Shown: one piece after another, positions 1 through 64,000 of the stretch
How positions within the stretch are numbered: the first letter of the stretch is position 1
Layout of the letters: each line of letters starts with the position of its first letter
Origin: Patescibacteria group bacterium
GTDB taxonomy: Bacteria > Patescibacteriota > Minisyncoccia > Phycocordibacterales > EsbW-18
Assembly: GCA_038064475.1 (NCBI GenBank)
Contig: JBBTTA010000001.1
Coordinates: 187,795-251,794 of the forward strand
Direction: 5' to 3'
DNA: 64,000 bases
Notes under the pieces: model-generated
Seen by the model: the letters and a program-made list of their open reading frames with translations, nothing else
What the model was told of the DNA's origin: nothing
Databases searched by the model: none
Translations under genes and position numbers: made by a program

Positions 1-1786
1 TTGTACGAACAAACTTCTTATCGTCGGTGGGAGGGTTTTTTACTTCAATATCTCCCTTCTCCGCAAACGAGTAGAGATAGAGTTCGCTGTAACCGTTCTC
101 AACCAAACAATCACGCACTTTATTCACGTAATAGAATGTTTTGTTTATCTCCGATGAAACCGAATTAGGAAGTGTTGCGGCAGGGATATTGTTGTAACCG
201 TACACACGACCAATTTCTTCGATGAGATCTTCAGTGACACGCACATCAATACGCTCAGATGGCACCGTTACAACAAAACGTTCTTCAGATGAAAGTAAGA
301 AGCGTTTGTACCCAACGATCGTCTTAAACGCAGGGCTTTCATCAAGACGCTCAACCACCACTTCCCCTTTGTGCCACAGACCTGATGCATGAATAATCTC
401 TCCATCTCCCAAGTAGATACCGCAGTGGCTCACCCCTCCTAAAACTACTGTTCCTGGCATCCATTCGCGCGAGACCTCTTGTATTGTCTTCTGTTCTACC
501 TCAACCCCGTCCGCTACTCGAGTAAACTTTGCGCTGTTTGATGCTTCTCTGCGTGAAAAAACAACATCTCCCGCTTGAAGATTTTCTTTTGAAACATCAG
601 CACCAAACACAAATTGGTCCACCGTCATGCGTGGAGTTGGTAAACCAACCTGCGCAAACAGAAAACTAACAAATGATGAACAATCAAAAGCATGCGGAGA
701 GTCAAGAAGCACACTTGCGCCGTATTTATACTTTGCACCAGCTAAACTCTTTGCTTTTTCAAGAAGTGTTGGAATTGGATCAACAACATCATGAGAAAAC
801 TGTAATCGTTTAAAAATATCTGCAATGTCTTTCTTTGTTATTGAAATACCGAGTGTTTTCTCAACTTCTTTTACAGAAACACCGAGCATGTAAGGATTTC
901 TTTTTTGGGGATAGAGATCGAACGTATCTGTCGCAATATGCCCGCTTGCATGTTGTGCGAACAGTTCAGATGCACGCTCAACGGCGCGTTCCACGAGTTC
1001 AGGTGTAATACCTTGCTCAAAACGCTTTGAGGCATCGGTGAGTAAACCAAGCGAGCGAGATGTTTTTCGCACAGACACAGGATTGAAGTTACATGCCGAG
1101 AGCACAATATGTTTTGTATTCTCATCGATGCCAGAATCTGCGCCGCCCTTCACGCCCGCAATATCAAGTGGTCCATTTTCGTCCGCAATCACTAACATGT
1201 TTTCTTTGAGCGTGTATGTTTTTCCATCGAGCGTTGTTACACTCTCTCCTTCTTTTGCGCCGCGTATCGTTATTGTTTTTGTATCTTTACCACCTGAAAT
1301 CTTGTCAAAATCAAATGTATGCACTGGCTGTCCTGTTTCAAGCATGACGTAGTTTGTAATGTCGACAATGTTGTTTATTGAGCGCTGACCTAATTTTTCA
1401 AGACGACCTTTAATAAGCTCTGGTGTTTTTCCAACAGAAACGTCCTTGATCAGCCGCACAGTTCCTCGCGGAACGAGTGTTGAATTCTCAACAGAAAACG
1501 TAATATGTTCTTGTGTGTTCACTTTCGCATCAGTTTTGTACGAGACAGGTGGTATACGAAATGTGAGTTCAAAAAGAGTTGCCACTTCACGTGCGATTCC
1601 GTGGTGTGACAAACAATCGTGTGCACGGTTTGGCAACACATCAACATCAATGATTGCATCTCCATCGGAAAGTACTTCAACGCCGTCGACTTCAAACGCA
1701 TGCATCGTCAATTTCTCCGCAATGTCGTTTGCAGACGGTAGTTTTTCTTCTATGAAATCTTGTAGCCACGAATGTAATACGTGCAT
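1..1786 (-). CDS. pheT: Phenylalanine--tRNA ligase beta subunit PheT. The 5' end is complete with ATG at 1786. The 3' end runs off the window.
   Basis: Hand translation of the minus strand from 1786 gives MHVLHSWLQDFIEEKLPSANDIAEKLTMHAFEVDGVE, which matches the E. coli PheT N-terminus. The B3/B4 region shows DITNYVMLETGQPVHTFD and the B5 end shows EEIGRVYGYNNIP. It sits directly downstream of pheS in the usual pheST order. The ORF track missed it because it has no stop codon inside the window. Confidence 0.85.
   Translation of the reverse strand, partial: MHVLHSWLQDFIEEKLPSANDIAEKLTMHAFEVDGVEVLSDGDAIIDVDVLPNRAHDCLSHHGIAREVATLFELTFRIPPVSYKTDAKVNTQEHITFSVENSTLVPRGTVRLIKDVSVGKTPELIKGRLEKLGQRSINNIVDITNYVMLETGQPVHTFDFDKISGGKDTKTITIRGAKEGESVTTLDGKTYTLKENMLVIADENGPLDIAGVKGGADSGIDENTKHIVLSACNFNPVSVRKTSRSLGLLTDASKRFEQGITPELVERAVERASELFAQHASGHIATDTFDLYPQKRNPYMLGVSVKEVEKTLGISITKKDIADIFKRLQFSHDVVDPIPTLLEKAKSLAGAKYKYGASVLLDSPHAFDCSSFVSFLFAQVGLPTPRMTVDQFVFGADVSKENLQAGDVVFSRREASNSAKFTRVADGVEVEQKTIQEVSREWMPGTVVLGGVSHCGIYLGDGEIIHASGLWHKGEVVVERLDESPAFKTIVGYKRFLLSSEERFVVTVPSERIDVRVTEDLIEEIGRVYGYNNIPAATLPNSVSSEINKTFYYVNKVRDCLVENGYSELYLYSFAEKGDIEVKNPPTDDKKFVRT
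380..760 (-). other. NlpC/P60-like papain-fold domain of about 125 aa, inserted in frame within the PheT B5 region.
   Basis: The inserted peptide reads AKYKYGASVLLDSPHAFDCSSFVSFLFAQVGLPTPRMTVDQFVFGADVSKENLQAGDVVFSRREASNSAKFTRVADGVEVEQKTIQEVSREWMPGTVVLGGVSHCGIYLGDGEIIHASG. It carries the Cys motif DCSSFV and the His motif HCGIYLGDGEIIHAS typical of NlpC/P60. It lies between the conserved B5 segments ...FKRLQF.. and ..SERIDVRVTEDLIEEIGRVYGYNNIP. E. coli PheT has only about 10 aa at this position. Confidence 0.55.
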
Positions 1787-1789
1787 AAT

Positions 1790-2527
1790 CTAGAACTGGT
1801 TTATAAGACGAACGTCACCTGACAGAAACATGCGAATGTCGGGCACGCCATACTTCACCATTGCCAATCGCTCGATGCCGACACCAAATGCAAAACCTTT
1901 ATACTTTCGCGGATCAATACCAACATTCGAAAGCACTTTTGGATGCACCGTACCTGCGCCCATAAGTTCAATCCAGCCTGTACCTTTGCAGACACCACAG
2001 GATTCATTTTTCCCTCCACACAAGAAACACTTTGCATCTACTTCAATTGTAGGTTCAACGAATGGAAAAAATCCTGGACGCATACGAATTGTTGCAGAGC
2101 TTCCAAAAAATTCTGACAACGCTTTCTCAAGTGTTCCTTTCAGTTGTGCGAGCGTAACATCTGTATCAACGACAAGACCTTCCATTTGATGAAAGACTGC
2201 TTCGTGCCGAGCATCTGTTGCTTCGCTACGGAATGTGCGCCCCGGCACGAGAATTCTGATTGGTGGCTCATGATTTTCCATGTAGCGAATCTGTACGTTC
2301 GATGTCTGTGTGCGCAAAACTGTTTTGTCTTTATCCTTGATCCAAAACGTGTCCTGCATGTCGCGCGCAGGGTGATCTTGCGGCACGTTGAGTGCATCGA
2401 AGTTGTGATATTCGTCGTCGATTTCAGGACCCTCAGCAATAGAAAAACCCATCTTTCTCATGATGCGTTCGAAATCGCGCTGAACAATCGTGAGCGGATG
2501 GTAGTGGCCTTTGTGTTCTGCCTCCAT
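1790..2527 (-). CDS. pheS: Phenylalanine--tRNA ligase alpha subunit PheS. This is a short 245-aa form that lacks the N-terminal coiled-coil region.
   Basis: Class II aaRS motifs are present: FRSEATDARHEAVFHQMEG and GFAFGVGIERLAMVKYGVPDIRMF. An in-frame stop lies 2 codons upstream of the ATG, so the short length is real. The stop at 1790-1792 abuts the pheT ATG at 1786. Confidence 0.9.
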   Translation of the reverse strand: MEAEHKGHYHPLTIVQRDFERIMRKMGFSIAEGPEIDDEYHNFDALNVPQDHPARDMQDTFWIKDKDKTVLRTQTSNVQIRYMENHEPPIRILVPGRTFRSEATDARHEAVFHQMEGLVVDTDVTLAQLKGTLEKALSEFFGSSATIRMRPGFFPFVEPTIEVDAKCFLCGGKNESCGVCKGTGWIELMGAGTVHPKVLSNVGIDPRKYKGFAFGVGIERLAMVKYGVPDIRMFLSGDVRLINQF

Positions 2528-2639
2528 AGAAACCTAGTATACCCTTGATTTTGAATGCCGAAAAGGATGTTTTTAGACATCGAACATGGAAGGGACTATA
2601 CTTGCGATGGATTCAAGTTCAAAAATGTAAGGGGGGGAT

Positions 2640-3074
2640 ATGTCTGTCTCTGGAGAATCACGAAGGATACACGAGAGTCGCCGCAAGCTTCCCGATACGC
2701 GGGAAAGCATCACGCACAAGTTCAAGATCGAGAACCACAAGGGGTACATCACTGTCGGTCTCTACGAGGATGGAATGCCTGGTGAGATTTTCATCGTGAT
2801 GGCGAAGGAGGGGTCCACGATTTCAGGACTCTTGGATGCGTTCGCGACTGCGGTTTCAATCGCGCTCCAGTACGGCGCGCCGCTCACCGTGCTCGCTGAC
2901 AAGTTCGTCTATTCTCGGTACGAGCCATCGGGGTATACAAAGAATCCCGACATCCCGCTCGCCCAGTCCATCGGCGACTACATTTTTCGATGGCTCATCA
3001 TTAAGTTCGGAACCGAAGAAGAGAAGGAAAATCTTCTCCCTACTCCGAAGACACTCACCGGTGAAAGCCTTTGA
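2640..3074 (+). CDS. Standalone TSCPD-domain protein, similar to the class II ribonucleotide reductase C-terminal domain. The Cys motif is absent.
   Basis: KGYITVGLYEDGMPGEIFIVMAKEGSTISGLLDAFATAVSIALQYGAPL resembles the C-terminal domain of B12-dependent RNR and TSCPD standalone proteins. The T-S-C-P-D Cys residues are replaced here (..DIPLAQSIGDYI..). A G-rich RBS, taagggggggatATG, precedes the start. Confidence 0.55.
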   Translation: MSVSGESRRIHESRRKLPDTRESITHKFKIENHKGYITVGLYEDGMPGEIFIVMAKEGSTISGLLDAFATAVSIALQYGAPLTVLADKFVYSRYEPSGYTKNPDIPLAQSIGDYIFRWLIIKFGTEEEKENLLPTPKTLTGESL

Positions 3075-3084
3075 GGCTTTCACC
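3060..3084 (+). terminator. Perfect 10-bp stem hairpin (GGTGAAAGCC-TTTGA-GGCTTTCACC) overlapping the stop codon of the TSCPD gene.
   Basis: The inverted repeat was read directly from the sequence. No U-run follows it, so termination function is uncertain. Confidence 0.3.
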
Positions 3085-3156
3085 CAAGAGCCCATTCTCG
3101 ACGCTAGCGTCGAAAATGGGCTTCGTTATTTTTCTAGCTTCTTGATTCTACTTAGT

Positions 3157-3171
3157 GAGCCGCCTCCCAGA
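3157..3171. repeat. 15-nt copy (GAGCCGCCTCCCAGA) of the tRNA-Thr 3' end, about 220 bp from the tRNA.
   Basis: Positions 3157-3171 are identical to 3390-3404, and 17 of 18 nt match when extended. The repeat is in the same orientation, which looks like an att-site or tRNA 3'-end duplication. Confidence 0.4.
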
Positions 3172-3387
3172 ATCTTCACGGTCTGGAAGCCCACGGTTTT
3201 CCAGTACCTTCCTTCACGGGGAAACTACAGTCTTTCTTACAGAATCTGTACACCTTTTGGATATTTTGCTCCGCAAACTATCTCAAAAGGTCTTGCGAAG
3301 CTTCGCTTCTCACCCGACCCCCTTCTAGTTCGAATCTGGACAGAATGTTCCTTCCCAACTTCCAACTAAAAACTTCTAAACTTATTT

Positions 3388-3463
3388 TGGAGCCGCCTCC
3401 CAGATTCGAACTGGGGACCTTCACTTTACAAAAGTGTTGCTCTACCAACTGAGCTAAGGCGGC
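3388..3463 (-). tRNA. tRNA-Thr with anticodon UGU, 76 nt, with an encoded CCA end.
   Basis: Reverse complement is GCCGCCTTAGCTCAGTTGGTAGAGCAACACTTTTGTAAAGTGAAGGTCCCCAGTTCGAATCTGGGAGGCGGCTCCA. It folds into a cloverleaf with a 7-bp acceptor stem, D-arm GCTC/GAGC, anticodon loop TTTGTAA, T-arm CCCAG/CTGGG and the TTCGAAT loop. Confidence 0.85.
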
Positions 3464-3469
3464 GTAGTG

Positions 3470-3871
3470 CTACTCTCCTATTTTATCATCTGAAACCTCC
3501 TCTTTCTTATCCATTTCACCCTTCAAACGCTTCAAGTAGAGCGATGGGGTGGTCTGTGAATATAACATCTTTTCACCCCGTACAGAACGTACCATACGGG
3601 CGGCCACCACAACAACAAGACCCCGGGTAGTTGCGCGAAGTTGTGCCAATGCACGGCGTCCGAAATCTTCTGTGCGTGCGCCGAAGGCGCGCGCTTTCAT
3701 TGCAACATGTGCCGCAAAACGATCGTAGCGATTCTCCCACACTGGTGAATGTGCAGAGAGTGTTCGCGTGAGTCGTCCCTGTACACCAGCCGTGAGCTCG
3801 CTTTGTTTAAAAAGAAAACGAGTTGCAAGAAGTCCGAGAGCGATAATGAAGACGATAAATGCGACAGTCAT
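3470..3871 (-). CDS. Hypothetical membrane-anchored protein with an N-terminal TM helix.
   Basis: The ORF has the hydrophobic N-terminus MTVAFIVFIIALGLLA. No family was recognised. Confidence 0.4.
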   Translation of the reverse strand: MTVAFIVFIIALGLLATRFLFKQSELTAGVQGRLTRTLSAHSPVWENRYDRFAAHVAMKARAFGARTEDFGRRALAQLRATTRGLVVVVAARMVRSVRGEKMLYSQTTPSLYLKRLKGEMDKKEEVSDDKIGE

Positions 3872-3874
3872 AGA

Positions 3875-4339
3875 TTAGAGCGCAAATTTCACGATGCGTC
3901 CAAGTTCTGTTCGTTCACCGAATTTTTGAACTGCACCGTCAATTAAACTACCCAACGTGCGTGATGGATCTTTGAAGAATGCTTCTTTAAGAAGTGCCTC
4001 GTTCCCCGCTGCAAGAAGTTCATCGTCTGTCGCAGCAACCTGCATAGCGATATCTTTTGCAATTTGCTGAAATTCTTCGTTGCGCGCAACGAAATCTGTT
4101 TCGCAGAGGAGTTCAACCATTGCACCCACAGCACCGTGGTTGTGAATGTATGCTTGCACCGTTCCTGAACCCAAATCGCGGCCTGCTTTCTTCGATGCAG
4201 TTAATGCCCCCTTCTCACGGAGAATATCCATAGCTTTTGTCATGTCACCATCCGCTTCCATCAATGCCTCGCGGCATACCATCATAGAGACGCCTGTAGC
4301 GTCACGGAGCTGCTTAATGTCTTGTGCAGTAACGGCCAT
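3875..4339 (-). CDS. tsf: Elongation factor Ts, short 154-aa form.
   Basis: AVTAQDIKQLRDATGVSMMVCREALMEADGDMTKAMDILREKG matches the EF-Ts N-terminal UBA-like domain. The gene sits downstream of rpsB, the classic rpsB-tsf arrangement. Confidence 0.85.
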   Translation of the reverse strand: MAVTAQDIKQLRDATGVSMMVCREALMEADGDMTKAMDILREKGALTASKKAGRDLGSGTVQAYIHNHGAVGAMVELLCETDFVARNEEFQQIAKDIAMQVAATDDELLAAGNEALLKEAFFKDPSRTLGSLIDGAVQKFGERTELGRIVKFAL

Positions 4340-4366
4340 ACAATATGAAAATTAAAATAACAAAAC

Positions 4367-5191
4367 TTACGCTCGCGGTGCCTCGCCCGTTTGGCTACGG
4401 CCAAGGGCGCGTTCACGACGTGGAGCACGTGAATGTGGCGCATCATCGCGTGTGCGAGAACGTGGAGCTTCAGGAACCACAATCTTTGGTGCATCCTTTG
4501 CGCCTTCACGGTAGCTCTCAACCAATCGGTCAACGAAGAATGCGATGCTGTGCACACTTGCATCGTTACCAGGAATCACGTGTGCAATTTTTGAAACATC
4601 ACAGTCTGAGTTTGCAAGCGCGATGATTGGAATACGCAATGTCATTGCTTCACGCACAACATTCTTTTCGTGCTTTGGATCAACAACAAACACAGCCCCA
4701 GGGAGTGAGCGCATTGGACGGAGACCACCAAATGTTGTTTCAAGACGCTTGATGTCGCGGTCAATCATGAGACGCTCTTTCTTTGTGTACTTCACGAGTG
4801 TTCCCTTCTCACGTTCATCCATGAGTGTCATGAGTTTTTCAACGCGCTTACGAATCAAAGCAAAGTTTGAAAGCGTACCACCCACATATCGTCCTGCAAC
4901 AAATGGTTGGTCAATTGCTTCACCTGCGCGACGAATTGCGCCTTGTGCTTCGAGTTTGCCACCGACAAAGAGAATTTGTTTTCCAACTTGAGCAAGGCCT
5001 TTTACGTAGCTTTCTACATCTGCGAGTGCTTCTACGCTCTTTTCAAGATCAAAGATATCGACACCGTTTTTTGCACCGAAGATGAACTTCTGTGCTGAAG
5101 GGTGGCGACGTGCTTTCGAATAGCCGTAATGAGCTCCTGTTGCAAAGAGCTTATCAACCATTGCTTTCGTGTCGTTTGAAACTGTAGTCAT
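4367..5191 (-). CDS. rpsB: 30S ribosomal protein S2 with a basic C-terminal extension.
   Basis: HYGYSKARRHPSAQKFIFGAKNGVDIFDLEKS and ...IPIIALANSDCD.. are S2 hallmarks. Confidence 0.9.
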   Translation of the reverse strand: MTTVSNDTKAMVDKLFATGAHYGYSKARRHPSAQKFIFGAKNGVDIFDLEKSVEALADVESYVKGLAQVGKQILFVGGKLEAQGAIRRAGEAIDQPFVAGRYVGGTLSNFALIRKRVEKLMTLMDEREKGTLVKYTKKERLMIDRDIKRLETTFGGLRPMRSLPGAVFVVDPKHEKNVVREAMTLRIPIIALANSDCDVSKIAHVIPGNDASVHSIAFFVDRLVESYREGAKDAPKIVVPEAPRSRTRDDAPHSRAPRRERALGRSQTGEAPRA

Positions 5192-5340
5192 TTGAATAAA
5201 TGGGGTTGATCCATTTTTTGGCTCCTCGGCTCGGAGATGAAAAAGTTACTTTTCCATCTCGCTCGCTCTACGTCGCCAATAAAAAGGCCCGTTTAGGGTA
5301 AAAGCACAATACCAAATTAGCGTGCTCTACGCAAGGTGCC

Positions 5341-6381
5341 TTAGGCTGCGTCCTCAGGGGTCATATCACCCGTGTATGCCGCCAAGCTGTCGATAATGCT
5401 AGGGTTTAGAAGAGTTTCTTTGAGCTTCTCGGTATTTCCACGACGTAAAAGTCCAAGGTATGACTGTGTCGTTCTAAAAGAAAACTCCTTTTCAAGTCGT
5501 CTCGACATCCTCCTTTTTGTCGTTGTCCTCAATACTCGGTGGTCAGGAAAATGTACCCATCCTAAGAAATCGACACCAGACGCAAGTGTTTTAATAAACA
5601 CTTTGTCAGGATGAGGTGCGAGTTTGAGTCGCTCTTCAAGAAAATCAGCAATTCTTGGAATCAACTCAGTAAGATAGTCTTTGTCATGAGATAGGACGAC
5701 AAAATCATCAGCGTACCGAATATAGTATTTTGCTTTGACTATGTGTTTCATCCACTGGTCGAATTCATTCATATAGATATTCACGAAAAGTTGTGAGGTG
5801 AGATTGCCTAGCGGCAGACCGACGCCGAGTCGCCCCACATAAAAACTTCCAGTAATCTCTTTGAGAAGCCCGAGTAACTCTCTGTCAAAAATATGTTTCT
5901 CTAGTATCTGTATCAGAATTTGGTGATCGACAGAAGCAAAGAACTTCCTGATGTCACACTTAAGAATCCAACATGTCCGAGTGTTATTTTTGCTCACTCT
6001 GTATCCAAATTGTTTGAATCGTTCAATTGCTTTATGTGTCCCCTTATTGAGACGACATGAATAGGAGTCCGCTATAAAACGTTTGTCGAAATAAAGATAC
6101 AGCTTTCTATAAATAGCATGGTGGAGAAGACGATCTTGGACAGTCGCCTTATGTATATTTCTTGGCTTTGGATCCGAAATGTTAAAAGCATCATAGCCTC
6201 CGTGACAATAGGTTCGTTGAGCAAGGTCGTGGTGGAGTTTCAATATGTTATCCATGAGTTTCCATTGAAAATCTTGCACGTCATTTTTTGACCGCTTCCC
6301 TTTTAAGAATTCGCGCCATGCGCCGAGAAGATTTTCGACGGAAATGATATCCTTGTAGTTATGAATGAAATTAAAAACCAT
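5341..6381 (-). CDS. DGR reverse transcriptase, Brt-like.
   Basis: The motifs are SVENLLGAWREF (cf. Brt TWENLLDAYRK), CRLNKGTHKAIERF (cf. YACRPDKGTHAGV), LKCDIRKFFASVDH, GLPLGNLTSQLFVNIY (the DGR-specific [I/L]GxxxSQ motif), RYADDFVV (the YxDD catalytic box) and GVDFLGWV. The last 15 aa derive from the duplicated prfA segment. Confidence 0.9.
   Translation of the reverse strand: MVFNFIHNYKDIISVENLLGAWREFLKGKRSKNDVQDFQWKLMDNILKLHHDLAQRTYCHGGYDAFNISDPKPRNIHKATVQDRLLHHAIYRKLYLYFDKRFIADSYSCRLNKGTHKAIERFKQFGYRVSKNNTRTCWILKCDIRKFFASVDHQILIQILEKHIFDRELLGLLKEITGSFYVGRLGVGLPLGNLTSQLFVNIYMNEFDQWMKHIVKAKYYIRYADDFVVLSHDKDYLTELIPRIADFLEERLKLAPHPDKVFIKTLASGVDFLGWVHFPDHRVLRTTTKRRMSRRLEKEFSFRTTQSYLGLLRRGNTEKLKETLLNPSIIDSLAAYTGDMTPEDAA
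5355..5399. repeat. Left direct repeat of the DGR insertion. It is a copy of the prfA 3' coding end that is read in frame as the RT C-terminus.
   Basis: CAGGGGTCATATCACCCGTGTATGCCGCCAAGCTGTCGATAATGC versus 8122-8166 differs at 1 position. It encodes IIDSLAAYTGDMTP in both ORFs. Confidence 0.8.
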
Positions 6382-6390
6382 ATAATAAAG

Positions 6391-6399
6391 CCCCCCCCC
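6391..6399. repeat. Homopolymeric C9 tract (G9 on the minus strand) in the 31-nt spacer between the divergent RT and avd start codons.
   Basis: Read directly. On the minus strand it forms the GAGGGGGGGGGC Shine-Dalgarno-like element 11 nt upstream of the RT ATG. Confidence 0.6.
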
Positions 6400-6412
6400 T
6401 CGATTAGTTTCA

Positions 6413-6757
6413 GTGGTTTTAAAGTTAAAAGATTGTTACGGAGTTTGGCAGCAGTACCTTCCCCACTTCCCGAAATCTCATCGTTTTACGTTAGGAAGCA
6501 AAATTGACGCTGTTTTTCTTGATGCTATCGAATCCTGTTTTTTTGCAAGCTATTCTTCCGGCCAGAAAAAAATAGATCTCGTTGATCAATCGATATCGAA
6601 GACAGATCTCACGAAGCTCCTACTCCAACTTGCTTGGGAAGTTCAGGCTCTGGATAACAATAAGTACGCGCACTTGAGCGAACTCTTAGGAGAGATTGGA
6701 AAGATGCTCGGAGGATGGAAACGACAACTCCTCAATAAAACTCCCGCCTCAAAGTAA
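6413..6757 (+). CDS. avd: Avd-like accessory variability determinant, a four-helix-bundle protein related to the 23S rRNA intervening-sequence protein family.
   Basis: Family signatures are YGVWQQY..FPKSHRFTLGSKIDAVFLDAIESCFFA...LSELLGEIGKMLGGWKRQLL, compared with LKVWQKA..FPKEERYGLTSQLRRAA..IAEG...EEIGKMLNGLIKSL. The gene is divergent from the RT and ends 22 nt before the TR. Confidence 0.7.
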   Translation: MVLKLKDCYGVWQQYLPHFPKSHRFTLGSKIDAVFLDAIESCFFASYSSGQKKIDLVDQSISKTDLTKLLLQLAWEVQALDNNKYAHLSELLGEIGKMLGGWKRQLLNKTPASK

Positions 6758-6778
6758 AGCGGGAGAACCGATGAAAGT

Positions 6779-6908
6779 GGCGAACGGCCAGGAACCGACA
6801 GGTGTCGTTCCAGTCGTCGTCCCGCCAGTTGAGGTTGAGGTTCCGCTTCGCGTCGTTCCTATTGAGGTACGGGACGTTGCGGTTGCCATTGACCAATCCG
6901 ACGGAGCC
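6779..6908 (-). repeat. DGR template repeat (TR). The sense strand is the minus strand, where the adenine-containing codons sit.
   Basis: The 130-nt segment is homologous to 7284-7416. On the minus strand the TR codons are AAC x7, AAT x2, GAC, AAG, AGG and ACC. The encoded peptide is GSVGLVNGNRNVPYLNRNDAKRNLNLNWRDDDWNDTCRFLAVR. Confidence 0.85.
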
Positions 6909-7151
6909 ATGTACGACGTGCCATCAGTACCACCACCCCTTGAACCACGTATCAATCGTAACAAAGTTTTTGGAGTTGTATCGTATTCGCGATCTTAAAA
7001 TATCGCAGAGCACATCGCACCAACTTTCTCTGGTTTTTATTCAGGACTCGGAAACACTCTTTCGACAGCCGTGACCGTCAAAACTCTCGCTCCCGAGCGT
7101 GCGAACAAACTATCTAAAGCCGTGACCGTAGATTTTTCGTCTGTTAGTTAC

Positions 7152-7159
7152 ATTATACA
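7152..7159 (-). promoter_or_regulatory. Extended -10 element (TGTATAAT) positioned to start the TR transcript just upstream of the TR.
   Basis: The reverse complement of 7152-7159 is TGTATAAT. It lies immediately after the hairpin terminator of the target gene. No clear -35 box is present. Confidence 0.35.
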
Positions 7160-7169
7160 AAAACGAAAG

Positions 7170-7199
7170 CCCGGCGCCACCTTGGTAGGTTGCGCCGGG
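7170..7199 (-). terminator. Hairpin (CCCGGCGC.ACC..GGTGGCGCCGGG) followed by CTTTCGTTTTTG on the minus strand. It is a candidate terminator for the DGR target gene.
   Basis: The stem is about 12 bp with 1 mismatch. It sits about 60 nt after the target stop, and a partial U-run follows. Confidence 0.4.
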
Positions 7200-7260
7200 A
7201 AGGTCCAAGACCAGAGTGCTCTACGCCTGAAGGCGTTGCAAAGGGTCAAAAACCAGAGAA

Positions 7261-7923
7261 CTACTTGCCTGCCTGCGCAGGCAGGCGAACGGCCAGGAAC
7301 CGACAGGCGACGCCCCAGCCGACGCCGTCCCGCCAGCGGAGGCCGAGGCTCCGCCCCGCGTCGTGCCCATGGAGGTACGGGACGCGGCGGTCGCCACCGA
7401 CCAAGCCGACGGAGCCGAGCGCGATCACCGGGAACTGTCGCTGAACCTCGGGGAAGCTTGCCCCGAAGGCGAGCAACTCTGCGATGGTCGCAGCGCGGTA
7501 TCCCGCCTTGTCGAGCTCACGCTCGACTTCGTCGGTGGTGGTGTTGCGGTTGAAGTGGAAGAGCTTCCCGTCCACCATGACCGTACCACCACCCGTGATC
7601 GGAAACCGCGCAGCGGTGATCTCGTTGTTCCGCCAGTCATACTTACCGGCGGCGATCATCTCCTCGAGCGACTTCCCGAAATCGATGGTGAAACGGCAGA
7701 TGCCCGTCGCGAGGTCGATCGCCGGAGCGAGGGGCGCGACGAGAGCGTTCACGAGGGCGTCGATGACGCGCTCCATGTCCGTCTTGCCTTTGTCGGTGAC
7801 GAGCGCATGAATGCGCTCGTTGTCCCAGCCGCGGGACAGAAGCCCTTTCACGAGTCCGAGTGCGAGCTGCATGAGCCAGCCTGCCCCGGAAATGATCGCT
7901 ACGGGAGTGTTCTTGCTTGCCAT
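7261..7923 (-). CDS. DGR target (variable) protein of 220 aa. The VR encodes residues about 171-214. GC content is high, about 60%.
   Basis: The ORF has an AAGGAG RBS and a consensus promoter. The C-terminal 44 aa (SVGLVGGDRRVPYLHGHDAGRSLGLRWRDGVGWGVACRFLAVRL) are encoded by the VR. The N-terminal about 170 aa belong to no family I recognise. Confidence 0.8.
   Translation of the reverse strand: MASKNTPVAIISGAGWLMQLALGLVKGLLSRGWDNERIHALVTDKGKTDMERVIDALVNALVAPLAPAIDLATGICRFTIDFGKSLEEMIAAGKYDWRNNEITAARFPITGGGTVMVDGKLFHFNRNTTTDEVERELDKAGYRAATIAELLAFGASFPEVQRQFPVIALGSVGLVGGDRRVPYLHGHDAGRSLGLRWRDGVGWGVACRFLAVRLPAQAGK
7267..7286 (-). promoter_or_regulatory. Perfect GC-rich palindrome (GCCTGCCTGCGCAGGCAGGC) immediately 3' of the VR and overlapping the target stop codon.
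   Basis: The 20-nt perfect inverted repeat was read directly. Its position matches the DNA hairpin/cruciform required for homing downstream of Bordetella phage VR1. Confidence 0.65.
7284..7416 (-). repeat. DGR variable repeat (VR) at the 3' end of the target gene.
   Basis: The VR differs from the TR at about 25 positions, all at TR adenines (A to G, C or T on the minus strand). One 3-nt in-frame indel is present. The 3'-terminal about 23 nt are identical to the TR and look IMH-like. Confidence 0.85.
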
Positions 7924-7989
7924 CGTCGTACTCCTTTTTCTGACGTGCTCCCCACCCTCACCACAATGGTTCGGGCCTCGAGCTTGTCT

Positions 7990-8040
7990 GTTGGTTACAG
8001 CTTTTAAGGCACTACAGATGCTCTAAAAGCTGTAACCAAC
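7990..8040 (-). promoter_or_regulatory. 17-bp stem hairpin in the 5' UTR of the DGR target gene.
   Basis: GTTGGTTACAGCTTTTA ...15 nt loop... TAAAAGCTGTAACCAAC. The two arms are perfect complements. Confidence 0.5.
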
Positions 8041-8071
8041 GAGTAGTTCTCTCAATGTTCTTCTGCTGACC

Positions 8072-8100
8072 ATTATACACCTATTATGAGTGTATGTCAA
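8072..8100 (-). promoter_or_regulatory. Consensus sigma70 promoter (TTGACA, 17 nt spacer, TATAAT) driving the DGR target gene.
   Basis: The minus strand reads ctaTTGACAtacactcataataggtgTATAATggt. It sits 12 nt beyond the prfA stop. Confidence 0.6.
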
Positions 8101-8107
8101 TAGTCTG

Positions 8108-9082
8108 TTATTCTTGATCCACAGGTGTCATATCACCCGTGTATGCCGCCAAGCTGTCGATAATGCGGTCCATATTGCCTCCCAAGATGCCTGGAAGGTT
8201 TGACCAGCTCTCTTTGATGCGGTGGTCGGTAATGCGATCCTGTGGGAAGTTGTACGTGCGAATTTTTTCAGAACGGTCCCCTGTTCCAATCTGGGCCTTT
8301 CGCTCACTTGAGAGCTTTTTGGCATCTTCTTCAACTTTGAGCACATCAAGCTTTGCCTGAAGAATTTCAAAGGCTTTCTCACGGTTTCTCTGCTGGCTTC
8401 GCTCTGATTGTGATTTCACAATAATCCCCGTTGGTGTGTGTACAAGACGAACAGCTGTTTCCACTTTGTTTACGTTCTGTCCTCCCGCACCACCTGAACG
8501 CGTAAATGTCATTTCAACATCTGCCATATTAATCGGAACCATTCCTTTTGCGCGCATAGGAAGGATTGCAACTGATGCAGTTGATGTATGTACACGTCCC
8601 ATCTTTTCTGTAGCGGGAATTCGCTGTACACGATGAATACCTGTTTCAAATTGGAGTTCCTTGTACACGTCTTTTCCTTTTATTTCAAATGAGGCGTCTT
8701 TGTAGCCACCCATCGTTGCACGCGCTTCATCGACAACTGACGATGACCACCCTTTCCTCTCGGCGTACTTTCGATACATGTTTGCAAGTTCTTCAGCAAA
8801 AAGTGCCGCCTCTTCTCCGCCAGCGCCTGCACGCACTTCAAGAATAATTTCATTTGGAAATTCATCCTCTTCTTTTTCACTCTCAAGAATGCCTTTGATC
8901 TGTCCTTCGATAAAAGCATATTGCTCATCAATGCGAAGAATGTCTTCCTTTGCGAGATCTGCGAGTAGAGGATCATCCCCCGCTGCCGCTTCAGCTTCGG
9001 CACGCTCCTTTTGCAGACGCTCTAATTCAAGCGCTAAGTAGGCAGTTGTATGATTTTTTTTGAGTTCGTCGAGATCCATCAC
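8108..9082 (-). CDS. prfA: Peptide chain release factor 1.
   Basis: The GGQ motif (RSGGAGGQNVNKVETAVRL), the RF1-type PAT tripeptide (RIPATEKMGRVHTS) and the RTYNFPQDRITDHRI C-terminal region are all present. Confidence 0.9.
   Translation of the reverse strand: MMDLDELKKNHTTAYLALELERLQKERAEAEAAAGDDPLLADLAKEDILRIDEQYAFIEGQIKGILESEKEEDEFPNEIILEVRAGAGGEEAALFAEELANMYRKYAERKGWSSSVVDEARATMGGYKDASFEIKGKDVYKELQFETGIHRVQRIPATEKMGRVHTSTASVAILPMRAKGMVPINMADVEMTFTRSGGAGGQNVNKVETAVRLVHTPTGIIVKSQSERSQQRNREKAFEILQAKLDVLKVEEDAKKLSSERKAQIGTGDRSEKIRTYNFPQDRITDHRIKESWSNLPGILGGNMDRIIDSLAAYTGDMTPVDQE
8122..8166. repeat. Right direct repeat. This is the authentic prfA 3' coding end.
   Basis: It matches 5355-5399 at 44 of 45 nt. 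Confidence 0.8.
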
Positions 9083-9336
9083 GTTAGAGACAGGAAACGT
9101 TTGAGACGATTCTTGATATACCGTTCTCCCATTCCTGATTTTAAATATTTTTCCCTTGCCCTTGCGTCATCCTCATTATGGCATGCCTCGTAGTATATAA
9201 CCGACCAAGGAGTATATCTTTTTGTCCAATAACTTTTACCTTTGTTATGTTCATTCAAACGTTTCCGTAAATCTTTCGTTACTCCCGTATACAGTTTGTC
9301 TGCCTTTTTACTTTTTAGAATATATACGTAAAACAT
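9079..9336 (-). CDS. GIY-YIG nuclease-domain protein of 85 aa.
   Basis: MFYVYILKSKKADKLYTGVTKDLRKRLNEHN...WTKRYTPWSVIYYE is the GIY-YIG/UPF0213 signature. It overlaps the prfA start by 4 nt. Confidence 0.7.
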   Translation of the reverse strand: MFYVYILKSKKADKLYTGVTKDLRKRLNEHNKGKSYWTKRYTPWSVIYYEACHNEDDARAREKYLKSGMGERYIKNRLKRFLSLT

Positions 9337-9423
9337 ACTGTATGGTCTCTAACGTGATCCATAGATCAATGCTAGCACAGAGAAAGCGCCGCCCGCTTCA
9401 TGCGGACGGCGCTTTCAAAAACG

Positions 9424-9699
9424 TTACGCTTCTGTCTTCTTAGGAGCTCGTGGCTTCTTTGTTGCCGCAACCTTCTTCACGCTCTCGCGCTTTGATGTCG
9501 CAACACCCTGACGAGTCTTGAACTTCTCAAGACGGCCGGCGAGGATCTTCTTACTGTCGTCCCCGATATAGAACGGATGGCACGCAGAACACACTTCAAC
9601 ATCAATAGTTTCCTTGGTTGAACCAACCGTAAACGTGTTCCCACAGGCGCACTTAACAGCCGCCTTTGGGAAATATGTTGGGTGTATATCGGTCTTCAT
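9424..9699 (-). CDS. rpmE: 50S ribosomal protein L31. The start is at the internal Met of the 138-aa ORF.
   Basis: MKTDIHPTYFPKAAVKCACGNTFTVGSTKETIDVEVCSACHPFY is the L31 signature with its CxxC...C zinc ribbon. A Lys-rich C-terminal extension follows. Confidence 0.8.
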   Translation of the reverse strand: MKTDIHPTYFPKAAVKCACGNTFTVGSTKETIDVEVCSACHPFYIGDDSKKILAGRLEKFKTRQGVATSKRESVKKVAATKKPRAPKKTEA

Positions 9700-9764
9700 A
9701 TAAAGTAGAGGTTGGAAGTTAGAGGTTGGAGATTGGTACACGGAACCACCTAACAGCCGAAGCA

Positions 9765-9794
9765 TACTAGCACAAAATATGCGTTTTCTGCAAG
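9765..9794 (-). promoter_or_regulatory. Sigma70-like promoter (TTGCAG, 18 nt spacer, TAGTAT) for rpmE.
   Basis: The minus strand reads TTGCAGaaaacgcatattttgtgcTAGTAT, about 60 nt upstream of the rpmE ATG. Confidence 0.4.
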
Positions 9795-9870
9795 TTCCCA
9801 GTTCTTTTTTCTTTACGGTAGAGCGAGCATACTCTTCCAATCCTTCTTTCTTTACGGTGGAGCGAGCTTG

Positions 9871-9975
9871 CTACACCACAATGACTCGCGCAGACCGACG
9901 GGCCGAACGGGAGTGCCGTTTCAGCAGAAACGGACACGTGTCATTGTGGTGTGGCCAAGCGAGCACTTTTTTTGG
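9871..9975 (+). other. Structured intergenic element. A 12-bp outer stem (CACCACAATGAC/GTCATTGTGGTG) encloses an inner 7-bp hairpin and is followed by a T7 run on the plus strand. Two 21-nt direct repeats (TTCTTTACGGTnGAGCGAGC) lie nearby.
   Basis: Read directly. It may be a plus-strand terminator or an r-protein leader. No known RNA family was recognised. Confidence 0.3.
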
Positions 9976-9982
9976 CAACTTT

Positions 9983-10573
9983 TTACTCTAGCCCCTGCTG
10001 TGCCAAAAGAAGTGCGATGAGTTCTAGTATGAGCTCTCGAAGCCGTTCGAGAATGACTATACGAGCCGCAGAATCTAATTCTGTTATAACAGGTGTCTCT
10101 GGTGCAACAACTACTTCAGGTTGTGTAAGAGCTACAGGAGGTGGAATAACACGACTTGATGAGCCCCCTCCGCCACCTCCAGCGTCAGGGTCAGTACAAG
10201 TACCTGATGGCGTTACTGTAATCGTTACCGTTCCTCCCAGAAGACCGAGCCGTGATTCTCCTCCTGAACAATATTCACTAGTCACATACCCCTCTGGCCC
10301 GTTGTGTGTAAAACCAACACCATCGGCAGAAGCGACAATAATCGCTGAACTAAACGGCAGTGTCACGACGAAATTTGTCGGATTGATGATAATTTGTTCA
10401 ATGAGTGCGCTTGAACCATATATCGTGAGTTCATATCCATTGACATCCAGAATCGTTGTCGTCTCAAGTATAACATCATTAAACACCGCATTCGATATAA
10501 ATGGCAGACAAAGAAGAACAAGAGCTGGAATAAATAGTCTTTTCATAAATTGAAGGAGAAAGATTATGAGCAC
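9983..10573 (-). CDS. Secreted hypothetical protein with a signal peptide and a Gly-rich segment.
   Basis: The N-terminus is hydrophobic (MLIIFLLQFMKRLFIPALVLLCLPFISNA). There is a GGGGGGSSS linker. Confidence 0.45.
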   Translation of the reverse strand: MLIIFLLQFMKRLFIPALVLLCLPFISNAVFNDVILETTTILDVNGYELTIYGSSALIEQIIINPTNFVVTLPFSSAIIVASADGVGFTHNGPEGYVTSEYCSGGESRLGLLGGTVTITVTPSGTCTDPDAGGGGGGSSSRVIPPPVALTQPEVVVAPETPVITELDSAARIVILERLRELILELIALLLAQQGLE

Positions 10574-11265
10574 GTTCCTGCTCCATCAACCGCGCTCCAT
10601 GTAGAACCGTCGCACTGACAAAGGTCTGGACCAGTTGTGTCTACGTAGTATGCGTAGTATCCAGAAGGAGCAATCGTTGTGTTACACGTAGGCAAAGTTG
10701 CTGCCGCAGGGATTGCAAATGCATCGGCAGATTTTACCGCCCCACCTGTTGTGTTAAATGTTATTTGATCGGCCGCAGTGATATTCACATCTGCACCTGT
10801 ACCTCCTGCGTTTAACGTTATGGAAGAGTTTGTTCCTGAAGTAAGAAATTGAACAAACCCTCCTGCACCATTTGAATTGACCTCACAAGATGCTGAATCT
10901 CCATCACAATCAAATTCAACAGTATTTGAACTACCATCATCAGCTATATATATATTAAAGTTTTCAGAGCCTGGAAAAAGTGTAAGCGAGTCTCCGCTTG
11001 CACTTTGTAAAGTAAAGCCCCCTGCGCCAGCTTCAAGAAGTTGAATTTCGTATTCGCCACTTAATTCCGTGTTTATGTCCGTTGCGGATAGTACAAATTG
11101 ATCTGATGCGCGAAGCGTAATGTCAGCTCCCGCCGTTGTCGTTGATGCAGTGAATGTACCTGTCGTCGTTATGTTAGTCCCAATCGTCGTTGCCGCAGTC
11201 ACGGCAAGAGCCGTTGAGAAGAAGAGTGCAACGATCGGTGTGAGCCATTTAGAAAATTTTTCCAT
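10564..11265 (-). CDS. Secreted Thr/Ser/Gly-rich hypothetical surface protein.
   Basis: It has a signal peptide (MEKFSKWLTPIVALFFSTALAVTAA) and low-complexity T/S/G-rich sequence. It overlaps the downstream ORF by 10 nt. Confidence 0.45.
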   Translation of the reverse strand: MEKFSKWLTPIVALFFSTALAVTAATTIGTNITTTGTFTASTTTAGADITLRASDQFVLSATDINTELSGEYEIQLLEAGAGGFTLQSASGDSLTLFPGSENFNIYIADDGSSNTVEFDCDGDSASCEVNSNGAGGFVQFLTSGTNSSITLNAGGTGADVNITAADQITFNTTGGAVKSADAFAIPAAATLPTCNTTIAPSGYYAYYVDTTGPDLCQCDGSTWSAVDGAGTCS

Positions 11266-11353
11266 AGCAAAAATTAAAAAAATAATATGAACTGTTTTCT
11301 ATAGGGTACCCCCTCTCAAAGAAAAAGATACCCTTCTGTTGAAAACTCGGGAA

Positions 11354-12745
11354 CTAATCGTCATCTTCTTCCGCGCGTTCAATGGGGTCAATCATAGTCG
11401 TCTGAATTGTCTGTGCATGTGCAATCACACTTGAAGCATAGCCTTGGCCAAGAGTTGCCCAGTTACCACCCGCGTAGTAGCGAGCCGCCGCTTCGTGTTC
11501 TGCGCTGTATCCTCCAATACCTGCACCAAGGTCAGCAAGATAGACGGCCGATGCAATGAAAGCATGTCGTGGGTTCCATGGATCAGGATACTCATCAAGC
11601 ATGTCTTCAAGACGTGGAATGTATGCGCTCCATGTTGAAGGGATAAACTGCGCAGGCCCCATTGCACCTCCGTATCCTGTTGAGAGTGGGCACGACACTT
11701 TTGTTTCAAGAGGTTCTCGATCAAGCTCTTTCATAATTGTTTGGAACACGGGAAGATCGCGAAGAGGATGAATACCGTTCAAGAACGTATTGCCTGAATT
11801 AACACTGCGTGTCTCTCCTGTTTTGAGATTTGTAATGATACATGAACCCACGTTTTGTCCGATGTTACTTTCTTGTTTCAAAATACCAAGTAAGAATGCG
11901 GGACGAACACCGGTGAGACGTTCTGCTTCCTTCGCATACACAAGAGCTTCACCGAATTGAATACCATCAGAATCACGGAGTGAGAAGAGTTCTGCACTGA
12001 TACGCGCCGCTTCGGCGCGGCGCTCCGCAATCAATTTATTGTAGAGAGCCTCCTGTCCTTTGGTAATACCAAGCACGTACTGCTTCTCATCTTCTTGCGC
12101 TTCAATCTTTTGCTTTTCGATTTCTTGCGCGTATTTGTGATCAATTTCTTGTGTTTGCGCTGTTTGAAGTGACGCTCGCTCTACCTCCGTATCCTCTTTT
12201 GTATCTTCAATTTCACGAAATGATTTTTGAAGTTCCAAACTGACCACTTGAAATGCGTCGAGATCGGTAAAAAATTCTGAGATATTGTCTTTTGAAAGCG
12301 CGAGTTCAATAATCGTACGGTCATCAAGTTTGTGTGTTGCCTGCAACAAGTGTGCCAACGAAACTTGCTGTCGTGTGTATTTTTCACTGAGTGCCTGAAT
12401 CGTTGTTTTACGCTCCGTGATTTCTCCGCCAAGTTGTTTAATTTTTATGTTACGCGCCTGAATTTCAAGTTGTGCTTTTTTAATATCAGCCTCGAGAAGC
12501 GCTACGTCCCGTTCAAGTGATGCTCGTTCTGCACTCTTTTCTTGTGCAAACACAGACAGTGCAGCGATTTCACGCATCTTTGCTTCAAGCTCTTTTTGAA
12601 GCTCTTCCTCACGCTCTTCGAGCGCGTCATCGTCGTCGTTCGATGCAGCAAAAACAGTAAGAGGTGCCCCATACAAAACAACCGCGCATAAAAACGCGAT
12701 TGTAATGATGCTTGTCGTATACAAATAGTTTCGTGCGAGTGTCAT
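11354..12745 (-). CDS. Coiled-coil protein with a C-terminal lytic-transglycosylase-like domain. The start is at Met53 of the ORF.
   Basis: It has a signal/TM region (MTLARNYLYTTSIITIAFLCAVVLYG), a long Glu/Lys/Gln-rich coiled coil, and a C-terminus with RPAFLLGILKQESNIGQNVG...AFIASAVYL in the style of an SLT/MltB-like domain. Confidence 0.55.
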   Translation of the reverse strand: MTLARNYLYTTSIITIAFLCAVVLYGAPLTVFAASNDDDDALEEREEELQKELEAKMREIAALSVFAQEKSAERASLERDVALLEADIKKAQLEIQARNIKIKQLGGEITERKTTIQALSEKYTRQQVSLAHLLQATHKLDDRTIIELALSKDNISEFFTDLDAFQVVSLELQKSFREIEDTKEDTEVERASLQTAQTQEIDHKYAQEIEKQKIEAQEDEKQYVLGITKGQEALYNKLIAERRAEAARISAELFSLRDSDGIQFGEALVYAKEAERLTGVRPAFLLGILKQESNIGQNVGSCIITNLKTGETRSVNSGNTFLNGIHPLRDLPVFQTIMKELDREPLETKVSCPLSTGYGGAMGPAQFIPSTWSAYIPRLEDMLDEYPDPWNPRHAFIASAVYLADLGAGIGGYSAEHEAAARYYAGGNWATLGQGYASSVIAHAQTIQTTMIDPIERAEEDDD

Positions 12746-12785
12746 AGATGCTTCCCGACATCTACCATCGCGGCACTCTGTTGTG

Positions 12786-13454
12786 TTATGCCGCAGGGGT
12801 TTCTTCAGGAGCTGATGCCTCCCCTTCACCTTCCTCTTCTTTCTTACCCTTCTTCTCAACTTCGATAGCGTCCATGTCGATTGCTTCGACTGGTACTTCA
12901 ACTTCTTCTTCCTTAGGTTCAGTCACCGATACAATTGTATCATCTGGATTTCCGATGATTTCTACTCCGTGAACGGCTCCAATATCTTTTATGGAGATAT
13001 GCGACTGGAATGTTTCAAGACTTGAAATATCAATTTTGATTGTGTGTGGAAGATCCTTCGGCAATGCTTCAACTTCGATCTCGTGAACAACCTTCATCAA
13101 GGTACCGCCAAGGTTCTTCACTGCGGCAGATTCGCCAATGAATTCGAGAGGAACGTGCGTCTTCACCTTCTTACCCTTTTCAACAGCATAGAAATCAACA
13201 TGCTGCACAATGTCAGTTACAGGATGTACATCCACTTCGTGGATCAAGACATCTTTGTCTTCATCAATACCCTGAAGCACAACAACGGTTGTTTCTCCGG
13301 CCGCTCGCCACACCTTCTCGAATTCCTTACGATTGAGAGTCACTGGAGTTGATGCTTCTTTTGGACCATAGAAAACAGCCGGAACCTTGCCTTCCTCGCG
13401 AAGTGTGTCCGGAGCTACCTCCATGTCTCGTGCTGTGACGTTTAGTGTCTGCAT
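12786..13454 (-). CDS. rplY: 50S ribosomal protein L25 / general stress protein Ctc.
   Basis: LNVTARDMEVAPDTLREEGKVPAVFYG...LQGIDEDKDVLIHEVDVHPVTD matches the L25/Ctc family. An acidic C-terminal tail is present. Confidence 0.8.
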   Translation of the reverse strand: MQTLNVTARDMEVAPDTLREEGKVPAVFYGPKEASTPVTLNRKEFEKVWRAAGETTVVVLQGIDEDKDVLIHEVDVHPVTDIVQHVDFYAVEKGKKVKTHVPLEFIGESAAVKNLGGTLMKVVHEIEVEALPKDLPHTIKIDISSLETFQSHISIKDIGAVHGVEIIGNPDDTIVSVTEPKEEEVEVPVEAIDMDAIEVEKKGKKEEEGEGEASAPEETPAA

Positions 13455-13519
13455 AATGAAAACGCTCGAAAGCGCTTATGGAATGAGTATTACACAAGAA
13501 AGAGGTGAAATCAACCCCA

Positions 13520-14383
13520 TTATTTCCCCGCAAAGAGTTTGATGTAGCGTTCAACAATCGCCTCAACTGACGTAATGGCCTCTCGAGAAAGTTTGTAAGG
13601 AGCGAGTTCGTCGGCGTTTTCCGAGAGCGATTTTGTCATTGCTTGCCGGTCTGCAAGGCGAAGTTCAGTTGAAATATGTATAACACTGATACCTGCTTTA
13701 ATTGCGTCAATAAAATCTTGGTCTGTGATGCCTGAGCCGCCATGAAGCACGAGGGGTATCCCCGCGGCGGCGGCAACATCTCGTACACGCTCGATTGAAA
13801 GCTTTGGGTTTCCATAACCTTTAATCAATCCATGAATATTCCCAACCGCTGGCGCAAAAAGATCAACATCTGTTTCTTTCACAAAACGTTCTGCTTCATC
13901 TGGCTTCGTCATCATGTCTTCTGTTGCTACCGCGCCTTCTGGAATTGCATCAAGTAATTGTGAACCACTCCCGATGTATCCCAATTCTGCTTCGACAAGT
14001 ACTTCATAATCTGATTTTTTTGCATACACAACACACTCTTTTGCTTTTGCGATGTTTTCTTCAAGCGATAATTTTGCTCCGTCAAAAATGACAGAATCAA
14101 ACCCTGCGTCAATTGCTTCTTTAACACGCTCAACACTGTACGTATGATCGGCATTTAAATAGACAGGAAGTCCTTCCTCTTTGTAGACACCAATGAGCGC
14201 GGCAATCTGCGCGACGCCGAAGGCGTCGCGCTCCCCCTCTGACACTCCGACGATTGCTGGCAGTCCTGTTGCTCGAATGGCGTTCACTACCGCTGTAAGC
14301 ATCTCTAGATTCCCCACATTAAAATGCCCAATAGCACGGCCCTCCTTCTGAGCATCCTGTATTTCGTCGCGAAGCGTTTTCAT
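13520..14383 (-). CDS. fba: Class II fructose-bisphosphate aldolase. The start is at Met144 of the ORF (MKTLRDE...).
   Basis: AIGHFNVGNLEMLTAVVNAIRATGLPAIVGVSEGE...YLNADHT...LHGGSGITDQDFIDAIKAGISVIHISTEL carries the class II FBA motifs. Confidence 0.85.
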   Translation of the reverse strand: MKTLRDEIQDAQKEGRAIGHFNVGNLEMLTAVVNAIRATGLPAIVGVSEGERDAFGVAQIAALIGVYKEEGLPVYLNADHTYSVERVKEAIDAGFDSVIFDGAKLSLEENIAKAKECVVYAKKSDYEVLVEAELGYIGSGSQLLDAIPEGAVATEDMMTKPDEAERFVKETDVDLFAPAVGNIHGLIKGYGNPKLSIERVRDVAAAAGIPLVLHGGSGITDQDFIDAIKAGISVIHISTELRLADRQAMTKSLSENADELAPYKLSREAITSVEAIVERYIKLFAGK

Positions 14384-14431
14384 AAAAATAGTGTACCACA
14401 AGGCCATAAAGCTCCATGCTATACTTTTTCC

Positions 14432-15430
14432 ATGTCTACCTACGATTTCATAGCCATTGGCGACACGGTTACCGATGAATTCATTAAACTCAAAGATGCG
14501 CGTGTTCATTGCAATGTAAACGACACCGACTGCGAACTCTGTGTTCGTTTTGGTGATAAAGTGCCCTTTGAATCCGTTGAAACTGTCTATGCTGTCGGTA
14601 ATGCAGCAAATGCGGCAGTATCTGCAACACGACTCGGCCTTACAACCGCATTTGTATCTGACGTTGGTGGTGATGAACTCGGAGAGAGAATGCTTGAATG
14701 GCTCACGCTTCACAATGTGCACACATCGTTCATCCGTGTGCACGAAGATATGATGAGTAATCATCACTACGTATTGCAGTACGAAGCTGAACGAACTATT
14801 CTCGTAAAACACCAGCCATATCCCTACGCGCTTCCTGACATCGGTGAACCGAAATGGGTATATCTTTCATCCCTCGGTGAAAACTCTCTCCCCTACCACG
14901 AAGAAGTCGCAGACTATCTTGCTGATCACAAAAACATTAAACTCGCTTTCCAGCCTGGCACGTTCCAAATAAAACTTGGTGCAGAGAAATTGAAGAAACT
15001 CTACAAACACACAGAAGTATTTTTCTGTAACAAAGAAGAAGCTCAGCATATTTTGGGTAATGAAGAAAAAGATATCAAGAAACTTTTGAAAGGTGTGCAT
15101 GACCTCGGACCAAAGACAGTTGTAATTACCGATGGACCAAAAGGCGCGCACGCATTTGAAGCTACTACAGGCGACTTCTGGTCTGTACCAATGTTCCCTG
15201 ACACAAAACCCCCCGTTGACCGAACTGGTGCCGGTGATGCCTTCGCCTCAACAATTGCCGCGGCACTCGCGTTGGGTGAGCCACTTGAAAAAGCGCTTTT
15301 GTGGGGCCCAATAAATTCTGAGGCCGTCGTACAAGAAATTGGGGCTCAAAAAGGTCTTTTGACTCGTGAGAAACTCGAAGCCGCACTTACAGACGCCCCT
15401 GACGACTACAAAGTTGAGAAAGTTTCATAG
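14432..15430 (+). CDS. PfkB-family carbohydrate kinase, ribokinase-like. The start is at Met37 (MSTYDFIAIGD...).
   Basis: FIAIGDTVTDEF is a GG-like N-terminal motif and PVDRTGAGDAFASTIAAALALG is the PfkB signature 2. The substrate is unknown. Confidence 0.7.
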   Translation: MSTYDFIAIGDTVTDEFIKLKDARVHCNVNDTDCELCVRFGDKVPFESVETVYAVGNAANAAVSATRLGLTTAFVSDVGGDELGERMLEWLTLHNVHTSFIRVHEDMMSNHHYVLQYEAERTILVKHQPYPYALPDIGEPKWVYLSSLGENSLPYHEEVADYLADHKNIKLAFQPGTFQIKLGAEKLKKLYKHTEVFFCNKEEAQHILGNEEKDIKKLLKGVHDLGPKTVVITDGPKGAHAFEATTGDFWSVPMFPDTKPPVDRTGAGDAFASTIAAALALGEPLEKALLWGPINSEAVVQEIGAQKGLLTREKLEAALTDAPDDYKVEKVS

Positions 15431-15515
15431 ATAGGCGTTCACCCAGCACGTAACTTTCAGGAAAGTTACGTGCTGGGTATACTTAAAGTAGATTCGAAAC
15501 CAGAGAGGAGGCACC

Positions 15516-16688
15516 ATGCGCCGAGTTGTTTTGTGTGTGTGCCTTTCCTTGGCACTGTTCCTTCACACAGCTGTTTCAGCCGAACAAGCACTTTTCACAC
15601 GTAGTGAACCCTGCCCCGTTGATGTGTTGTTTCCGCTTGCACGAGAAATGGCGCTACGCACACCGGTATCACACAGTGAGAAAGTTGTTTCATTTTTTGA
15701 AACTCAGATTCACAGCGACAGCACAAGCCCACGACGCGGTTCTGATTTCTCAACACGAACTATTCCACTCGTTCTCATGAATCTTTCAACATGCGAACTC
15801 GTGGAAACTTCAGTTACCCGTCACATCAACCAAAGTGCTGTTGCAACGATGCTCTCTAGTAATGACGGGCGCTTCATTGTTTTTGTGGAGCCACGCCCTT
15901 ACGGAGCTCTGTGGAACTGGTGGAACACGCCCCTTCAAGTACTCGCACCAGAACAGTGGGTTGTCGCAGCGATTCACTGGACCTTACGCCCATCTGGAGA
16001 GTCTGTCGCGTACACGCCGGGGTCTGCCGACCTTATGAATTCATTTCCATCCCTTGTCGAAATCGGCAGATACCATGTTCGCGGAGATATCCAGAAGGCG
16101 TATGAGATTCTTGAGAAAACAAATTCTCGAGCGCTCCCTCATCAGACTATCCCCGACGTTATTGAAACGTACTTCCCGCGACTTCTTGAATCCATCATCT
16201 CAATCGAGCATGCCGACGATCACGAAGTTGCGGAGTATCGGTCTGGTGCATATGCGGTAAATCCCATTGACCGCCCCTTCGCTGTTATTGGTGCAAACCC
16301 TGAGCGAGCATATTCGATTACGCGCAGCCCTGTCGGCGCACGTGGTCTCATGCAGGTAATGCCAAAAACGTGCAGGGAAACGCGCCCACTCTACGGATAC
16401 CCAGTTCCAGCAGGGTGCTCTACGGATTCGCACAGCCACCCAACGGAACTCGCGTCGGCAATGATTATCATCGACGATCATCTCTCAGCCCTCATGCAGA
16501 GATTGAGGAAAGGGACGGAGTCTCGAGATGCATTCTGCCGACGCCCAGAGATTAAGCTAATGCTCCGGGCGTCCTACAACACAGGTCCGAGACGTGTTGG
16601 CACAGCGATAAAGAAAGAGAAAGACTGGGCCTCACGCCTTCTACGAGAAACACGAGGCTATCTCGTTAAAGCCTTCGGCCTCGACTGA
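15516..16688 (+). CDS. Secreted lytic transglycosylase (SLT domain).
   Basis: It has a signal peptide (MRRVVLCVCLSLALFLHTAVSA) and the SLT catalytic motif ...ARGLMQVMPKT... plus YNTGP. GC content is somewhat higher than that of its neighbours. Confidence 0.65.
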   Translation: MRRVVLCVCLSLALFLHTAVSAEQALFTRSEPCPVDVLFPLAREMALRTPVSHSEKVVSFFETQIHSDSTSPRRGSDFSTRTIPLVLMNLSTCELVETSVTRHINQSAVATMLSSNDGRFIVFVEPRPYGALWNWWNTPLQVLAPEQWVVAAIHWTLRPSGESVAYTPGSADLMNSFPSLVEIGRYHVRGDIQKAYEILEKTNSRALPHQTIPDVIETYFPRLLESIISIEHADDHEVAEYRSGAYAVNPIDRPFAVIGANPERAYSITRSPVGARGLMQVMPKTCRETRPLYGYPVPAGCSTDSHSHPTELASAMIIIDDHLSALMQRLRKGTESRDAFCRRPEIKLMLRASYNTGPRRVGTAIKKEKDWASRLLRETRGYLVKAFGLD

Positions 16689-16726
16689 AACAGAACGCCG
16701 CCCTTCAACGTTGAGGGGCGGCTTTT

Positions 16727-17206
16727 TCAAATCTCGTCGACTTCGTTAATCTCCTGTTCAAGAATTGTACTTGTGAATTCAGAGCCCGAAGGTTTATCAA
16801 ATTTGAATCTCGCTTTAAACTTTTTTCTCTCTAGGAAATATGGAAACCAGTGAATATCGTCGGGCCACATTTGTGCAAAAGGTATATCGTCCACATGAAA
16901 CCACTCTGGCTTCATCTCCTCAGTCTCCATCGGCTCTCCTGAAATATCTTCGGCGCGAAAAAGATGTACTTCAAGTTCTTTTGCATCATCTTCAAATTCA
17001 AACTTTAAAATCCCCACCTTATCTAAATCATTTAGCGTGAGCCCTACTTCTTCAGAAACTTCCCGCCGTGCTGCTTCTTCGACTGTCTCCCCTTCCTCAA
17101 CCTTTCCGCCAAAACCGTTCCATCGGCCTTCACCGAATCCTCGTTTCTTAAGTCCAAGAAGCACTTTGGGATGCTGATGTACCAAAACAAGAGTTAACTG
17201 TTTCAT
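16727..17206 (-). CDS. NUDIX hydrolase. The start is at Met40 of the ORF.
   Basis: The Nudix box is GGKVEEGETVEEAARREVSEEVGL. Met40 (MKQLTLV) abuts the tkt C-terminal subunit stop. Confidence 0.75.
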   Translation of the reverse strand: MKQLTLVLVHQHPKVLLGLKKRGFGEGRWNGFGGKVEEGETVEEAARREVSEEVGLTLNDLDKVGILKFEFEDDAKELEVHLFRAEDISGEPMETEEMKPEWFHVDDIPFAQMWPDDIHWFPYFLERKKFKARFKFDKPSGSEFTSTILEQEINEVDEI

Positions 17207-17207
17207 A

Positions 17208-18197
17208 TCACTTTCGTGAAATCGCTTTCTTTGCGGCAACGATGATTGAATCAACATCCATGCCGTAGTGTTTGATAAGCTCATCCGGCTCTCCCGATTG
17301 TCCGAACTGATCGTGTACTCCAATAAATTCTATTGGCACAGGATTATTTTGTGAAAGTATTTCGGAAACTGTTGAGCCCATACCCCCTGCAATCTGATGT
17401 TCTTCAATCGTCACCACAGCACCACATTCTTTTGCAACAGCAACAACACTCGCAATATCCATTGGCTTCACGGTGTGATTATTTAAAACAGTCGCATCAA
17501 TTCCCTCTTCGGCTAATTGTTTTGCGGCGGTCAAAGCATTGTGGAGAAGTGCCCCGCATGCAATCAAAGCAACTTGCGGTTTCTCCCCTTTCCAAAATAT
17601 TTCCGCGCGTCCTATTTCAAATGGTGTGTCTGCTGTTGTTATAACTGATGTCGACGAGCGACCAAGACGAAGATACGAAGGGCTGTCTGTTTTTGCGATG
17701 GCAAGCGTTGCCTTTCGCGCCTCTTCGCTGTCACACGGAACAATGACGACCATGTGTGGCAACATACGCATCAGACCAATGTCTTCAAGCGCTTGGTGCG
17801 TTGCGCCATCAGGACCAACGGACACCCCGGCGTGTGAACCAATAATTTTTACCGGCACATTATTGATTGCAATCGTCGTACGAATTTGTTCATTGTTTCT
17901 CCCTGGAGAAAATGTCGCATACGATGTGATGAAAGGAATTTTTCCATAGTTTGCAAGTCCTGCACCGATTGTCGCCAAATTTTGTTCAGCAACACCAATC
18001 TCAATGAATCGTTCAGGAAATTCTTTTTTGAACCATTCCACACGTGTTGACTCTGCTAAATCGGCGCACAAAGCAACAATGCGTGGGTCCGCCTTCCCTG
18101 CTTCAACGAGCCCTTTGCCGAAACCATCACGCGTCGGAATTTTCTTCGCGTCTTTGTTCCAGATATCCGGAGAAAGTTTTTTATCTTGGTTTAACAT
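17208..18197 (-). CDS. tkt: Transketolase C-terminal subunit (pyrimidine-binding and C-terminal domains).
   Basis: FIEIGVAEQNLATIGAGLANYGKIPFITSYATF, GPDGATHQALEDIGLMRMLP and FDQFGQSGEPDELIKHYG are transketolase motifs. Confidence 0.85.
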   Translation of the reverse strand: MLNQDKKLSPDIWNKDAKKIPTRDGFGKGLVEAGKADPRIVALCADLAESTRVEWFKKEFPERFIEIGVAEQNLATIGAGLANYGKIPFITSYATFSPGRNNEQIRTTIAINNVPVKIIGSHAGVSVGPDGATHQALEDIGLMRMLPHMVVIVPCDSEEARKATLAIAKTDSPSYLRLGRSSTSVITTADTPFEIGRAEIFWKGEKPQVALIACGALLHNALTAAKQLAEEGIDATVLNNHTVKPMDIASVVAVAKECGAVVTIEEHQIAGGMGSTVSEILSQNNPVPIEFIGVHDQFGQSGEPDELIKHYGMDVDSIIVAAKKAISRK

Positions 18198-18238
18198 TAT
18201 ATTTTTCTTTCTTGATTCTTGATTCCAGCTTCTTGATT

Positions 18239-19102
18239 CTAATCAGAGTGTCCTGCTTCTATTTTTCCTCCAAGCGTGCGGAGTTCTTTCAAAAACTTTT
18301 GCTCTTCTTCTTTTGTTGGTGGCTTACCGTGCCACGTGTAATCAAATTCAATTTCCTTAATGCCTTTGCCGGGAATCGTGTGTGCAATGATAACTGTTGG
18401 TCGCTCGTAAATTGCTTTTGCTTCCTCAACAGCATCAACGAATGCTTTGATATTATTGCCGTCAACTTCAATCACATGCCAATTAAATGCACGGTACTTA
18501 TCCGCCAAAGGCTCTAAAGGCATCACGTTTTCCGTCATGCCGTCAATTTGAATATTATTTCTGTCGATAACTGCGGTGAGATTTGAAAGTCGGTTGTTGC
18601 CCGCAAACATCGCACCTTCCCACGTATTCCCTGCTTCCTGCTCGCCATCAGACATCAAACAGTACACACGGAATTTTTTTCCGTCCATGCGCGCGCCGTA
18701 TGCCATTCCTGTTGCCTGTGACAAACCCGAACCAAGCGGACCTGATGTTGTTTCAACTCCAGGTAACTTTTCGCGTTCTGGATGTCCTTGGAGTCGCGTT
18801 CCAAATTTGCGAAGTGTTTTTAATTCTTCAAGAGGAAAATAGCCAGCGTGCGCCATCGTTGCATAGCGAATCGGCGTGATGTGTCCGTTTGAAAGAATGA
18901 GTCGGTCACGATCTTCCCACGCAGGGTTTTTTGGATCGTGATTCAGAATATGAAAATAAAGTGCGGTGAAAATGTCCGCCATGCCGAGTGGCCCTGCTGT
19001 ATGACCACTTCCCGCGTCTTCAAGCATGTCGATAAGCGAGATGCGAATGTCGTTAGCCTGTGCCTCAAGACGGAATAGTTTTTCTTCTGGTAAGTGTGTC
19101 AT
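18239..19102 (-). CDS. tkt: Transketolase N-terminal (TPP-binding) subunit.
   Basis: GSGHTAGPLGMADIFTALYFHIL, DRDRLILSNGH, GHPE and GPLGSGLSQATGMAYGA are the motifs. This is the split-tkt arrangement. Confidence 0.85.
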   Translation of the reverse strand: MTHLPEEKLFRLEAQANDIRISLIDMLEDAGSGHTAGPLGMADIFTALYFHILNHDPKNPAWEDRDRLILSNGHITPIRYATMAHAGYFPLEELKTLRKFGTRLQGHPEREKLPGVETTSGPLGSGLSQATGMAYGARMDGKKFRVYCLMSDGEQEAGNTWEGAMFAGNNRLSNLTAVIDRNNIQIDGMTENVMPLEPLADKYRAFNWHVIEVDGNNIKAFVDAVEEAKAIYERPTVIIAHTIPGKGIKEIEFDYTWHGKPPTKEEEQKFLKELRTLGGKIEAGHSD

Positions 19103-19108
19103 GGAAAT

Positions 19109-19207
19109 TTAATAGAACCACGTCACGCCCCGTACTAAGCTTCGCTTTAGTGCGGGGTCATTCGCCTGCTTTTCGAGCTGAAAAAGTTTTTCTTCAGGAA
19201 GATGCAT
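19109..19207 (-). pseudogene. In-frame degenerate duplicate of the transketolase N-terminal subunit start (32 codons then TAA). A promoter-like TTGACA...TATACT lies directly upstream.
   Basis: MHLPEEKLFQLEKQANDP... compares with the tkt start MTHLPEEKLFRLEAQANDI. The copy is in the same frame, 2 codons upstream of the real ATG. Many of the nucleotide differences are synonymous. Confidence 0.4.
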
Positions 19208-19291
19208 ACTGAAAACAGTATAACAGGTTGCACATTGTCAAACACTGAGTGTTAACCTATTCTCTAATTCGCACGAATTAGAGAATAAGGA

Positions 19292-19960
19292 CTAGCCCAA
19301 ACTTTCGAGTGCTGTGATGGTTTCTTTTGGATCAGCGCTTCCGAATATCGCAGAACCTGAAACAAGCTTCGTTGCACCCGCTTCAACAAGAAGGGGTGCC
19401 GTCTCTTCATTCACGCCAATATCAACAGCAATCGGCATATTAGGATACATCTCACGAAGCATACGTACTTTGTCATACACACGTTCGTCGAGCGCTACAC
19501 CATTTCGTCCTATCTCGTCGTTCCCCATGCACTGTATGAAATCAATATGTTCGATAAGAGGTTCAAGATTTTCGATATCAGTTGAAGGTGAGATACCTAC
19601 GCCAACTGATATGTTTCGCTCGTGTAACACATCCGCAACTGATTCAAATGACTCTGTTGATTCAATGTGAATAATTGCCGCCGTTACTCCTGCCTGCGCC
19701 CAATCATCGATGTACTGTTCAGGATTTTTCACCAACATGTCTACTTCATATTCAATGTCTTCCCAAAACGGCAATCCTTCGTCTTCGTGAAGTATCGATT
19801 CCCAATGATCGTTGTGTGAAAATGGCCACGTTTCTGTTGGAGCGTAAGAACCGTCAGCAATATCAATCTGCACAACACGCACAAGTCCGCGCACGCGAGA
19901 AACGCGTGCGCTTAAATCCTCATATGATTCCGGTAATATCGCAGGGACTACTTCAGTCAT
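19292..19960 (-). CDS. rpe: Ribulose-phosphate 3-epimerase family (RPE-like TIM barrel).
   Basis: VVQIDIADGSYAPTETW resembles the D-ribulose-phosphate binding barrel, and ...CMGNDEIGRNG...SGSAIFGS is consistent. The gene sits among tkt and rpiB. Confidence 0.6.
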   Translation of the reverse strand: MTEVVPAILPESYEDLSARVSRVRGLVRVVQIDIADGSYAPTETWPFSHNDHWESILHEDEGLPFWEDIEYEVDMLVKNPEQYIDDWAQAGVTAAIIHIESTESFESVADVLHERNISVGVGISPSTDIENLEPLIEHIDFIQCMGNDEIGRNGVALDERVYDKVRMLREMYPNMPIAVDIGVNEETAPLLVEAGATKLVSGSAIFGSADPKETITALESLG

Positions 19961-20408
19961 GTAAATGTTCGGTTTCTATTTTTTGTATACGACGAACGTG
20001 ACGCGCGTCTCCAGAAAATGGTGTTGCAAGCCACAACGCGACGATATCTTTCGCTTCATCGATTGAAAGAAAACGCGCACCGAGTGCCAATACGTTTGCA
20101 TCATTGTGTTCGCGTGACAACACCACAAGATCTCGTGCGCCTCCATAAAAAACTGCGGCGCGTACACGAGAAAATCGATTCGCTACCATCGCTTCACCTT
20201 GCCCCGAGCCACCTAAAAGTATTGCCCTATCCGTGCTTCCTTCAGACACCATACGCGCTGCCTTTCCAATAAAGTCAGGATAGTCATCGGCTTCGTCGGG
20301 AACCGTTGCTCCACAGTCAACAGCCTCATGTCCTTCATCACGAAGAAACGCCTTGAGCGCTTCTTTCATTTCAAATCCCGCATGATCTGCAGCCAGAGCT
20401 AGTTTCAT
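19953..20408 (-). CDS. rpiB: Ribose-5-phosphate isomerase B (RpiB/LacAB family).
   Basis: MKLALAADHAGFEMKEALKAFLRDEGHEAVDCG...AILLGGSGQGEAMVANRFSRVRAA... matches RpiB. Confidence 0.8.
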   Translation of the reverse strand: MKLALAADHAGFEMKEALKAFLRDEGHEAVDCGATVPDEADDYPDFIGKAARMVSEGSTDRAILLGGSGQGEAMVANRFSRVRAAVFYGGARDLVVLSREHNDANVLALGARFLSIDEAKDIVALWLATPFSGDARHVRRIQKIETEHLHD

Positions 20409-20409
20409 A

Positions 20410-20712
20410 TTATTTTTCTCCTTTTAGTATATACCGTGCATCAAAAGCCCCTTTTTCTTCCCTTTTATTTTTCCGAATTTCTTCGACATCCACAAACTCT
20501 GGAAGTTTCTTAAGCGCCTCAATAACCTCAATAAGATCCCCTAATTCTTCGGAAGAAAGATTCTCTTTGAACTCTGCAAGCTCCTCTTCAAGTTTTCTGA
20601 CAAGCTCTTGTTTGTACTCTTCTTCAGTCGCCTCACGCTGTTCATACGAAACACCTTTCGCAGTAAGAATTTCTGGAACCCTATCTCGCACTAATTTTTC
20701 GTATGAAATCAT
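20410..20712 (-). CDS. MazG-like all-alpha nucleotide pyrophosphohydrolase family protein (small).
   Basis: MISYEKLVRDRVPEIL... then ...LEEELAEFKENL...ELGDLIEVIEAL is the usual layout of the all-alpha NTP-PPase family. Confidence 0.45.
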   Translation of the reverse strand: MISYEKLVRDRVPEILTAKGVSYEQREATEEEYKQELVRKLEEELAEFKENLSSEELGDLIEVIEALKKLPEFVDVEEIRKNKREEKGAFDARYILKGEK

Positions 20713-20782
20713 GATTAGAGTGTCTTGCCGAATTTTTCAACGTGACGAACTAAAGTATATATCGTTTTGTAACTGCACCAGA

Positions 20783-20956
20783 TTATTTTAATTTTGAAAC
20801 ATTATAGAGTAGTACCAGACCAAGCAATATCTCAAAGATTCTTAGAACTATTCCATGCTGAAGAAAGTCTCCGAACGGTTGCATTGCTCCTGTGACCCCC
20901 GCGATAATAAATACCAATGCACCAATCACAGATAAAACCTTAATAACAAAATTCAT
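20783..20956 (-). CDS. Small hydrophobic membrane protein of 57 aa. It is below the ORF-track size cutoff.
   Basis: Hand translation gives MNFVIKVLSVIGALVFIIAGVTGAMQPFGDFLQHGIVLRIFEILLGLVLLYNVSKLK. It fills the gap between the MazG-like gene and gap. Confidence 0.3.
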   Translation of the reverse strand: MNFVIKVLSVIGALVFIIAGVTGAMQPFGDFLQHGIVLRIFEILLGLVLLYNVSKLK

Positions 20957-20968
20957 AATATTGACAGA

Positions 20969-21991
20969 TTAGTTATTAATCATCTTCCCTGTTTTTATAA
21001 CATGATCAACAAGCGTGTGCGTGTACCCCATTTCGTTGTCATACCATGAGCAAATTGAACAGAGGTCTCCATCAACAACACGTGTCATGGAGAGATCAAT
21101 AATCGCAGGTGTTTCTTCGCCGATGATGTCAGATGAGACAATCTGATCTCGTGTTGTTTTCAATAAACCTTTCCATCGTTTATCTTTTTCTGCTTTCTCA
21201 AACAAACCATTAATTTCTTCAACCGTCGTTCCACGCTCACTGACAAATGAAATTTGTGAAATAGAACCAACAATTACAGGTACGCGCATTGAGATACCAT
21301 CAAACTTTCCCTTGAGTGCTCCTATTGCGCGTGCGACAGCAATTGCTGCTCCCGTTGATGAGGGAACAATGTTTTGTGCTGCTGCGCGTCCACGACGATA
21401 GTCATCACCTTTTGTCGGGCTATCAACAATGCTTTGTGTTGCGGTGTAGCCATGCACTGTTGTGAGAAATGCTTTTTTGATACCAAGGTTCTCCGTAAGG
21501 ATTTGCATCACTGGAGATGCTGAGTTTGTTGTACATGAACCGTTTGATGAAAGCGTACATGTTTTGAGCGCTTCTTCATTCACACCCATGAGCACAGTCT
21601 GTGCGTCAGGACCGTCATCATCTTTTGCGGGAGCAGACAACACAACGCGTTTTGCACCGGCAGTAATGTGCACACGTGCTTTTTCGTAACTCTCGAACGC
21701 GCCTGTTGATTCAACAACAACATCAACGTCGAGATCTTTCCATGGCAGTTTTGTCGGATCTCTTTCTTGGAGGAATGCAATTTCTTTCCCCCCAACAATG
21801 AGCATGCCGTCTTTCATCGACACGTCTTTGTCCCATGTGCGATACACAGAATCGTATTTGAGAAGGTACACAAGATGTGCAAGATCGCCGAGATCGTTAA
21901 TCGCAACGATTTTCAATTTAGAATCTTCAAGTGCGGCCTTGAGAAACTGTCGTCCGATGCGTCCAAAACCATTGATTGCTACGCGTGTCAT
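20969..21991 (-). CDS. gap: Glyceraldehyde-3-phosphate dehydrogenase. The start is at Met118 of the ORF.
   Basis: MTRVAINGFGRIGRQFLKAALE..., the active-site SCTTNSASPV and WYDNEMGYT are the GAPDH motifs. Confidence 0.9.
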   Translation of the reverse strand: MTRVAINGFGRIGRQFLKAALEDSKLKIVAINDLGDLAHLVYLLKYDSVYRTWDKDVSMKDGMLIVGGKEIAFLQERDPTKLPWKDLDVDVVVESTGAFESYEKARVHITAGAKRVVLSAPAKDDDGPDAQTVLMGVNEEALKTCTLSSNGSCTTNSASPVMQILTENLGIKKAFLTTVHGYTATQSIVDSPTKGDDYRRGRAAAQNIVPSSTGAAIAVARAIGALKGKFDGISMRVPVIVGSISQISFVSERGTTVEEINGLFEKAEKDKRWKGLLKTTRDQIVSSDIIGEETPAIIDLSMTRVVDGDLCSICSWYDNEMGYTHTLVDHVIKTGKMINN

Positions 21992-22169
21992 ATGAGTAGA
22001 AGCTGGAATTAAGAATCTGGAATCAAGAATAAATACAATAAAAGTATACCCCGCACTGACTTTTTCCCCAAAAAGTAAGTGCGGGGTACAGCATAGGGCG
22101 TTTCTTAACTTTTTGACAAAAACCTTCTCAGTGCCTATATTCCGTATAGATTGTAGAGAGGAGGAAATC

Positions 22170-22466
22170 ATGGCTACTCTGGGTGATGCACGAAATCTAA
22201 AGAAAGCTGTCGAGGAGTTCGTAAGTCCCCAGAACGAAGCGTTCTGGGACGGATACTGGGAGATTCGACGGAGTCTTGTTAGAGCGTTCTGTGAGGAGCG
22301 CAAAATAACACTTGAAGAAGCGTCTCGCCGAATATTTCCCAATCATGCCCATCTGGGTTCAGTTGGGGACGTCGTCTTCTCTCAACTCAATACATATCTC
22401 GTCCAACACGGGTATGGATACGTCTTGAAGAGTGCCTGCTCCTTTCCGAACAAAATCCCCGCGTAA
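22170..22466 (+). CDS. Hypothetical protein of 98 aa.
   Basis: A strong RBS (agaggaggaaatcATG) precedes it. Its stop codon lies in the loop of a perfect intrinsic terminator. No family was recognised. Confidence 0.45.
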   Translation: MATLGDARNLKKAVEEFVSPQNEAFWDGYWEIRRSLVRAFCEERKITLEEASRRIFPNHAHLGSVGDVVFSQLNTYLVQHGYGYVLKSACSFPNKIPA

Positions 22467-22482
22467 TTCGCGGGGATTTTTT
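22453..22482. terminator. Bidirectional rho-independent terminator (AAAATCCCCGCG-TAAT-TCGCGGGGATTTTTT) between convergent genes.
   Basis: The stem is a perfect 8 bp of GC-rich sequence. A-runs and T-runs flank it on both sides. Confidence 0.7.
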
Positions 22483-23881
22483 ATGACAACTTTTTCTTGA
22501 AGAGGTCTTGGAGTATTTTTGGATTTCCGGCACCCTTTGTTGCTTTCATTCCCTGCCCTACAAAGAATTGGAGAAGTTGTTCTTTGCCAGACTTATAGTC
22601 AGCGACCACTTTTGGATTTTCGGCGATGATTGTGTCGGCAATGGCTTCAAGCGCACCAACATCACTTTGTTGTATCAATCCTTCCTTCTCTGCAATTTCT
22701 TTTGCATCCCCTCCCTCTTTTACAAGTGTTGAGAGAATGGTTACAGCCGCACCAGATGAAATCGCATCTTCCATGCGCAGTGCAACAAGCCCAGCAAAGT
22801 TTTCTTGTGTGAGTTTTGTTGTGGCAGGATCAGAAGTCAAGGAAGCGAGGTTTGTTGCGACAAGATTAATACCAAGTTTTATTGCTCTCTCATCTTTTTC
22901 TTGTTCCAAAAATGCATCCGCAAACATACCAAACGGCACATTCGTGAGGAACATGTTTGCATCTTCAAGATTCAAACCAAGTGAAAGATATCGCTCGCGT
23001 TTCTGCCATGGCAATTCAGGAAGACTTGCTTTAAGTGTTTTAACATTGAATTCAGGAATCTCTGAAAGCTTTAGTTTTGGAAGATCTGGTTCAGGGAAAT
23101 AACGATAATCGTGTGATGGCTCTTTCTTTCGCTGTGAAAATGTCTCACCTTTTATGTCATCCCATCCGCGAGTCTCTTGCACAATCTCTCCGCCCTCTTC
23201 AAGCACTGCACTTTGTCGTTCGATTTCAAATGCAATTGCTTTTTCTGCAGCACGGAATGAGTTGATGTTTTTAATTTCTGTTTTTGTACCAAGCGTTTTG
23301 TTTTTTGAAACAGAAATGTTTACTTCCACACGCAAATGTCCTTTTTCCATATCAGCATCAGATACACCAAGCGTGCGGAGCAATAGCTGAAGCTCACGCG
23401 CAAAATCTCCTGCCTCTTTTGCAGAGTGAATGACGGGTTCTGTCACCAATTCCATCAACGGCACACCGGCGCGGTTAAAATCAACGAGTGAATGATCCCC
23501 TTCGTGTTGTGAACGTGCTGTGTCTTCTTCTAAGTGGATACGCGTGAGTTGTACGCCACTAACTGTGCCACCTTTTACCAATGGGTATGCGTACTGACTA
23601 ATTTGGTAGCCCTTTGGAATATCTGGATAGAAATAGTTCTTGCGATCAAATTCTGTGTAGTCAGCAATTTCTCCGCCCACGGCAACACCCACGCGAAGTA
23701 CATGCTTCACCGCTTCTTTGTTCATTGTGGGAAGCGTTCCGGGATGCCCCATACATACAGGACATACGTTCACGTTCGGACGCTTTTCGTCCGGATCGTT
23801 CTTTGAATTACAGAACATCTTTGTCTGCGTCTTCAATTCAGCGTGGATTTCGAGTCCTATCGTGGGCTTATAGTCGGTCAT
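22481..23881 (-). CDS. gatB: Asp-tRNA(Asn)/Glu-tRNA(Gln) amidotransferase subunit B.
   Basis: MTDYKPTIGLEIHAELKTQTKMFC...NVCPVCMGHPGTLP matches the GatB N-terminus. The length is 466 aa. Confidence 0.9.
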   Translation of the reverse strand: MTDYKPTIGLEIHAELKTQTKMFCNSKNDPDEKRPNVNVCPVCMGHPGTLPTMNKEAVKHVLRVGVAVGGEIADYTEFDRKNYFYPDIPKGYQISQYAYPLVKGGTVSGVQLTRIHLEEDTARSQHEGDHSLVDFNRAGVPLMELVTEPVIHSAKEAGDFARELQLLLRTLGVSDADMEKGHLRVEVNISVSKNKTLGTKTEIKNINSFRAAEKAIAFEIERQSAVLEEGGEIVQETRGWDDIKGETFSQRKKEPSHDYRYFPEPDLPKLKLSEIPEFNVKTLKASLPELPWQKRERYLSLGLNLEDANMFLTNVPFGMFADAFLEQEKDERAIKLGINLVATNLASLTSDPATTKLTQENFAGLVALRMEDAISSGAAVTILSTLVKEGGDAKEIAEKEGLIQQSDVGALEAIADTIIAENPKVVADYKSGKEQLLQFFVGQGMKATKGAGNPKILQDLFKKKLS

Positions 23882-23903
23882 AAGTACAGTATATCTGAAG
23901 GAT

Positions 23904-24887
23904 TTATTTTCCGCCCAATACCTTTGTGAGTGCTTCTCCTATTTCCTTTAATGAAGCGTCGTCATATACCGAAACACTCAAAATATTCTTCTCAGAAATT
24001 TTTGTCGCTTTTGCAAACACTTTTTTTCTTTTTGTAAATTCTTTTGTGTCGATGAGGTCAGTTTTTGTGAGAATCACACGTTCTGGTTTTGTAGCAAGCT
24101 CTTCACTGTATGCAGCAAGTTCTTCACGAATTGTTTTGTACGTTGTAACAAGATCTTCGTGCTCAAGGGAAATGCAATGCAAAATCATTTTTGTTCGCGT
24201 TACATGGCGCAAAAATTGATGCCCAAGTCCTTTGCCTTCTGATGCCCCTTCAATGAGTCCGGGAATGTCGGCAAGAATGTAGCCGTACAACATACCGAGG
24301 TTTGGGTTGAGTGTGGTGAACGCATATGCTCCAACTTTTGCGTGCGCGCCCGTGAGTTCGTTCAACAAACTTGATTTGCCGGCATTTGGTAGACCAATCA
24401 ATCCCGCATCAACAACAAGACGAAGTTCAACATGAAAATCCGCTTCTTCGCCCGGCTTTCCTTTTGTTGACTGCATCGGTGTTACGTTCTTTGAACCTTT
24501 GAAGTGTTCATTACCATATCCGTTCGATCCCCCCTTCAATACTTTGTGACGTTCGCCTTCCTGCAACAATTCCCACACTTCCCCTGTGTGTTCATTTGTC
24601 ACAACAGATCCAACAGGAAATTGCATTACGAGATCTTCACCCGCCGCACCTTCTTTGCTTTGACCTTTTCCTGCAAAACCATTTCGCGCAGCATAATTCT
24701 TCTCATGCATGTAGCCAGAGAGCGCCGTAACGTCACGCACACCTTCAATATAGACGCTACCACCGCGGCCTCCGTTGCCTCCTGCGGCTCCCGAATATTC
24801 TTTTCCTTTCAGGTGAAGCCAGCGTACGACACCGTCGCCGCCCTTGCCCGCCTTCAAGTGGAGGTTTAGTTCATCAATAAATGCCAT
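23904..24887 (-). CDS. obg: GTPase Obg/CgtA.
   Basis: MAFIDELNLHLKAGKGGDGVV...GGNGGRGGSVY is the Obg fold N-terminus. G motifs are ADIPGLIEGASEGKGLG and TKTDL. Confidence 0.85.
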   Translation of the reverse strand: MAFIDELNLHLKAGKGGDGVVRWLHLKGKEYSGAAGGNGGRGGSVYIEGVRDVTALSGYMHEKNYAARNGFAGKGQSKEGAAGEDLVMQFPVGSVVTNEHTGEVWELLQEGERHKVLKGGSNGYGNEHFKGSKNVTPMQSTKGKPGEEADFHVELRLVVDAGLIGLPNAGKSSLLNELTGAHAKVGAYAFTTLNPNLGMLYGYILADIPGLIEGASEGKGLGHQFLRHVTRTKMILHCISLEHEDLVTTYKTIREELAAYSEELATKPERVILTKTDLIDTKEFTKRKKVFAKATKISEKNILSVSVYDDASLKEIGEALTKVLGGK

Positions 24888-25016
24888 GGTAGTAGAAGCA
24901 GGAATCAAGAATCAGGAATCATGAATAAAAGAAAAATCCTTTCAAACCTTGATTCTTGATTCAAACTTCTTGATTCTGCCTTGCTCACTGTAGCGTACTT
25001 GCATGTAATTAAAAAG

Positions 25017-25040
25017 CAGACCCCGCTATGAGCGGGGTCG
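25017..25040 (-). terminator. Rho-independent terminator on the minus strand (GACCCCGC-TCATA-GCGGGGTC then TGCTTTTT).
   Basis: The 8-bp GC stem is perfect and a U-run follows. It sits 13 nt after the stop of the 88-aa ORF. Confidence 0.6.
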
Positions 25041-25052
25041 AAATGCGGTTTG

Positions 25053-25319
25053 CTAGTAAGGCCAACCGCGTCGGGCTGGAATCACCAAAACCGGCGATTG
25101 ACTGAGAAGCGAAAGCCTGTGCTTGCTGTACGGAACCGAGCAATTCGCGCAGAGAGGGTCGGGATTGACACCCCCCTCCAAGTGCGCAAACTGCCCACAA
25201 CTCTCGCGCTCTTGAGGAACTTCGGCACCGTACACCTCCAGAGGGTCCCCCGGAAAGATGATGTCTGAAGGGAAACTGAACTCGTCTACTTTTTTGGAGT
25301 TGACGGGATCTTCACTCAT
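25053..25319 (-). CDS. High-GC hypothetical protein of 88 aa.
   Basis: It has a consensus RBS (cttaaaaggagcagcgtATG), an 88-aa ORF and an intrinsic terminator. Local GC is about 60% against about 42% in flanking DNA. No family was recognised. Confidence 0.45.
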   Translation of the reverse strand: MSEDPVNSKKVDEFSFPSDIIFPGDPLEVYGAEVPQERESCGQFAHLEGGVNPDPLCANCSVPYSKHRLSLLSQSPVLVIPARRGWPY

Positions 25320-25387
25320 ACGCTGCTCCTTTTAAGAGTTGTTGTTCACCTATAAAAGACTCTATGCCGCAAAAAGTATGTTGTCAA

Positions 25388-26287
25388 CTACGTTTGAAGC
25401 GCGAGCTGTGCGAGCGCGAGTGCTCCTTCTTTTGTTTTTGCGACTGCCATAAAGCGTTTGTTATGACAAAAGACTGAATCAGAGACTCCGGATACTTCCG
25501 CGAGTTCTGCATCGCGTTTTCCCGCCCATGACTCTGGCAAACTTTTTCTATTTTTATAAACACGAACATCATCAACTGCACAGACCACTTGCCATATTCC
25601 TGTTTCATGCGAACGAATGAAGTAATATACCTCAGGAAATACTTCGCAAGCTTCCATAAGAAGTTCTCGGGAAGCACGTTCTTCTGTATCAAAAACTAGA
25701 ATGCTTTTATCGGTTGTTGCCAAATACACTTCTCTAGCGTATTCAAAAACACGCATACGCTCTTTTGAAAATATAATTTCTTTCTCAAGAAGCAGAGCCG
25801 CCCACGTTACAGCTTCAAGAAAAGCATCATACATTTTCCCTTCGGTATCTGCACCTGTTTTGAACGCAAACAAAGCAACTGAAAGTGTGTATGATGACAC
25901 ATCGGGAAAAAGTGGAGAAGCAATATCAACACCATTATCATGCGCATCAATAGGTTGTACGACACGAAGATCAACATCATCAGCAACCTCCTGTGCGCCA
26001 CACAAGTCCTTTCCAAATTTCTTCCATATCAAACCAAATGCTGCATATGGAATTTTATTTGTGCGTACGCCAGCACCACCTGCTTGGTGGTGATCAAATC
26101 TATGTGCAGAAGGATCGTCAATACCACCCATATCGAGCACGTAATCACCTATTGCAATAATTTCTGGATCACGTGTACGTACTACTTCAATATTTTCTTT
26201 TCCTAAAAGGAGTGAGAGAGCAGCAACACCAAACACATCATCTGCGTGAAAACCACCACTATGCGTAACAACTTTTATCTTAGTCAT
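25388..26287 (-). CDS. MYG1/UPF0160-family metal-dependent hydrolase.
   Basis: MTKIKVVTHSGGFHADDVFGVAAL and ...DHHQ are the family hallmarks. Confidence 0.65.
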   Translation of the reverse strand: MTKIKVVTHSGGFHADDVFGVAALSLLLGKENIEVVRTRDPEIIAIGDYVLDMGGIDDPSAHRFDHHQAGGAGVRTNKIPYAAFGLIWKKFGKDLCGAQEVADDVDLRVVQPIDAHDNGVDIASPLFPDVSSYTLSVALFAFKTGADTEGKMYDAFLEAVTWAALLLEKEIIFSKERMRVFEYAREVYLATTDKSILVFDTEERASRELLMEACEVFPEVYYFIRSHETGIWQVVCAVDDVRVYKNRKSLPESWAGKRDAELAEVSGVSDSVFCHNKRFMAVAKTKEGALALAQLALQT

Positions 26288-26621
26288 CCTTTGAGAAGCG
26301 CCCAACAATCCATGACACTACAGAAATAAGCAACGCTCCGATGAATGCTGGGATAAATCCGTCAATTGAGAAGCCATCGATGAAGCTTGCGACGAACCAG
26401 AGCAACAATGCATTGATGACGAATGTAAAAAGTCCGAGAGTAATAATGTTTATTGGAAGCGTCAAAATGACGACGATTGGCTTGATGATGAGATTCACGA
26501 GACCAAGCACAACAGCAACGATAAGTGCTGTGACAAAACTTGCGACAGCAAATCCTGGCACAACGTAGGCAACCAAAAGTAATGTTGCCGCAGTTACAAT
26601 CAATTTAATGAGTATGTGCAT
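26280..26621 (-). CDS. DUF360/holin superfamily-IV-like 4-TM membrane protein.
   Basis: VPGFAVASFVTALIVAVVLGLVNLIIKPIVVILTLPINIITLGLFTFVINALLLW is the typical pattern. Confidence 0.5.
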   Translation of the reverse strand: MHILIKLIVTAATLLLVAYVVPGFAVASFVTALIVAVVLGLVNLIIKPIVVILTLPINIITLGLFTFVINALLLWFVASFIDGFSIDGFIPAFIGALLISVVSWIVGRFSKDD

Positions 26622-26660
26622 AAGAGAGTAAAAAGTAATATGTAAAAAGTAATGAGTAAC

Positions 26661-27332
26661 TTATTCTACCGAACCTTCCTCTGTAGGTAGTATAACATTT
26701 GCCGCCTTCTTCCGACGCCACCACAAGAAGCCGGCAACAGAGACAACTAAAAGAATGAGAACGATGTTGTTGATATGCTCGACCACCGTCGCATATCTGT
26801 GATAGATCGAAGCGAATTGCCACCCCACAAACCCCGACCACAAGGCACGAATAATAGAACCAAAAAAAGTATGGAATAAAAACGAGCCCAAGGGCCAGCG
26901 CACGATGCCACAAAAGATATTGATTGCTAAAGACGGCATGAGTGGAAACGATCGAGCGGCAAAAAGAATCACTTCATCTGTTCGATGCCCTTTCATGTAC
27001 CCCTGTAATTTCTCAATATCGTTCCACGAAAAACCTATTTTGCTTCCCCACTTCTCGACAATTGGACGGCCCCCCAAATACACAACGCCGTAGACAATCG
27101 TAGCTCCAAGTGTAAGCCCTGCGGCAATAGGAAGACCTACCATCCAAAAAAGTTTGAGTAGTGAAGCAAACGATAGCGACGCGCCTTCAAGAAAAACAAA
27201 TCCCGCAGTTACAGTAACAAGTGTTGATGGAATCGGAGGAATAATCTCCTGAAGAAAAGCAAGCCCAAATACCCCCCATGGTCCAAAAGCGAGAAAAGTT
27301 GTTTGTACACTAGCAATGAGTGTTTCAAGCAT
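26661..27332 (-). CDS. dedA: DedA/SNARE-associated family membrane protein.
   Basis: The topology and motifs are DedA-like (..LQEIIPPIPSTLVTVTAGFVF.. and G...YLGGRPIVEKWG). Confidence 0.6.
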   Translation of the reverse strand: MLETLIASVQTTFLAFGPWGVFGLAFLQEIIPPIPSTLVTVTAGFVFLEGASLSFASLLKLFWMVGLPIAAGLTLGATIVYGVVYLGGRPIVEKWGSKIGFSWNDIEKLQGYMKGHRTDEVILFAARSFPLMPSLAINIFCGIVRWPLGSFLFHTFFGSIIRALWSGFVGWQFASIYHRYATVVEHINNIVLILLVVSVAGFLWWRRKKAANVILPTEEGSVE

Positions 27333-27335
27333 AGA

Positions 27336-29861
27336 TTAGAGCATCTTCCATTCCCCTGTCGCAATGAGCGATTCTGCTTTTTTAAATTTCATCTCACGCG
27401 TTTCGCTACCATTAGTAATTTTCACTGTATCATTTCGTCCAATCTTTTCTTTTGTGTGAAGAGGTGTGTTTGTCGTCGTGCCATCACCACCGAGTGTCTT
27501 CAATTTTTCATGCTCTTTGCGGAGCCGTTCTTCTTCGCGCGCAAATGCACCTGCACCAATTCTTGGAATCATTTCCATAATCTGATTCGCAACAGCCTCC
27601 TGCATTTCACGAAAGAGACGAATGCCCTCGCGTTGGTATTCAACAAGAGGGTCACGCTGACCATATGCACGAAGACTTACTGATGAGCGTGTGTAGTCCA
27701 TAAGCTCGAGATGTTCAACCCAGAGCATATCGATTGTTTGGAGAATAAGACGACGTGCTGCTTCAAAAAAGGCTTCGTCACCAAGTGTTTTTCGTTTTTC
27801 TTCAATCGATTTGAGTATTGCCTCATCTCCTGCAACATATTCCAGAAGCACAGTCTCAACATCGTCTTGTGTTCCCAACAAAATTTGTTTACGACGACTG
27901 TAGACTGCAGTACGTTGTGTATTCAATACATCGTCAAACTCAAGCACGTGTTTTCGCGCATCAAAGTTCAATCCTTCAATCTTTTTCTGTGCAGATTCAA
28001 GTGAGCGATTAATGAGACTGTTTTCAATTGGCATGTCCTCTGGTATACCGAGCTTCCCCATCATTGTTTTTACGGTGTCAGATGCAAACACACGCATAAG
28101 CTGGTCTTCAAGAGAAACAAAGAACTGCGTTTCACCGGGGTCTCCTTGGCGACCGGAACGTCCACGGAGCTGATCGTCGATGCGTCGTGCTTCATGACGC
28201 TCTGTACCAAGCACAAACAAACCACCGAGTGATTTCACGTCTTCGTACTCCTCTTTTGATGCGAGCGCACCACCGAGTTTGATGTCGACACCACGACCGG
28301 CCATGTTTGTTGCAACGGTCACCGATCCTTTGTGTCCCGCCTGCGCAACAATCTCACCTTCGCGTTCGTGGTTTTTCGCGTTCAAGATTGTGTGTTCAAC
28401 GCCCTCTTGCTCTAGATACATCGACAACATTTCGTTTTTCTCAACAGACACCGTACCAATCAACACCGGCTGTCCTTTTTCTTGAAGTTCTTTTGTTTTC
28501 TTTGCAATCGCGGCAAATTTTCCTTGTTCGGTTTGATAAATGAAATCGTTTTTATCAGAACGCTGAATTGCCTTATTTGTTGGCACGAGAATTACCTGAA
28601 GTCCATACACTTTGTAGAACTCTTCTGCGCTTGTCTGTGCAGTACCCGTCATGCCCGAAAGCTTTTTGTAGAGACGGAAATAGTTTTGATATGTGATTGA
28701 CGCGAACGTACGAGATTCATCCTGAATACGTACACCCTCCTTCGCTTCAATTGCTTGGTGCAATCCTTCTGACCATCGGCGTGATGGTTGCATTCGGCCC
28801 GTAAACTCATCGATGATGACAATCTCATCGTCTTTCACCACATATTGCTGGTCGCGTTTATAGAGTGCTTTTGCACGAACAGCAGTTTGCAAATGATGCA
28901 CGTATCGTGTGCCGGCATCTGTATAAATATTTTCTACCCCAAGAACCTTCTCTGCTTTTTGAATTCCCGCATCGGTGAGCAAGACTGCATGCTTCTTTTC
29001 ATCAACTTCGTAGTCCTCAACTTCGTTCAGGGTGCTCGCAATACGCGCAAATGTCGTGTAGAGCTCTCCTGTACCACGTGCCGTCATCGAAATAATGAGT
29101 GGTGTGCGCGCTTCATCGATGAGAATAGAGTCAATTTCGTCGACAATAGCATAGTTGTGTCCCCCCTCATCTGGCATCCTCTGTGCCAAGTCCTCTTTTC
29201 GATACACCGTATTATCACGAAGGTAGTCAAAGCCGAATTCGCTGTTTGTTCCGTAGGTAATATCCGCGCGATAGACGTCATGTTTTGACGCGGGACGCAA
29301 AAATTCATGTACAACTTTGAAAGACCCTTCCGCATCGCGTTCTTTATCTGCTTCTGTATGTGATGGATCGTAGAGGAACGATTGATTCTGCCCATTAATA
29401 ACTCCGACCGAAAGTCCAAGGAATGCGTAAATTTGTCCCATCCATGTTGCATCACGACGTGCGAGGTAATCGTTCACCGTTACGATGTGCACGCCCTTGC
29501 CACTAAGCGCATTTAAATATGCAGGCAATGTTGCAACGAGTGTTTTTCCTTCACCAGTGCGCATTTCTGCAATTGAGTGATTGTGCAAAATAATGCCACC
29601 CATGAGTTGCACGTCGTAGTGTCGCTGTCCAAGTGTACGCTTTGAAGCTTCACGCACCGCTGCGAATGCGCGTGGCAAAATATCATCGAGAGCTTTTCCA
29701 TTCGCGAGTTCTTGTTTTAGTTCAACCGTAACATTCTTCAAGTCAGCGTCAGAACGTTTCTCCATCTCTTGTTCAAGTACATTTATAGATGCAATTAAAG
29801 GATCGTATTTCTTGAGAAATCGTGTTGTGTCACTTCCAAAAAGTCCTTGTAAAAAGCTCAT
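27336..29861 (-). CDS. secA: Preprotein translocase ATPase SecA.
   Basis: The 841-aa protein shows the HYDVQLMGGIILHNHSIAEMRTGEGKTLVATLPAYLNAL DEAD-like motor, IDEARTPLIIS and TNMAGRGVDIKLGG. Confidence 0.95.
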   Translation of the reverse strand: MSFLQGLFGSDTTRFLKKYDPLIASINVLEQEMEKRSDADLKNVTVELKQELANGKALDDILPRAFAAVREASKRTLGQRHYDVQLMGGIILHNHSIAEMRTGEGKTLVATLPAYLNALSGKGVHIVTVNDYLARRDATWMGQIYAFLGLSVGVINGQNQSFLYDPSHTEADKERDAEGSFKVVHEFLRPASKHDVYRADITYGTNSEFGFDYLRDNTVYRKEDLAQRMPDEGGHNYAIVDEIDSILIDEARTPLIISMTARGTGELYTTFARIASTLNEVEDYEVDEKKHAVLLTDAGIQKAEKVLGVENIYTDAGTRYVHHLQTAVRAKALYKRDQQYVVKDDEIVIIDEFTGRMQPSRRWSEGLHQAIEAKEGVRIQDESRTFASITYQNYFRLYKKLSGMTGTAQTSAEEFYKVYGLQVILVPTNKAIQRSDKNDFIYQTEQGKFAAIAKKTKELQEKGQPVLIGTVSVEKNEMLSMYLEQEGVEHTILNAKNHEREGEIVAQAGHKGSVTVATNMAGRGVDIKLGGALASKEEYEDVKSLGGLFVLGTERHEARRIDDQLRGRSGRQGDPGETQFFVSLEDQLMRVFASDTVKTMMGKLGIPEDMPIENSLINRSLESAQKKIEGLNFDARKHVLEFDDVLNTQRTAVYSRRKQILLGTQDDVETVLLEYVAGDEAILKSIEEKRKTLGDEAFFEAARRLILQTIDMLWVEHLELMDYTRSSVSLRAYGQRDPLVEYQREGIRLFREMQEAVANQIMEMIPRIGAGAFAREEERLRKEHEKLKTLGGDGTTTNTPLHTKEKIGRNDTVKITNGSETREMKFKKAESLIATGEWKML

Positions 29862-29918
29862 ATGGGCGTTGATTTTTCATATTTTAGCACAAAACGCGAC
29901 TTCGGAGAACAGAAATAC

Positions 29919-29946
29919 AAATCCCCGCGTAAGCGGGGTTTTGTAT
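29919..29946. terminator. Bidirectional intrinsic terminator (AAATCCCCGCG-TAA-GCGGGGTTTTGTAT).
   Basis: The 7-bp GC stem has A- and T-runs on both sides. It lies between secA and the small basic ORF. Confidence 0.55.
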
Positions 29947-29963
29947 AAGTGGAACAAAGATGA

Positions 29964-30056
29964 CTAGCGTCGTGATCGCTTTGACTTCTTTGCAGCCTTG
30001 CGCTTCGTTGTGCGCTTTGCTGTCTTCTTCTTTGCTGCCTTTCGTTTTTTGGCCAT
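29964..30056 (-). CDS. Tiny Lys/Ala-rich basic protein of 30 aa (MAKKRKAAKKKTAKRTTKRKAAKKSKRSRR).
   Basis: The ORF sits between a perfect 18-bp palindrome (9 nt upstream of the ATG) and an intrinsic terminator. Its composition resembles histone H1/Hc1-like or ribosomal-tail peptides. No SD sequence is evident. Confidence 0.35.
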   Translation of the reverse strand: MAKKRKAAKKKTAKRTTKRKAAKKSKRSRR

Positions 30057-30064
30057 ATGTGTGA

Positions 30065-30082
30065 TTACAATCTAGATTGTAA
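30065..30082. promoter_or_regulatory. Perfect 18-bp palindrome TTACAATCTAGATTGTAA, an operator-like site.
   Basis: Read directly. It lies immediately upstream of the small basic ORF. Confidence 0.45.
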
Positions 30083-30391
30083 CGGTAAACTTTTTGTAAA
30101 GGTCGACCCTGCACATCCCGCGTCGTAACACGCATGACATGCTGTGCACTACATTTAGTATCGTGCAATGCACACACGAACACAATGGTTTTTTCACATT
30201 GTTGTGGATAACTATTCGCTCACAAAAAGTTCTAAAAATCACGAAAAAATCCTGCTAGATTTTTTCTCTGTACAATGCCGTCGCATCTCCCAAGGATTTT
30301 TAGAACTTTTTGTTCACTCCTTGCGCAAATACGAGGTTTTTAAAATAAAAAACACTCATTCCCCCGTTAAAATACAAAAAATACTTATCCC

Positions 30392-31396
30392 CTAAAGAGA
30401 GACAACCTCACGTTCTATGTGTATTCCAGTTGCAGCAAAAACTTTTTCTTCAACATGATGCGCAAATGAATGTATCTCTTTCTCTGTTGCCCCCGCGTAT
30501 GCAACAAGTACGAGTGGTTGGTGCTCAAACAATGCGACGTTTCCTTCTCTATACCCCTTGAGATGGCACACCTTGTCCAGAACCCATGCGAGCGAAATCT
30601 TGCTCATTGTTTCTGACACAGGAAATACAGGGATATCTGGATATACCCCCTTCAGGCGAGTGCTTTCCTCTATAGATACAATGGGGTTCTTAAAAAATGA
30701 CCCCGCCGTACCAACGTGCGTCAGGTCAGGAAATTTTTTTGAACGAATCTGCAATACTCCCTCTCGAATTTCAGATAGTGTCGGATTTTTCTCACCAAAA
30801 CGCTCTCTGAGATCTTTGTACGCAATAGTAGGCTGTACTTTTTTTGAAAGAGAAAAAGATACGTTTGTAATAATGTACTGTCCTTGTGGCGCGTGTTTGA
30901 AAAAACTATCGCGATACGCAAACTGACATTCTGTATTTGAAAATACGCGCATCGATTCTTTGTGAGTGTCGTATGCTCGCACGTCGGTGATAACACCCTT
31001 CACCTCAACACTGTACGCTCCAACATTTTGAATTGGTGTTGCTCCAACTGTTCCTGGTATTCCTGAAAGATTTTCGACTCCCCATACACCTTTCTCAACC
31101 ATCTGTGAAACAAATGCATCCCACGAAACTCCAGCACCAGCATGAATATGTACATTCTCATTCTCTTCTGCAACATGCACACCTTGTATATCCATTTTAA
31201 TAACACAACCATCGAATCCATCATCTGAACACAAAATGTTTGAGCCACCACCAATCACATTCCATCGAATGTGTTTGTGTTTTAGCTCACGAATGATACC
31301 AACAAGTTCTTCTTCACTTGAAACAGACACAAAGAAGCGCGCCTTTCCTCCGGCGCGCAGTGTGGTGTGATCGCCCAGCGACACATTCTCCTCCAT
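30392..31396 (-). CDS. murB: UDP-N-acetylenolpyruvoylglucosamine reductase MurB. The start is probably at Met41 of the ORF.
   Basis: The FAD-binding domain motifs are LGDHTTLRAGGKARFFVSV and IGGGSNIL, and the C-terminal MurB domain is present. Confidence 0.8.
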   Translation of the reverse strand: MEENVSLGDHTTLRAGGKARFFVSVSSEEELVGIIRELKHKHIRWNVIGGGSNILCSDDGFDGCVIKMDIQGVHVAEENENVHIHAGAGVSWDAFVSQMVEKGVWGVENLSGIPGTVGATPIQNVGAYSVEVKGVITDVRAYDTHKESMRVFSNTECQFAYRDSFFKHAPQGQYIITNVSFSLSKKVQPTIAYKDLRERFGEKNPTLSEIREGVLQIRSKKFPDLTHVGTAGSFFKNPIVSIEESTRLKGVYPDIPVFPVSETMSKISLAWVLDKVCHLKGYREGNVALFEHQPLVLVAYAGATEKEIHSFAHHVEEKVFAATGIHIEREVVSL

Positions 31397-31570
31397 GTGC
31401 GGTCCGTCCATGCATGACCGGCGGGTGCTAAGCTCCACGGTATGTTCTATGTGAGTGCAGCCGCCGGCCGTGCCTAGAAAGACAATCGTCATGGTATCAC
31501 CCATACTCGTGTGCAAATCGTGAAGTGTGAACTTCCTGTGGAAAGCGTTTGAACTAAGTTTTAGCTATGC

Positions 31571-33091
31571 TTACTGGGCTCCAAAACTATAGAGTCGTTT
31601 AACCTCTTCTGCCCTTAACCCCCGACTATAAACACGCGCATCATCAAGAGTTCCAGAAAGGAGAGACCCATCACTTGCACACGTCGCAGCACCAGCCTCA
31701 CGTCCAATACAAAGTGTATTGCTGTTTGCATACGACACGACACCACTGAATGAAGAGTTTGTATCAACCGCTACACCGTTTAAATAAAGAACAAAGGTAG
31801 AACCGTTGTATGTTGCAAATACGTGATACCACGTATTATTCGAAAGGTTTGATGCAGCATACGTAACTGTACGATATGCACCTCCCACAAAAACAACTGC
31901 GCACAACGTACTTGCCGCACATGTACTGTTTTCATTTAAGCTCATCTGATAGCCCCCACTTTCTGTTTTCGAAAATAATTTTTGATTGAGTGCAGTCTTA
32001 TCAGAAAATTTTACCCATGTACCAAAAGAAACGGCAGCTGTTGGCGCAAGACCAGCAACATATGGAACAGTAACGTGGTCATTAACACCATCAAAATTAA
32101 GTCCTTGCCCAATGCGACCAATTGCCGTTGTTGTTGATGTAAACGAAGCAAGTGTACCGTTGTTACTATTTCCACTCGAGTCCATAACTTTTGGTGTCAT
32201 GTTCTTGCCGTCAAACGTCCAATGCCCCACGAGACTTGATTGAAGAGACGCTGCAAGTGATCCTCCGCTTTGTGGCACTACTCCTACTTTTGATCCAGCA
32301 CCAAGTGTGTAAAGCCGATTAATTTCTGCAACAGACAGCGCTCGGTTATATACGCGCATATCGTCAATAACACCAGGAAAATATGATGTGGACAATAAAC
32401 TATTTCCTCCGAGCTGTACGCCGGTGCTTTCTGGAATTATTGTTGCTGTGGCACCCGTACCATCTGCAACTCCATTGAAATATGTTTGTGTCACACCAGC
32501 ATTTGAAACAACAGAAATATGTGTCCATACATTTTCAGGTACTTTCGTTGTTGTTGTAACATCAATACCTCCAGCACCGCCAATGAAAAAGCGAGCTGCG
32601 TCGTTGCCGTTTGCGGCTCGGGAGTCAGCCGAAAAAATAGTGCGCCCTGTTCCTGCGTTATATTGAGAAAAGACAATATATTCTCTTTCTATCGAGAGTG
32701 CTTCGTTGTTTAATTTTATCCATGCACTTAAGGAAAATGTGGTGGTTGTAAGAAGTGGGCTGCTCCCTACCGTGACTTTATCGTCACTCCCATCAAAAAT
32801 CAGTGCCTGACCTATACGACCAACCCCTGTGGTTGTTGATGTAAATCCAGCAAGCACGCCCGTGTTCTCCTGTCCACTCGAGTCCATAACTTTTGGTGTC
32901 ATGTTCTTGCCATCAAACGTCCAATACCCGACAAGCCCCGAATTAAGCGATGAGCCAATATTAAAAAAGGATTTTACAAAAGAAATAAAGCTTGCGTGGG
33001 TAGCCAGAGGCACCACGCTTAACCAGCATATGAGTAGTACTGCACAAAAACGGACCAACCCCTGTTTCATGCCTACAGTATACACAAACAA
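31571..33091 (-). CDS. Secreted protein with two tandem LamG-like (concanavalin A-like lectin) domains.
   Basis: It has a signal peptide. The motif LVGYWTFDGKNMTPKVMDSSG....GRIGQ.L.FDG.DD.VTV occurs twice, so there is an internal duplication. Confidence 0.65.
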   Translation of the reverse strand: MFVYTVGMKQGLVRFCAVLLICWLSVVPLATHASFISFVKSFFNIGSSLNSGLVGYWTFDGKNMTPKVMDSSGQENTGVLAGFTSTTTGVGRIGQALIFDGSDDKVTVGSSPLLTTTTFSLSAWIKLNNEALSIEREYIVFSQYNAGTGRTIFSADSRAANGNDAARFFIGGAGGIDVTTTTKVPENVWTHISVVSNAGVTQTYFNGVADGTGATATIIPESTGVQLGGNSLLSTSYFPGVIDDMRVYNRALSVAEINRLYTLGAGSKVGVVPQSGGSLAASLQSSLVGHWTFDGKNMTPKVMDSSGNSNNGTLASFTSTTTAIGRIGQGLNFDGVNDHVTVPYVAGLAPTAAVSFGTWVKFSDKTALNQKLFSKTESGGYQMSLNENSTCAASTLCAVVFVGGAYRTVTYAASNLSNNTWYHVFATYNGSTFVLYLNGVAVDTNSSFSGVVSYANSNTLCIGREAGAATCASDGSLLSGTLDDARVYSRGLRAEEVKRLYSFGAQ

Positions 33092-33237
33092 AAAGGGACT
33101 GACATGTATCTAGAAACAAAAACTCCGCCGAAGGCGGAATCTTTGCGAACATATCAGTGTGGAGCGTAGAACGCCGCCGCACTCACACGAGCACTATAGC
33201 ATGTCTCGACTCATTTTGCAAGCACTCTACAAATAAT

Positions 33238-35346
33238 CTAGGGTGTTTTTATCTCTACCTTGTATCCAGATTTAATTGCATCAATAATCGAGCGCCCTTG
33301 CGCCTCAAATTCTTTATTAAGTTCGATGGCTTTCTCAAAATACACAACTGCTTTTGTTTCATTCCCGGTGTTGAGATGAGTTGTCCCAAGCAAGAAGTAT
33401 GTTTCTGCGTCTTCTGGTTCTTCGGCAAGATATTGTTCAAGTACTTCAATTTGAGTCTTCACGAGTTGCGTATCTCCCAAAAGATATGCAGCAACAATAT
33501 ATTGGAGACGTGCTTCTTTAAAGTCAGGCGCAAGTTCAAAGGTATATTTATACACATCAAATGACTCTTGATATCGCTCTAACTTTCGCAGAACTATGCC
33601 CTTTTCAAGAAGCGTGATCTGTCGGTTTGGGTTGATAGCAAGTGCATCATTGATTGGTATAAGTGCCTCTTCGAACGCCCCAACATCGACGAGCGTTGAT
33701 GCCATGAAATAAAGCGGACGAGTGTTTGTCGGATCCTGCACTGTTTGCTCATGTAACTCATTCAGTGCCTGATTGAGAAACGTTACTTTTGTGTCTTCGG
33801 GTAGTTCGCTTCTCACAACACGCAATGCCGTTTGTCCGAATTGCTCACGTGTTTCCTCCTTGCCCAAAAAACCTTTTGTGAGTGCAGTTTGAAAATCATT
33901 GTAAATCCCTCCAACATCACTACCGCCTAATGCCTTGATAAGCGTCTGTGCTCTCGAAAACGCAGGGACGTTAACGGTATAGAGCACAACAACACCCACA
34001 ACAACAGTTGTAATACTCAATGCAAGACGGGTGCTTTCTCCTAATCCTTTCGTTTTGTTTTGCGCAGGAACAATCTCTTTTTCAACACGAGCGTGCGTAT
34101 GTAGGTATGCAAGCAAGAATACAAAGAGAATGTAGCTGATGAGGTTATCAAACACAAAAAGATTATGGAAGAAATATCCTGCAAAAAGTCCCGTAAAGAT
34201 TGCTTTTTCAACAATGCTCAAACCGTTTGTTTTTTTCCACAATACAACAAGCGCTGTACCGAAGAGGAACAGATATGCCAAAAGCGCGAGTACCCCACCT
34301 GCAACAAGCCAATCAAGAAAGACGTTGTGGGCGCGATCAAACCATGGTTCCTGACGGTGCATTTCAGGCGCATAGTATTTTCCAAACACATGTATAAAGT
34401 TGTCCTGTCCCCATCCAAGAACTGGGTGCTCTTTAAAACCTTCCCATGCAATCTTTTCCCATAAAATAAAACGGGATTGCGTTGTTATTTCAGTGAACGA
34501 GATGGTTCCAAACCGATTTAACACAGGGTTTCCTTTTACAAATTCTGTTCCGCGCCCGAGGTATACACTTGCGGCAAGTGCGGCAATACTAATAATGATG
34601 GCCGCAGAAATACGGCGCGCACGTGGATGTTCTTTTCCAAAAATCGCAACGAGAAGTGCCGCCAAACCAAGTCCCCCAATTACACCTAAAATAGTTCCTC
34701 GTGTTGCGGTGTGATACAGCGCAAAAAATTGAAGAAGAAGTGCGCCTGCATAGACGAGGCGCATTATTTTTTCCTGTCGTGCACGGTATAGGAGCCAGAG
34801 CGCAAGAAAGATGTGAAAGAGCATATACACCGCAAGGTATGTTGGATTACCGAACGTCGCACCAAGACGCGCGCCGACGTGGTATGTGCCAAAGAGACTC
34901 GCAGTTTCTCCAATGACATAGAGCCCGATAAATGCACTCACCCCAACTGTTGTTGCGAACAAGCGTTTCCATGCCTGTTCCGTTTTCAAAAATGATCCCA
35001 GTACGAGGAAGTACGCGAAAAGATGAAGGAGTGTGACATACCCTTCCATGCGCTCGAAGTTACTCCAGAAACTTCGTAGCGGGCTTTCGCCAAATATTGT
35101 TGCAAGTCCCATGATACCGACGAGTCCCGCAAGTGCCCATGCAACAAGAGAACGTCGTGGGCGATATGTTGCATCTCGCATGATGAGCAACAACCACGCG
35201 GCAAAGATAATTTCAACCGTGATGCGAAATGCAAATGCTTTTCCGGTGATAAACGGAAAAAACATCGAGTTCGTTACGATGAGCGGTATAAAGGGAACAA
35301 AAAAAATACCGCACTGAATGATCCGCCGCGAAATTCGTTCAACCAT
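33238..35346 (-). CDS. O-antigen ligase/polymerase-like (Wzy_C) polytopic membrane protein with C-terminal TPR repeats.
   Basis: It has more than 10 predicted TM segments and a C-terminal TPR-like region (..YFLLGTTHLNTGNETKAVVYFEKAIELNKEF..). Confidence 0.6.
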   Translation of the reverse strand: MVERISRRIIQCGIFFVPFIPLIVTNSMFFPFITGKAFAFRITVEIIFAAWLLLIMRDATYRPRRSLVAWALAGLVGIMGLATIFGESPLRSFWSNFERMEGYVTLLHLFAYFLVLGSFLKTEQAWKRLFATTVGVSAFIGLYVIGETASLFGTYHVGARLGATFGNPTYLAVYMLFHIFLALWLLYRARQEKIMRLVYAGALLLQFFALYHTATRGTILGVIGGLGLAALLVAIFGKEHPRARRISAAIIISIAALAASVYLGRGTEFVKGNPVLNRFGTISFTEITTQSRFILWEKIAWEGFKEHPVLGWGQDNFIHVFGKYYAPEMHRQEPWFDRAHNVFLDWLVAGGVLALLAYLFLFGTALVVLWKKTNGLSIVEKAIFTGLFAGYFFHNLFVFDNLISYILFVFLLAYLHTHARVEKEIVPAQNKTKGLGESTRLALSITTVVVGVVVLYTVNVPAFSRAQTLIKALGGSDVGGIYNDFQTALTKGFLGKEETREQFGQTALRVVRSELPEDTKVTFLNQALNELHEQTVQDPTNTRPLYFMASTLVDVGAFEEALIPINDALAINPNRQITLLEKGIVLRKLERYQESFDVYKYTFELAPDFKEARLQYIVAAYLLGDTQLVKTQIEVLEQYLAEEPEDAETYFLLGTTHLNTGNETKAVVYFEKAIELNKEFEAQGRSIIDAIKSGYKVEIKTP

Positions 35347-35529
35347 ATGGCGAAACTATAGCATCTAGCAGAGGCCCCTTCAATTATGTACACCCCGTTA
35401 GAGATTGTGTTTTATGCACAAAATGATCCCCCTGACGCATGGGGTGTTTCTTCCATCATTTAAAAACAGCCTTCTCTTCCAATCTCTAACGGGGTACACT
35501 ATCCCTATCATTCTTTTGTTTGAACACCT

Positions 35530-36273
35530 ATGACACAGCAGACACTGTCTTCAAAACAAGAAAAGCAAGAAAAAGCCTACGCAACACCCTACCACTGGCT
35601 CATTGACCCTGCGACTGAGAAAGGTCGTTTGTATTTTGGCTATATCAATTTTTGTAGTGCGTTTGCAAAAGACGTGTCAGGACCGATCCTAGATGCAGGA
35701 TGCGGCGATGGGCGACTGCTCGGCGTACTTAGAGAGACAACAAAAAATACAAAGCTTTACGGAGTCGACTATTCAGAGAGTGCGTTACGTTTCGCACGAG
35801 CGTTTGTGCCAGGAGCCACATTCAGCGCTGACGACCTCGCACACCTTTTATACTCAAATGATTTTTTTGATCAAATATATCTTATTGAAACACTTGAACA
35901 TATTCCCCCTGAGCACATTGAAACATTGGTACGTGAATTAAAACGAGTTTTAAGAAAAGGCGGAACACTCGTCGTCACCGTCCCCTCTTCACTCATGGGT
36001 GAACCGAGTGCAGAAAGCAAACACTACCAGCACTTCACGCCAGAGTCTCTTCGTGGAGCGCTTGGAAATGAATTTCATATAGAAAAGATGCATGGACAAA
36101 ACAAAGATGGATTTCATCCATTAAAAATCTTCTACAGACTCATCGATAATCCGTGGTTCGAAATAAAACCTCTCCGCCGCTTCTACAACACACGTGTGTG
36201 GCCACGCTATTTCAATATCTGCGAACCGGAACGTGGCAGACGACTCATTGCAATTTGCACAAAAACGTCCTAG
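35530..36273 (+). CDS. Class I SAM-dependent methyltransferase.
   Basis: ILDAGCGDGRLLGVL is motif I, with LVVTVP further along. Confidence 0.65.
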   Translation: MTQQTLSSKQEKQEKAYATPYHWLIDPATEKGRLYFGYINFCSAFAKDVSGPILDAGCGDGRLLGVLRETTKNTKLYGVDYSESALRFARAFVPGATFSADDLAHLLYSNDFFDQIYLIETLEHIPPEHIETLVRELKRVLRKGGTLVVTVPSSLMGEPSAESKHYQHFTPESLRGALGNEFHIEKMHGQNKDGFHPLKIFYRLIDNPWFEIKPLRRFYNTRVWPRYFNICEPERGRRLIAICTKTS

Positions 36274-37202
36274 CACAGTGGCTGTATAAGCTGCTCGAGC
36301 TTTTTCGCAAACGTATCGTACGAGAATTCTTCTTTTCGCGCCTGTGCCCCTTTCTCAAGCGTTGCTAAAAACCCTCTGTCTTCATAGAGTCGTGTAATCG
36401 CATCACGATATCCGGACACATCCCCCGGCGCGACAAAAATCCCTGTGACATTGTCTTTGATATATTCATCGACACCCGCATCTTTAGTTGTAATAACCAC
36501 CTTTCCAAGAGATGCTGCCATACTCAAATCACTGTGCCCGTGCGCTCCTATACCTTTCTGAAGTGGCACAACGACAAAGCGGGCATGTTGCATTACAGAA
36601 ATGTATTCATCCAAAGGTAATTGACTACGAACTTCGCAATTATGTGGAATTGGAACGGTGAGGGCTACGTTTGTTCCAACAACGGCCTTATAGGGAAGCC
36701 CCTTCATAGCTTCTAAAAATGCCTCGTGATCTCGTGAGTGATTTCCTCCTGAAAAAATATATTCTTCTTTAGTTTGTTGTGTCTCTCCTGTCCGCACCAC
36801 TTTTGAAGGGTAGAGCAAAAAAACAAATCGACCACGAACGTGCGGCTCATGTAACTCAATCTCTTTTTTTGAGTACACCCAAACACGCTCAAATGCTTGC
36901 ACGTCCTTGCTTTGTAAAAACTGGTGGTCAGTTAGCGCACGAGTGTTTTTTAAAAAACCCCAATGACGAAGTGTGGCATATATTTTTGCGTACGGCATCG
37001 TTGTGCCAAACACAATGAGATACGGTCGCTGAAAAAATATTGAAAGAAAAACATATGGCGCATACACAAAATACGAAAAACCATTCATGGCTGCAGGAAG
37101 CAATATATGGCGCGGAAAAAGCTCTTGCGCTCTATCAGTTTCCCAAAATCCGCGCGCACGAGCGATAAGAAGAGTATTCTGTGGTACGGGAGTGTTTGGC
37201 AT
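36270..37202 (-). CDS. Glycosyltransferase family 4 (GT1 fold).
   Basis: The C-terminal GT4 motifs are ..ARFVVVPLQKGIGAHGHSDLSMAASLGKVVITTKDAGVDEYIKDNVTGIFV. Confidence 0.6.
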   Translation of the reverse strand: MPNTPVPQNTLLIARARGFWETDRAQELFPRHILLPAAMNGFSYFVYAPYVFLSIFFQRPYLIVFGTTMPYAKIYATLRHWGFLKNTRALTDHQFLQSKDVQAFERVWVYSKKEIELHEPHVRGRFVFLLYPSKVVRTGETQQTKEEYIFSGGNHSRDHEAFLEAMKGLPYKAVVGTNVALTVPIPHNCEVRSQLPLDEYISVMQHARFVVVPLQKGIGAHGHSDLSMAASLGKVVITTKDAGVDEYIKDNVTGIFVAPGDVSGYRDAITRLYEDRGFLATLEKGAQARKEEFSYDTFAKKLEQLIQPLC

Positions 37203-37258
37203 ATATCTAAAAACTATAGGTTGTCCTTAGAACGCTCTCAGGATACACTAGAAAATTA

Positions 37259-38551
37259 ATGGCTTCCATGAACTCCATAAAAGGAAAGATTGAAGGATAT
37301 CTCACTGTTCTCGGAAAATATCTCCATACTGATGCCAACTATCTCGCTCGAAGCACCTTTTGGTTAAATGCGAACGTTGTTATCTCAAGTCTTTTGGCTT
37401 TTGGTATATCAGTTACACTGGCACGCCTCCTTCCTAAAGAAGCATACGGTACATATCAATTCATACTCTCCCTTGCCTCTTTCGTAGGCGCGTTTACGTT
37501 GACCAGCATGAATGTGGCAATTATTCGTGCTGTGAGTCGCGGATATGAGGGTTCATTTATAAAGTCGATATGGTATCAACTCAAGTGGTCTATCGGAGCA
37601 TTCGCTCTCGCTTCGGGAATATCAATCTACTATTTTATTCATGACAACACAGTACTGGGTCTTGCCATGGTACTAGTTGCCCTTTTCTCTCCAGTCCTCA
37701 ACACATTCAATACCTATTCCGCGTTCATCACGGGCAAGTCTGATTTTCGAAGACTTTTTGGAAGCTATCAAGTACTCAATTTTTCTTTCAGTGGAGCGAT
37801 GTTCCTCGCTCTTCTTCTTACTGACAGCCCCGTGTATCTTGTTTTGGTTAATTTTGGAGTTAACTCAATTGTTACTATTTTTCTTTTCTTTCGAACAATT
37901 CGCCACTATCAACCAAATGAAAAAGAAGACCCTGAAACATTTAGCCTCGGCAAACATTTGAGTCTCTCGGGGTTAATCTCAAATGCAATCGCAAGCTTGG
38001 ATAAGATTTTGATCTTCCACTATGTAGGCGCGATTGACCTAGCTATTTATACATTCGCAGTCAATATTCCAGATCGTCTTTTCAATATCATTCGAAGCAT
38101 CACGGTGAGTGCTCTCCCTCGCTTTTCATTGAGGACAAGCACCGAGATACAAAAAGTCATCACCAAGAAGTCTTTGAAGTTTTTCTTTCTCTCGCTCATT
38201 GGTGCAACTATATATCTTTTTCTCGCACCGTTTTTTTTCAAAATCTTCTTCCCCACATACCTTGAGTCAATTTCATATTCCCAGATCTATTTCTTCATGA
38301 TTGCTCTTTCGGCCCTTTCTATGCTCCCGTATACGGCGTTAAATGCTCTTGGTCTTCATAAAGAGCTGTATGTATTCAACACCGCAAGCGCGCTCTTTAA
38401 AATTCTCGTTATCTTTCTCTTAATACGTTTTTACGGACCGTGGGGATTAATCTTTTCAAGAGGAGTCATAGGTATTTTTAGCTACGCTCTCTCAACATGG
38501 CTCATCAGACGCGCCGCTATATCTGAAGCCAATCAAGTCCCGAAGGTATAA
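37259..38551 (+). CDS. wzx: Wzx-like oligosaccharide flippase (MOP/polysaccharide biosynthesis protein family).
   Basis: The 430-aa protein has about 12 TM segments with a Wzx-like N-terminus. Confidence 0.6.
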   Translation: MASMNSIKGKIEGYLTVLGKYLHTDANYLARSTFWLNANVVISSLLAFGISVTLARLLPKEAYGTYQFILSLASFVGAFTLTSMNVAIIRAVSRGYEGSFIKSIWYQLKWSIGAFALASGISIYYFIHDNTVLGLAMVLVALFSPVLNTFNTYSAFITGKSDFRRLFGSYQVLNFSFSGAMFLALLLTDSPVYLVLVNFGVNSIVTIFLFFRTIRHYQPNEKEDPETFSLGKHLSLSGLISNAIASLDKILIFHYVGAIDLAIYTFAVNIPDRLFNIIRSITVSALPRFSLRTSTEIQKVITKKSLKFFFLSLIGATIYLFLAPFFFKIFFPTYLESISYSQIYFFMIALSALSMLPYTALNALGLHKELYVFNTASALFKILVIFLLIRFYGPWGLIFSRGVIGIFSYALSTWLIRRAAISEANQVPKV

Positions 38552-39365
38552 GATCCGAGTCATCGGCATCGTCCGCTCTATATTTTTTTGGTGCAACAAC
38601 AATTGCTTTGTCATTTTGATTAAGCCACGCTGCCCATAGACTAAAGGTGCTGTTCGCAATAATGTTGTGTTTGCATTTACTCATGAGAACCATCTCTTCA
38701 AAATCGGAAAGATGCGACTCGGAAACATACACAACATCTTCACCAAAAAGCTCGTGAAAGTGCGTTTTCACATATGCGCCATCATCAGAGAAAATAAAAA
38801 ACTTTGGGTGTGCGGTTCGTTCGCGCAGTATTGAAACAGCCTTTTCGTAGTAGTCTTTTTTGAGTTCAATAAATTTACTCTGGTGCTGTACGTAATCCCC
38901 TCGTCGTATGTGCACTGATACAGAGTTAGAAGATTCTTCTTGTTGTAAAATCCGTGCCCCCTCTTCGCTCAAGGGGTTTTTCAGAGTGAATTCTTTTAAT
39001 AGAATTTGTTTTATTGGAGTGCCATACCGAAAATTCGCCCAGTTTCCCAAAAAATATGCTTTCGATGTGTGTATGAGTACAGACCCATTGAACACGAATG
39101 TGGTTTTATCATGTACAACGTGCATTGTTTTAAGAAAATTTGTTCTTATTTTCCTGAGGACATTCTGTACCAAAGTTGTTTTTTTAAGCGTCACATTGAA
39201 GCAATCGAGTGCAAAATCCCTCGGCGTTATCTTGCCTTGAAGTAGTGGATGAAATTTTGAAACATCAATACGCACTTCCTCTTGTGCATTTTCTTGAAGA
39301 CGTCGCGCCAGAGCATATTGGAAGAGCTGATTTCCTAAGCCCCCAGAAATTCGTACGATAATCAT
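38517..39365 (-). CDS. Alpha-1,2-fucosyltransferase (glycosyltransferase family 11).
   Basis: MIIVRISGGLGNQLFQYALARRL is the GT11 signature (cf. FutC/WbsJ). Confidence 0.75.
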   Translation of the reverse strand: MIIVRISGGLGNQLFQYALARRLQENAQEEVRIDVSKFHPLLQGKITPRDFALDCFNVTLKKTTLVQNVLRKIRTNFLKTMHVVHDKTTFVFNGSVLIHTSKAYFLGNWANFRYGTPIKQILLKEFTLKNPLSEEGARILQQEESSNSVSVHIRRGDYVQHQSKFIELKKDYYEKAVSILRERTAHPKFFIFSDDGAYVKTHFHELFGEDVVYVSESHLSDFEEMVLMSKCKHNIIANSTFSLWAAWLNQNDKAIVVAPKKYRADDADDSDLIPSGLDWLQI

Positions 39366-39416
39366 AATGGTTATTGTGGGCCTGATTATATAGCACCCAC
39401 ACCATGTTAGGATAGT

Positions 39417-40772
39417 GTGATGAAAGTGTTTATAGACTTGGGTGGATACACGGGCGATAGCCTTGAGCTCGCATTACGTCGATATTCAGACTTCGATGCG
39501 TTCCATGTATTTGAACCCTATCACACAAACTTCGAACACATCCAAAAGGGTTTTGCTAATCACCCAAAGGTGCATCTCCATGAGGAAGCGGCTGATGTAG
39601 CAACAGGATCAGGAAAGCTTTTTCTCCACAAAGAAATCAAGACTCCCCTGTCCGTGTCTGAAGGAAGCTCTCTTTTACAAGAAAAAATCAATGTCTCAAA
39701 AGACACATTTGAAACTGTAGCCTGTATCGACTTTGCTGAATTCTTGAAAAAAAATCTTAGCCCCGAAGATTATGTTGTTCTCAAAATCGATATTGAGGGA
39801 AAAGAGTATGACATTCTTGAACATCTCATTACGACCAACACCATCAACCTTATCGACAAAATATTCTGTGAGTGGCATTACCAAAAAATTCCATCCCTTT
39901 CGCTACGCCATGCGCCACTCGTAGCAGCTCTCCAAAAACTTGGATTCGACCTCACAGGAGAGAATGTGCACGATGAATGGAGCCGCACCGTGTTGAACGA
40001 TATGCTTCTATCAATTGTTATTGCAACGTTCAACAGAAAAAATGTGCTCAAAGAACTTCTAGATAGCCTCCAGCAACAAACCGATATGCATTTCGAAGTA
40101 GTCGTTGCTATAGATGGTTCTTCAGATGGCACAGAGGACATGCTTTCTGAATACAAAAAAACCTCCCTTTTCCCCCTACGTTGGGTTAATACAGGTTTAA
40201 AAGATACATATGGACTCGCGCGTGCACGAAACCTTGGCATTCATGAGGCGCGCGGAGAAGCAATTGTTATTCTCGACGATGATAGTTTCCCTGTGCCAGA
40301 GTTCGTTGAAGAGCACAAAAAGACCGTACATTCAAAAACATTCACAGGAGGAGCGCGTGAAAGTACAGATCCTCAAGATAACGTACATGAAAAAAACCGC
40401 TTGTATTTGGAAACATTCGGAGATTCAACACCCCATAAATTCGTTCCTGTACCAAAATATAAATGGGTGGTCGAAAACAACACGTGCATGCTGCAAAAAG
40501 ATTGGATTGAAAGCGGACTTTTTGATGAATCAATTACCGCATATGGTCTCATCGGCCAGACATTTAATAAACAACTAATTCGTCTCGGATACCAGTATCA
40601 ATTCAACCCACGTGCGCGGATTATCCATCGCACGGAATTCAAACAAAACTTTCTATACAAGAGGGTGCGTCCTTCTGCTGTAAGCACCGCGCTCCGTGGT
40701 TTTTTAAAAAAAGTTTTTCCTTCTCTATTTTCTGTAGTAAAAAGAATAAAGTTGTGGATTCAGTATCGTTAA
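39417..40772 (+). CDS. Fusion protein with an N-terminal FkbM-family methyltransferase and a C-terminal GT2 glycosyltransferase.
   Basis: The N-terminus has MKVFIDLGGYTGDSLELA...FHVFEP (FkbM). The C-terminus has LSIVIATFNRKNVLKELLDSL...VVVAIDGSSDGT...ILDDDS (GT2 DXD). Confidence 0.6.
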   Translation: MMKVFIDLGGYTGDSLELALRRYSDFDAFHVFEPYHTNFEHIQKGFANHPKVHLHEEAADVATGSGKLFLHKEIKTPLSVSEGSSLLQEKINVSKDTFETVACIDFAEFLKKNLSPEDYVVLKIDIEGKEYDILEHLITTNTINLIDKIFCEWHYQKIPSLSLRHAPLVAALQKLGFDLTGENVHDEWSRTVLNDMLLSIVIATFNRKNVLKELLDSLQQQTDMHFEVVVAIDGSSDGTEDMLSEYKKTSLFPLRWVNTGLKDTYGLARARNLGIHEARGEAIVILDDDSFPVPEFVEEHKKTVHSKTFTGGARESTDPQDNVHEKNRLYLETFGDSTPHKFVPVPKYKWVVENNTCMLQKDWIESGLFDESITAYGLIGQTFNKQLIRLGYQYQFNPRARIIHRTEFKQNFLYKRVRPSAVSTALRGFLKKVFPSLFSVVKRIKLWIQYR

Positions 40773-42001
40773 GCCCCCAATAGTTTTTCCCATTTCAAAA
40801 AAATTTCGTGCGGTCGAAGTGTTGCAACTCGTGTTTGACCGTGTTCGTATCGTTCTTTCCAGAATTGTTTTTGGGGAGCCTGAATCAAAAGATCCGAAAG
40901 ATTTTGTTCTGCTTTTACAACCTTGTGATGAGAGCCTCCAAACGGCTGCGTCAAAATACCGTGCGTTGCGAAATACGGATACGACAACCTCTCACCAAGT
41001 GGTGCACCAAGAATCTCTCGTGGTCCTGTAGGACAGTCCGTCGATATCACGAGTGTACTCATTGCAAGTGCCTCTAGAAGCACGTTGGGAAACCCTTCAA
41101 AAAGAGATGTCAATACAAATGCACGTGCAGCACGGATGTAGGGATATACATTTTCAACACGACCCAAAAATAAGACGTGTTGTTCGAGATTTTTCTGATG
41201 TACTAACTGTCGAAGCACCTCTTCGTGTATCCCTTGTCCAAGAATAAGTAGTATGCTCTCTGGAACTTGTTTCACCACACGAGCAAATGCATTGATGAGG
41301 TGTCTTTGCCCTTTTTGATTAATCAAGCGCCCAATATTTACAAATACTGACTTTCCTTTGATTGCTTGTGTAATGCGTTCAGGTAGAGGTTCCATTGATC
41401 TTTGGATACAAAACTCCACATCAATCGGATTTTGTATAACTACAACATGTGGGAGATGAAAAGTGTCTGTGAGTATATGTGCAAGCTCTGATGAGTTTGC
41501 CACAACAGCGTTCGCGTAACGATAGAACGTTTTGATGAACGTCCTGCCTAAGAATCCTCTGAATTCAGGATTATTTCTGACGGCTAGAAATAAAGTAGGA
41601 ATTCCCCCCAACATTTTTGCGAGAAGACACGCAGCATTTGCTTCCTCCGTAAAAGAAAGGACTTTTTGAATGCTGTGCTCTCGGCAAAGACGTCGTATCT
41701 TCCATGCATTCTTTACTAACCCAACAATGCCTCCTCGATATCGTGTATCGAGAACATGACGCGTTCCAGAAACCTTGTGCTCATTTTCCCGCTCCACAAA
41801 AGTAATCAGGTGAACGTCCGTGTTGTGCTGTGCAAGCTCATTGGACAGCCACGCACATATTTTTTCTGCACCACCCCCTTGACGCATATAGGGAATAACA
41901 AGTGCAATTTTTTCTGGTGTGGGATTCATCCCGTACGAAGTTTCTGAACCAGCTTTATTTTGTTTTTCCTGAAAAAAATTCATGTATTGTAACGCTATCA
42001 C
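40769..42001 (-). CDS. Glycosyltransferase family 4.
   Basis: ..EGFPNVLLEALAMSTLVISTDCPTGPREIL.. is the GT4 motif. Confidence 0.65.
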   Translation of the reverse strand: MIALQYMNFFQEKQNKAGSETSYGMNPTPEKIALVIPYMRQGGGAEKICAWLSNELAQHNTDVHLITFVERENEHKVSGTRHVLDTRYRGGIVGLVKNAWKIRRLCREHSIQKVLSFTEEANAACLLAKMLGGIPTLFLAVRNNPEFRGFLGRTFIKTFYRYANAVVANSSELAHILTDTFHLPHVVVIQNPIDVEFCIQRSMEPLPERITQAIKGKSVFVNIGRLINQKGQRHLINAFARVVKQVPESILLILGQGIHEEVLRQLVHQKNLEQHVLFLGRVENVYPYIRAARAFVLTSLFEGFPNVLLEALAMSTLVISTDCPTGPREILGAPLGERLSYPYFATHGILTQPFGGSHHKVVKAEQNLSDLLIQAPQKQFWKERYEHGQTRVATLRPHEIFLKWEKLLGA

Positions 42002-42680
42002 AACAACACTTCTTTACTTCGTACGGGATTCATGCGTAAGCTTTCTTTCAATTGAAAGGCTTCATATATCAGCGTATACTCAAGCAATGCAACACACAAG
42101 TTTGATACAAAAAATCTACCAGAAGAGCGGCCGAGCTGTTTCTTTCGACGGTACACTAAAGGTATACAACCTTGGCGCGGGCAAGCAGGACTTCCCTGGA
42201 ACAATTGCTGTCGATTGGAACGACATGAAGCATCTTGGTATCAAACATGATCTTGGAAAGTTCCCTTGGCCAATCGAAGACAATTCTGCGGATGTAGTGC
42301 TCGCCTTTCATTTCATAGAGCACATGCCTGATCTTTTTAAAACGTTCGAAGAGATCTATCGCATCAGTAAGAATGGAACAAAAGTATTAATCGAGGTTCC
42401 TCACTTCAGACACTCATCATCATTCAAGGACCCCACACACTGCAATCATTTTTCTGGAAAGACCATCAATTATTTCTGTAAAAACAATCATACGTTCACA
42501 AACTTGCCTTTCACTTTCAATCTTGTTGAACGATCATTTGGGTGGCCAGCAGCAAATAGCTCATTCCTAAAAAAGAAAATCAAAGCTTTTCTCGAACGAC
42601 ACATCGATTTGTATGAAAACTACCTCCACCTTTTCTGGAGAGTGAATATTCTCGTATTCGAACTTGAAGTCGTAAAATAG
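41982..42680 (+). CDS. Class I SAM-dependent methyltransferase (Methyltransf_11-like).
   Basis: ..YNLGAG.. and ..DVVLAFHFIEHM.. are the motifs. Confidence 0.55.
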   Translation: MYCNAITTTLLYFVRDSCVSFLSIERLHISAYTQAMQHTSLIQKIYQKSGRAVSFDGTLKVYNLGAGKQDFPGTIAVDWNDMKHLGIKHDLGKFPWPIEDNSADVVLAFHFIEHMPDLFKTFEEIYRISKNGTKVLIEVPHFRHSSSFKDPTHCNHFSGKTINYFCKNNHTFTNLPFTFNLVERSFGWPAANSSFLKKKIKAFLERHIDLYENYLHLFWRVNILVFELEVVK

Positions 42681-42681
42681 G

Positions 42682-43627
42682 TTACGACGCACTTCCTCCT
42701 CGAACCGAGTCGATGTTTTCAACAAACCATTGATAGGTACTTTCTACTCCCTCGCGAAGGCCTATCTTTGGTGCCCATCCAAGTGCCTTAACACGATCAA
42801 CGTTAAGTAGTTTTCTTGGCGTTCCGTCAGGTTTTGATGTGTCCCAAACAATATCTCCAGAATATCCAACAACGTCTTTAATCATGTTAGCCAATTCGCG
42901 AATGGTGACATCTTCACCGGTTCCGATATTGAGCGGCATTGATCCTGAATATGCATTCATCAAAAATACGCATGCGTCTGCGAGATCATCAACATGCAAA
43001 AACTCTCTATACACCTCACCACTTCCCCACAACGTTATTGATGGCGTCCCATTTTTCTTAGCATCATGAAATTTTCGAATGAGTGCAGGAAGTACGTGTG
43101 AATTCTCAAGATCAAAATTGTCATTGGTGCCGTACAAATTTGTGGGCATAACTGATATAAAATCTGTTCCGTACTGTTTGTTATACGATTCCACCATTAT
43201 CACCCCTGCGATTTTTGCAATCGCGTATGCCTTGTTGGTCGGTTCAAGGTCCCCCGTCAAAAGATATTCTTCACGTATTGGTTGTTCAGCAAGTCTTGGA
43301 TATATGCACGAACTCCCAAGAAAAAGTAGTTTCTTTGTTTTATGTAGATACGCCTGATGTATGAGATTGTTTTGTACAACGAGGTTTTCTCGTATGAAGT
43401 CCGCGGGATTATTTTTGTTCGCCATGATTCCCCCTACCCTTGCGGCGGCATCAAACACATAGTCTGGTGATTCTTTTTCAAAGAAAGCCGCTGTCGCGTG
43501 TTCATCTAAAAGATCGAGTTCACTTCTTGATCGTGTAACAATATTTTCGAAACCAGAACGTTTGAGCGCGCGAACAATCGCGCTTCCTACAAGACCGTTA
43601 TGCCCCGCAACAAAAATTTTTGCATTC

Positions 43628-43635
<8 letters not shown>
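42682..43635 (-). CDS. fcl: GDP-L-fucose synthase (GDP-4-keto-6-deoxymannose 3,5-epimerase/4-reductase).
   Basis: [19 protein letters not shown], ..YAIAKIAG.. (YxxxK) and the conserved C-terminus match Fcl. The start was taken at Met10. Confidence 0.8.
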
Positions 43636-44665
<1,030 letters not shown>

Positions 44666-44786
44666 AAATAGTGGCAGAGGTCTTTTGTCAGAAAGAGTAT
44701 AGTCGAATGGTACTGAAATTTCAATAGTGCTTTTTTAAAATTTAAAAAATATACATTTCTGCGGTAAAAAATGTTACAGTGCTTGC

Positions 44787-45860
44787 ATGAAAAAGGTCTG
44801 TTTTCTCTGCCCCTTCAATTTAAACCGCCTCACGGGCACGCCTATTCGGGCAAAAACGGTTATTCGCACGGCAATGACCTTTACTGACGTCTCTGTGGTT
44901 ACGACGCGTGAATATTCTGAAGCAACAAATGTGAGCAAGCTTGATAAGGCAACTGCCCTTCCCTATACACGTCTTGCATTTGCGCATCTTCGAAAAAACG
45001 CCCCCGATATCGTACATTGTATAACTCCACTTGGTCTTCTCGCTGCGCTTCCGTACGCCCTTTTTCGTTTTGGAAAGACAAAGGTCGTCTTTGAAGTGCA
45101 CGGCCTCACCTGGTTTGAACTTAAAGGAACAAACCTATTCCGCCGTGTAGCATTTGGACTCATCGATTTTTTTGGGCTCCTCTTTGCACACCACATCATT
45201 GCAATGAGCTACTCTCAAACTACATTCTACAAATCATTTGTATCTCCACAACGCTTGAGTGTTGTATGGGGGCCAGTCGATTTTGATGTTGCATATAGTG
45301 CACGCATTCCTCAGGAAAAATGCATCGTCGGCTATTTGGGGAATCACGCATGGTGGCAAGGACTGCCTGCCTTGATTGAAAGCGCCCGTATACTGTCTGA
45401 TCGAACCGATATCCATTTCAACATTGGTGGTTTTGATGCGAGTGACGACGCTCAGTTTCCAAAACTCCCAAACATCACCTATGCTGGCCGCGTTGAACAC
45501 AGTAACGTAGTCGCTTTTTTACGCGACTGCGATGTGCTCGCATCTGTTCGAATCAAAGACACCGTGAGTGAAACTCAGTACCCACAAAAACTCTCCGCGT
45601 ATCTAGCTTCAGGACGCCCTGTGGTCGCTTCTGATGTCAGTGACCAGCGTCGAATTATCGAAAGCGCAAATTGCGGCATCGTCATCGACGAACGCGCGAC
45701 ACCAGAACGTATTGCCACCGCACTACGCACCATCGCAAGCCTCCCTCCTGACACACGCGCCGAGTGGGGCCAACGCGCGTTCTCGTTCGCACAAAATAAC
45801 TTTTTCCCCGAAGTCTTTAAAAAGAAAATGGAAAGTGTATACACCGAACTCTATGCTTAA
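44787..45860 (+). CDS. Glycosyltransferase family 4.
   Basis: ..LSAYLASGRPVVASDVS.. is the GT4 motif. Confidence 0.6.
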   Translation: MKKVCFLCPFNLNRLTGTPIRAKTVIRTAMTFTDVSVVTTREYSEATNVSKLDKATALPYTRLAFAHLRKNAPDIVHCITPLGLLAALPYALFRFGKTKVVFEVHGLTWFELKGTNLFRRVAFGLIDFFGLLFAHHIIAMSYSQTTFYKSFVSPQRLSVVWGPVDFDVAYSARIPQEKCIVGYLGNHAWWQGLPALIESARILSDRTDIHFNIGGFDASDDAQFPKLPNITYAGRVEHSNVVAFLRDCDVLASVRIKDTVSETQYPQKLSAYLASGRPVVASDVSDQRRIIESANCGIVIDERATPERIATALRTIASLPPDTRAEWGQRAFSFAQNNFFPEVFKKKMESVYTELYA

Positions 45861-46671
45861 TGCAATATATCAAGCTTCAGTGCGCCAACCACGCATCATA
45901 AAACGCTTTGTCCGTATGCTCGCCAATTCAGGCGTACGCGTGCTCTCATTTCTCACCAGATTCAAACCAGCTGAAGCTGGCACCGTCATGAGCTATGAAA
46001 TGCTTTTTGGCACATGGGATCGTGGTGTCTCAACTCTTTTGGAGCGCGTACTAACGTCTGGCATGACGGTCATCGATGTAGGGGCACATGTTGGCTACTT
46101 TGCAATTGAAGCAAGTAAACTCGTTGGCCCACAGGGCACTATCCATGCATTTGAACCCAATGCAGAAAATTTTGACAAGCTTTCATACAATATCCGTCGG
46201 TACAAAAATATTGTTCCCCACACAGAAGCAGTATCAGACCATGTTGGTGAAATGACGTTGTATGATTCAAGTACAGGAACAGGAAGCAACAGTCTCATCG
46301 CAGAACGTGGTGCGTACAAAAGCACGCACACGGTACCTGTCACAACACTCGATACTCTTTTTGCAAACACACCAATTGATCTCATCAAAATCGATGTTGA
46401 GGGCGCGGAACATCTCGTATTCAAAGGCATGCAAGCAATCGTAGAACGTAATCAAAATCTCAAACTGGTCGTTGAGTTGTATCCAAAAGTGTACACCGAC
46501 CAAGGCCTTCCCTCTCACCTTATCCTTACAGAACTTACTGCCTTAGGTTTTGTAGTAAGCGTTCTTGATGACGACACGGGCACTATCTCAGAACCCCTAG
46601 AACCTGCTATATTTGAGTCATTCGCACGTAACCTTCCGAAGAAATACGTCAACCTGTATGCACACCGATAA
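45856..46671 (+). CDS. FkbM-family methyltransferase. The start is at the internal Met of the ORF, which overlaps the upstream stop.
   Basis: VIDVGAHVGYFAIEAS...IHAFEPNAENF is the FkbM motif. Confidence 0.6.
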   Translation, partial: LNAIYQASVRQPRIIKRFVRMLANSGVRVLSFLTRFKPAEAGTVMSYEMLFGTWDRGVSTLLERVLTSGMTVIDVGAHVGYFAIEASKLVGPQGTIHAFEPNAENFDKLSYNIRRYKNIVPHTEAVSDHVGEMTLYDSSTGTGSNSLIAERGAYKSTHTVPVTTLDTLFANTPIDLIKIDVEGAEHLVFKGMQAIVERNQNLKLVVELYPKVYTDQGLPSHLILTELTALGFVVSVLDDDTGTISEPLEPAIFESFARNLPKKYVNLYAHR

Positions 46672-47095
46672 TGACCCTTTGCACGTAAAGATTGCCGTAC
46701 GCTTTCTTGTTTCGGGAGGTACCGCTGCAGGACTTCTTTTGGGGATTCTCTTTGTGCTTCATGAAATTGCTGGCTTGTGGTATGTGCTCGCATCAACAAT
46801 TGCATTTGGTATTGCCGTCATCGCGAGTTTTTTGTTACAAAAATTTTGGACATTCCGTGATAATTCACGACACATGGTGCATCGCCAGTTTGTATTGTTC
46901 GTACTCTTGGCACTTTTCAATATGGGAGCAAACGCTCTCCTCATCTACACATTCACGGATATATTCCACGTGTGGTACATCTTTTCTCAAATAGCAGCTT
47001 CTCTCATCGTCGCTGTGTGGAGTTTCTTCATCTATCGACACTACATCTTTTCTCGTCCCACAGAGGCTCCTGTTGCTATTCATGAACACGCGTAA
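46658..47095 (+). CDS. GtrA-family membrane protein.
   Basis: RFLVSGGTAAGLLLGILFVLHE....FWTF with 4 TM segments is the GtrA pattern. Confidence 0.55.
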   Translation: MHTDNDPLHVKIAVRFLVSGGTAAGLLLGILFVLHEIAGLWYVLASTIAFGIAVIASFLLQKFWTFRDNSRHMVHRQFVLFVLLALFNMGANALLIYTFTDIFHVWYIFSQIAASLIVAVWSFFIYRHYIFSRPTEAPVAIHEHA

Positions 47096-48548
47096 GACAA
47101 AAGTATTAATTGTTGGTGCTGGTCCTGCGGGACTTGCCTGCGCCCGAGAACTCTCAAAAGCAGGTGTTCCTTTTATTCTCCTTGAAAAAGAATCGTCTGT
47201 TGGTGGTCTCGCACGCACGTATACATTCGAAGAAGATGGTTTGGTGTTCCGAACTGATAACGGTCCACACCGATTCTTCTCAAAAAATAAATACCTCTAC
47301 GAATTCATTGAGGAGTTACTACAAGAAAAATGGATTACCGTACGCCGACAAACACGACAGCTCATTGATGGAAAGTTTTACGATTACCCTATCAATCTCA
47401 TGCAGGCACTCCGGAATATTGGGTTTTTGAATGCCGTACTCATGGGTATTGATTACGCATACGCCCAAATACACTACAAACTTTTGAAGAAACCAATCGT
47501 CTCGTTCGAAGATTACGTGGTTGCCAACTTTGGTAAGCGCCTCGGCCGATTCAACATGATCAATTACACGGAAAAGATTTGGGGCATTCCGGCAACAACA
47601 ATTCACCCTGACTGGGCAGGACAGCGTATCAAAGGTCTTGATTTTGGCTCCGTTATCAAAAACGCGCTCCAGAGAATTTTCAAACGCTCTCGAAACGAAG
47701 GCCCCAAAACACTCATTGAAAGTTTCTACTACCCACAATTTGGCACCGGACTTATTTACGAAACAATAACAAACGATCTCAAAGAGCGTGGCTATGAAGT
47801 TATATGTGATGCAAAGGTTCGTTCTGTCGTCCACAACAAACACACTATAGAAAAAGTAATTGTTGAAAAGGATGGCGAAGAATTTGCTATTGAATGCGAG
47901 ACGCTTATTGAATCAATTCCTTTGCCCGCATTTACACGTTTGTTTTCGCCTTCCGTACCGCAAGAAATTGAAATGGCAGCACGTGAACTTCGTCATCGAA
48001 GCCAGGTCTACCTCTTCATCACACTCGACAAACCATCGATTACTCTCGATCAGTGGATTTACTTCCCCACAGAACGCGTACCGTTTGCACGCGTGAGTGA
48101 AATGAAAAATTTCAGCGCCGACATGTCACCTCACGACAAGACGTCTCTCTTCGTTGAGTTTTTTTGCTTTAAAGATGATGCGGTGTGGAACATGTCACAA
48201 GATGAATTGTTTGAGCTTGCAATTCCGCATTTTGAGGAGTTAGGTTTCTTTACACGCAGTGAGGTGCGCCGACACTACCACATCAAAAAAGAGGATATTT
48301 ATCCTATCTATGACTTGGAATACAAAAAGTATCTCTCCGTTGTGAAAGACTATCTTGATCGTTTTGAAAATCTCTATTACATTGGCCGCCCAGGACGATT
48401 TAAATACAACAACCAAGACCACTCTCTTGAAATGGGTATTCTTGCGGCAAAAAGTATTATCGACAATACGCGCTACGACATCGAATCAGTCGGCGAAGAA
48501 AAAGAATATTTTGAGAAAGGCGCCGTACCAACAAAGACTACTGAATAG
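47073..48548 (+). CDS. FAD/NAD(P)-binding oxidoreductase (amine-oxidase / UDP-galactopyranose-mutase-like flavoprotein).
   Basis: KVLIVGAGPAGLACARELSKAGVPFILLEKESSVGGLART is a Rossmann FAD motif. This kind of enzyme is common in polysaccharide loci. Confidence 0.5.
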   Translation: MLFMNTRKTKVLIVGAGPAGLACARELSKAGVPFILLEKESSVGGLARTYTFEEDGLVFRTDNGPHRFFSKNKYLYEFIEELLQEKWITVRRQTRQLIDGKFYDYPINLMQALRNIGFLNAVLMGIDYAYAQIHYKLLKKPIVSFEDYVVANFGKRLGRFNMINYTEKIWGIPATTIHPDWAGQRIKGLDFGSVIKNALQRIFKRSRNEGPKTLIESFYYPQFGTGLIYETITNDLKERGYEVICDAKVRSVVHNKHTIEKVIVEKDGEEFAIECETLIESIPLPAFTRLFSPSVPQEIEMAARELRHRSQVYLFITLDKPSITLDQWIYFPTERVPFARVSEMKNFSADMSPHDKTSLFVEFFCFKDDAVWNMSQDELFELAIPHFEELGFFTRSEVRRHYHIKKEDIYPIYDLEYKKYLSVVKDYLDRFENLYYIGRPGRFKYNNQDHSLEMGILAAKSIIDNTRYDIESVGEEKEYFEKGAVPTKTTE

Positions 48549-49950
48549 CCTTTCGTCCTCGCATCTTTTCTAGACAAGCGACAAGTCCTCCAAATCCAGC
48601 GAGAAATATAAATGGTTCTGCAGGAATACGATAGCGCGGAATTGATACAGGGCCGGTGAGTAGTGCAAAAATACAAACAAGCCCAATGAGTAAAAGAAGC
48701 GCGCGACGCGCTTCTTTTTTGTATAGACATAAACCAACAAACCCAAAAAGGACGAGAAATCCCCACGCAAGACGTTCAAAGGTAAACGGTAGTTCACGAA
48801 GTGCTTTTTGTATAAGAACCTGTATGCGTCCTTGCATAAGTTCATCTTGAAGAGTCTGTTGAACCCCTCCCGTATGTTCAGGCGACGTAAAAATCCCAGC
48901 AAAAATCGTCGTCATGTTTTTTAGATCACTTCCGACAAAGAAAGGAAGTGTTTTTACACTATGAAAAAAGCTATACGAAAGCATATTCCCTGAAAGATGT
49001 TCACGTGTTATTTCTTTCATGTGAGTCGTGTAGGCAAATGTTTTCAATTCCTGATCGGTTGGCATACCGAGCTCATCAAGAATTTGTTTTCGAGATTCAT
49101 CAGATGAAATATTTTTATGGTATGCATCAAAGAACGCAACATTGTAGAAAAGTGCATTATATGAACCGATTGATGAAAAAGATTTTGTTCCTGCGATTTG
49201 ATCATTACGAACAATCCACGGCGTAATACAGAGAAGTCCAACGATTCCAATAACCAGGCTACGAACAAGTACTGCTCGTATGGTATTCAACGAACAGAGA
49301 GTGTACACAAAAAGAAATGCTGGTATCGCAAAAAGTGCTATGGATCGAATATACACAAGTGCACCAAAAAGAATTCCTTGGAGAAGTGCTATGCGAAGTG
49401 GTTTATGACTCTCAACGAAAAAGAGAAGGGTGAAACATACGAGTATAAAAGTAAAAAGTACGTCACTAAACAGAGTAAGTGTATGCATAATGACTACAGG
49501 ACTTATTCCGTAGAAAAATGCTGCAGAAAAACCCGCTGTCGGAGAAAGTGTTTTTCTCCCCAGTTCATATATACCGAGACTCGTACATATAACAAGAAGA
49601 ATCTGGGCGACAATCACCATGTACATTGAACCAAATACATACAGGATATACGCAATGAATACGGGGTACCCAGGGGTACGAAATACTTCGTGTGCTCGAA
49701 TACCGTCCCGTTCTTGAACGAATGTATGCTCCTTAAGAATACTCGTCCCTAACACGGCATATTCTTTTGAATCATCATCAAGGAGAAGAAATGATTCGAC
49801 TGGATCTATGTTATTTGTTTTTAAAAAAACAAGGGTGGTTGTAGCAAGTACAAGGTATAACGCGCACAAAAAAACAATTAAAAAAGTATATACGCGTGGA
49901 GCGTCATTTGTCCAAGAAACAAAACGATCAAAGATACCTTGAAGTTTCAT
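48538..49950 (-). CDS. ArnT/PMT-like polytopic glycosyltransferase (GT39/GT83-like).
   Basis: The 470-aa protein has more than 10 TM segments and the N-terminal loop ..RDGIRAHEVFRTPGYPVFIAYI.. typical of the PMT_2 family. Confidence 0.5.
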   Translation of the reverse strand: MKLQGIFDRFVSWTNDAPRVYTFLIVFLCALYLVLATTTLVFLKTNNIDPVESFLLLDDDSKEYAVLGTSILKEHTFVQERDGIRAHEVFRTPGYPVFIAYILYVFGSMYMVIVAQILLVICTSLGIYELGRKTLSPTAGFSAAFFYGISPVVIMHTLTLFSDVLFTFILVCFTLLFFVESHKPLRIALLQGILFGALVYIRSIALFAIPAFLFVYTLCSLNTIRAVLVRSLVIGIVGLLCITPWIVRNDQIAGTKSFSSIGSYNALFYNVAFFDAYHKNISSDESRKQILDELGMPTDQELKTFAYTTHMKEITREHLSGNMLSYSFFHSVKTLPFFVGSDLKNMTTIFAGIFTSPEHTGGVQQTLQDELMQGRIQVLIQKALRELPFTFERLAWGFLVLFGFVGLCLYKKEARRALLLLIGLVCIFALLTGPVSIPRYRIPAEPFIFLAGFGGLVACLEKMRGRKAIQ

Positions 49951-49955
49951 AGAAA

Positions 49956-50672
49956 TTACGCTCGTATAAAGACGCCGTCTTCGAACAACGGCATTCCGTC
50001 TTTGCCCAGCTTTGTATTTATGCCTCCGGCATAGGTAAACCCTAGCTCCGTGAGTGTTGTATGGAGTTCTTCAAAAAGGGCCTGCCCTTCATAGAGTTCT
50101 TTAAAACAGAGTTCCATGAGCACTACCTTTGCCTGTGCAACAGTTTCTCGCCCGCCCGCGAGTATGTGTCGCTCAAATCCTTGGGCATCGAATTTTACGA
50201 GAAGGTTTGGTGTTACGGTGAATTCTTTCACAACAGTGTCTAGACGTCGCACCTGAATCGTTTCTGTTGCTGTTTCAAGAGATGTTGGATACGTATCTTT
50301 ATGTGCAGATGCAAGAGGAAGCAACGACGAGCTCGGTGAGTGTACATTTATGTGCATCGAAACAGTTTCTTCTTTTTCTCCAAGCGCATAGGGAAATGCC
50401 TTGAAATACGCGTCTGACTTCATCTCTTCAACCAATTGTTCATATGTCCCTTGTACCGGTTCAAATGAATAAATCATTGCTTCAGGCAGTACGTCACGAA
50501 TTTCACGCGCAAATTGTCCCACATTCGCCCCGATGTCGATAACCGTTTTGATGTTGTATTCTCTCGCCCACGCAAGCGGATTCTTTTTTGTTTTAAAACG
50601 CACGACATCAATGCCGAGCGCATGAATAGCTTTTTTTATTCCCTGTTTTATAGAACGCGTCATAGTATTCAT
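49956..50672 (-). CDS. FkbM-family methyltransferase.
   Basis: VIDIGANVGQFAREI....IYSFEPVQGTYEQL is the FkbM motif. Confidence 0.6.
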   Translation of the reverse strand: MNTMTRSIKQGIKKAIHALGIDVVRFKTKKNPLAWAREYNIKTVIDIGANVGQFAREIRDVLPEAMIYSFEPVQGTYEQLVEEMKSDAYFKAFPYALGEKEETVSMHINVHSPSSSLLPLASAHKDTYPTSLETATETIQVRRLDTVVKEFTVTPNLLVKFDAQGFERHILAGGRETVAQAKVVLMELCFKELYEGQALFEELHTTLTELGFTYAGGINTKLGKDGMPLFEDGVFIRA

Positions 50673-50763
50673 GAATATATGTGTGCTGGTATACGCGCTT
50701 TTGGTATAGAAAATGGCCCCTAATGAAGACAGACTACCACGTTTATATGACTTGGTCTAAGAC

Positions 50764-51765
50764 TTAAAAATACGAGAGGGTCTTTGTGACGAGAGATTTG
50801 AGCGTGTGTGTATTGAGAAGCCACTCATGCACGTGCTCTGTGTTTTTCTTACGATCCTCGGGAGAAGTTTTGTAGAACTCTTCTAGTTTCTTTTGTGGAT
50901 CTGTCACCGCAAAATCAAATGCGGTATTCGTTGTCACAATAGGAAGCTTCGCAGCCGCCGCATCAAGAAGTGCCTTATCAAGACTTCCTGTTATTCCAAG
51001 ATTAAAGAATACGTCATATGCGTACAATTTCTGTGTTAGTTCTGCATATGGCATACCACCAAGAAATTCTACATACTCAGAAACATTTTTTGAACGAGCG
51101 TGTGCAATAAGTGTTTCTGTATATGCTGTATCTCCTGATCCAATGAGCGTGAGTGTTGCGGGAATTTTTTTTGTGCGAAGATCAGAAACAGTGTCAATCA
51201 TCTTTTCAATCTGTTTTGCAGACGTGATACGCCCTGCAGTCACAAGTTTGAATGTATCTCCAATTATATAGTCGGTCTTTTGTACAAAGAGTGTTGGGTC
51301 AATCCCCTGCCCTACAATACGTTTTTTCTTTGTTTCTATACGAAATCCTTCTTTTGTTGAGGTAACAACACTCTGTGTAAAAAACGTTGCGAGACGAAGT
51401 GAGAACGTTGTTTTACCGTGTGCATACCAAAGCGAAACCTTCTTTCCCAATAACCACCACAACTTCCAACCAAGAATCACATATATCTGATTCATGTGCA
51501 CAAACACAACATCGTAGTGTTTTCTCTCTTTCCAAATGTATGTATAAAAACGCACCAAATATGTGAGTTTGGAAACCCCTTTTTCTTTTCCGAGAGATAA
51601 CACGGAAACATTATTTGGAAGTGCATGCTTCCCCTCAAATAAACAAATCACGGTCACTTTCTCACATTGCTTTGCAAATTCCTCAATCCAGCGATGAAAA
51701 AAACCAAGGTTATCATCAGCACTATCTACCTTTTGTGTGAGAATGAGAAGGCGCATATTAGACAA
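50764..51765 (-). CDS. Glycosyltransferase family 4.
   Basis: It has the GT1 fold and a C-terminal nucleotide-sugar-binding region (..VSEYVEFLGGMPYAEL..). Confidence 0.55.
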   Translation of the reverse strand: MSNMRLLILTQKVDSADDNLGFFHRWIEEFAKQCEKVTVICLFEGKHALPNNVSVLSLGKEKGVSKLTYLVRFYTYIWKERKHYDVVFVHMNQIYVILGWKLWWLLGKKVSLWYAHGKTTFSLRLATFFTQSVVTSTKEGFRIETKKKRIVGQGIDPTLFVQKTDYIIGDTFKLVTAGRITSAKQIEKMIDTVSDLRTKKIPATLTLIGSGDTAYTETLIAHARSKNVSEYVEFLGGMPYAELTQKLYAYDVFFNLGITGSLDKALLDAAAAKLPIVTTNTAFDFAVTDPQKKLEEFYKTSPEDRKKNTEHVHEWLLNTHTLKSLVTKTLSYF

Positions 51766-52837
51766 AAAGTTGATTCAAGAGCCACACAATATGCGAAATG
51801 AGGATACATACAACAAGAAAGACACGCACAGAATTCTTCATTGTTAGACGCTCAATTCCCCATACACAGAGGATTGCAAGTGCTGGCACAAAGACATAAA
51901 AGAGTCGCGACGAGATGGCACCCCATACAAGCGCTAAAAATGGTACCGAGGCTGCCAAGAAAAGAAAAAGTTTGGTGAGATAGTTTTGTTCTCGTATCGT
52001 ACGATAGGCAAATGGAATCGCAAACCATCCGATCATAAGGAGTGCGAAGAAACTTTTGGTAATCATGTAGGTGCGTCCTTCATTGTAGAAATATGGAAGT
52101 CCCCCGTTCAAATACCAATCGAGATATGTGTAGTGATACGTGGACCACACGTACAGTTGCCAGAGAGCTGTAAGTACGACCCATACACCGTTACCGTAGA
52201 TAAGATATTTTATTTTCTCCTTAACAGAAAGTGCTGTTCGTGGATAGAAAATAATAATGACATTGAAAATAATAAGGTGCACAATACTGTACTCTTTCAC
52301 TAAAAAGCCCACGCCAGCAATGACAGCATTTATGATTACCAATGACAATTTTGGTGTACGTATGAAAAGAAGTGTTGCAAGAAGCCCCGCAACGTAGAAA
52401 AAGAGTGCGCCTGTTTCGGTGTAGAAATCCAATCCATACCGGAGCATTGGATACGACAATGAAAACAGTGCCGTTGCAGAAAGTGCGGCAAATAATGAAC
52501 CATTAAAAAATGTTCTGAAAAAGAGGTACGAAACAAGAACAAGAAGCACATAGAAAAAGAGCATTTGTATGAGAAATCCCCCTTCAACATCTCCGTCCGG
52601 TGAAAGGAACGTAACAAATGCGGGTGCAAGTGGTTTTAAGATTCGTGAAGGAGACTGTTCGGCGGTAAGGTCCCCTCCAAAAAACTTTGCTGTCTCAATG
52701 TATTGAAGATAGTCGCTATTGCGATCAAGGTGATGTGTGCTTGTTTTGTAAAGGAAGAAAGAAAACCCAACTGCGATAATACAAAAAAGTGCTATACCTT
52801 CTGTCTTCGTTATTTTCCACCACGATTGTTCCTGCAT
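51758..52837 (-). CDS. Polytopic membrane protein, possibly a Wzy-like polymerase or GT-C.
   Basis: It is about 10 TM segments with no soluble domain. It sits inside the glycan cluster. Confidence 0.4.
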   Translation of the reverse strand: MQEQSWWKITKTEGIALFCIIAVGFSFFLYKTSTHHLDRNSDYLQYIETAKFFGGDLTAEQSPSRILKPLAPAFVTFLSPDGDVEGGFLIQMLFFYVLLVLVSYLFFRTFFNGSLFAALSATALFSLSYPMLRYGLDFYTETGALFFYVAGLLATLLFIRTPKLSLVIINAVIAGVGFLVKEYSIVHLIIFNVIIIFYPRTALSVKEKIKYLIYGNGVWVVLTALWQLYVWSTYHYTYLDWYLNGGLPYFYNEGRTYMITKSFFALLMIGWFAIPFAYRTIREQNYLTKLFLFLAASVPFLALVWGAISSRLFYVFVPALAILCVWGIERLTMKNSVRVFLVVCILISHIVWLLNQLFV

Positions 52838-52840
52838 ATA

Positions 52841-53536
52841 TTATGGAAAAAGGTTGAAACGAAGAATATGCCAGAGTGCAGCCACACCATCTTTCCACGT
52901 GATCTTTTTCCCATCGCTGTATGTGCGCCCATAATATGAAATACCCACTTCGTAGACCCGACACTTTTTCTGGGCAACTCGTGCGGTAATTTCCGGTTCA
53001 ATACCAAAACGTTCTGCATGAAGGTTGTTTTTAAAACTATCAAGGGCAGATCGTGTAAATACTTTGTAGCAGGTTTCCATATCAGTAAGATTGAGCCCCG
53101 TGAGAAGATTTGAGAAAAGCGTCAAAAATCTATTGCCTAAATAGTGGTACGTGTACAAAACGCGATGTGGCCTGCTTCCCACAAAGCGTGACCCATACAC
53201 AACATCGGCGTGCCCAGCGAGGATTGGCTTGAGAAGAATTGGATACTCATTCGGATCATATTCGAGATCTGCATCTTGAATAAGAACGATGTCTCCTGTG
53301 GCCTCGCGCATACCTGTTATAAGCGCCCCGCCTTTGCCTTTATTGTATTCGTGTTTGTACACACGAATATCTGGAAATGTTGCTGCAATCTCTACACTTT
53401 TATCCTTTGACGCATCATCAACAACAATGATTTCTTTTTGTAGCCCACACACATCCGCCTTTTGCACAGCGGTAATAACCGTTGCAAGCGTTTTTTCTTC
53501 GTTGTAACACGGAATGATAATAGAAACTGTTTTCAT
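52841..53536 (-). CDS. GT2 glycosyltransferase (dolichol-phosphate mannosyltransferase-like).
   Basis: MKTVSIIIPCYNEEKTLATVI....IIVVDDASKDKS...QDADLEY shows the GT2 DXD motif. Confidence 0.7.
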   Translation of the reverse strand: MKTVSIIIPCYNEEKTLATVITAVQKADVCGLQKEIIVVDDASKDKSVEIAATFPDIRVYKHEYNKGKGGALITGMREATGDIVLIQDADLEYDPNEYPILLKPILAGHADVVYGSRFVGSRPHRVLYTYHYLGNRFLTLFSNLLTGLNLTDMETCYKVFTRSALDSFKNNLHAERFGIEPEITARVAQKKCRVYEVGISYYGRTYSDGKKITWKDGVAALWHILRFNLFP

Positions 53537-53537
53537 A

Positions 53538-55082
53538 CTAGTGTAGTGTGCGTCTACGTGAGACGAAAATATGTCGAGAGTATATGTAAAAGGTTAGAAA
53601 AGCGAGGAGTCCACTCGCGATGACTTGCGAGACAATATAGTGGAACCCAAGGATGCTCGTACACACATACAATATAAGTGCATTACCCCCTACTCCGAGG
53701 ATACCCGTGAGAAGGAACAGCCACGCTTGGTAGTGAACGGTGTCTTTCTGAAAATCCTCAAATGTCCAAAGTTTCTGAAGCACAAAACTCGTTGTCTGAG
53801 AAAAAATAAAGGCAAGAGTTCCTGACAAAAGATACCACAGGTGCAGATTCTCCGTAAGGAAATAGAGAAGGCCAACCTGCACCGCAAAACCCATTCCTCC
53901 CGACACCAAAAAACGAGGAATACGGGCTGCTGATGAACGCGCACTCAACTCATGTGTTTCGACAAAATGTGCGAGAGGGCGTTGAAAGTCAAGGATGCTC
54001 TTATCGCCGTATTCTTTTTGGTACACACGTCGTATCTCTTTTGAAAAAAGGTCGAGTGTTTCAGGATGCTGTATATATGAGTCTATTTTTTCAACCCAAA
54101 CTTCTGGTGCGCTTCCCTGTTCAACGATGTGCCCCGTGACACCGTCAATAACGAGTCCCTGAAGACCGCTCACGCGCGACGAAATAATCGGCATACTCGA
54201 GAGCGCAGCTTCCATAAACACTTTTGGAAATCCTTCGTAATAGGACGTGAGAATAAGGAGATGGTGTTTGCTATATGCCTCGATAAGTTCTTCTCGGCTT
54301 AAAAGCCCAAGATCATGAAAAATACTTTCAACATTGTCCTCTTTAATTCTCTCTAGAAACTCCTGTTTGCAAGGACCATCGCCCGCAACAGAAAAGTGTA
54401 CCTGTTCTCCTAAAAGCTCTTTTGATTTCTTCACTATCTCTGAAAACAAAGGAATATTTTTTTGCTTTACAAAACGCCCGACAAACAAGATACGCAAAGG
54501 TAACGCAAACGATGGTATGTGTGCATGAGCAAACCGTCCCTGATCCGGAGGCAGTACAGGTTTGAAAAATACTTTGTCACCATATTTTTTCTGAAGCGGA
54601 GGAATAGTTTCTGGTCCATCAGTTTGAATGGCTGTGGCTTGCGGCACTATACATCGCGCAATGAGTGTATAGATGCGACGTGATAGTGATTCTGTACGCA
54701 CATGTTTGTTGAAAATATCTGTACCAAAAACACTCACCACAAAAGGTATTTGTTGCGTCACATTCACTATAAACGCGCAGAATCCAAACATGAATGGGTC
54801 CTGCGCAATGATTGATGAGTATTTCTTTCCACGCGCGAGTCCGCGAGCGCGGAACACCATACGCACGAATTGTTGGATTTTTGTGTTTCCGTAGATTGGC
54901 TCCACTGACACATTCCCTCGCTCGGCTCTTTGTATGCCACGCACAGATGTAGGCACAAGTACTGTCACCTTCTCATACAATCGCCCATACTCTTGCATAC
55001 GCAAAAATGCATCACTTGTCGCATCAAAGAGTGCTTTGTCACTTCCGAGTATAAGAACGGGTTTAAAAATTATCTGCTGCAT
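53538..55082 (-). CDS. GT4 glycosyltransferase fused to a C-terminal GtrA-like membrane domain.
   Basis: The GT4 core shows EGFPKVFMEAALSSMPIISSRVSG. The C-terminus has RFLVSGGMGFAVQVGLLYFL....KLWTF (GtrA). Confidence 0.55.
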   Translation of the reverse strand: MQQIIFKPVLILGSDKALFDATSDAFLRMQEYGRLYEKVTVLVPTSVRGIQRAERGNVSVEPIYGNTKIQQFVRMVFRARGLARGKKYSSIIAQDPFMFGFCAFIVNVTQQIPFVVSVFGTDIFNKHVRTESLSRRIYTLIARCIVPQATAIQTDGPETIPPLQKKYGDKVFFKPVLPPDQGRFAHAHIPSFALPLRILFVGRFVKQKNIPLFSEIVKKSKELLGEQVHFSVAGDGPCKQEFLERIKEDNVESIFHDLGLLSREELIEAYSKHHLLILTSYYEGFPKVFMEAALSSMPIISSRVSGLQGLVIDGVTGHIVEQGSAPEVWVEKIDSYIQHPETLDLFSKEIRRVYQKEYGDKSILDFQRPLAHFVETHELSARSSAARIPRFLVSGGMGFAVQVGLLYFLTENLHLWYLLSGTLAFIFSQTTSFVLQKLWTFEDFQKDTVHYQAWLFLLTGILGVGGNALILYVCTSILGFHYIVSQVIASGLLAFLTFYIYSRHIFVSRRRTLH

Positions 55083-56131
55083 AGCGTCAAAAATTCTTTC
55101 GCAATATCCGCGTACGTGTGCGCAAACGACAATCGCTGTACCTTTTCAACATAGCTGCCATACGTTGCCGAATTACACATAGAAATAATTGCCGTCGTAA
55201 TCTCTTCCTGATTTCTCGGATCAACGTAGAGTGCCGCATCCCCGATGCGCTCCTTTAAACCATTCTCTGATGTCAGCACAACAGGCTTTCCGTAGGAGAG
55301 GGCACGCAATACGTGGTTTGGACTTATGTCACCAAGCGAAACAAGAAGACATGCATACGCCTCTTTAATGCGACGCAGAGCCTCTTCGTGAGGAAGCCCA
55401 AAGAGAAACTCAAGATGTGCTTCTGGAACTCGTTTCCGAACATCTTCAAATGCTTTCTTTGCTATATCAATGTTCTTCCACATGAGAGGCCGCGCCGCCG
55501 CGTACACAAATACCTTATCCGTTGGTATCTGTGCTGTGTGTGCGGGCTCAAAACGATTTTCAATGATTGAAACTGACGGCATTTCAAAGAGTCTATACGG
55601 ATTCATCCAAATACCTTTTTGGTAGTTTGTGCTAAACACCACATGCGTCATTTGTGAGAGTGTGAAGTGCGTGAGTGCAAATACGACTTTCTCTTTGAGC
55701 GTCAATGAGCGTTCTTTCGCGTAAAATTCCGAGAGAAGAATCTTTTCTTTTGTTCGTTCAATATACTCCTCCCATAAAAAATCACCGCCCGTGCGAAGAA
55801 TTGCTTTTCCTCCAAACAATGTGTGCAGACATGCCACAGGCAATCCAACACTGAACGTGTCGAGAACCAACGTCCAATCACTCGTAATATATGCAGGAAA
55901 TGTTTTGAAAAAATAAAAAAGATGGCGAATGCCTGTGGGAAGTTTTCTCTCAACACCGAATGTGCGGATAGTTACTGTATGTCCAAGTTTTTCGAACTCG
56001 TCTTTGAGCGACTTTGCGTAGTACGATGGACCACCCGCATGCGGTGGATAGACTCCTGTTGCGATGAGGATTTTCATCCCGTTAGAAGTTTCTGAACCTA
56101 CTTTATTTTGTTTTCTTTTGAAAAAACTCAT
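55070..56131 (-). CDS. Glycosyltransferase family 4.
   Basis: GT1 fold. The gene overlaps its neighbours in operon fashion. Confidence 0.55.
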   Translation of the reverse strand: MSFFKRKQNKVGSETSNGMKILIATGVYPPHAGGPSYYAKSLKDEFEKLGHTVTIRTFGVERKLPTGIRHLFYFFKTFPAYITSDWTLVLDTFSVGLPVACLHTLFGGKAILRTGGDFLWEEYIERTKEKILLSEFYAKERSLTLKEKVVFALTHFTLSQMTHVVFSTNYQKGIWMNPYRLFEMPSVSIIENRFEPAHTAQIPTDKVFVYAAARPLMWKNIDIAKKAFEDVRKRVPEAHLEFLFGLPHEEALRRIKEAYACLLVSLGDISPNHVLRALSYGKPVVLTSENGLKERIGDAALYVDPRNQEEITTAIISMCNSATYGSYVEKVQRLSFAHTYADIAKEFLTLCSR

Positions 56132-56177
56132 CTCTCATTAATGTTATCGCACCACCTCTCTATACTTCTAACGGGAT

Positions 56178-57473
56178 TCATAGACGTTCAAAAAGTTTTT
56201 TCATGTCGAGAGCGATTACCGACCAATCGTAGCGCTCTTTTACCATTGCGCGCGCATTCGCAATAATGCGAAGACGAAGCGCCTTGTCTTGCATGTATCG
56301 CTCGACATTCTGCGCAATGCTTTGTGGGTCTTGTACTTTACAAAACAATCCTGTTGGGGTTACTTTGCCCATTGGTGTTGCAGGATCGATCAAAAAGTCA
56401 GGGATACCACCAATACGTGTGCCAATTGTAGGAATGCCTGCCGCCATCGCTTCGATAAAACTATTTCCCATACCTTCTGAACGTGAAGGACGTACAAACA
56501 CATTCGAAACGTAGAGATACATCGGCAATGTTGCATGTGGAACATACCCTGTAAAACGAACTCGTTTTGAAACTCCAGCTGCATGCGCAACATTCCACAG
56601 TGTCTCACCGAGAGGTCCTTCGCCTACGACAATGAGTTTAACGCGATCAGGAAGATACTTGAGTGAGCGAATGATGTCGTCGATGCCATTCTTTGGAACG
56701 AGACGTGATGTGGTAATGAGAAAGAAGTCGTCGTCATTTTTTTGAAGTTTTTTTGCAAGTGTTTCGCCCTTCTGCATCCATCGTGGATCAGCAAAATGCT
56801 CGTAATCAACACCATTCGGAATAACTGAAACAGCACCGCGATACCCCATATGTTTTGCGAATTCTCCTAAGTACACTGAAATTGCTTGCACATGTCGCGC
56901 CTCCGTAAAAATGCGTTTCAAAAGAGGCGCGACGAGACGGATGCGAAAACGTTTGGTGATGTGATCAACCGTATCGCCATCTTGCAGTGTCAAAAGAAAT
57001 GGTGTCGTATCGCGTGCAAACATACGCAATAACACAGCAGGAAATCCCATGTTCGTCATGAGCGACCAATAAAGGTCGTAGGTGTGTTCGCGCGAAAGTA
57101 TGCGCGCTTTTTTATACGCCCACCATACATATGCAACTTTTATGAGGTGCCACGGAAATTTTGAAAGTTCTGTGAGCGGGAGTGCTTTTTTTGCACGTCC
57201 AACACGATGAATCGTAATATTTCCTACCTTTTCTGTTTCAGGAAGATCCGTATCCACTCGAAGCGTAATCATGTCAAAAGCAACCGACGATGAGTCAATT
57301 CGATCGGTTATTTCCTTCACAGCCACTTCGGCACCCCCCACAAAAGGTTGGTACATAAGGGAGAAAATGAGTACCCGCTTCTTCTGCTTCCCCGGCATAC
57401 TGGCATCATAGCACGCTCTACGTTTCTTTTGGTGTTGTGTCGATAATCGTAAAATCTTCTGCACGAAGCTCAC
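56178..57473 (-). CDS. Glycosyltransferase family 4.
   Basis: ..EGMGNSFIEAMAAGIPTIGTRIGGIPDFL.. is the GT4 motif. Confidence 0.65.
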   Translation of the reverse strand: MSFVQKILRLSTQHQKKRRACYDASMPGKQKKRVLIFSLMYQPFVGGAEVAVKEITDRIDSSSVAFDMITLRVDTDLPETEKVGNITIHRVGRAKKALPLTELSKFPWHLIKVAYVWWAYKKARILSREHTYDLYWSLMTNMGFPAVLLRMFARDTTPFLLTLQDGDTVDHITKRFRIRLVAPLLKRIFTEARHVQAISVYLGEFAKHMGYRGAVSVIPNGVDYEHFADPRWMQKGETLAKKLQKNDDDFFLITTSRLVPKNGIDDIIRSLKYLPDRVKLIVVGEGPLGETLWNVAHAAGVSKRVRFTGYVPHATLPMYLYVSNVFVRPSRSEGMGNSFIEAMAAGIPTIGTRIGGIPDFLIDPATPMGKVTPTGLFCKVQDPQSIAQNVERYMQDKALRLRIIANARAMVKERYDWSVIALDMKKLFERL

Positions 57474-58872
57474 CTACATTCATTTTTGGTGTCGCGAGCA
57501 TTCGTGAAGATACAACATACAGAACACCAAGTCCCGCGACAATACAAAGTGTAAAAAAGAGAAGTTGACCAAGTGGTTGTTCGCGCTGTGTGCTTTCACG
57601 AACACTTGCGACAACAGAAGACGCAGTTACTATGCTTACCTTTTCTTCTTCACTAGTTGTTGCTTCCTTTTTCTCTTCCTGTTGTACCTCATCGGGCATA
57701 AATGCTGTTTCCAAAATTGGTGAAAGTGTAATCGGTGTCATCTCAACAACATCAGTCCCCACAACAACATTCTCATATTCAGTTACACGACGTTCATTGG
57801 GATACAAAAGAGATACTTCATCCCCTTCTTCTGGTCGCAGACCTGTGGTGTACGCAGAAAACTTAACGGGAACATCTGAAATAAGAAATGTATTCTCCGG
57901 AAACGTAAATGTGCGGTCCATTCCTGATCGCCGACGATATTCCACATATATTTTCCAATCCGAAATATCAAGTTGGCTTCCTGTCGTATTAAGAAGCTCA
58001 ATAAACCCCTCTTCTCCCCATACCACGTGTGAAATAACAATGTCCGCCGACACGACAGTTACCATACGCTCATCTTTTGATTTCTGATTGTTTGAAGAAA
58101 TAGAAAACACAGCAACATACATACCTGGTTCACGATATGCATGTGTCACGTCTTTACCAGATTTCGTATCCCCATCACCAAATGTCCATGTGTAATGCAC
58201 CCCGCTTAACGATTCATTCTTATCGTTCACTGCATAGCCCTCGAACGTAACATGTGCCCCTGCGGGGACGGTTACGTCATCCCCAGCATATGCAAAGACA
58301 ACTTGTTTGTATCCTCCTGTTATCTTTGGTTTTGAAGTAGTCCCGCCTGTTGAACCAGTTCCTCCACTACCCGTATCTTGTACACTGTTTTCTGCCTTTG
58401 GCGTTGGTGTACCCGTAATCCACGACGCATCTGTTTGCCGTTGCGCTGTATGCTTCGTCGTATTATTGCCACCAAGCGACCAATTGCTTCCCCCCACTGC
58501 TGTATCAATCACTGTGTGTGTCGAATCATACAGGGTTAGTATCTCGCCTGTATTTCCGAGTGTTCCTGAATATATAAGGTCGGCAGAAACATCCGGCGCG
58601 CTTTCATCATCCGTTCTCTCAAGAATATAGAAAGTTCCAGCAGCAATTGTTCCTGAAAGGGTGACAGAGGGATCACCGTCTAGAGCAATGAGTGTCCATC
58701 CTAAAAGATCGACACTCTCTACACCATTGTTGTAGAGCTCAATCCACTCATCACTCGCAGACACCGTCGTTCCCATCCATGCAATTTCATTAATGACGAT
58801 ATTTGCATGCACCAAGTGTGGCGAGAGAAAAAATACTGCAAACAAAAATATATACTGCGGAACATATTTCAT
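57418..58872 (-). CDS. Surface protein with two lamin-tail domains, a PKD domain and a C-terminal TM anchor. The start is at Met41 of the ORF.
   Basis: The signal peptide is MKYVPQYIFLFAVFFLSPHLVHA. The first lamin-tail domain shows INEIAWMGT..SASDEWIELYN and the second shows VVWGEEGFIELLNTTGSQ. The PKD-like segment is VHYTWTFGDGDTKSGKDVTHAY. The C-terminal helix is LLFFTLCIVAGLGVLYVV. Confidence 0.6.
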   Translation of the reverse strand: MKYVPQYIFLFAVFFLSPHLVHANIVINEIAWMGTTVSASDEWIELYNNGVESVDLLGWTLIALDGDPSVTLSGTIAAGTFYILERTDDESAPDVSADLIYSGTLGNTGEILTLYDSTHTVIDTAVGGSNWSLGGNNTTKHTAQRQTDASWITGTPTPKAENSVQDTGSGGTGSTGGTTSKPKITGGYKQVVFAYAGDDVTVPAGAHVTFEGYAVNDKNESLSGVHYTWTFGDGDTKSGKDVTHAYREPGMYVAVFSISSNNQKSKDERMVTVVSADIVISHVVWGEEGFIELLNTTGSQLDISDWKIYVEYRRRSGMDRTFTFPENTFLISDVPVKFSAYTTGLRPEEGDEVSLLYPNERRVTEYENVVVGTDVVEMTPITLSPILETAFMPDEVQQEEKKEATTSEEEKVSIVTASSVVASVRESTQREQPLGQLLFFTLCIVAGLGVLYVVSSRMLATPKMNVGELRAEDFTIIDTTPKET

Positions 58873-58913
58873 GCGATGAGTGTACACATGTGTGCTCAAG
58901 AAAAAGTAAAAAA

Positions 58914-58947
58914 CACGGCTCGACAAAATGTCGAGCCGTGTTTTTTT
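58914..58947. terminator. Bidirectional intrinsic terminator (CACGGCTCGAC-AAAAT-GTCGAGCCGTG then T7) downstream of the coupling-protein gene.
   Basis: The 11-bp stem is perfect. A-runs and T-runs flank it on both strands. Confidence 0.65.
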
Positions 58948-59017
58948 GGGGTCAGACCCCACCTTTCGATCTGTTTCCTTCCACCTTCCCAACTTTTTAA
59001 CTTAAAAACTTCCTAAC

Positions 59018-61180
59018 TTATTTACCCTCGCGTTCAAATAGCTTCTTCAAAACGTGTTCAGGAACTTCTTTTTGCCTGTCCTCTAATTTTCCGTGTGTAG
59101 TCTGTGGGGTCTGACCCCCTTCGGTGGGGTCAGACCCCACTTTTGTCGGCTTTGGTTCGTGTCGTTTTTCTTGAACAGGTTTTGATTCTTCTCGCTTCTG
59201 TTCTTTTGGTTGAATATTCTGTGTAGCCGCTTGTACTCCTGCATCACCCAGCACGGCCGCAAGCGCATCACGGAGTTCAGCAACGTGCTGTGGTGTTGGT
59301 CCTTTTGCACGCCTCTGTTCTTCACGATTTTCTTGACGCAATTTATCCAGTGACATTGCCTTCCGCACTTCTGCTTCGCGATCTTCTGCTTTTTTCTGTG
59401 GCGCTCGTTCCGCTTCGAAACGCCTCTGCCCGCCACTCATACCACCTCTATTTTCCGCACCCTCAGGACGTCTCTCGGAACGCTCAGGCCGTCGTTCTCC
59501 CCCACCTTGTCGTGGTGCTCCCCCCTCGCGACGTGGCACCTCACTACGACCTCCTCCCCCGCCTTCTCGTTCTCCTTCTCGTTTTTGACCAAATGATTTC
59601 TTGTGCCACTGAATAATGTCCTCCTCAATCGCCTGTCGTGGGCGTGCAAATTGCTCTTGTGAACGCCCAATCGCAACATCACGATATGACACCGTTGGAA
59701 GTTCAATTGGGGGTAACGTACGAGCAGAAAATGGAGATGAGGCAATATCATCAATCATCAATTTTAAATACACCTGATACTTATCAAGGTTTACGAGATC
59801 CTCTGCAGTAAACACCGGCGCAAATTCTTTCTCCAAATATTCTGCATCCGTTGCTCCCACGCGGAACGTCAGCATGGTTCCGACGTTACCAAACACAGCC
59901 GCACGCACTTCGTCAGACATTTGTTCAATGTACTGGTGCGCCATTGTGAGGTTCAGTTTGTATTTGCGCGCTTCAGAAAGAATGTTTGCAAATGATTCGT
60001 TCGCAAATGACTGGAATTCATCCACGTAGAGATAAAAGTTTGGAAGTTTATTGAGTTCTTTTTCCGTGAGATCTGCGCGTGACATCGCCGCAAGATAAAT
60101 TTTTGTGATAAGCATTGAACCAAGAAGACTCGCGCTGTCTTCACCTATTTGTCCTTTTGAGAGGTTGATGATGATAATCTTTTTCTGATCCATCATCTCG
60201 CGGATATTAAATGTGGACTTTGCCTGCCCGATGATATTTCGAATAACAGGGTTTGCAGTAAATTGTCCAACCTTGTTTTGAATTGCCGGTGTTGCTTCCT
60301 GCGCAAAACGTTCAGTATAGTTTGCAAATTCATCTTCCCAGAATGACTTCACGCCTGGATCTGTCACATGTGACACTACAAGTTTTCGATATTCTTTATC
60401 CGCAAGCATGCGATTGATACCGAGAAGTGTTGAGCCTGGATATTCAAGCAACGCCAAAATCGTGTTGTTCAAAATGTACTCCATGCGCGCCGACCACGCA
60501 TCAACCCAAATCTTTTTGAATGCTGACATAAGACCCGCAGCAACAAGGTGGCGCTTATCCGGTCCAATATCTTCCATCACGTTGAATGCGACCGGATGCT
60601 CGAGGTCAAATGGCGCAAAATAAAGCACATCATTCAAACGGTGCTCAGGAATGTAATTCAAAAGAAGGTCGGCAGTCTTTCCGTGCGGATCGATGAAGGC
60701 AAACCCTTCCCCATTCTGAATATCCTGCACCGCCATATTTTCGAGCAACACTGACTTACCGACACCAGTCTTACCGATGACGTAGATATGTCGCGTACGG
60801 TCTTTTGCTTTGATGCCAAACTTCACCCGCTTGTTGCGGTGGTCTGTTTCTCCTATGTACGTAACACGAGCGGGATTGTACGGTTCTTGAGGAGCCATTG
60901 CTGTAGACAGTATACGACTGAGTTGGTAAAAAGAAAACCGCCCAGCTCCAGTTTCGTAAAAACTGGGGCTGGGCGGTACTACTGGCATCCGACGCCGGCG
61001 TCGGATGCCCTTGAGAGCGAACACTACCCAGAAAAGAAAGACTGTCAGGAGCACTTGCGGAGTGTGCCTCCCGCTCACCACGACACACCCGAGACTTGCA
61101 AGGGTTGCTGTAACAAACGGAATGAAGAGTCCCCCTGTTCCGGACAAGACGAGAGCGAGTGGAAAAAGAAATCGCTTCAT
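59018..61180 (-). CDS. VirD4/TraD-like type IV coupling-protein ATPase. It has two N-terminal TM helices and a long Arg/Glu-rich disordered C-terminal tail.
   Basis: Walker A is YVIGKTGVGKS and Walker B is FYLYVDEFQSF. ..NLTMAHQYIEQM.. is also present. The N-terminal TM helices are LFPLALVLSGTGGLFIPFVTATLASLGCVVV and VLLTVFLFWVVFALKG. The C-terminal about 200 aa are low-complexity R/E/G-rich. Confidence 0.6.
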   Translation of the reverse strand: MKRFLFPLALVLSGTGGLFIPFVTATLASLGCVVVSGRHTPQVLLTVFLFWVVFALKGIRRRRRMPVVPPSPSFYETGAGRFSFYQLSRILSTAMAPQEPYNPARVTYIGETDHRNKRVKFGIKAKDRTRHIYVIGKTGVGKSVLLENMAVQDIQNGEGFAFIDPHGKTADLLLNYIPEHRLNDVLYFAPFDLEHPVAFNVMEDIGPDKRHLVAAGLMSAFKKIWVDAWSARMEYILNNTILALLEYPGSTLLGINRMLADKEYRKLVVSHVTDPGVKSFWEDEFANYTERFAQEATPAIQNKVGQFTANPVIRNIIGQAKSTFNIREMMDQKKIIIINLSKGQIGEDSASLLGSMLITKIYLAAMSRADLTEKELNKLPNFYLYVDEFQSFANESFANILSEARKYKLNLTMAHQYIEQMSDEVRAAVFGNVGTMLTFRVGATDAEYLEKEFAPVFTAEDLVNLDKYQVYLKLMIDDIASSPFSARTLPPIELPTVSYRDVAIGRSQEQFARPRQAIEEDIIQWHKKSFGQKREGEREGGGGGRSEVPRREGGAPRQGGGERRPERSERRPEGAENRGGMSGGQRRFEAERAPQKKAEDREAEVRKAMSLDKLRQENREEQRRAKGPTPQHVAELRDALAAVLGDAGVQAATQNIQPKEQKREESKPVQEKRHEPKPTKVGSDPTEGGQTPQTTHGKLEDRQKEVPEHVLKKLFEREGK

Positions 61181-61425
61181 GTGGTTCTCTCACGGAAACC
61201 AAAGGTGTTGGTTTTGACCGTTCCGACCATCTCCCACCCTGCGTTGTTGCATGCTTCTTCGACTCTGATGACAACTTGGTACTTCACCTCATACGAAATT
61301 GTCTTCGGAAACTCGAAAGATGCATGCCCATGGAGAATGAGTGCGGGGGTGATGGTTTCAAGAATGTGGTCCGTAAGCCACTGATAATTGTTTCGAAGCT
61401 CTTTTGCTCCCTCAAAAGTAACCAT
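61177..61425 (-). CDS. Small hypothetical protein of about 82 aa, translationally coupled (TGATG) to the upstream ORF and overlapping the coupling ATPase start.
   Basis: The peptide is MVTFEGAKELRNNYQWLTDHILETITPALILHGHASFEFPKTISYEVKYQVVIRVEEACNNAGWEMVGTVKTNTFGFRERTT. No family was recognised. Confidence 0.4.
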   Translation of the reverse strand: MVTFEGAKELRNNYQWLTDHILETITPALILHGHASFEFPKTISYEVKYQVVIRVEEACNNAGWEMVGTVKTNTFGFRERTT

Positions 61426-61649
61426 CAGCCGGCCGCCCTTTCCGTGGGATGCTCGTTGTACCGACTCCAGAAACAGTGCTTGCACTCGTCAGGGTCGTCC
61501 ATCATTGGCTCTCCGCAATTCAAACAAGGCGGGTAGTCTTGTGGGTCTTGAGACAATGGAACTCTGGGTTCCTGCCCCTCCAACAACTCCTTGAACCACG
61601 CCATCGCATCTCCTCTTATGGTTAGATAGCGTCGTACAGCTTGCGACAA
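61425..61649 (-). CDS. Small zinc-ribbon-like protein of 74 aa.
   Basis: CLNCGEP...CKHC is a C4 ribbon-like motif. The gene lies in the operon with the coupling ATPase. Confidence 0.4.
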   Translation of the reverse strand: MSQAVRRYLTIRGDAMAWFKELLEGQEPRVPLSQDPQDYPPCLNCGEPMMDDPDECKHCFWSRYNEHPTERAAG

Positions 61650-62104
61650 TGAAGTCGTATGCGACGACGCTCTTTCACACTCACGAACGTCGAGCGTCGT
61701 AATCTGCGCTCTGATTCACTCTTGTTTTCGACAGTACGAAGAAAGAGATTTGGAAAGTTCGGTCGTGATTCAAGAATAAAACGGAACTTGCCATGAAGCC
61801 AGTACTCCGTCTTTTTGAATTTATTCGTCAACATCCTATGAATTCGTTCTGATTCAGGGAGGCTACCTAGAGAAGCCTCGAGAAGTCTTGCCTGCATTTT
61901 AAGCATGGCTTCTGCATCAGAAGCATCCCGGTTCATCAATACACGTTCTTTGAACCTGTCGATCGCATGCTGTGATACAAGAGCCTCCCGTCCATCGGGA
62001 AGCAACATAATGAAACGGATTACAGTCACCCCATTCTCCTTTCTCTGAACAGTTAAAGAGCCTGTGTCTGCCAAGACACTATCAAAAAAATCGTATAAGA
62101 ACAA
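61622..62104 (-). CDS. Hypothetical protein of 160 aa.
   Basis: The ORF is upstream of and overlapping the zinc-ribbon gene. No family was recognised. Confidence 0.35.
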   Translation of the reverse strand: MFLYDFFDSVLADTGSLTVQRKENGVTVIRFIMLLPDGREALVSQHAIDRFKERVLMNRDASDAEAMLKMQARLLEASLGSLPESERIHRMLTNKFKKTEYWLHGKFRFILESRPNFPNLFLRTVENKSESERRLRRSTFVSVKERRRIRLHCRKLYDAI

Positions 62105-62210
62105 GGAGATTAGTTTTCATCTGTTTCACTCGTCGAAGGAGTTACCGAGGCTTCAGTCAATAATGCCGCTTCTGTGTAGGTATTGCCCGCGTCCCCCTCC
62201 TTCGCCAAGG

Positions 62211-63536
62211 CTACGGCAGGGCAGGCACAGTGCCCAATTCATCAGGGTGTAAAGCAGCTTCTGTATACGTATTTCCTGCATCCCACAAAGCCCACGAGTT
62301 TAAACCGGCATCGTATGTTGCGGTGATCTGTGCGCGAACCATGTCGGCTGTGTACGTCGCGCCGAGATTAAAATCTTGAAGCCATGGACGAAGTTGAAGT
62401 GCGTTGATATTACCGTGACCTTTTTCTGCCTGTTCACGAAGCGCAATCATGTCGGTTGATGTAGATGTTGAGTCTTTTGCGGCCGCAAGGATGTTCGCGC
62501 GTCGAACTGCTGCATCCATTGAGTATTTCACGACTGCATACGGATCGGTAGCTGGCTTTGCAATACCAATAAAGCCTGCGTTGTAGTGCGAGGGATACAC
62601 CATCGGCATGACGAAATTAAAGTATGGAAGCGCACGTTCAATGACCTGCCCAATACCAAGATCATCAGTGTTTGTTGTGGTGTAGCCAAAGAGATCAACA
62701 GAGAGTGCCGGCACATCGTCAACTTCGTCCCATGGTTCTGATAATTCATCGTAGAGATATGCAAAAAAACTTTCAAGTACATCTGCTTTTGGCTTTCCTT
62801 CAGAAAGCGTAAAGGCAATATCTTTCATGTTGCCGTCTGATGGATAGCGTACGTAGTCATAGTTCAACTCATCAAAACCAATCTCAAATGACTCTTTTGA
62901 AACTTCAACAATGTATTTCCAGAAATCACGCGCACCGACATCAATAAATGAAAGCCCTTTGTGATCCTTCCATACCGTGCCATCGCTCGCTTTCTTTACC
63001 GCGAGCTCTGGGTGCACCGACGAGTAGAACGGGTCTTGGAACACCGTGATGCGACCGATGATGTAGATATCTTTGTCGTGGAGCCGCTGTACGAAATCTT
63101 TCATGTCGTGTGCCCCGCACGCATCAGACACCGACGGAGCAACTGCAGGGTTGCCCGTCGGGAATGCGACCTTGCCCGTGTAGTCTTTGATGTCGATGAC
63201 CACAGCGTTGAGTTCGGTCTCGTCAATGAGCGCAACAAGTTCGTCACGGAATGATGGTGTGCCCACAACACACTGGGTCATGTAGATCGCCTTCACGACA
63301 TCAGGAGTTTTTATATGTGGCACTGTATCTTTCTTTGGGGGCAACAGTGCCTCAAGAATATTTGTCGTTGTTGCTGTGCCACCCCGTTCATACGTGCGAG
63401 AAAAAAGTCGCGGAGCACCGAACATAAAGAAAAGAAAACACAACACAAAGAAACCGAGCCCCACTGCGGAAAGATGGCCTTGTTTTTTTGGCTTTTGATT
63501 TTGTGCCTTTTGTTTTTGTTCGAGATTCGGAGGCAT
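62211..63536 (-). CDS. Membrane-anchored putative glycoside-hydrolase-like TIM-barrel protein (DUF4015-like).
   Basis: It has an N-terminal TM helix (HLSAVGLGFFVLCFLFFMFGAP). An Asp/Glu-rich catalytic-like core is ..NYDYVRYPSDGN.. and ..VYPSHYNAGF... The assignment is tentative. Confidence 0.35.
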   Translation of the reverse strand: MPPNLEQKQKAQNQKPKKQGHLSAVGLGFFVLCFLFFMFGAPRLFSRTYERGGTATTTNILEALLPPKKDTVPHIKTPDVVKAIYMTQCVVGTPSFRDELVALIDETELNAVVIDIKDYTGKVAFPTGNPAVAPSVSDACGAHDMKDFVQRLHDKDIYIIGRITVFQDPFYSSVHPELAVKKASDGTVWKDHKGLSFIDVGARDFWKYIVEVSKESFEIGFDELNYDYVRYPSDGNMKDIAFTLSEGKPKADVLESFFAYLYDELSEPWDEVDDVPALSVDLFGYTTTNTDDLGIGQVIERALPYFNFVMPMVYPSHYNAGFIGIAKPATDPYAVVKYSMDAAVRRANILAAAKDSTSTSTDMIALREQAEKGHGNINALQLRPWLQDFNLGATYTADMVRAQITATYDAGLNSWALWDAGNTYTEAALHPDELGTVPALP

Positions 63537-63854
63537 ACTACATCGTTTGTTTATTATGCACAGACACTAAAAGAATAATGAGTGCGCCTGCGATTGCCGC
63601 AATCCAACCTTTCCATGCGTACGGCACGGCAATAAAAGGCATGAGACAGAGCAGGACGCCAATAGCAATAAGCATTTTGTGGTATATATTCATACGCCAA
63701 CTAGTATACCCAGCACATAACTTTTGCGCCAGAAAAAGTTATGTGGCTTCGGTATACCCGTCTTAGCCTCTAGGAAAAAAATGGAAAAGGGTGTAGCTTA
63801 GATACAGGAAGTTCTTCACGGCAGGAGGGTAACCTCCGGAAAGGAGAAGTGGGT

Positions 63855-64000
63855 ATGCAGCCACGAGGACCGACGAGAGGGGCTGTCAAAAAGCGCGGCT
63901 TCATCGACGGCCGGCAGCGCGGCAGGAAAGCAATCATCAGGTTCAGCTCGCCTTCCGGCTCGCAACGCAGTGGATTTGTCCGCTGTCGGCAGCGCGGAGT
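63855..64000 (+). CDS. 5' end of an Arg-rich, high-GC ORF (MQPRGPTRGAVKKRGFIDGRQRGRK...) that runs off the window.
   Basis: A strong SD (ggaaaggagaagtgggtATG) precedes it. Local GC is above 60%, unlike the surrounding DNA. Confidence 0.3.
   Translation, partial: MQPRGPTRGAVKKRGFIDGRQRGRKAIIRFSSPSGSQRSGFVRCRQRG

Follow-up and report, generated by a model that had tools for sequence, protein, structure and literature searches.

What is the fold of a cell-wall hydrolase doing inside an aminoacyl-tRNA synthetase? Bacterial aminoacyl-tRNA synthetases rarely gain catalytic domains unrelated to editing. At the left edge of the window (the whole 64,000-nucleotide stretch of Patescibacteria DNA analyzed here, from a small-genome groundwater bacterium) lies the 5' part of pheT, the gene for the β subunit of phenylalanyl-tRNA synthetase (PheRS). 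A preliminary description had recognized an NlpC/P60-like cysteine peptidase domain that interrupts the B5 domain of PheT and had suggested three identities for it: a catalytically active module, a degenerate binding module, or an intein-like selfish insertion that has lost splicing. In the literature that we searched, no description of an NlpC/P60-PheT fusion was found. Our preferred reading, which on balance we consider probable, is that the insert is a cytoplasmic γ-D-glutamyl-type cysteine amidase captured once into a housekeeping PheRS, which would serve as its carrier in a salvage role.

An NlpC/P60 domain nested in the B5 domain of PheT

The features of the locus are as follows (aa, residues of the PheT translation).

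1790..2527, minus strand: pheS (PheRS α), 245 aa, maximal ORF; immediately upstream of pheT, same operon
1..1786, minus strand: pheT (PheRS β), 5' 595 codons; the reading frame starts with an ATG at 1786 and extends beyond the window's left edge
947..1471, minus strand: B3/B4 editing domain, aa 106-280 (Pfam B3_4, E = 1.6e-62)
782..901, minus strand: B5 N-terminal half, aa ~296-335; first Pfam B5 stretch, two helices and strand 1 of the hairpin
287..781, minus strand: NlpC/P60 domain (MEROPS C40, P60-type), aa 336-500 (Pfam NLPC_P60, AlphaFold, Foldseek)
446..547, minus strand: variable β-hairpin extension, aa 414-447, which follows the GD.vF strand and precedes the catalytic His
182..286, minus strand: B5 C-terminal half, aa 501-535; strand 2 of the hairpin and a helix with the motif R.D....DliEEigRvyGY
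2..169, minus strand: first part of the catalytic-like module (B6/B7), truncated where the window ends; weak tRNA_synthFbeta match, aa 540-590

The pheT frame yields 595 aa between its ATG and the window edge, with zero stops or frameshifts. A full-length protein (P0053, 800 aa), 100% identical to the window PheT, was found on 11 contigs from separate assemblies. It passes the equivalog profile TIGR00472 (pheT_bact; 449.9 bits, cut-off 402.65), and its Pfam content comprises B3_4, B5, the catalytic-like module and FDX-ACB; the tRNA_synthFbeta match, weak in the partial window protein, is full in P0053. As had been proposed, the translation aligns collinearly with bacterial PheT through B1, B3/B4 and B5, as represented by the Thermus thermophilus (1PYS/2IY5), Escherichia coli (3PCO) and Staphylococcus haemolyticus (2RHQ) enzymes, and it shares with them the catalytic-like module, the C-terminal FDX-ACB anticodon-binding domain, the pheS-pheT operon and the editing residues. 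It differs in the loss of B2, in a PheS partner devoid of the coiled-coil arm, and in B5, where ~165 aa take the place of some 5 to 10 residues. The window pheT, directly downstream of pheS, looks like the housekeeping copy.

The insert lies in the B5 β-hairpin ("wing"). In the AlphaFold model, the N-terminal half of B5 forms strand 300-303, helices 305-312 and 318-328, and strand 331-335; the second Pfam B5 stretch (aa 499-531) resumes at profile positions 35-67 and contains R512 and D514, which are invariant among PheT homologues. In the alignment to S. haemolyticus PheT, residues 443 and 449 of that protein pair with query residues 331 and 502, respectively, and ~170 query residues thus stand in place of ~5. 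The insertion is in frame as described, but the original estimate of 125 to 150 aa was too short: it spans ~165 aa here and 145 to 174 aa across the family. Both motifs that had drawn attention to it are present, the Cys motif DCSSFVSFLF at aa 368-377 (window 685..656) and the His motif HCGIYLGDGEIIHAS at aa 454-468 (window 427..383).

Profile searches, a confident structure model and a fold search converged on the same assignment. NLPC_P60 (PF00877) matched between the two B5 halves with E = 2.1e-15 and 57.0 bits (gathering cut-off, 23), and the excised insert by itself scored 62.1 bits (E = 5.6e-17). Several NCBIfam NlpC/P60 models matched at 1e-8 to 1e-13, none reaching its full-length cut-off. 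AlphaFold modeled full-length PheT with a pLDDT of 94.3 and confident insert/B5 junctions; pLDDT in the domain was ~90-97, and the domain model scored 89.8. At E ≤ 1e-3, Foldseek found 64 matches in the PDB; the 50 best of these were without exception NlpC/P60-type entries, with 7cfl_A at the top (TM 0.91, rmsd 1.9 Å). That an NlpC/P60 domain is nested in B5 is, at the structural level, near certain.

The nearest structures are DL-endopeptidase catalytic domains (Acd24020, MepS, LytE, CwlO and YkfC). With the P60-type enzymes among them (Clostridioides difficile Acd24020, 7CFL; E. coli MepS/Spr; Bacillus subtilis LytE and CwlO), the insert shares the papain-like α+β fold, the Cys-His-His order and the Tyr, Asp, Ser and Arg around the nucleophile. 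Those enzymes are secreted or lipid anchored and act on the cell wall, whereas the insert is internal to a cytoplasmic synthetase and has neither the signal peptide or lipobox nor the wall-binding modules (SH3b, LysM, PG_binding) of secreted hydrolases. It also reads PYKYGAS and FDCSSF where the canonical sequences are PY.WGG and DCSG, and it has an additional hairpin after the GD.vF strand and ahead of the catalytic His. Across the family this extension (aa 414-447) is ~50% gapped with a pairwise identity of 33%, and its pLDDT is lower, at 67 to 84.

Distribution and origin of the insert

A PF00877 insert occupies the same site in 120/120 of the best PheT homologues (44 to 68% identity, Parcubacteria/Paceibacteria), including Yonath-, Zambryski-, Campbell- and Pacebacteria, whereas it occurs in 0/120 members of a sister PheT family from Jorgensen-, Wolfebacteria and others. 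When the insert alone was used as the query, PheT accounted for 116 of the best 150 clusters (50% identity). The clade that carries it is large; its members are uncultivated, have reduced genomes and are probably symbiotic. At the molecular level the insert marks a Paceibacteria subclade cleanly, and it leads annotation pipelines to label some pheT genes "C40 family peptidase" or "beta subunit-related protein." The pattern HxGIYLGDGK is common to ordinary NlpC/P60 proteins; PheT made up 3 of the 80 genome loci listed among its matches.

In a neighbor-joining tree with bootstrap, the inserts were monophyletic (99%), and their sister group consisted of Patescibacteria NlpC/P60 proteins that are small, free-standing and leaderless, although this second grouping had a bootstrap of only 58%. 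Probably, a P60-type NlpC/P60 cysteine amidase entered the B5 hairpin once, long ago, and has since been inherited vertically, and it descends from, or shares an ancestor with, the small leaderless family.

This history differs from that of an intein. Inteins and other selfish insertions likewise sit in frame within conserved domains of essential proteins, but Pfam searches of PheT found no match to Hint/intein or LAGLIDADG domains at E ≤ 1, as the preliminary description had already noted for Hint and intein motifs, and the junctions (...SHDVV|DPIP... and ...SSEE|RFVV...) have no intein splice residues. The absence of Hint, the single site and the monophyly of the inserts led us to reject the intein-like option; the pattern is that of one ancient, vertically inherited event with a conserved enzyme site.

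Predicted active site and candidate substrates

The codons of the putative catalytic residues, with their conservation among the 120 homologues, are as follows.

680..682, minus strand: catalytic Cys369 (in FDCSSF); Cys in 120/120
425..427, minus strand: catalytic His454; His in 120/120
389..391, minus strand: third triad residue, His466; His in 111/120 (otherwise F5, Y2, Q1, D1)

They follow one another in the order Cys, His, third polar residue that NlpC/P60 membership requires. The signature of an S1 pocket for γ-D-Glu is also retained: Y353 (120/120), D368 (116/120), S370 (107/120), R386 (117/120) and a small residue, S, T or A, at position 388 (114/120). These equivalents of YkfC Tyr226, Asp237, Ser239, Arg255 and the small residue 257, assigned by motif register and not by structural superposition, are conserved in 89 to 100% of sequences; the roles of the YkfC residues in the γ-D-Glu S1 site have been described (PMC2954226). 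Pairwise identity is 0.477 for the insert and 0.481 for the remainder of PheT. Because the triad and S1 residues are kept and the insert is conserved equally with its host, we favor, from sequence conservation, a catalytically competent module over a degenerate binding module, which the same observations disfavor.

The data also bear on the notion that the insert is a tolerated selfish, neutral or decaying passenger, once an endolysin-like or mobile domain, or even an assembly or frameshift artifact. B5 is peripheral and the tip of its hairpin is permissive for insertion, the inner extension is variable, and the third triad residue has been lost in 9/120 homologues. We nevertheless regard a passenger as very improbable: the catalytic dyad is invariant, conservation is at the level of the host protein among sequences only 44 to 68% identical, there is a single insertion site and a single insert clade, Hint and endonuclease domains are absent, and the identical protein occurs on 11 independent contigs.

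Since both the Cys-His-His triad and the γ-D-Glu S1 pocket are kept, we take the insert to be a probable active, cytoplasmic γ-D-glutamyl hydrolase. It would cleave γ-D-glutamyl amide bonds in substrates akin to peptidoglycan stem peptides. YkfC/DPP VI and the YkfC of Chlamydia trachomatis are known examples of NlpC/P60 enzymes that recycle murein peptides in the cytoplasm (PMC2954226, PMC9928106); they act on peptidoglycan-derived peptides inside the cell with the same S1 residues, and the chlamydial enzyme provides a precedent in a reduced-genome bacterium. In the capture model that we prefer, PheRS, being expressed constitutively, may act as a carrier or scaffold, with its NlpC/P60 domain, often together with a Peptidase_C39_2 enzyme, degrading imported or recycled murein-type peptides for organisms unable to make many amino acids. 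If so, an essential synthetase has long carried an intact cell-wall-type cysteine amidase domain of predicted activity, and the insert offers a handle on how these auxotrophic bacteria obtain or reuse wall amino acids.

The parallel with YkfC is incomplete. No YkfC-type enzyme is fused to a synthetase, and the YkfC/DPP VI subfamily is marked by an Asp256-type acid that binds the free L-Ala amine and by a Tyr-donating SH3b domain that caps the site, neither of which the insert has: position 387, the Asp256 equivalent, is M, I or V in 107/120 sequences (M57, I28, V22), and Pfam finds no SH3b domain in the window PheT. In the cytoplasm, Asp256 and the SH3b cap shield UDP-MurNAc-peptide precursors from YkfC, and the lack of these safeguards counts against a safe γ-D-Glu amidase with an open site. 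The salvage model also does not explain the choice of PheRS as host.

Free-standing relatives and the link to PheRS

The clade-wide distribution of the insert, a free-standing sister family beside pheST and a C39_2 partner gene all go beyond the preliminary description. A free-standing NlpC/P60 gene lies 0.3 to 4.7 kb from an insert-less pheS-pheT operon in 8 distinct loci. In 29/30 of the free-standing sister proteins the domain begins ~10 to 20 residues from Met1, whereas more distant NlpC/P60 homologues do carry leaders. The linkage is lineage restricted, as one subclade of the free-standing gene is not near pheST; among insert-less loci sampled from the PheT side, the cassette was present in 1/3, a duplicate of a locus already counted. 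The flanks of insert-bearing loci yielded no second NlpC/P60 gene. In 5 distinct loci a leaderless Peptidase_C39_2 gene adjoins the free-standing gene, and in 7/10 distinct insert-bearing loci it lies directly downstream of pheT. The window's own genome has no C39_2 gene at the usual position; a 176-aa ORF downstream of its pheT was compared with C39_2 and rejected as a homologue. In a profile search of the PDB, the sole match to the C39_2 family was 3erv, an uncharacterized structural-genomics entry. One lineage thus has the NlpC/P60 domain fused to PheT and its sister lineage has it as a separate gene nearby, revealing a previously unnoticed PheRS-linked pair of leaderless NlpC/P60 and C39_2 proteins.

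The neighbors in the loci examined are translation genes (gatCA, rpsB, tsf, prfA and infB), with no peptidoglycan or peptide transport genes close by. These neighbors, the lineage-restricted linkage, the missing C39_2 gene in the window's genome and the 58% bootstrap were all counted against our preferred reading.

An alternative that draws on this context is that the insert, and in trans its free-standing relatives, act on a PheRS-related substrate, with the thiol attacking an aminoacyl or peptidyl ester in an LRAT-like manner; the domain would then supply a further site for editing or deacylation, or would work as an aminoacyl-transferase with Phe-tRNA or Phe-AMP as its source of Phe. Among the members of the NlpC/P60 superfamily are acyltransferases with a thioester intermediate. 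Fusion in one clade and adjacency in its sister form a Rosetta-stone pattern, the genes for another aminoacyl-tRNA enzyme, gatC-gatA, recur beside the free-standing gene, and in the model the short, high-confidence B5 junctions suggest a fixed pose on the enzyme. In B3/B4, moreover, the equivalent of E. coli E334 is Ser in 85/120 sequences and Glu in 35/120. The other editing residues argue that no replacement is needed: H156, N145 and G214 never vary and T250 is present in 119/120, leaving the equivalents of E. coli H265, N254, G318 and T354 invariant or nearly so, and we rejected the idea that the insert substitutes for a decayed B3/B4 site. Other editing domains (CP1 of LeuRS, IleRS and ValRS, INS of ProRS, B3/B4 of PheRS) are likewise hydrolases within synthetases and conserved in their clades, but the insert has an unrelated fold with papain-like thiol chemistry, and the normal PheRS editing domain is still there; it resembles NlpC/P60 and none of the known editing or deacylase folds (B3/B4, CP1, INS/YbaK, AlaX and DTD). 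Full retention of the γ-D-Glu S1 residues would be unexpected for a new substrate, the nearest structures are all peptidoglycan DL-endopeptidases, the insert has a mean net charge of -4.8, and the appearance of the C39_2 family in a list of phage endolysin domains suggests peptides as substrates. We consider action on a PheRS substrate unlikely.

It is improbable, too, that PheRS, NlpC/P60 and C39_2 form a functional unit in Parcubacteria in which the papain-like thiol enzyme has Phe-AMP or the ester of an aminoacyl- or peptidyl-tRNA as its substrate and serves as a new proofreading site or a tRNA-dependent aminoacyl-transferase. If true, aminoacyl-tRNA chemistry would have gained its first catalytic module with a papain fold, and activity of the insert on tRNA-linked substrates would represent a new class of synthetase accessory activity.

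The remaining alternative concerns the host enzyme itself. The window PheS (TIGR00468, 288.7 bits, cut-off 237.45) matches only profile positions 67-322 and has no N-terminal coiled-coil arm. Short PheS proteins, missing ~98 N-terminal residues, are found in 11 to 12 of 14 insert-bearing loci and 0/8 insert-less Patescibacteria loci. Two insert-bearing lineages retain a long PheS, and the insertion therefore preceded PheS shortening. PheT has no PF01588 (B2/tRNA_bind) match, and query ~36 aligns with S. haemolyticus residue ~152. The insert might thus be mainly a structural or tRNA-docking part that offsets the lost coiled coil and B2, its catalysis being incidental. The distribution of short PheS, the order of events and the apparently rigid junctions of the model favor this. 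We hold it to be quite unlikely, given that the triad and S1 pocket are strongly conserved, the insert is acidic, the PheS truncation may be one event in one subclade, and the free-standing homologues cannot be PheRS parts. B2 is likewise missing from the insert-less sister family, and replacement of B2 by the insert was rejected on these grounds.

At a further locus (L162), a secreted NlpC/P60 protein encoded near pheST was set aside as a coincidence, being canonical, equipped with a signal peptide and from a distant organism.

The domain nested in PheT

The minus-strand frame that begins with the ATG at window position 1786 ran for 595 codons without a stop, up to the window edge. The features of this frame and of its neighbor were as follows.

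2527..1790, minus: pheS, 245 aa, immediately upstream of pheT
aa 106-280 of PheT: B3_4 (Pfam, E=1.6e-62)
Two stretches of PheT: B5, split (Pfam)
Between both B5 stretches: NLPC_P60 (Pfam, E=2.1e-15; 57 bits, cut-off 23)
685..656, minus: DCSSFVSFLF motif (translation)
427..383, minus: HCGIYLGDGEIIHAS motif (translation)

The preliminary description had proposed an in-frame NlpC/P60 insertion inside B5; the open frame and the NLPC_P60 match between the B5 halves bear this out, and both motifs that it quoted were present. The excised insert matched NLPC_P60 on its own (E=5.6e-17), and PheT gave partial NCBIfam matches to RipC, MepS, p60, and RipB. In a pairwise alignment, PheT residues 331 and 502 fell opposite residues 443 and 449 of S. 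haemolyticus PheT, ~170 residues thus replacing ~5; the B2 domain was missing from the window's PheT in the same alignment. The full-length protein P0053 (800 aa), identical to the window's partial PheT, was recovered from 11 contigs that come from independent assemblies, of Hainich groundwater among other samples, which rules out a frameshift or a chimeric assembly.

P0053 passed the pheT_bact equivalog threshold (449.9 bits versus 402.65). The host is a true PheT, the insert is by every testable criterion a P60-like member of the NlpC/P60 family, and neither is new in itself. What is new is the architecture, a catalytic domain nested in a bacterial synthetase, and the three-way linkage of PheRS, a leaderless NlpC/P60 protein, and a C39_2 protein. 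The sequences are already in databases, some misnamed "C40 family peptidase" or "beta subunit-related protein," and no description of an NlpC/P60-PheT fusion was found in the literature searched.

An AlphaFold model of the whole protein, built on a 120-sequence alignment (pLDDT 94.3, pTM 0.76), contained these elements.

Strand 300-303, helices 305-312 and 318-328, strand 331-335: first part of B5
Helix 337-347 to strand 490-495: NlpC/P60 domain
Strand 503-507: resumption of B5

Given this order of the B5 strands around it, the NlpC/P60 domain occupies the tip of the B5 beta-hairpin and separates Pfam B5 positions 34 and 35. The linkers are short and were modeled with confidence, and the P60 domain is predicted to be nested rigidly in PheRS beta. 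Modeled alone (pLDDT 89.8), the insert superposed on catalytic domains of peptidoglycan DL-endopeptidases; the best match was Acd24020 (7cfl_A; TM 0.91, rmsd 1.9 Å), followed by MepS, LytE, CwlO, YkfC, RipB, and SagA. A hairpin extension (aa 414-447) was the sole part both poorly modeled and poorly conserved.

Conservation and origin of the insert

The suggested alignment with related PheT proteins revealed a wide spread: PF00877 accompanied B3_4, B5, the catalytic-like module, and FDX-ACB in all 120 best homologues (44-68% identical), whose named sources include Yonathbacteria, Pacebacteria/Paceibacterota, Zambryskibacteria, and Campbellbacteria. A single insert-bearing record, locus L001, is labeled Saccharibacteria. 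The insert was absent from 120/120 members of a sister PheT family (~640-715 aa; Jorgensenbacteria, Wolfebacteria, and others).

Cys369 and His454 were invariant in the 120 insert-bearing sequences, and His466 was retained in 111. Xu et al. (PMC2954226) defined which residues of NlpC/P60 enzymes bind gamma-D-Glu in the S1 site; transferred to the insert by motif register, their equivalents were Y353 (120/120), D368 (116/120), S370 (107/120), and R386 (117/120), with a small residue (S, T, or A) at position 388 in 114/120. Mean pairwise identity was 0.477 for the insert and 0.481 for the rest of PheT, and insert and host distances were correlated (Pearson 0.39, Mantel p<=0.001). Together, the conserved triad and S1 residues, the host-like identity, and the correlated distances indicate that purifying selection has maintained the insert, the simplest explanation being that it is an enzyme. 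These data contradict decay, a selfish element, or an artefact. Of the options in the preliminary description, they contradict the selfish insertion and disfavor the degenerate binding module; the third, a catalytically active module, is favored by the conserved triad and S1 residues.

When the insert alone was used as HMMER query against all of 1.84 billion cluster representatives, 47 matched at E<=1e-30; at E<=1e-10 the number was 371. Among the 150 top-ranked representatives were 116 PheT proteins, of which 93 were full length. In other searches with the insert by itself, most matches were short NlpC/P60 proteins (137-178 aa) from Patescibacteria, which share PYKYGA, FDCSSF, and LPRS..LQA with the insert and have a shorter inner extension. 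Their domain starts no more than ~10-20 residues after the start codon, leaving no space for a signal peptide; remoter homologues are ordinary secreted proteins with leaders. In a neighbor-joining tree (83 sequences, 134 columns, 200 bootstraps), the PheT inserts formed one clade (99% bootstrap), sister to the leaderless free-standing family with a bootstrap of only 58%, and secreted enzymes branched outside both. The insert was acquired once.

Genetic linkage and candidate functions

The free-standing gene lay 0.3-4.7 kb from an insert-less pheS-pheT operon at eight distinct loci (L084/L085, L089, L091, L092, L093 [= L174], L096, L097, and L106), which span at least three subclades of the family and whose PheT proteins are only ~46-52% identical to one another. 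No pheST was found in the available flanks of another subclade (L107, L108, and L109; also proteins P0043 and P0040). When the sampling started from PheT instead, the cassette was present at one of three insert-less loci, and this locus belongs to the L093 organism itself. Neither the flanks of insert-bearing loci nor the remainder of the 64-kb window contained a second NlpC/P60 gene. The aminoacyl-tRNA amidotransferase genes gatC-gatA were recurrent close neighbors of the free-standing gene (L081, L089, L091-L094, and L097), which elsewhere lies 1-15 bases downstream of IMP dehydrogenase (L087) or a HIT-family hydrolase (L090).

Neighbor clustering yielded a second recurrent partner, a leaderless Peptidase_C39_2 protein of 155-206 aa (Pfam, 34-56 bits; cut-off 24). 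Its His is invariant, and its Cys is kept except in one N-terminally truncated gene call. The closest solved relative is 3erv, an uncharacterized C39-like peptidase, and published literature counts the family among phage endolysin domains. The C39_2 gene abuts the free-standing gene in insert-less loci L089, L091, L092, L093/L174, and L096, and lies directly downstream of pheT in 7 of 10 distinct insert-bearing loci (L001, L002, L113, L119/L126, L123, L177, and L178), the gap in L178 being 3 bases. Examples of its position are L178:10458-10997, L177:11081-11548, and L089:8419-8985. It was missing immediately downstream of pheT in L003, L120, and the window's own genome, where the space between pheT and gyrB is occupied by an unrelated 176-aa ORF on the opposite strand. 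The insert shares homology with leaderless enzymes whose genes are linked to pheST and to a C39_2 peptidase.

Judged by its conserved residues, the insert is a catalytically intact, gamma-D-Glu-type P60 domain. It most likely acts as a cytoplasmic amidase cleaving gamma-D-glutamyl bonds of murein-type peptides, for which PheRS would serve as carrier or scaffold and C39_2 as companion peptidase. YkfC/DPP VI and the YkfC with which Chlamydia recycles peptidoglycan provide precedents (PMC2954226, PMC9928106). Unlike YkfC, insert-bearing PheT has no SH3b domain, and the equivalent of the YkfC-specific Asp256 is hydrophobic. The amidase reading is weak in three respects: the loci have no peptidoglycan or transport genes nearby, the insert has no cap shielding UDP-MurNAc-peptide precursors, and the choice of PheRS as host is left without a reason.

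The linkage pattern with pheST would also fit a tRNA-related activity of the NlpC/P60 domain, which we consider unlikely given the intact B3/B4 editing site and the acidity of this domain. Within B3/B4 (window 947-1471), aa 230 of the window's PheT is Ser at the equivalent of E. coli Glu334, an editing-site residue implicated in tyrosine recognition; across the family this position is Ser in 85/120 and Glu in 35/120, and the remaining editing residues are invariant.

The striking correlation of the insert with loss of the N-terminal arm of PheS, short PheS occurring in 11-12 of 14 insert-bearing loci versus 0 of 8 insert-less Patescibacteria loci, points to a purely structural role; however, this loss may be a single event, and such a role leaves the conserved active site unexplained. 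The window's PheS (1790-2527), at only 245 aa, is without the N-terminal coiled-coil tRNA-binding arm, and two insert-bearing lineages, L112 and L122, retain a long PheS. B2 (tRNA_bind/OB-fold) is absent from both insert-bearing and insert-less Parcubacteria PheT families; one insert-bearing PheT, P0164 (882 aa), still has it.

Other elements in the window

The genes prfA and rpsB are separated by a diversity-generating retroelement (window 5341-8166).

6381..5341, minus: reverse transcriptase
6413..6757, plus: Avd-like ORF
6779-6908: template repeat
7284-7416: variable repeat, in the C terminus of a 220-aa ORF (7923..7261, minus)

Template and variable repeats were 82-85% identical, and all mismatches were T in the template on the plus strand (A on the minus). 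A 49-nt direct repeat (96% identical; 5351-5399 and 8118-8166) bounds the cassette and corresponds to the prfA 3' end, whose duplicate copy forms the 3' end of the reverse-transcriptase ORF. Given this flanking repeat and the L31-RF1-S2-EF-Ts order without a cassette in the related genomes L177 and L178, the cassette looks like a recent insertion with target duplication. Divergent from pheS, a gene for a stand-alone 144-aa TSCPD-domain protein (2640-3074, plus) adjoins tRNA-Thr (TGT; 3388-3463, minus).

Follow-up and report, generated by a model that had tools for sequence, protein, structure and literature searches.

A bare DGR cassette at the very end of prfA in a groundwater Patescibacteria genome: a candidate integrase-less islet beside a displaced host gene end

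The window analysed here, a 64-kb stretch of a groundwater Patescibacteria genome, holds a recent insertion of a DGR in the last codons of prfA and offers a rare look at the movement of such a cassette. The features on which the argument rests are listed below in window coordinates.

4367 to 5191, minus strand: rpsB (Pfam Ribosomal_S2), which follows prfA directly in every related genome
5192 to 5340, minus strand: ancestral prfA-rpsB spacer, from alignment with empty sites
5341 to 5399, minus strand: left repeat (attR-like), the ancestral prfA 3' end ending in IIDSLAAYTGDMTPEDAA and a stop codon, displaced by 2767 nt
5341 to 6381, minus strand: DGR reverse transcriptase (RT), 346 aa (Pfam RVT_1, 7e-22)
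6413 to 6757, plus strand: accessory gene avd, 114 aa (Pfam bAvd, 3e-15)
6779 to 6908, minus strand: template repeat (TR), with the AAC-rich coding frame VNGNRNVPYLNRNDAKRNLNLNWRDDDWND
7261 to 7923, minus strand: DGR target gene from the ORF list, 220 aa, with the variable repeat at its 3' end
7284 to 7416, minus strand: variable repeat (VR), aligned to the TR
7990 to 8040, minus strand: hairpin in the 5' leader of the target gene, an inverted repeat with 22-nt arms, 91% complementary, and a 7-nt loop
8072 to 8100, minus strand: promoter of the target gene, TTGACA-17-TATAAT, the sole 12/12 consensus match in 5100-9500
8108 to 8122, minus strand: diverged four-codon tail and TAA of the right repeat, bordering the element
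8108 to 8166, minus strand: right repeat (attL-like), inside the intact prfA, with its core at 8127-8166 and 47/49 matching over 8118-8166
8108 to 9079, minus strand: prfA, release factor 1, 323 aa, intact (Pfam PCRF, 4e-49; RF-1, 1e-38)

The original prediction held that everything between the repeats is DGR-specific, and the ORF list and Pfam bear this out: a consensus promoter, a target gene with its VR, the TR, avd and the RT are all that the segment contains. VR and TR differ by 24 mismatches, every one of them at a TR adenine (24 of 31), and by one extra codon in the VR, a 3-nt insertion. The stop of the target ORF follows the VR by 21 nt, and the AAC codons of the TR line up with variable codons of the VR. 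The RT motifs LGNLTSQ and YADD are invariant in an alignment with 15 homologues. By its RT type, its adenine-only TR/VR differences, the VR at the 3' end of the target and the presence of Avd, the cassette is a DGR, and the segment from about 5400 to 8107 together with one repeat copy is a complete minimal one, 2.8 kb long and with its own sigma-70 promoter. The -35 hexamer begins 7 nt past the prfA stop, and the promoter motif, TAGGTGTATAAT, recurs in two related cassettes, L067 and L106. The miscopying of adenines by a DGR RT with Avd is established for the Bordetella phage BPP-1 DGR. Our cassette resembles that system in an RT with GxxxSQ and YxDD motifs, in Avd, in adenine-only TR/VR differences and in a VR at the target 3' end. 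It differs in that avd lies on the strand opposite to RT, TR and target (a correction to the earlier picture of the locus), in that the element sits in a cellular chromosome and not in a phage, and in its target, a protein of about 200 aa from a Patescibacteria-dominated family with no recognised domain. The target protein had no Pfam match, its family includes 4469 representative clusters matching at E ≤ 1e-3, and a single-sequence AlphaFold model had a mean pLDDT of 37, unusable for judging a C-type-lectin-like fold. The GC content of the target gene is 0.59-0.74, against about 0.47 in the flanking genes.

Pairwise comparison within the window bore out the 45-nt repeat first reported (44/45, 5355-5399 and 8122-8166) and extended it a little: over 5351-5399 and 8118-8166, 47 of 49 nt agree around an exact 40-nt core (5360-5399 and 8127-8166), with a spacing of 2767 nt. 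The repeat is no common motif of the region, as the 40-mer occurs at only these two sites in the 64-kb window with up to 3 mismatches allowed; 100 shuffles gave no match, and none is expected by chance. On the minus strand the right copy codes for the prfA C-terminus, IIDSLAAYTGDMTPVDQE and stop, and translation confirmed that the RT ORF ends by running in frame through the left copy, where NPS is followed by IIDSLAAYTGDMTPEDAA and stop. A fainter in-frame likeness extends to both stop codons, each tail consisting of a proline, four codons and TAA, with 9 of the final 15 nt matching, stop included. Of the 64 nt, only the last 24 hold differences between the copies, eight in all; the 40-nt block has none. 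A TR/VR-like relation between the two prfA copies was considered and rejected, since the two mismatches imply opposite template directions.

The left copy also accounts for the unusual end of the RT. The 15 RT homologues (65-73% identity) stop near residue 325-335, whereas the RT ORF in the window is without a stop of its own and ends in displaced prfA codons, residues 329-346 being the 18-aa prfA tail. The homologues lack these roughly 18 aa, and the tail is therefore of host origin, as had been proposed from the sequence at the outset.

The neighbourhood is an ordinary housekeeping one, as the original prediction had it: the Pfam assignments (RVT_1, bAvd, PCRF with RF-1, S2, EF-Ts and L31) were upheld, and synteny in relatives supports the flanking genes rpmE, prfA, rpsB and tsf. 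Ten related contigs without a DGR (L005-L010 and L091-L094), with prfA genes 83 to over 90% identical to the one here, have the order rpmE-prfA-rpsB-tsf, and in these relatives prfA is followed by the spacer and then directly by rpsB, the empty site that had been anticipated. Relative to these ten contigs the segment is an insertion. Alignments with empty sites also settle which prfA terminus is ancestral. The left copy at 5341-5399, its stop codon and the spacer from 5340 down to 5192 are collinear with five empty sites, so the left copy is the displaced original end of prfA; its tail, GAGGACGCAGCCTAA, matches the corresponding GAAGACGCAGATTAA of L092 at 12 of 15 positions. Downstream of the VDQE stop, the sequence passes straight into the cassette promoter, with no counterpart in the empty sites. 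The working prfA thus has its tail on the element side, as long as the original one: it terminates in VDQE, while relatives end in GDMT[AP] followed by EDAD, EDTE or EDVD, or in GDMTPEE. Its product is 100% identical to a protein of a Patescibacteria MAG. The prfA-rpsB spacer is some 85 nt longer here than in relatives, the extra part including a hairpin.

The repeat-bounded structure is not an assembly accident. The junction from RT through tail and spacer to rpsB is identical in five independent assemblies, the junction between prfA (VDQE) and the cassette was found again in several Hainich H41 assemblies, both are present in a 324-kb contig at 62x coverage, and the NCBI MAG has the same gene order. 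Logan contigs (k=31) do stop exactly at the repeat, as they would had two genomes been joined via a common 40-mer, but with the junctions recurring in independent assemblies of several samples we give such an artefact next to no credence.

We then asked whether other cassettes of this kind have similar boundaries. Among about 160 related RT loci checked for bounding repeats, four besides the one in the window proved to be repeat-bounded, and cassette-bracketing repeats were about 4-fold enriched next to the RT stop. At L171, a 60-nt repeat of the gap 3' end bounds the cassette, 6 of 8 changed codons are synonymous, and a C-terminal remnant of a tyrosine recombinase (PF00589, E=5.8e-5) lies just inside the repeat; the relative L176 is without the DGR. 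At L036, a perfect 41-nt repeat (41/41) made of the gyrA stop codon and terminator encloses the DGR together with a toxin-antitoxin pair. L067 has a 39-nt repeat and L106 a perfect 22-nt one (22/22), each at another site. The repeats of the five islets are thus 22, 39, 41, 49-64 and 60 nt long and unrelated in sequence to one another, and beyond the promoter we found no conserved terminal motif across the five. No other DGR at prfA was found among the surveyed loci. Several candidates were discarded: the 91-nt repeat at L048 encloses HU, RNase Y, ClpP and trigger factor; L045 sits between two different tRNA-Leu genes; the repeats at L155 and L021 are copies of cassette-internal leader or promoter sequence; and those at L121 and L089 are dispersed hairpin repeats.

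Patescibacteria carry DGRs unusually often, and these are distributed patchily, a sign of frequent transfer. The vehicles documented in the literature that we searched are phages and large conjugative islands. The prfA locus offers a bare DGR cassette with both junctions, an empty-site comparison and a displaced host gene end. With the four further cassettes of analogous boundaries, one of which keeps an integrase stump, it makes up a testable anatomy of DGR entry into streamlined genomes in which essential genes are left undisrupted. It also provides a search signature for more such islets, namely the end of the upstream gene repeated right after the RT stop.

No recombinase is encoded in the cassette. 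The absence of an integrase, noted at the start, held up: neither an integrase nor a remnant of one was found in the cassette by the ORF list, Pfam or a six-frame read of the non-coding stretches, and a motif scan of the 64-kb window, of low sensitivity, found none. The cassette ends lack terminal inverted repeats, Pfam found no transposase and the bounding repeats of the family vary in length; inverted repeats, transposase and a fixed-length duplication, the marks of a DNA transposon, are all wanting. The RT carries RVT_1 only, with no endonuclease domain by Pfam, and Rfam found only a tRNA over the window and no intron-like RNA; thus neither the intron RNA structure nor the endonuclease domain of a mobile retroelement is there. 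Two marks of an integrase-mediated island, presence/absence relative to relatives and direct repeats with an intact target gene, are there, and the third, an integrase within the element, is missing. A search of the surveyed loci by motif and phmmer returned full-length integrases at L043 and L049, not adjoining the cassette, and remnants at L133 and L171.

Larger elements offer the closest parallels. Bacteroides ICEs at tRNA-Lys carry DGRs (10.1101/2024.11.15.621889), as does a genomic island of Legionella pneumophila Corby (PMC5758913), and our locus is like them in that the DGR travels inside an element that inserts at the 3' end of a gene and is flanked by direct repeats (10.1101/2024.11.15.621889; PMC5758913). 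Those elements span tens of kb with integrases and transfer genes, whereas the unit here is 2.8 kb of DGR parts only and sits in a Patescibacteria genome, with a protein-coding housekeeping gene as its target. In its att-like flanking repeats without an integrase, the cassette may be compared with CIMEs, and like them it would presumably be mobilisable only in trans; the truncated integrase inside the repeats of L171 is a further likeness. CIMEs (cis-mobilisable elements) are att-flanked islands whose recombination module has been lost; what defines them is kinship with a known ICE or IME that supplies the integrase. For the cassette here no such partner is known. Some integrative elements carry in their attP a surrogate 3' end of the target gene, as do islands in tRNA and tmRNA genes and in the ends of protein-coding genes. 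The prfA locus shares with them a target gene kept intact by a substitute end, a native end moved out to the far junction, and an identical block at the crossover with divergence beyond it. It differs from them in lacking an integrase and in that the displaced end is translated within a gene of the element, the RT.

The insertion itself is an observation; for its mechanism, we infer that att-type (Campbell) recombination brought in the cassette, an islet without an integrase, via an element-borne surrogate gene end, a reading to which we assign a probability of roughly 55%. The cassette would have come into the lineage whole, within the final 20 codons of prfA, as circular or circularisable DNA already bearing a copy of the prfA 3' end, the surrogate found in an attP. 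A single Campbell-type crossover with the prfA of the chromosome, within the identical 40 nt, would have produced an attL of host prfA with the element tail VDQE, and an attR of the RT with the host tail EDAA and the spacer. The recombinase would lie outside the cassette, either a tyrosine integrase that has meanwhile been lost or one that acts in trans on a CIME-like islet, or host homologous recombination on the short identical block may have taken its place. The empty-site junction would then read prfA, the 40-mer, CCCTGAGGACGCAGCCTAA and the spacer, and the circle junction the RT end, the 40-mer, ACCTGTGGATCAAGAATAA and the promoter.

The original prediction left the choice between a target-site duplication and an att-type repeat, and we favour the latter. 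All eight differences cluster in the last 24 nt, with none in the 40-nt block. This pattern appears a better fit to two related gene ends joined at an identical block than to a drifting duplicate. Both tails match the acidic x-D-x-x pattern of relatives (EDAD/EDTE/EDVD) and, judged by their sequence, look like real prfA ends. A bias of divergence towards the gene end is seen in real orthologues as well (between the prfA genes of L091 and L092, 3 of the last 12 nt differ, against 7.6% over the whole gene), and the same cassette family has bounding repeats at other housekeeping gene ends. Several points count against att-type entry. The cassette has no integrase, and the Hainich clusters and contigs yielded no circle or empty-site allele. 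A 40-nt identity beside a tail differing at 8 of 24 positions has, by our estimate, a chance of about 1% under even divergence, unless integration selects for an identical block. To reach targets as varied as prfA, gap, gyrA and intergenic sequence, these cassettes would have to draw on several integrase specificities, or else on recombination driven by homology over as little as 22 nt, an inefficient process. The direction of exchange at L171 is ambiguous, as the copy inside the intact gene is the one resembling relatives.

A target-site duplication made in place, by insertion just after the prfA stop or within its end with a 40-64 nt staggered cut and fill, after which the last codons of the working copy diverged, is a possible though doubtful account. 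It would explain repeats that are sharp-edged, perfect at L036 and L106 and different in sequence at every site, and it agrees with the lack of an integrase in cassette and window. Against it, eight differences confined to the last 24 of 64 nt have a chance of about 0.4-1% under post-duplication drift by our estimate, and the clustering counts against drift because the 40-nt block is unconstrained in the RT-side copy yet unchanged. The 6 of 8 synonymous codons at L171 have a binomial chance of about 0.4% in a decaying copy, and a single transposase gives repeats of fixed length, not of 22-64 nt, besides which there are neither terminal inverted repeats nor a transposase. Unlikely, to our minds, is a more radical proposal, that minimal Patescibacteria DGR cassettes are integrase-free autonomous mobile units, moving via their own RT or by short-homology single crossover after DNA uptake and settling preferentially in the 3' ends of essential genes. 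Through the RT, target-primed joining at one end and homology joining at the other would give duplications of variable length, and the duplicated or surrogate gene end would keep the essential host gene working.

For the prfA cassette itself, such RNA-mediated mobility would mean that transcription running on from prfA across the cassette yielded an RNA that was reverse-transcribed, and that the cDNA was joined at a prfA nick (target-primed) and by prfA homology, as in non-LTR retrotransposons. An element-encoded RT, duplications of 22-64 nt at unrelated sites, and an RT end-prfA junction that is non-homologous while the other lies within prfA homology all speak for it. The adenine miscopying that changed 24 of 31 TR adenines in the VR would, however, wreck a whole cassette, which moreover includes its own promoter and an opposite-strand avd; with no endonuclease domain, no intron-like RNA and a recombinase remnant at L171, the retrohoming-like route first suggested is very unlikely. 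It is improbable, too, that the structure formed in another strain and arrived ready-made, by homologous replacement of a larger rpmE-prfA-DGR-rpsB segment after DNA uptake. The copies share 40/40 nt and yet each is about 25-30% different there from the closest relatives, so donor and recipient would have been very close; a second lineage-specific insertion, on the other side of prfA, also fits. No identity breakpoint was seen in sliding-window comparison, although relatives only 80-90% identical give poor resolution, and the proposal shifts the origin of the repeats elsewhere without explaining them. Were it true, the window would be uninformative on the primary insertion event.

We also looked for an excised circle and an empty site in the same population. 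In the 90% protein clusters, EDAA never ends a prfA allele and VDQE never ends an RT allele. Neither protein clusters nor exact rpsB look-up returned an excised circle or an empty-site allele in the Hainich population, where all contigs with rpsB that reach far enough upstream have the RT junction. The RT forms a 90% cluster with a single member, the nearest other RT being 73% identical. As RT clusters gave no close copy elsewhere, the free ends of the element cannot be read. Viral contigs held only four loci of at least 57% identity, none of them informative.

The second lineage-specific insertion flanking prfA is a GIY-YIG element. GIY-YIG homologues lie near two of the five repeat-bounded islets and occur elsewhere too, and we set the gene aside as a mobilising nuclease, the association being weak and homologues occurring away from islets as well. 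Finally, two Hainich samples compared over 910 nt (7201-8110) differ only at 7310 and 7313, both TR-adenine sites, and these two sites show that the DGR has diversified recently.

Release factor 1 ends twice at this locus. The original prediction had proposed that a segment encoding its C-terminus is present in two copies, with the left copy read in frame as the tail of the DGR RT, and both proposals were borne out. Positions 5351-5399 and 8118-8166, read on the minus strand in both copies, match at 47 of 49 nt and contain a 40-nt identical core (5360-5399 = 8127-8166). Allowing up to 3 mismatches, this 40-mer occurs at 2 sites in the 64-kb window, namely the two copies, and at 0 in 100 shuffles. 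The right copy is the C-terminus of intact release factor 1, ending in NMDRIIDSLAAYTGDMTPVDQE and the stop, and the left copy closes the RT ORF as ETLLNPS-IIDSLAAYTGDMTPEDAA and the stop. When the copies were aligned with their flanks, similarity started sharply between GC and ATTATC, was perfect for 40 nt, and then gave way to 8 differences within the last 24 nt. The TAA stop occupies an equal codon position in both copies, and the tails (E-D-A-A left, V-D-Q-E right) are of equal length and share Asp at position 2. The C-termini of prfA relatives end in GDMT[AP]-E-D-[ATV]-[DE], and the window tails likewise show an acidic or small-residue pattern. Because the tails share length, Asp 2 and this pattern, we read the duplicated unit as probably the entire prfA end including its stop, a 59-nt unit made of the identical block and a diverged tail. 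Real prfA orthologues show the same gradient of divergence toward the gene end: the genes of L091 and L092, two DGR-free contigs, are 92.4% identical overall, yet 3 of their final 12 nt differ.

The features of the region are, in minus-strand order:

9424-9840, rpmE, first in the order
9079-9336, GIY-YIG ORF of 85 aa, between rpmE and prfA
8108-9079, minus strand, prfA
8100 to 8072, promoter TTGACA-17-TATAAT, 12/12 consensus
7990-8040, leader hairpin, between promoter and target gene
7261-7923, minus strand, DGR target gene, no Pfam domain
7284-7416, VR, within the target gene
6779-6908, TR, between target gene and avd
6413-6757, avd, on the strand opposite to RT, TR and target
5341-6381, minus strand, RT
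149-nt spacer between RT and rpsB, with tsf next

The original prediction had taken this arrangement for an inserted cassette with att-type or duplicated repeats, expected DGR-free relatives in which prfA is followed directly by the spacer and rpsB, and asked which prfA terminus is ancestral. Such empty sites exist, and they support and sharpen that reading. The closest prfA relatives all lie on DGR-free contigs with the order rpmE-prfA-rpsB-tsf (L005-L010 and L091-L094); the homologues P0002-P0004 are 83-85% identical to the window protein, and P0241, P0242, P0244 and P0246 fall in the same 90%-identity cluster. In the left junction alignment (A2), the left copy lines up collinearly with the empty sites, as do its stop and the spacer: the tail GAGGACGCAGCCTAA matches GAAGACGCAGATTAA of L092 at 12 of 15 positions, and the conserved blocks CTTGCGT and TTTGGTATTGTG come after it. 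In the right junction alignment (A3), the tail is followed by the cassette promoter, which has no counterpart at empty sites, and RT homologues (65-73% identical) stop at about residue 325-335, without the 18-aa tail (A1). Together these alignments show the cassette to be an insertion at prfA and establish which copy is ancestral: by this comparison the ancestral terminus is 5341-5399, and the tail of the working prfA (8108-8122) is the element side.

Assembly error was excluded, as both junctions recur in independent assemblies. Within the same population, searches turned up neither an allele with an empty site nor a circle junction. They also gave no second, closely similar copy of the element and, among the surveyed loci, no other DGR at prfA. 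About 85 nt of the prfA-rpsB spacer (5192-5280), including a hairpin (GAGATGGAAAAG/CTTTTTCATCTC) that immediately precedes rpsB, are not in L091, L092 or L009. A 14-nt match between the host spacer after the displaced prfA stop (AGCGTGCTCTACGC, 5319-5332) and sequence after the target stop (AGAGTGCTCTACGC, 7213-7226) may be chance. EF-Ts (3875-4339) is a short form of only 154 aa here and in all relatives.

The same repeat-bounded pattern recurs in related DGR cassettes. Loci with related RTs were fetched (80 genome, 80 metagenome and 80 viral) and searched for direct repeats that bracket the cassette, the first copy lying upstream of it and the second at the RT stop; about 75 loci had enough flank for this. 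Among these, bracketing repeats were ~4x enriched at distances of up to 700 nt from the RT stop, and four loci matched the window's pattern after inspection. In L171 (Nealsonbacteria, Crystal Geyser), the 3' end of gap is repeated over 60 nt (49/60), the second copy beginning 20 nt past the RT stop; 6 of 8 changed codons are synonymous, and therefore both copies look like selected gene ends, neither simply a decaying duplicate. A 53-aa open frame of L171, containing MGHNSVDSSRIYT and situated after the gap terminator and before the target promoter, aligns to the catalytic C-terminal end of PF00589 (positions 131-168 of 172, E=5.8e-5). In L176, whose GAPDH is 83% identical to that of L171, gap is followed by a small ORF and then acs, with no DGR. 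The perfect 41-nt repeat of L036 (Uhrbacteria) comprises the gyrA stop codon and terminator and encloses the DGR together with an AbrB/RelE-like toxin-antitoxin pair (8000-8515), the toxin ORF stopping at the TAG of the second copy. L067 has an intergenic 39-nt repeat (36/39) around a 2.9-kb cassette with the window's promoter motif, and L106 a perfect 22-nt repeat whose second copy lies 13 nt past the RT stop. The repeat sequences are unrelated, and the repeat-bounded islets share no terminal motif beyond the promoter. No intact islet combining integrase and DGR was found among the fetched related loci.

The closest RT relative (73% identical; L095:4707-8117) lies between the pilus genes pilB (T2SSE) and pilC (T2SSF), has no bounding direct repeats, and adjoins a Y1 (IS200-like) transposase with perfect 17-nt hairpin repeats on both sides. 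L133 (5310-5531) has a second tyrosine-recombinase C-terminus, likewise truncated and containing AGHKSIETTQRYL, 1.1 kb downstream from the RT of a related DGR.

Of the routes left side by side in the original prediction, we favour, by inference, att-type (Campbell) recombination via an element-borne surrogate gene end, on the basis of the tail comparison, the synonymous pattern and integrase stump of L171, the variable repeat lengths and the absence of transposon features. The element would carry a surrogate prfA end, and an att-type crossover would join the cassette to host prfA. The chief rival, in-place duplication of a long target stretch, would account equally well for L036 and L106, where the repeats are perfect and sharp, but it is disfavoured for L171 by the pattern of changes there and for the window by 0 differences in a 40-nt stretch free of constraint in the copy beside the RT, followed by 8 in the next 24 nt. 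This juxtaposition is a difficulty for att-type recombination too, which a crossover requiring an identical block would explain. Retrohoming-like, RNA-mediated copying by the DGR RT fared worse and is unlikely: DGR RTs miscopy adenines, and the cassette holds its own promoter and an antisense avd. A six-frame read of the non-coding parts of the cassette revealed no recombinase, nor did a low-sensitivity motif scan of the 64-kb window, in line with the earlier claim that there is no integrase. Without its own recombinase, the cassette would be comparable to a cis-mobilisable island, or host recombination could act on the short identical block.

That DGRs move horizontally is a common inference (PMC5758913; PMC8144416), and Bacteroides ICEs, whose integration at tRNA-Lys leaves direct repeats, provide a demonstrated case (10.1101/2024.11.15.621889). 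Insertion of an island into the 3' end of a gene, with att-like repeats as its boundaries, is a known type of event. What is new is that the island is purely DGR, lacks an integrase and occupies a translation gene that is essential, in a genome that is streamlined, and that the displaced prfA end is translated as an RT tail. Full-text searches on candidate-phyla bacteria (DGR with target-site duplication, direct repeats or integrases) yielded no account of a bare DGR cassette bounded by repeats; the Patescibacteria DGR survey of Paul et al. (2017) was beyond their scope.

The contig (324 kb, 62x) is part of a Patescibacteria genome recovered at Hainich from groundwater well H41. Several points identify the element as a DGR. 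Its two repeats, TR and VR, mismatch at 24 positions, every one a TR adenine (24 of 31 altered; 16 to G, 5 to C, 3 to T), and 21 of the 24 substitutions are toward G/C. VR holds one codon more than TR, reading GAC GGC GTC GGC (about 7320-7325) against GAC GAC GAC (about 6815-6819). Across the 910 nt compared (7201-8110), positions 7310 and 7313 are the only differences from a contig of another sample from that well; both are TR-adenine sites, so the DGR has diversified recently. The extra codon is kept in both population variants, whose adenine-site differences lie nearer the VR 3' end, a pattern that would be compatible with incomplete homing or with slippage of the RT along the GAC repeat.

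The target belongs to a large family of ~200-aa proteins (4469 representative clusters, E<=1e-3). Its GC is 0.55-0.65, up to 0.74 across VR, against 0.32-0.48 for RT and avd of the same cassette and about 0.47 for host genes; GC-rich targets recur in the family (L067:1165-1935, L095:5580-6221, L171:4523-5140, L036:5501-6160), and the cassette is therefore compositionally mosaic. Public gene calls place a 212-aa ORF at 7363-8007 (+), on the strand opposite the target gene, so that the target at 7261-7923 (-) is missing from the deposited annotation.

Over 9078-9358, perfect inverted repeats of 14 nt (ATCACGTTAGAGAC / GTCTCTAACGTGAT) enclose the neighbouring 85-aa GIY-YIG ORF. Its insertion point coincides exactly with the prfA start codon, ATGGATC stands on either side, and no relative has this ORF. 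A 61% identical ORF at L171:1400-1645 adjoins the ATG of the next gene and has 19-nt inverted repeats, with the core CGTTAGA[GA]AC common to the window repeats. Together these look like a family of ~280-bp GIY-YIG mini-elements bounded by inverted repeats.

Follow-up and report, generated by a model that had tools for sequence, protein, structure and literature searches.

A conserved, length-variable G/C tract between the divergent avd and reverse transcriptase genes of a Patescibacteria DGR: a candidate phase-variable switch

In the DGR of Bordetella phage BPP-1, ordered mtd-avd-TR-brt, the avd gene, the template repeat (TR) and the reverse transcriptase (RT) gene brt are reportedly co-directional and possibly carried on one transcript, and RNA from the spacer between TR and brt is said to participate in priming. 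The DGR described here, from the genome of a groundwater Patescibacteria bacterium, has in common with that of BPP-1 the RT, the Avd protein, the adenine-specific TR/VR relation, the position of the variable repeat (VR) at the 3′ end of the target gene, and a GC hairpin found at VR only. Unlike in BPP-1, avd is reversed, the TR unit apparently ends at a terminator-like hairpin, and the RT needs a promoter of its own. In the survey by Wu et al. (2018, NAR, PMC5758913), 90% of the CPR DGRs have the architecture B3, that is, TR-(avd)-RT. Our locus shows no difference in layout from these CPR/Patescibacteria B3 DGRs: the order and orientation (target/VR, TR, reversed avd, RT) are the same, there is a single target gene, and avd, on the opposite strand, separates TR from RT. 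The reversed avd had attracted attention in the initial annotation as a departure from the Bordetella-type layout; among the related loci fetched with enough upstream DNA, avd is divergent from and adjacent to the RT gene in 73 out of 74, and we have discarded the inversion as a novelty, as it is the norm of the clade. Another study of CPR/Patescibacteria DGRs is reportedly that of Paul et al., Nat Microbiol 2017. Three features described below, namely the repeat in the avd/RT spacer, the terminator-like hairpin where avd ends and the leader hairpins with GGUCANGGC, go unmentioned in the available text of the Wu et al. survey (PMC5758913). The real finding at this locus is the homopolymer tract between avd and RT, not the inverted avd.

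Repeats that bring about promoter phase variation include the poly-C tracts of Neisseria meningitidis opc and of the Bordetella fim genes and the (TA)n repeat in the divergent hifA/hifB promoter of Haemophilus influenzae; in Neisseria meningitidis porA, a poly-G tract is said to be situated between the −35 and −10 elements. As at these loci, the DGR presents a G/C run of some 8–14 nt, or a dinucleotide repeat, in a short promoter region, and its length is polymorphic within populations. The repeat lies between two divergent genes, as in hifA/hifB, and in many relatives it adjoins a −10-like box, as in porA. Unlike in all four cases, the host is an ultrasmall bacterium of groundwater and no pathogen, and the putatively controlled genes specify the enzymes of a targeted mutator rather than a surface antigen. 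A literature search returned no paper that describes the tract or ties DGRs to homopolymers or phase variation.

A DGR of the Patescibacteria (CPR) type, complete, recently active and in the usual B3 order, lies in the window, by which we mean the whole 64-kb stretch of DNA analysed. The divergent RT and avd, the 31 nt between their start codons and the C9 run, as first annotated, all proved correct. The cassette consists of the following features:

5341..6381, minus strand: DGR reverse transcriptase gene, 346 aa (Pfam RVT_1, E = 7e-22)
5351..5399: left copy of a 49-nt direct repeat that brackets the whole cassette (right copy at 8118-8166)
6382..6412: divergent spacer of 31 nt, from the RT ATG to the called avd GTG
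6391..6399, plus strand: C9 simple-sequence repeat (G9 on the RT-sense strand), of 7, 9 or 10 nt among same-strain assemblies
6413..6757, plus strand: avd (accessory variability determinant), 114 aa, GTG start (Pfam bAvd, E = 3e-15)
6779..6908, minus strand: TR core, with core mismatches to VR only at TR adenines
7158..7199, minus strand: GC-rich hairpin (7170-7199) with a T-rich tail, the likely terminator of the target gene by sequence reading
7261..7923, minus strand: DGR target gene, 220 aa, 66% GC
7267..7286, minus strand: IMH-associated hairpin at the VR 3′ end, with an 8-bp GC stem and a 4-nt loop, without counterpart after TR
7284..7416, minus strand: VR, at the 3′ end (last ~50 codons) of the target gene
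8072..8100, minus strand: sigma-70-type consensus promoter TTGACA-17-TATAAT (12/12 matches), 5′ of the target gene

The RT has thousands of Patescibacteria homologues at 65–73% identity, and it shares 60–73% identity with many CPR RTs. NCBIfam holds no DGR-specific RT model, and the best relative therein is a group II RT with a score below the cut-off. The last ~17 RT codons (5341-5399) are a copy, in the same reading frame, of the C-terminal tail of a release factor, and the right copy of the 49-nt repeat is the 3′ end of the release-factor gene. Logan contigs that cover exactly 5370-8156 were considered as a circular form of the element and rejected, their ends being the limits of the 31-mers shared by the two repeat copies. 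The avd product matches the NCBIfam model DivGenRetAVD at 1e-17 with 64 bits (model cut-off 80), and we collected 131 homologues of it. Read from the GTG, Avd is nearly full-length, as positions 17–106 of the 107 in the bAvd model align from residue 15 onwards; the start codon is uncertain, since the RLVS residues just 5′ of the GTG are conserved among homologues. No Pfam or NCBIfam family matched the target gene, for which a horizontal origin was rejected because GC-rich target genes are general in this DGR clade. The hairpin downstream of it has a loop too long for the terminator scan and was identified by inspection of the sequence; analogous hairpins were found in relatives.

Read on the minus strand, every mismatch in the TR/VR core falls at a TR adenine, to which one 3-nt indel within a run of GAC triplets must be added. 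The TR is upstream of the RT gene, at 397 nt from its start; its core ends at 6908 and does not reach 6925. Immediately past GTTCGCC, TR diverges from VR, which makes for an IMH-like end of homology, and a GC hairpin near the VR end is a DGR feature described in PMC5758913. Two VR positions, 7310 and 7313, both TR-adenine sites, differ among assemblies of the same strain, and these are the only substitutions between those assemblies aside from one low-coverage SNP and one contig-end SNP; in a related population, VR is heavily diverged. With an RT beside TR, an adenine-specific TR/VR pair, a VR in the 3′-terminal part of the target gene, signs of ongoing diversification and an IMH-like hairpin, the DGR is, as judged from its sequence, real and active.

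The candidate elements for transcription of the TR and of avd are these:

6381..6386, plus strand: TATAAT on the avd-sense strand, candidate avd −10 (perfect hexamer, 4 nt before the C run)
6731..6765, minus strand: terminator-like hairpin (6765-6741) and T-run in TR sense, lying across the avd stop codon; likely 3′ end of the TR-RNA
7043..7133, minus strand: pair of leader hairpins 5′ of TR, with GGUCACGGC in their loops (motifs at 7076-7068 and 7127-7119; direct repeat D7)
7152..7157, minus strand: TATAAT, candidate TR-RNA −10 (perfect hexamer; order of elements kept in nine relatives)

A TR-RNA of ~400 nt would start from the TATAAT at 7157-7152, pass through the two GGUCACGGC hairpins and the TR, and end at the hairpin and U-run at the avd stop codon. 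That this TATAAT serves the TR-RNA, as had been proposed, is supported by a geometry conserved in nine relatives, which share the order terminator, TAnnnT box, 24–27 nt, hairpin; its description as an extended −10 did not hold in the canonical sense, since the minus strand reads TGTATAAT at 7159-7152 and the TG is one base too near (canonical: TGnTATAAT). The region of the leader hairpins has a fold z-score of −3.1, and the GGUCACGGC motif occurs upstream of TR in about 10 relatives. The Rfam family RT-7 RNA (RF03028) matches weakly, by its 5′ hairpin only, at 24.1 bits against a gathering score of 116.8, which places the leader outside the family; no Rfam family reached its gathering score in this region of the window, and no RT-n family its threshold in 18 relatives. 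Of 71 relatives, 64 keep the terminator-like hairpin at the stop codon of avd. The earlier suggestion that the TR-RNA runs antisense into avd is mostly contradicted by this hairpin and its T-run, from which it follows that the TR-RNA and avd probably overlap by only about 17–25 nt. The cassette would be organised in three separate transcription units: the target gene, which has a consensus promoter and a likely terminator to itself; the TR-RNA; and avd and RT as a divergent pair. Since transcription of the TR unit probably stops short of avd, the expression of RT as well as that of avd has to be driven from within the 31-nt spacer and the sequence directly beside it.

This spacer is essentially a G/C homopolymer, and the C9 run in it is the only G/C run of at least 8 nt within the 64-kb window. 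Shuffled versions of the window gave a mean of 0.44 8-mer matches, and 10 out of 100 shuffles reached the two overlapping matches observed; taken by itself, then, the window departs only mildly from expectation, and it is the relatives that make the tract significant. A G/C run of at least 8 nt occurs at the avd/RT spacer in 66 of 80 related genome loci, that is, 66 runs in 12 kb of spacer zones versus four in the remaining 575 kb (~780-fold enrichment), and three of those four are also linked to DGRs. If runs of at least 6 G upstream of RT are counted, 69 of 81 loci have one, with lengths from 6 to 14 between species and most commonly 9–11; wherever the tract is a mononucleotide run, the G stands on the RT-sense strand. 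Five to six loci (L045, L052, L057, L078, L083, L126) carry a (GA)n, (GT)n or (CT)n dinucleotide repeat at the same site. About 10% of the relatives are devoid of any tract, so it is not essential. It is absent from the more distant DGRs with divergent avd (RT identity of at most 48%) and from 45 co-directional DGRs. Whether the tract goes with avd or with RT when the two genes are separated found no informative case, L075 being a duplicated module and L041 lacking the tract. The C9 run is thus long enough to slip (G/C of about 7–8 or more), it lies between start codons 31 nt apart, and it is kept at the orthologous site across relatives at differing lengths, as in contingency loci. We conclude from these comparisons that the spacer tract is a conserved and apparently slippage-prone repeat in what would be the sole control region that avd and RT have.

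Tract length also varies within populations. Eleven independent assemblies of the window strain, with identical flanks, have C7 (one), C9 (five) or C10 (five), and these length changes are the only indels among same-strain assemblies over ~20 kb aligned. The check for length polymorphism called for by the initial annotation thus came out positive at the level of assemblies, for this strain and for four other populations with tracts of 9/10/12, 8/9, 9/10 and 10/11 nt; the comparison is between assemblies, not reads, and sequencing error may contribute to it. All five populations with a modal tract of at least 9 nt vary, and no length change was seen in the two C8 populations (12 contigs). All four pairings of a tract of 9 or 10 nt with the two VR haplotypes are present among the same-strain assemblies, the only hint of recurrent length change. 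One-nucleotide differences in runs of C9–C10 are the commonest Illumina/assembly error, and several variant contigs have a coverage of 1–5. Real lability is favoured by the variants C7 and C12, by the constancy of C8 tracts in contigs of similarly low coverage and by the range of 6–14 nt between species.

We consider a phase-variable switch on DGR activity the most likely reading of the tract, and on balance a probable one, the effect on expression being deduced. Slipped-strand mispairing would alter the length of the tract at high frequency, each change would modify the geometry of the promoter or of the 5′-UTR of RT and/or avd, and cells would consequently alternate between mutagenesis-competent and quiet states, either on/off or as with a dimmer. 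A TAnnnT box stands directly 3′ of the run in 22 of 69 loci (about 2–3 are estimated by chance), and in 13 of these 22, the RT ATG follows exactly 7 nt beyond; locus L007, for instance, reads TTGCCA-N18 (G10 inside)-TATAAT-N6-ATG. In many relatives, the G run against a TAnnnT box 7 nt before the RT ATG is arranged as in a leaderless promoter whose −35 and −10 would be spaced by the run. Compensation of spacer length between these boxes is a weak trend, in which the sums cluster at 17–19 (r = −0.19, permutation p = 0.086), and the dinucleotide tracts, at 22–44 nt, are too long for a sigma-70 spacer. At the window RT, a −10 box is absent from the leaderless position, so the promoter model transfers uncleanly to this locus. 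On the avd side, the TATAAT at 6381-6386, if it is the −10 of avd, would set the transcription start inside the C run, and relatives of the same subclass have TATAA(A/T)-AG ahead of it. It is quite conceivable, if a little short of an even call, that RT and/or Avd are under a heritable, reversible and stochastic simple-sequence-repeat switch across a large Patescibacteria clade, by which only a subpopulation would diversify its target at any one time.

The run could instead be a fixed cis-element, such as a G-rich ribosome-binding, 5′-UTR or promoter element of RT, that acts irrespective of its length, with the variation as a tolerated by-product in a host whose mismatch repair is perhaps poor. 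We rate this as unlikely, though deserving of weight, as the run ends 9 nt before the window RT ATG, the RT is among the few window genes with any Shine–Dalgarno-like motif, another gene has a G7 at 2631-2637, 2 nt before its ATG, and the G orientation on the RT-sense strand is constant in the mononucleotide loci. The Shine–Dalgarno role assigned to the run in the initial annotation is possible at the spacing found in the window but not as a general rule: the distance to the RT ATG is mostly 13 nt in relatives and ranges to more than 50, 8–14 G are unnecessary for such a function, and (GT)n or (CT)n replace the run in some relatives. Moreover, runs of this kind are nearly absent elsewhere, so their retention at the spacer suggests selection on the repeat property itself. 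An N-terminal extension of RT through the G run was rejected, because none of the frames has a start codon in the stretch from the upstream stop codon to the run. A translational frame switch for Avd, with initiation at an upstream ATG and the run read as poly-proline (or as ER/SL repeats), in frame at every third length (in the window, C8, C11 and C14 if counted from the ATG at 6361), is suggested by many database Avd homologues called with extensions through the repeat (e.g., MRPPPPRLLPV, ...TPPPRL...RLIPV, MMERERERERG...). In 66 of 66 loci, furthermore, no stop codon interrupts the avd frame between the tract and the conserved region, roughly half the loci lack any ATG, GTG or TTG from the tract up to the conserved LLPV, ATGATG adjoins the run in P0175, and every repeat type seen is non-triplet. 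Nevertheless, in-frame upstream ATGs occur at chance level (20 of 66 loci), the dominant tract length is without an in-frame upstream start in all four populations computed, and C10 and C11 of P0175 are both out of frame with ATGATG by hand reading. In the window, lengths 7, 9 and 10 are all out of frame, two stop codons (TAATAA) stand immediately 5′ of the run in the avd frame, and the GTG already yields almost the full Avd domain. With upstream ATGs at chance and dominant lengths out of frame, we demoted the frame switch to a minor and rather improbable rival.

Reiterative transcription controls Bacillus subtilis pyrG and Escherichia coli pyrBI and codBA, with tracts of 3–8 nt that are not known to be length-polymorphic. 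Our tract resembles these in being a homopolymer close to, or at, a probable start of transcription and differs by its greater length and its polymorphism. Sensing of CTP/GTP pools by such transcription, or non-B DNA (triplex, Z-DNA, i-motif) that insulates or couples the divergent promoters, is a very unlikely primary role for it. All repeat types found can form non-B DNA (homopurine/homopyrimidine in G/C and GA/CT, alternating in GT), and the window TATAAT 4 nt ahead of the C run would put the avd start inside the run; the promoter assignment, however, is one of consensus matching, and neither process explains the strong length variability, while both would be compatible with switching. It is barely credible that the tract or its length differences are sequencing or assembly artefacts, to which the thin coverage of several variant contigs and the N gaps adjoining the run in three scaffolds might point: the tract is internal, has conserved coding sequence on both sides and recurs in assemblies of many studies and years, the C7 and C12 variants differ by 2–3 nt, the other homopolymers in the same contigs are all invariant, and C8 tracts are constant in contigs just as thin.

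How DGRs are regulated, and how hosts balance diversification against the loss of a working variant, has been called unknown in work on Bacteroides DGRs (bioRxiv 10.1101/2024.11.15.621889). If the phase-variable switch is true, one hypermutable sequence would gate another, and this would explain in general how cells keep the cost of DGR mutagenesis in check. For a very large group of uncultivated bacteria, the conserved, slippage-prone repeat in the only apparent control region of avd and RT offers a concrete mechanism, and one testable from existing data, because the tract and VR are ~900 nt apart and can share one long read. Even if the tract had no effect on expression, it would be a new conserved landmark of CPR DGRs, as would the terminator-like hairpin at the avd stop codon and the TR-RNA leader hairpins. 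In practice, assemblers will mis-call or break at the tract, as in the three gapped scaffolds, and gene callers spuriously extend the N-terminus of Avd across it.

The C9 tract at 6391-6399 lies between the divergently oriented avd and reverse transcriptase (RT) genes of a diversity-generating retroelement (DGR), on a 324-kb contig recovered from groundwater of Hainich well H41. The features, in minus-strand order, are:

8108-9082, minus strand: release factor gene, the first in this order
8100-8072, minus strand: consensus promoter (12/12 matches)
7923-7261, minus strand: target gene (220 aa)
7416-7284, minus strand: VR, at the 3′ end of the target gene
7199-7158, minus strand: GC hairpin with T-rich tail
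7157-7152, minus strand: TATAAT
7133-7043, minus strand: two hairpins with GGUCACGGC loops, the copies 51 nt apart
6908-6779, minus strand: TR
6765-6731, minus strand: terminator-like hairpin and T-run, overlapping the avd stop codon
6413-6757, plus strand: avd, between TR and RT
Between avd and RT: 31-nt spacer holding C9 (6391-6399)
6381-5341, minus strand: RT, then rpsB, the last in this order

The RT matches Pfam RVT_1 and is annotated in public data to a Patescibacteria MAG; Avd matches bAvd and scores 64 bits against NCBIfam DivGenRetAVD, under the cut-off of 80. The initial annotation described the locus correctly with two adjustments: the TR is present and its core ends at 6908, and the TGTATAAT motif read as an extended -10 is there, with its TG one base too near the hexamer for the canonical form.

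The DGR of the window is a working element. In the 130-nt TR/VR core, on the minus strand, all mismatches fall at TR adenines; the homology ends at GTTCGCC, where only the VR side runs on into a GC hairpin (8-bp stem, 4-nt loop). By exact look-up of the RT and Avd proteins, we found 11 independent assemblies of the strain (four ENA assemblies and seven Logan runs), which differ from the window at only five places in some 20 kb aligned: the C tract, VR positions 7310 and 7313 (each a TR-adenine site), a SNP in one contig of coverage 3 and a base at the end of a contig. Where the TR has three GAC triplets (~6819), the VR has four GNC (~7324), so that this triplet repeat differs in length by 3 nt, in frame. 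A T4/T5 length difference (locus position ~206; L104, L105 and L108 versus L106, L107 and L109) splits the RT gene in three of eight assemblies of another Hainich DGR population, a frameshift polymorphism within the RT itself.

Locus L001 is identical to window 1341-10381. For comparison, 80 related loci were fetched from GTDB genomes (RT identity to the window 58-69%). The inverted avd, initially taken as unusual, is already known: Wu et al. 2018 (PMC5758913) define architecture B3 as TR-(avd)-RT, and avd lies directly upstream of RT on the opposite strand in 73 of the 74 relatives with enough upstream DNA.

Nearly all of the 80 loci carry a G run on the RT-sense strand within the short avd/RT spacer; with the window counted, the run reaches at least 6 nt in 69 of 81 loci (lengths 6-14, most commonly 9-11). 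The spacer zones (12 kb in total) hold 66 G/C runs of at least 8 nt and the other 575 kb four; of these four, one is part of a duplicated avd/RT-fragment module and two precede other DGR-linked genes on one Saccharibacteria contig. In five loci that lack a G run, the same site is occupied by (GA)n, (GT)n or (CT)n of at least seven units, and such repeats occur nowhere else in the locus set. An outgroup of 80 viral-contig relatives (288 kb; RT 33-60% identical) includes G11 and a long (CT)n in the spacers of its two closest members, whereas no repeat was found in its 45 co-directional loci or in those divergent-avd loci whose RT identity is at most 48%. The spacer repeat is thus a trait of this CPR clade, not of DGRs generally nor of the B3 layout as such.

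The Saccharibacteria contig (L007) carries two DGRs; its G10 runs (3404-3413 and 5253-5262) precede a surface-protein/target operon (TTGCCA-N18-TATAAT-N6-ATG) and, in the second and unrelated DGR, the co-directional avd2-TR2-RT2 (G10-TGATAT-N6-ATG), so that G runs ahead of -10-like boxes may mark several DGR-linked promoters. Scaffold gaps (N runs) adjoin the G run in L038, L064 and L072; assemblies tend to break there.

Tract length was compared within populations, each defined by an exact Avd match, on assemblies rather than reads.

Tract lengths by population (number of assemblies)
Window strain: C7 (1), C9 (5), C10 (5)
P0194: C9 (6), C10 (2), C12 (1)
P0143: C9 (4), C8 (1)
P0126: C9 (2), C10 (1)
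P0175: C10 (2), C11 (3)
P0190: C8 (7), and one contig with a substitution inside the run
P0177: C8 (5)

The length polymorphism sought for the phase-variation proposal is thus present in the window strain, where the tract flanks are identical, and in four further populations. Lengths 9 and 10 occur with each of two VR haplotypes of the window strain in all four combinations, which indicates recurrent change at the tract, the VR or both. Every population with a usual length of at least 9 varies and both C8 populations do not, a dependence that fits slippage and also sequencing error. A purely technical origin is nevertheless unlikely: some variants differ by 2-3 nt, C8 is stable in contigs whose coverage is 1-4, and tract length is spread between species. 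We are confident that this is a real, conserved and length-unstable repeat.

A TR-sense hairpin followed by a T-run stands exactly at the avd stop codon of the window, as it does in 64 of 71 relatives; it either terminates the TR-RNA or is a structural element of the DGR RNA. In the window, T-run and stem (6731-6765) are antisense to the conserved Avd C-terminus, ...NKTP. Upstream of the TR, nine relatives with the GGTCANGGC hairpin keep the order target terminator, TAnnnT box, 24-27 nt, hairpin, which favours the proposed TATAAT as the TR-RNA promoter. The predicted TR-RNA has a fold z of -3.1. Together, the conserved order and the terminator-like hairpin suggest a discrete TR-RNA of ~400 nt ending at the avd edge, and not an antisense transcript through avd as initially thought. 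Hairpins with the conserved loop GGUCA(A/C)GGC(U), 24-27 nt past a -10-like box, occur upstream of the TR in the window, L006, L016, L033, L045, L072, L075, L077 and L080; one window leader hairpin has a weak, partial match to Rfam RT-7 (an orphan motif near RT genes), in the 5′ hairpin of that model.

If the TR-RNA ends at the avd edge, RT would need its own promoter, for which the spacer and the first avd codons would be the sole room. A TAnnnT hexamer immediately follows the G run in 22 of 69 loci (2-3 estimated by chance); 13 of them place the RT ATG exactly 7 nt beyond the hexamer, the geometry of a leaderless mRNA with a putative -10 box abutting the run. Most long ORFs of the window lack an SD-like motif within 25 nt, and several have a TAnnnT box 7-9 nt ahead of the start, suggesting that leaderless or short-leader mRNAs are frequent in this organism. 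A -35-like hexamer is the antisense of Avd Leu-Pro codons, at a spacing, run included, of mostly 17-19 nt; longer runs should then go with a shorter remaining spacer, but this correlation is weak (r=-0.19, p=0.086). The window belongs to a second subclass, with CTTTAT after the G run. On the opposite strand, a perfect TATAAT (6381-6386) directed at avd stands 4 nt before the C run, so that the avd start site would lie inside it. These RT, avd and TR-RNA promoter assignments are at the level of consensus matches. Slippage, by changing tract length, would act as a switch or dimmer on transcription or initiation of RT and/or avd, a role towards which we lean.

The initial annotation had read the run as the SD element of RT. 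This fits the window, where an SD-like 9 nt separates the run from the RT ATG, but a pure SD role does not fit the relatives. Two observations suggest a translational frame switch through a poly-proline N-terminus of Avd: many database Avd sequences are called through the repeat, and the frame between tract and conserved Avd N-terminus is always open. Against it, upstream ATGs lie in frame about as often as expected by chance (20/66), and the tract lengths that prevail in the populations examined are out of frame. The tract may also act through non-B DNA or reiterative transcription. In Avd homologue P0168, the called N-terminal extension has a 12-nt repeat (SQPASQPASQP) where others have a mono- or dinucleotide repeat.

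Contingency loci with homopolymers or dinucleotide repeats in their promoters include porA, opc, Bordetella fim and the divergent hifA/hifB promoter, and the repeats of these are the closest analogues of the DGR spacer repeat. A literature search, which did not extend to the main paper on CPR DGRs, found none linking DGRs to such a repeat; an earlier description is possible.

A 49-nt direct repeat (5351-5399 and 8118-8166, 96% identical) flanks the entire 2.77-kb cassette. On the right it forms the 3′ end of the release-factor gene; on the left it supplies, in the same frame, the last ~17 codons of RT, whose C-terminus is thus a release-factor tail. The repeats look like the footprint of cassette insertion via recombination at the 3′ end of the release-factor gene. 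Directly after an RT of the same clade, L006 has a release-factor gene truncated at the N-terminus and one further tail fragment. The target genes of the window, L006, L011, L016, L036 and L043 are far GC-richer (0.49-0.66) than the RT genes (0.37-0.41) and host loci, with 0.66 in the window (0.62 without the VR). Between the consensus promoter and the target start, a 22-nt inverted repeat (7990-8040; 91% complementary, 7-nt loop, no T-run after it) could be an operator or a 5′-UTR structure.
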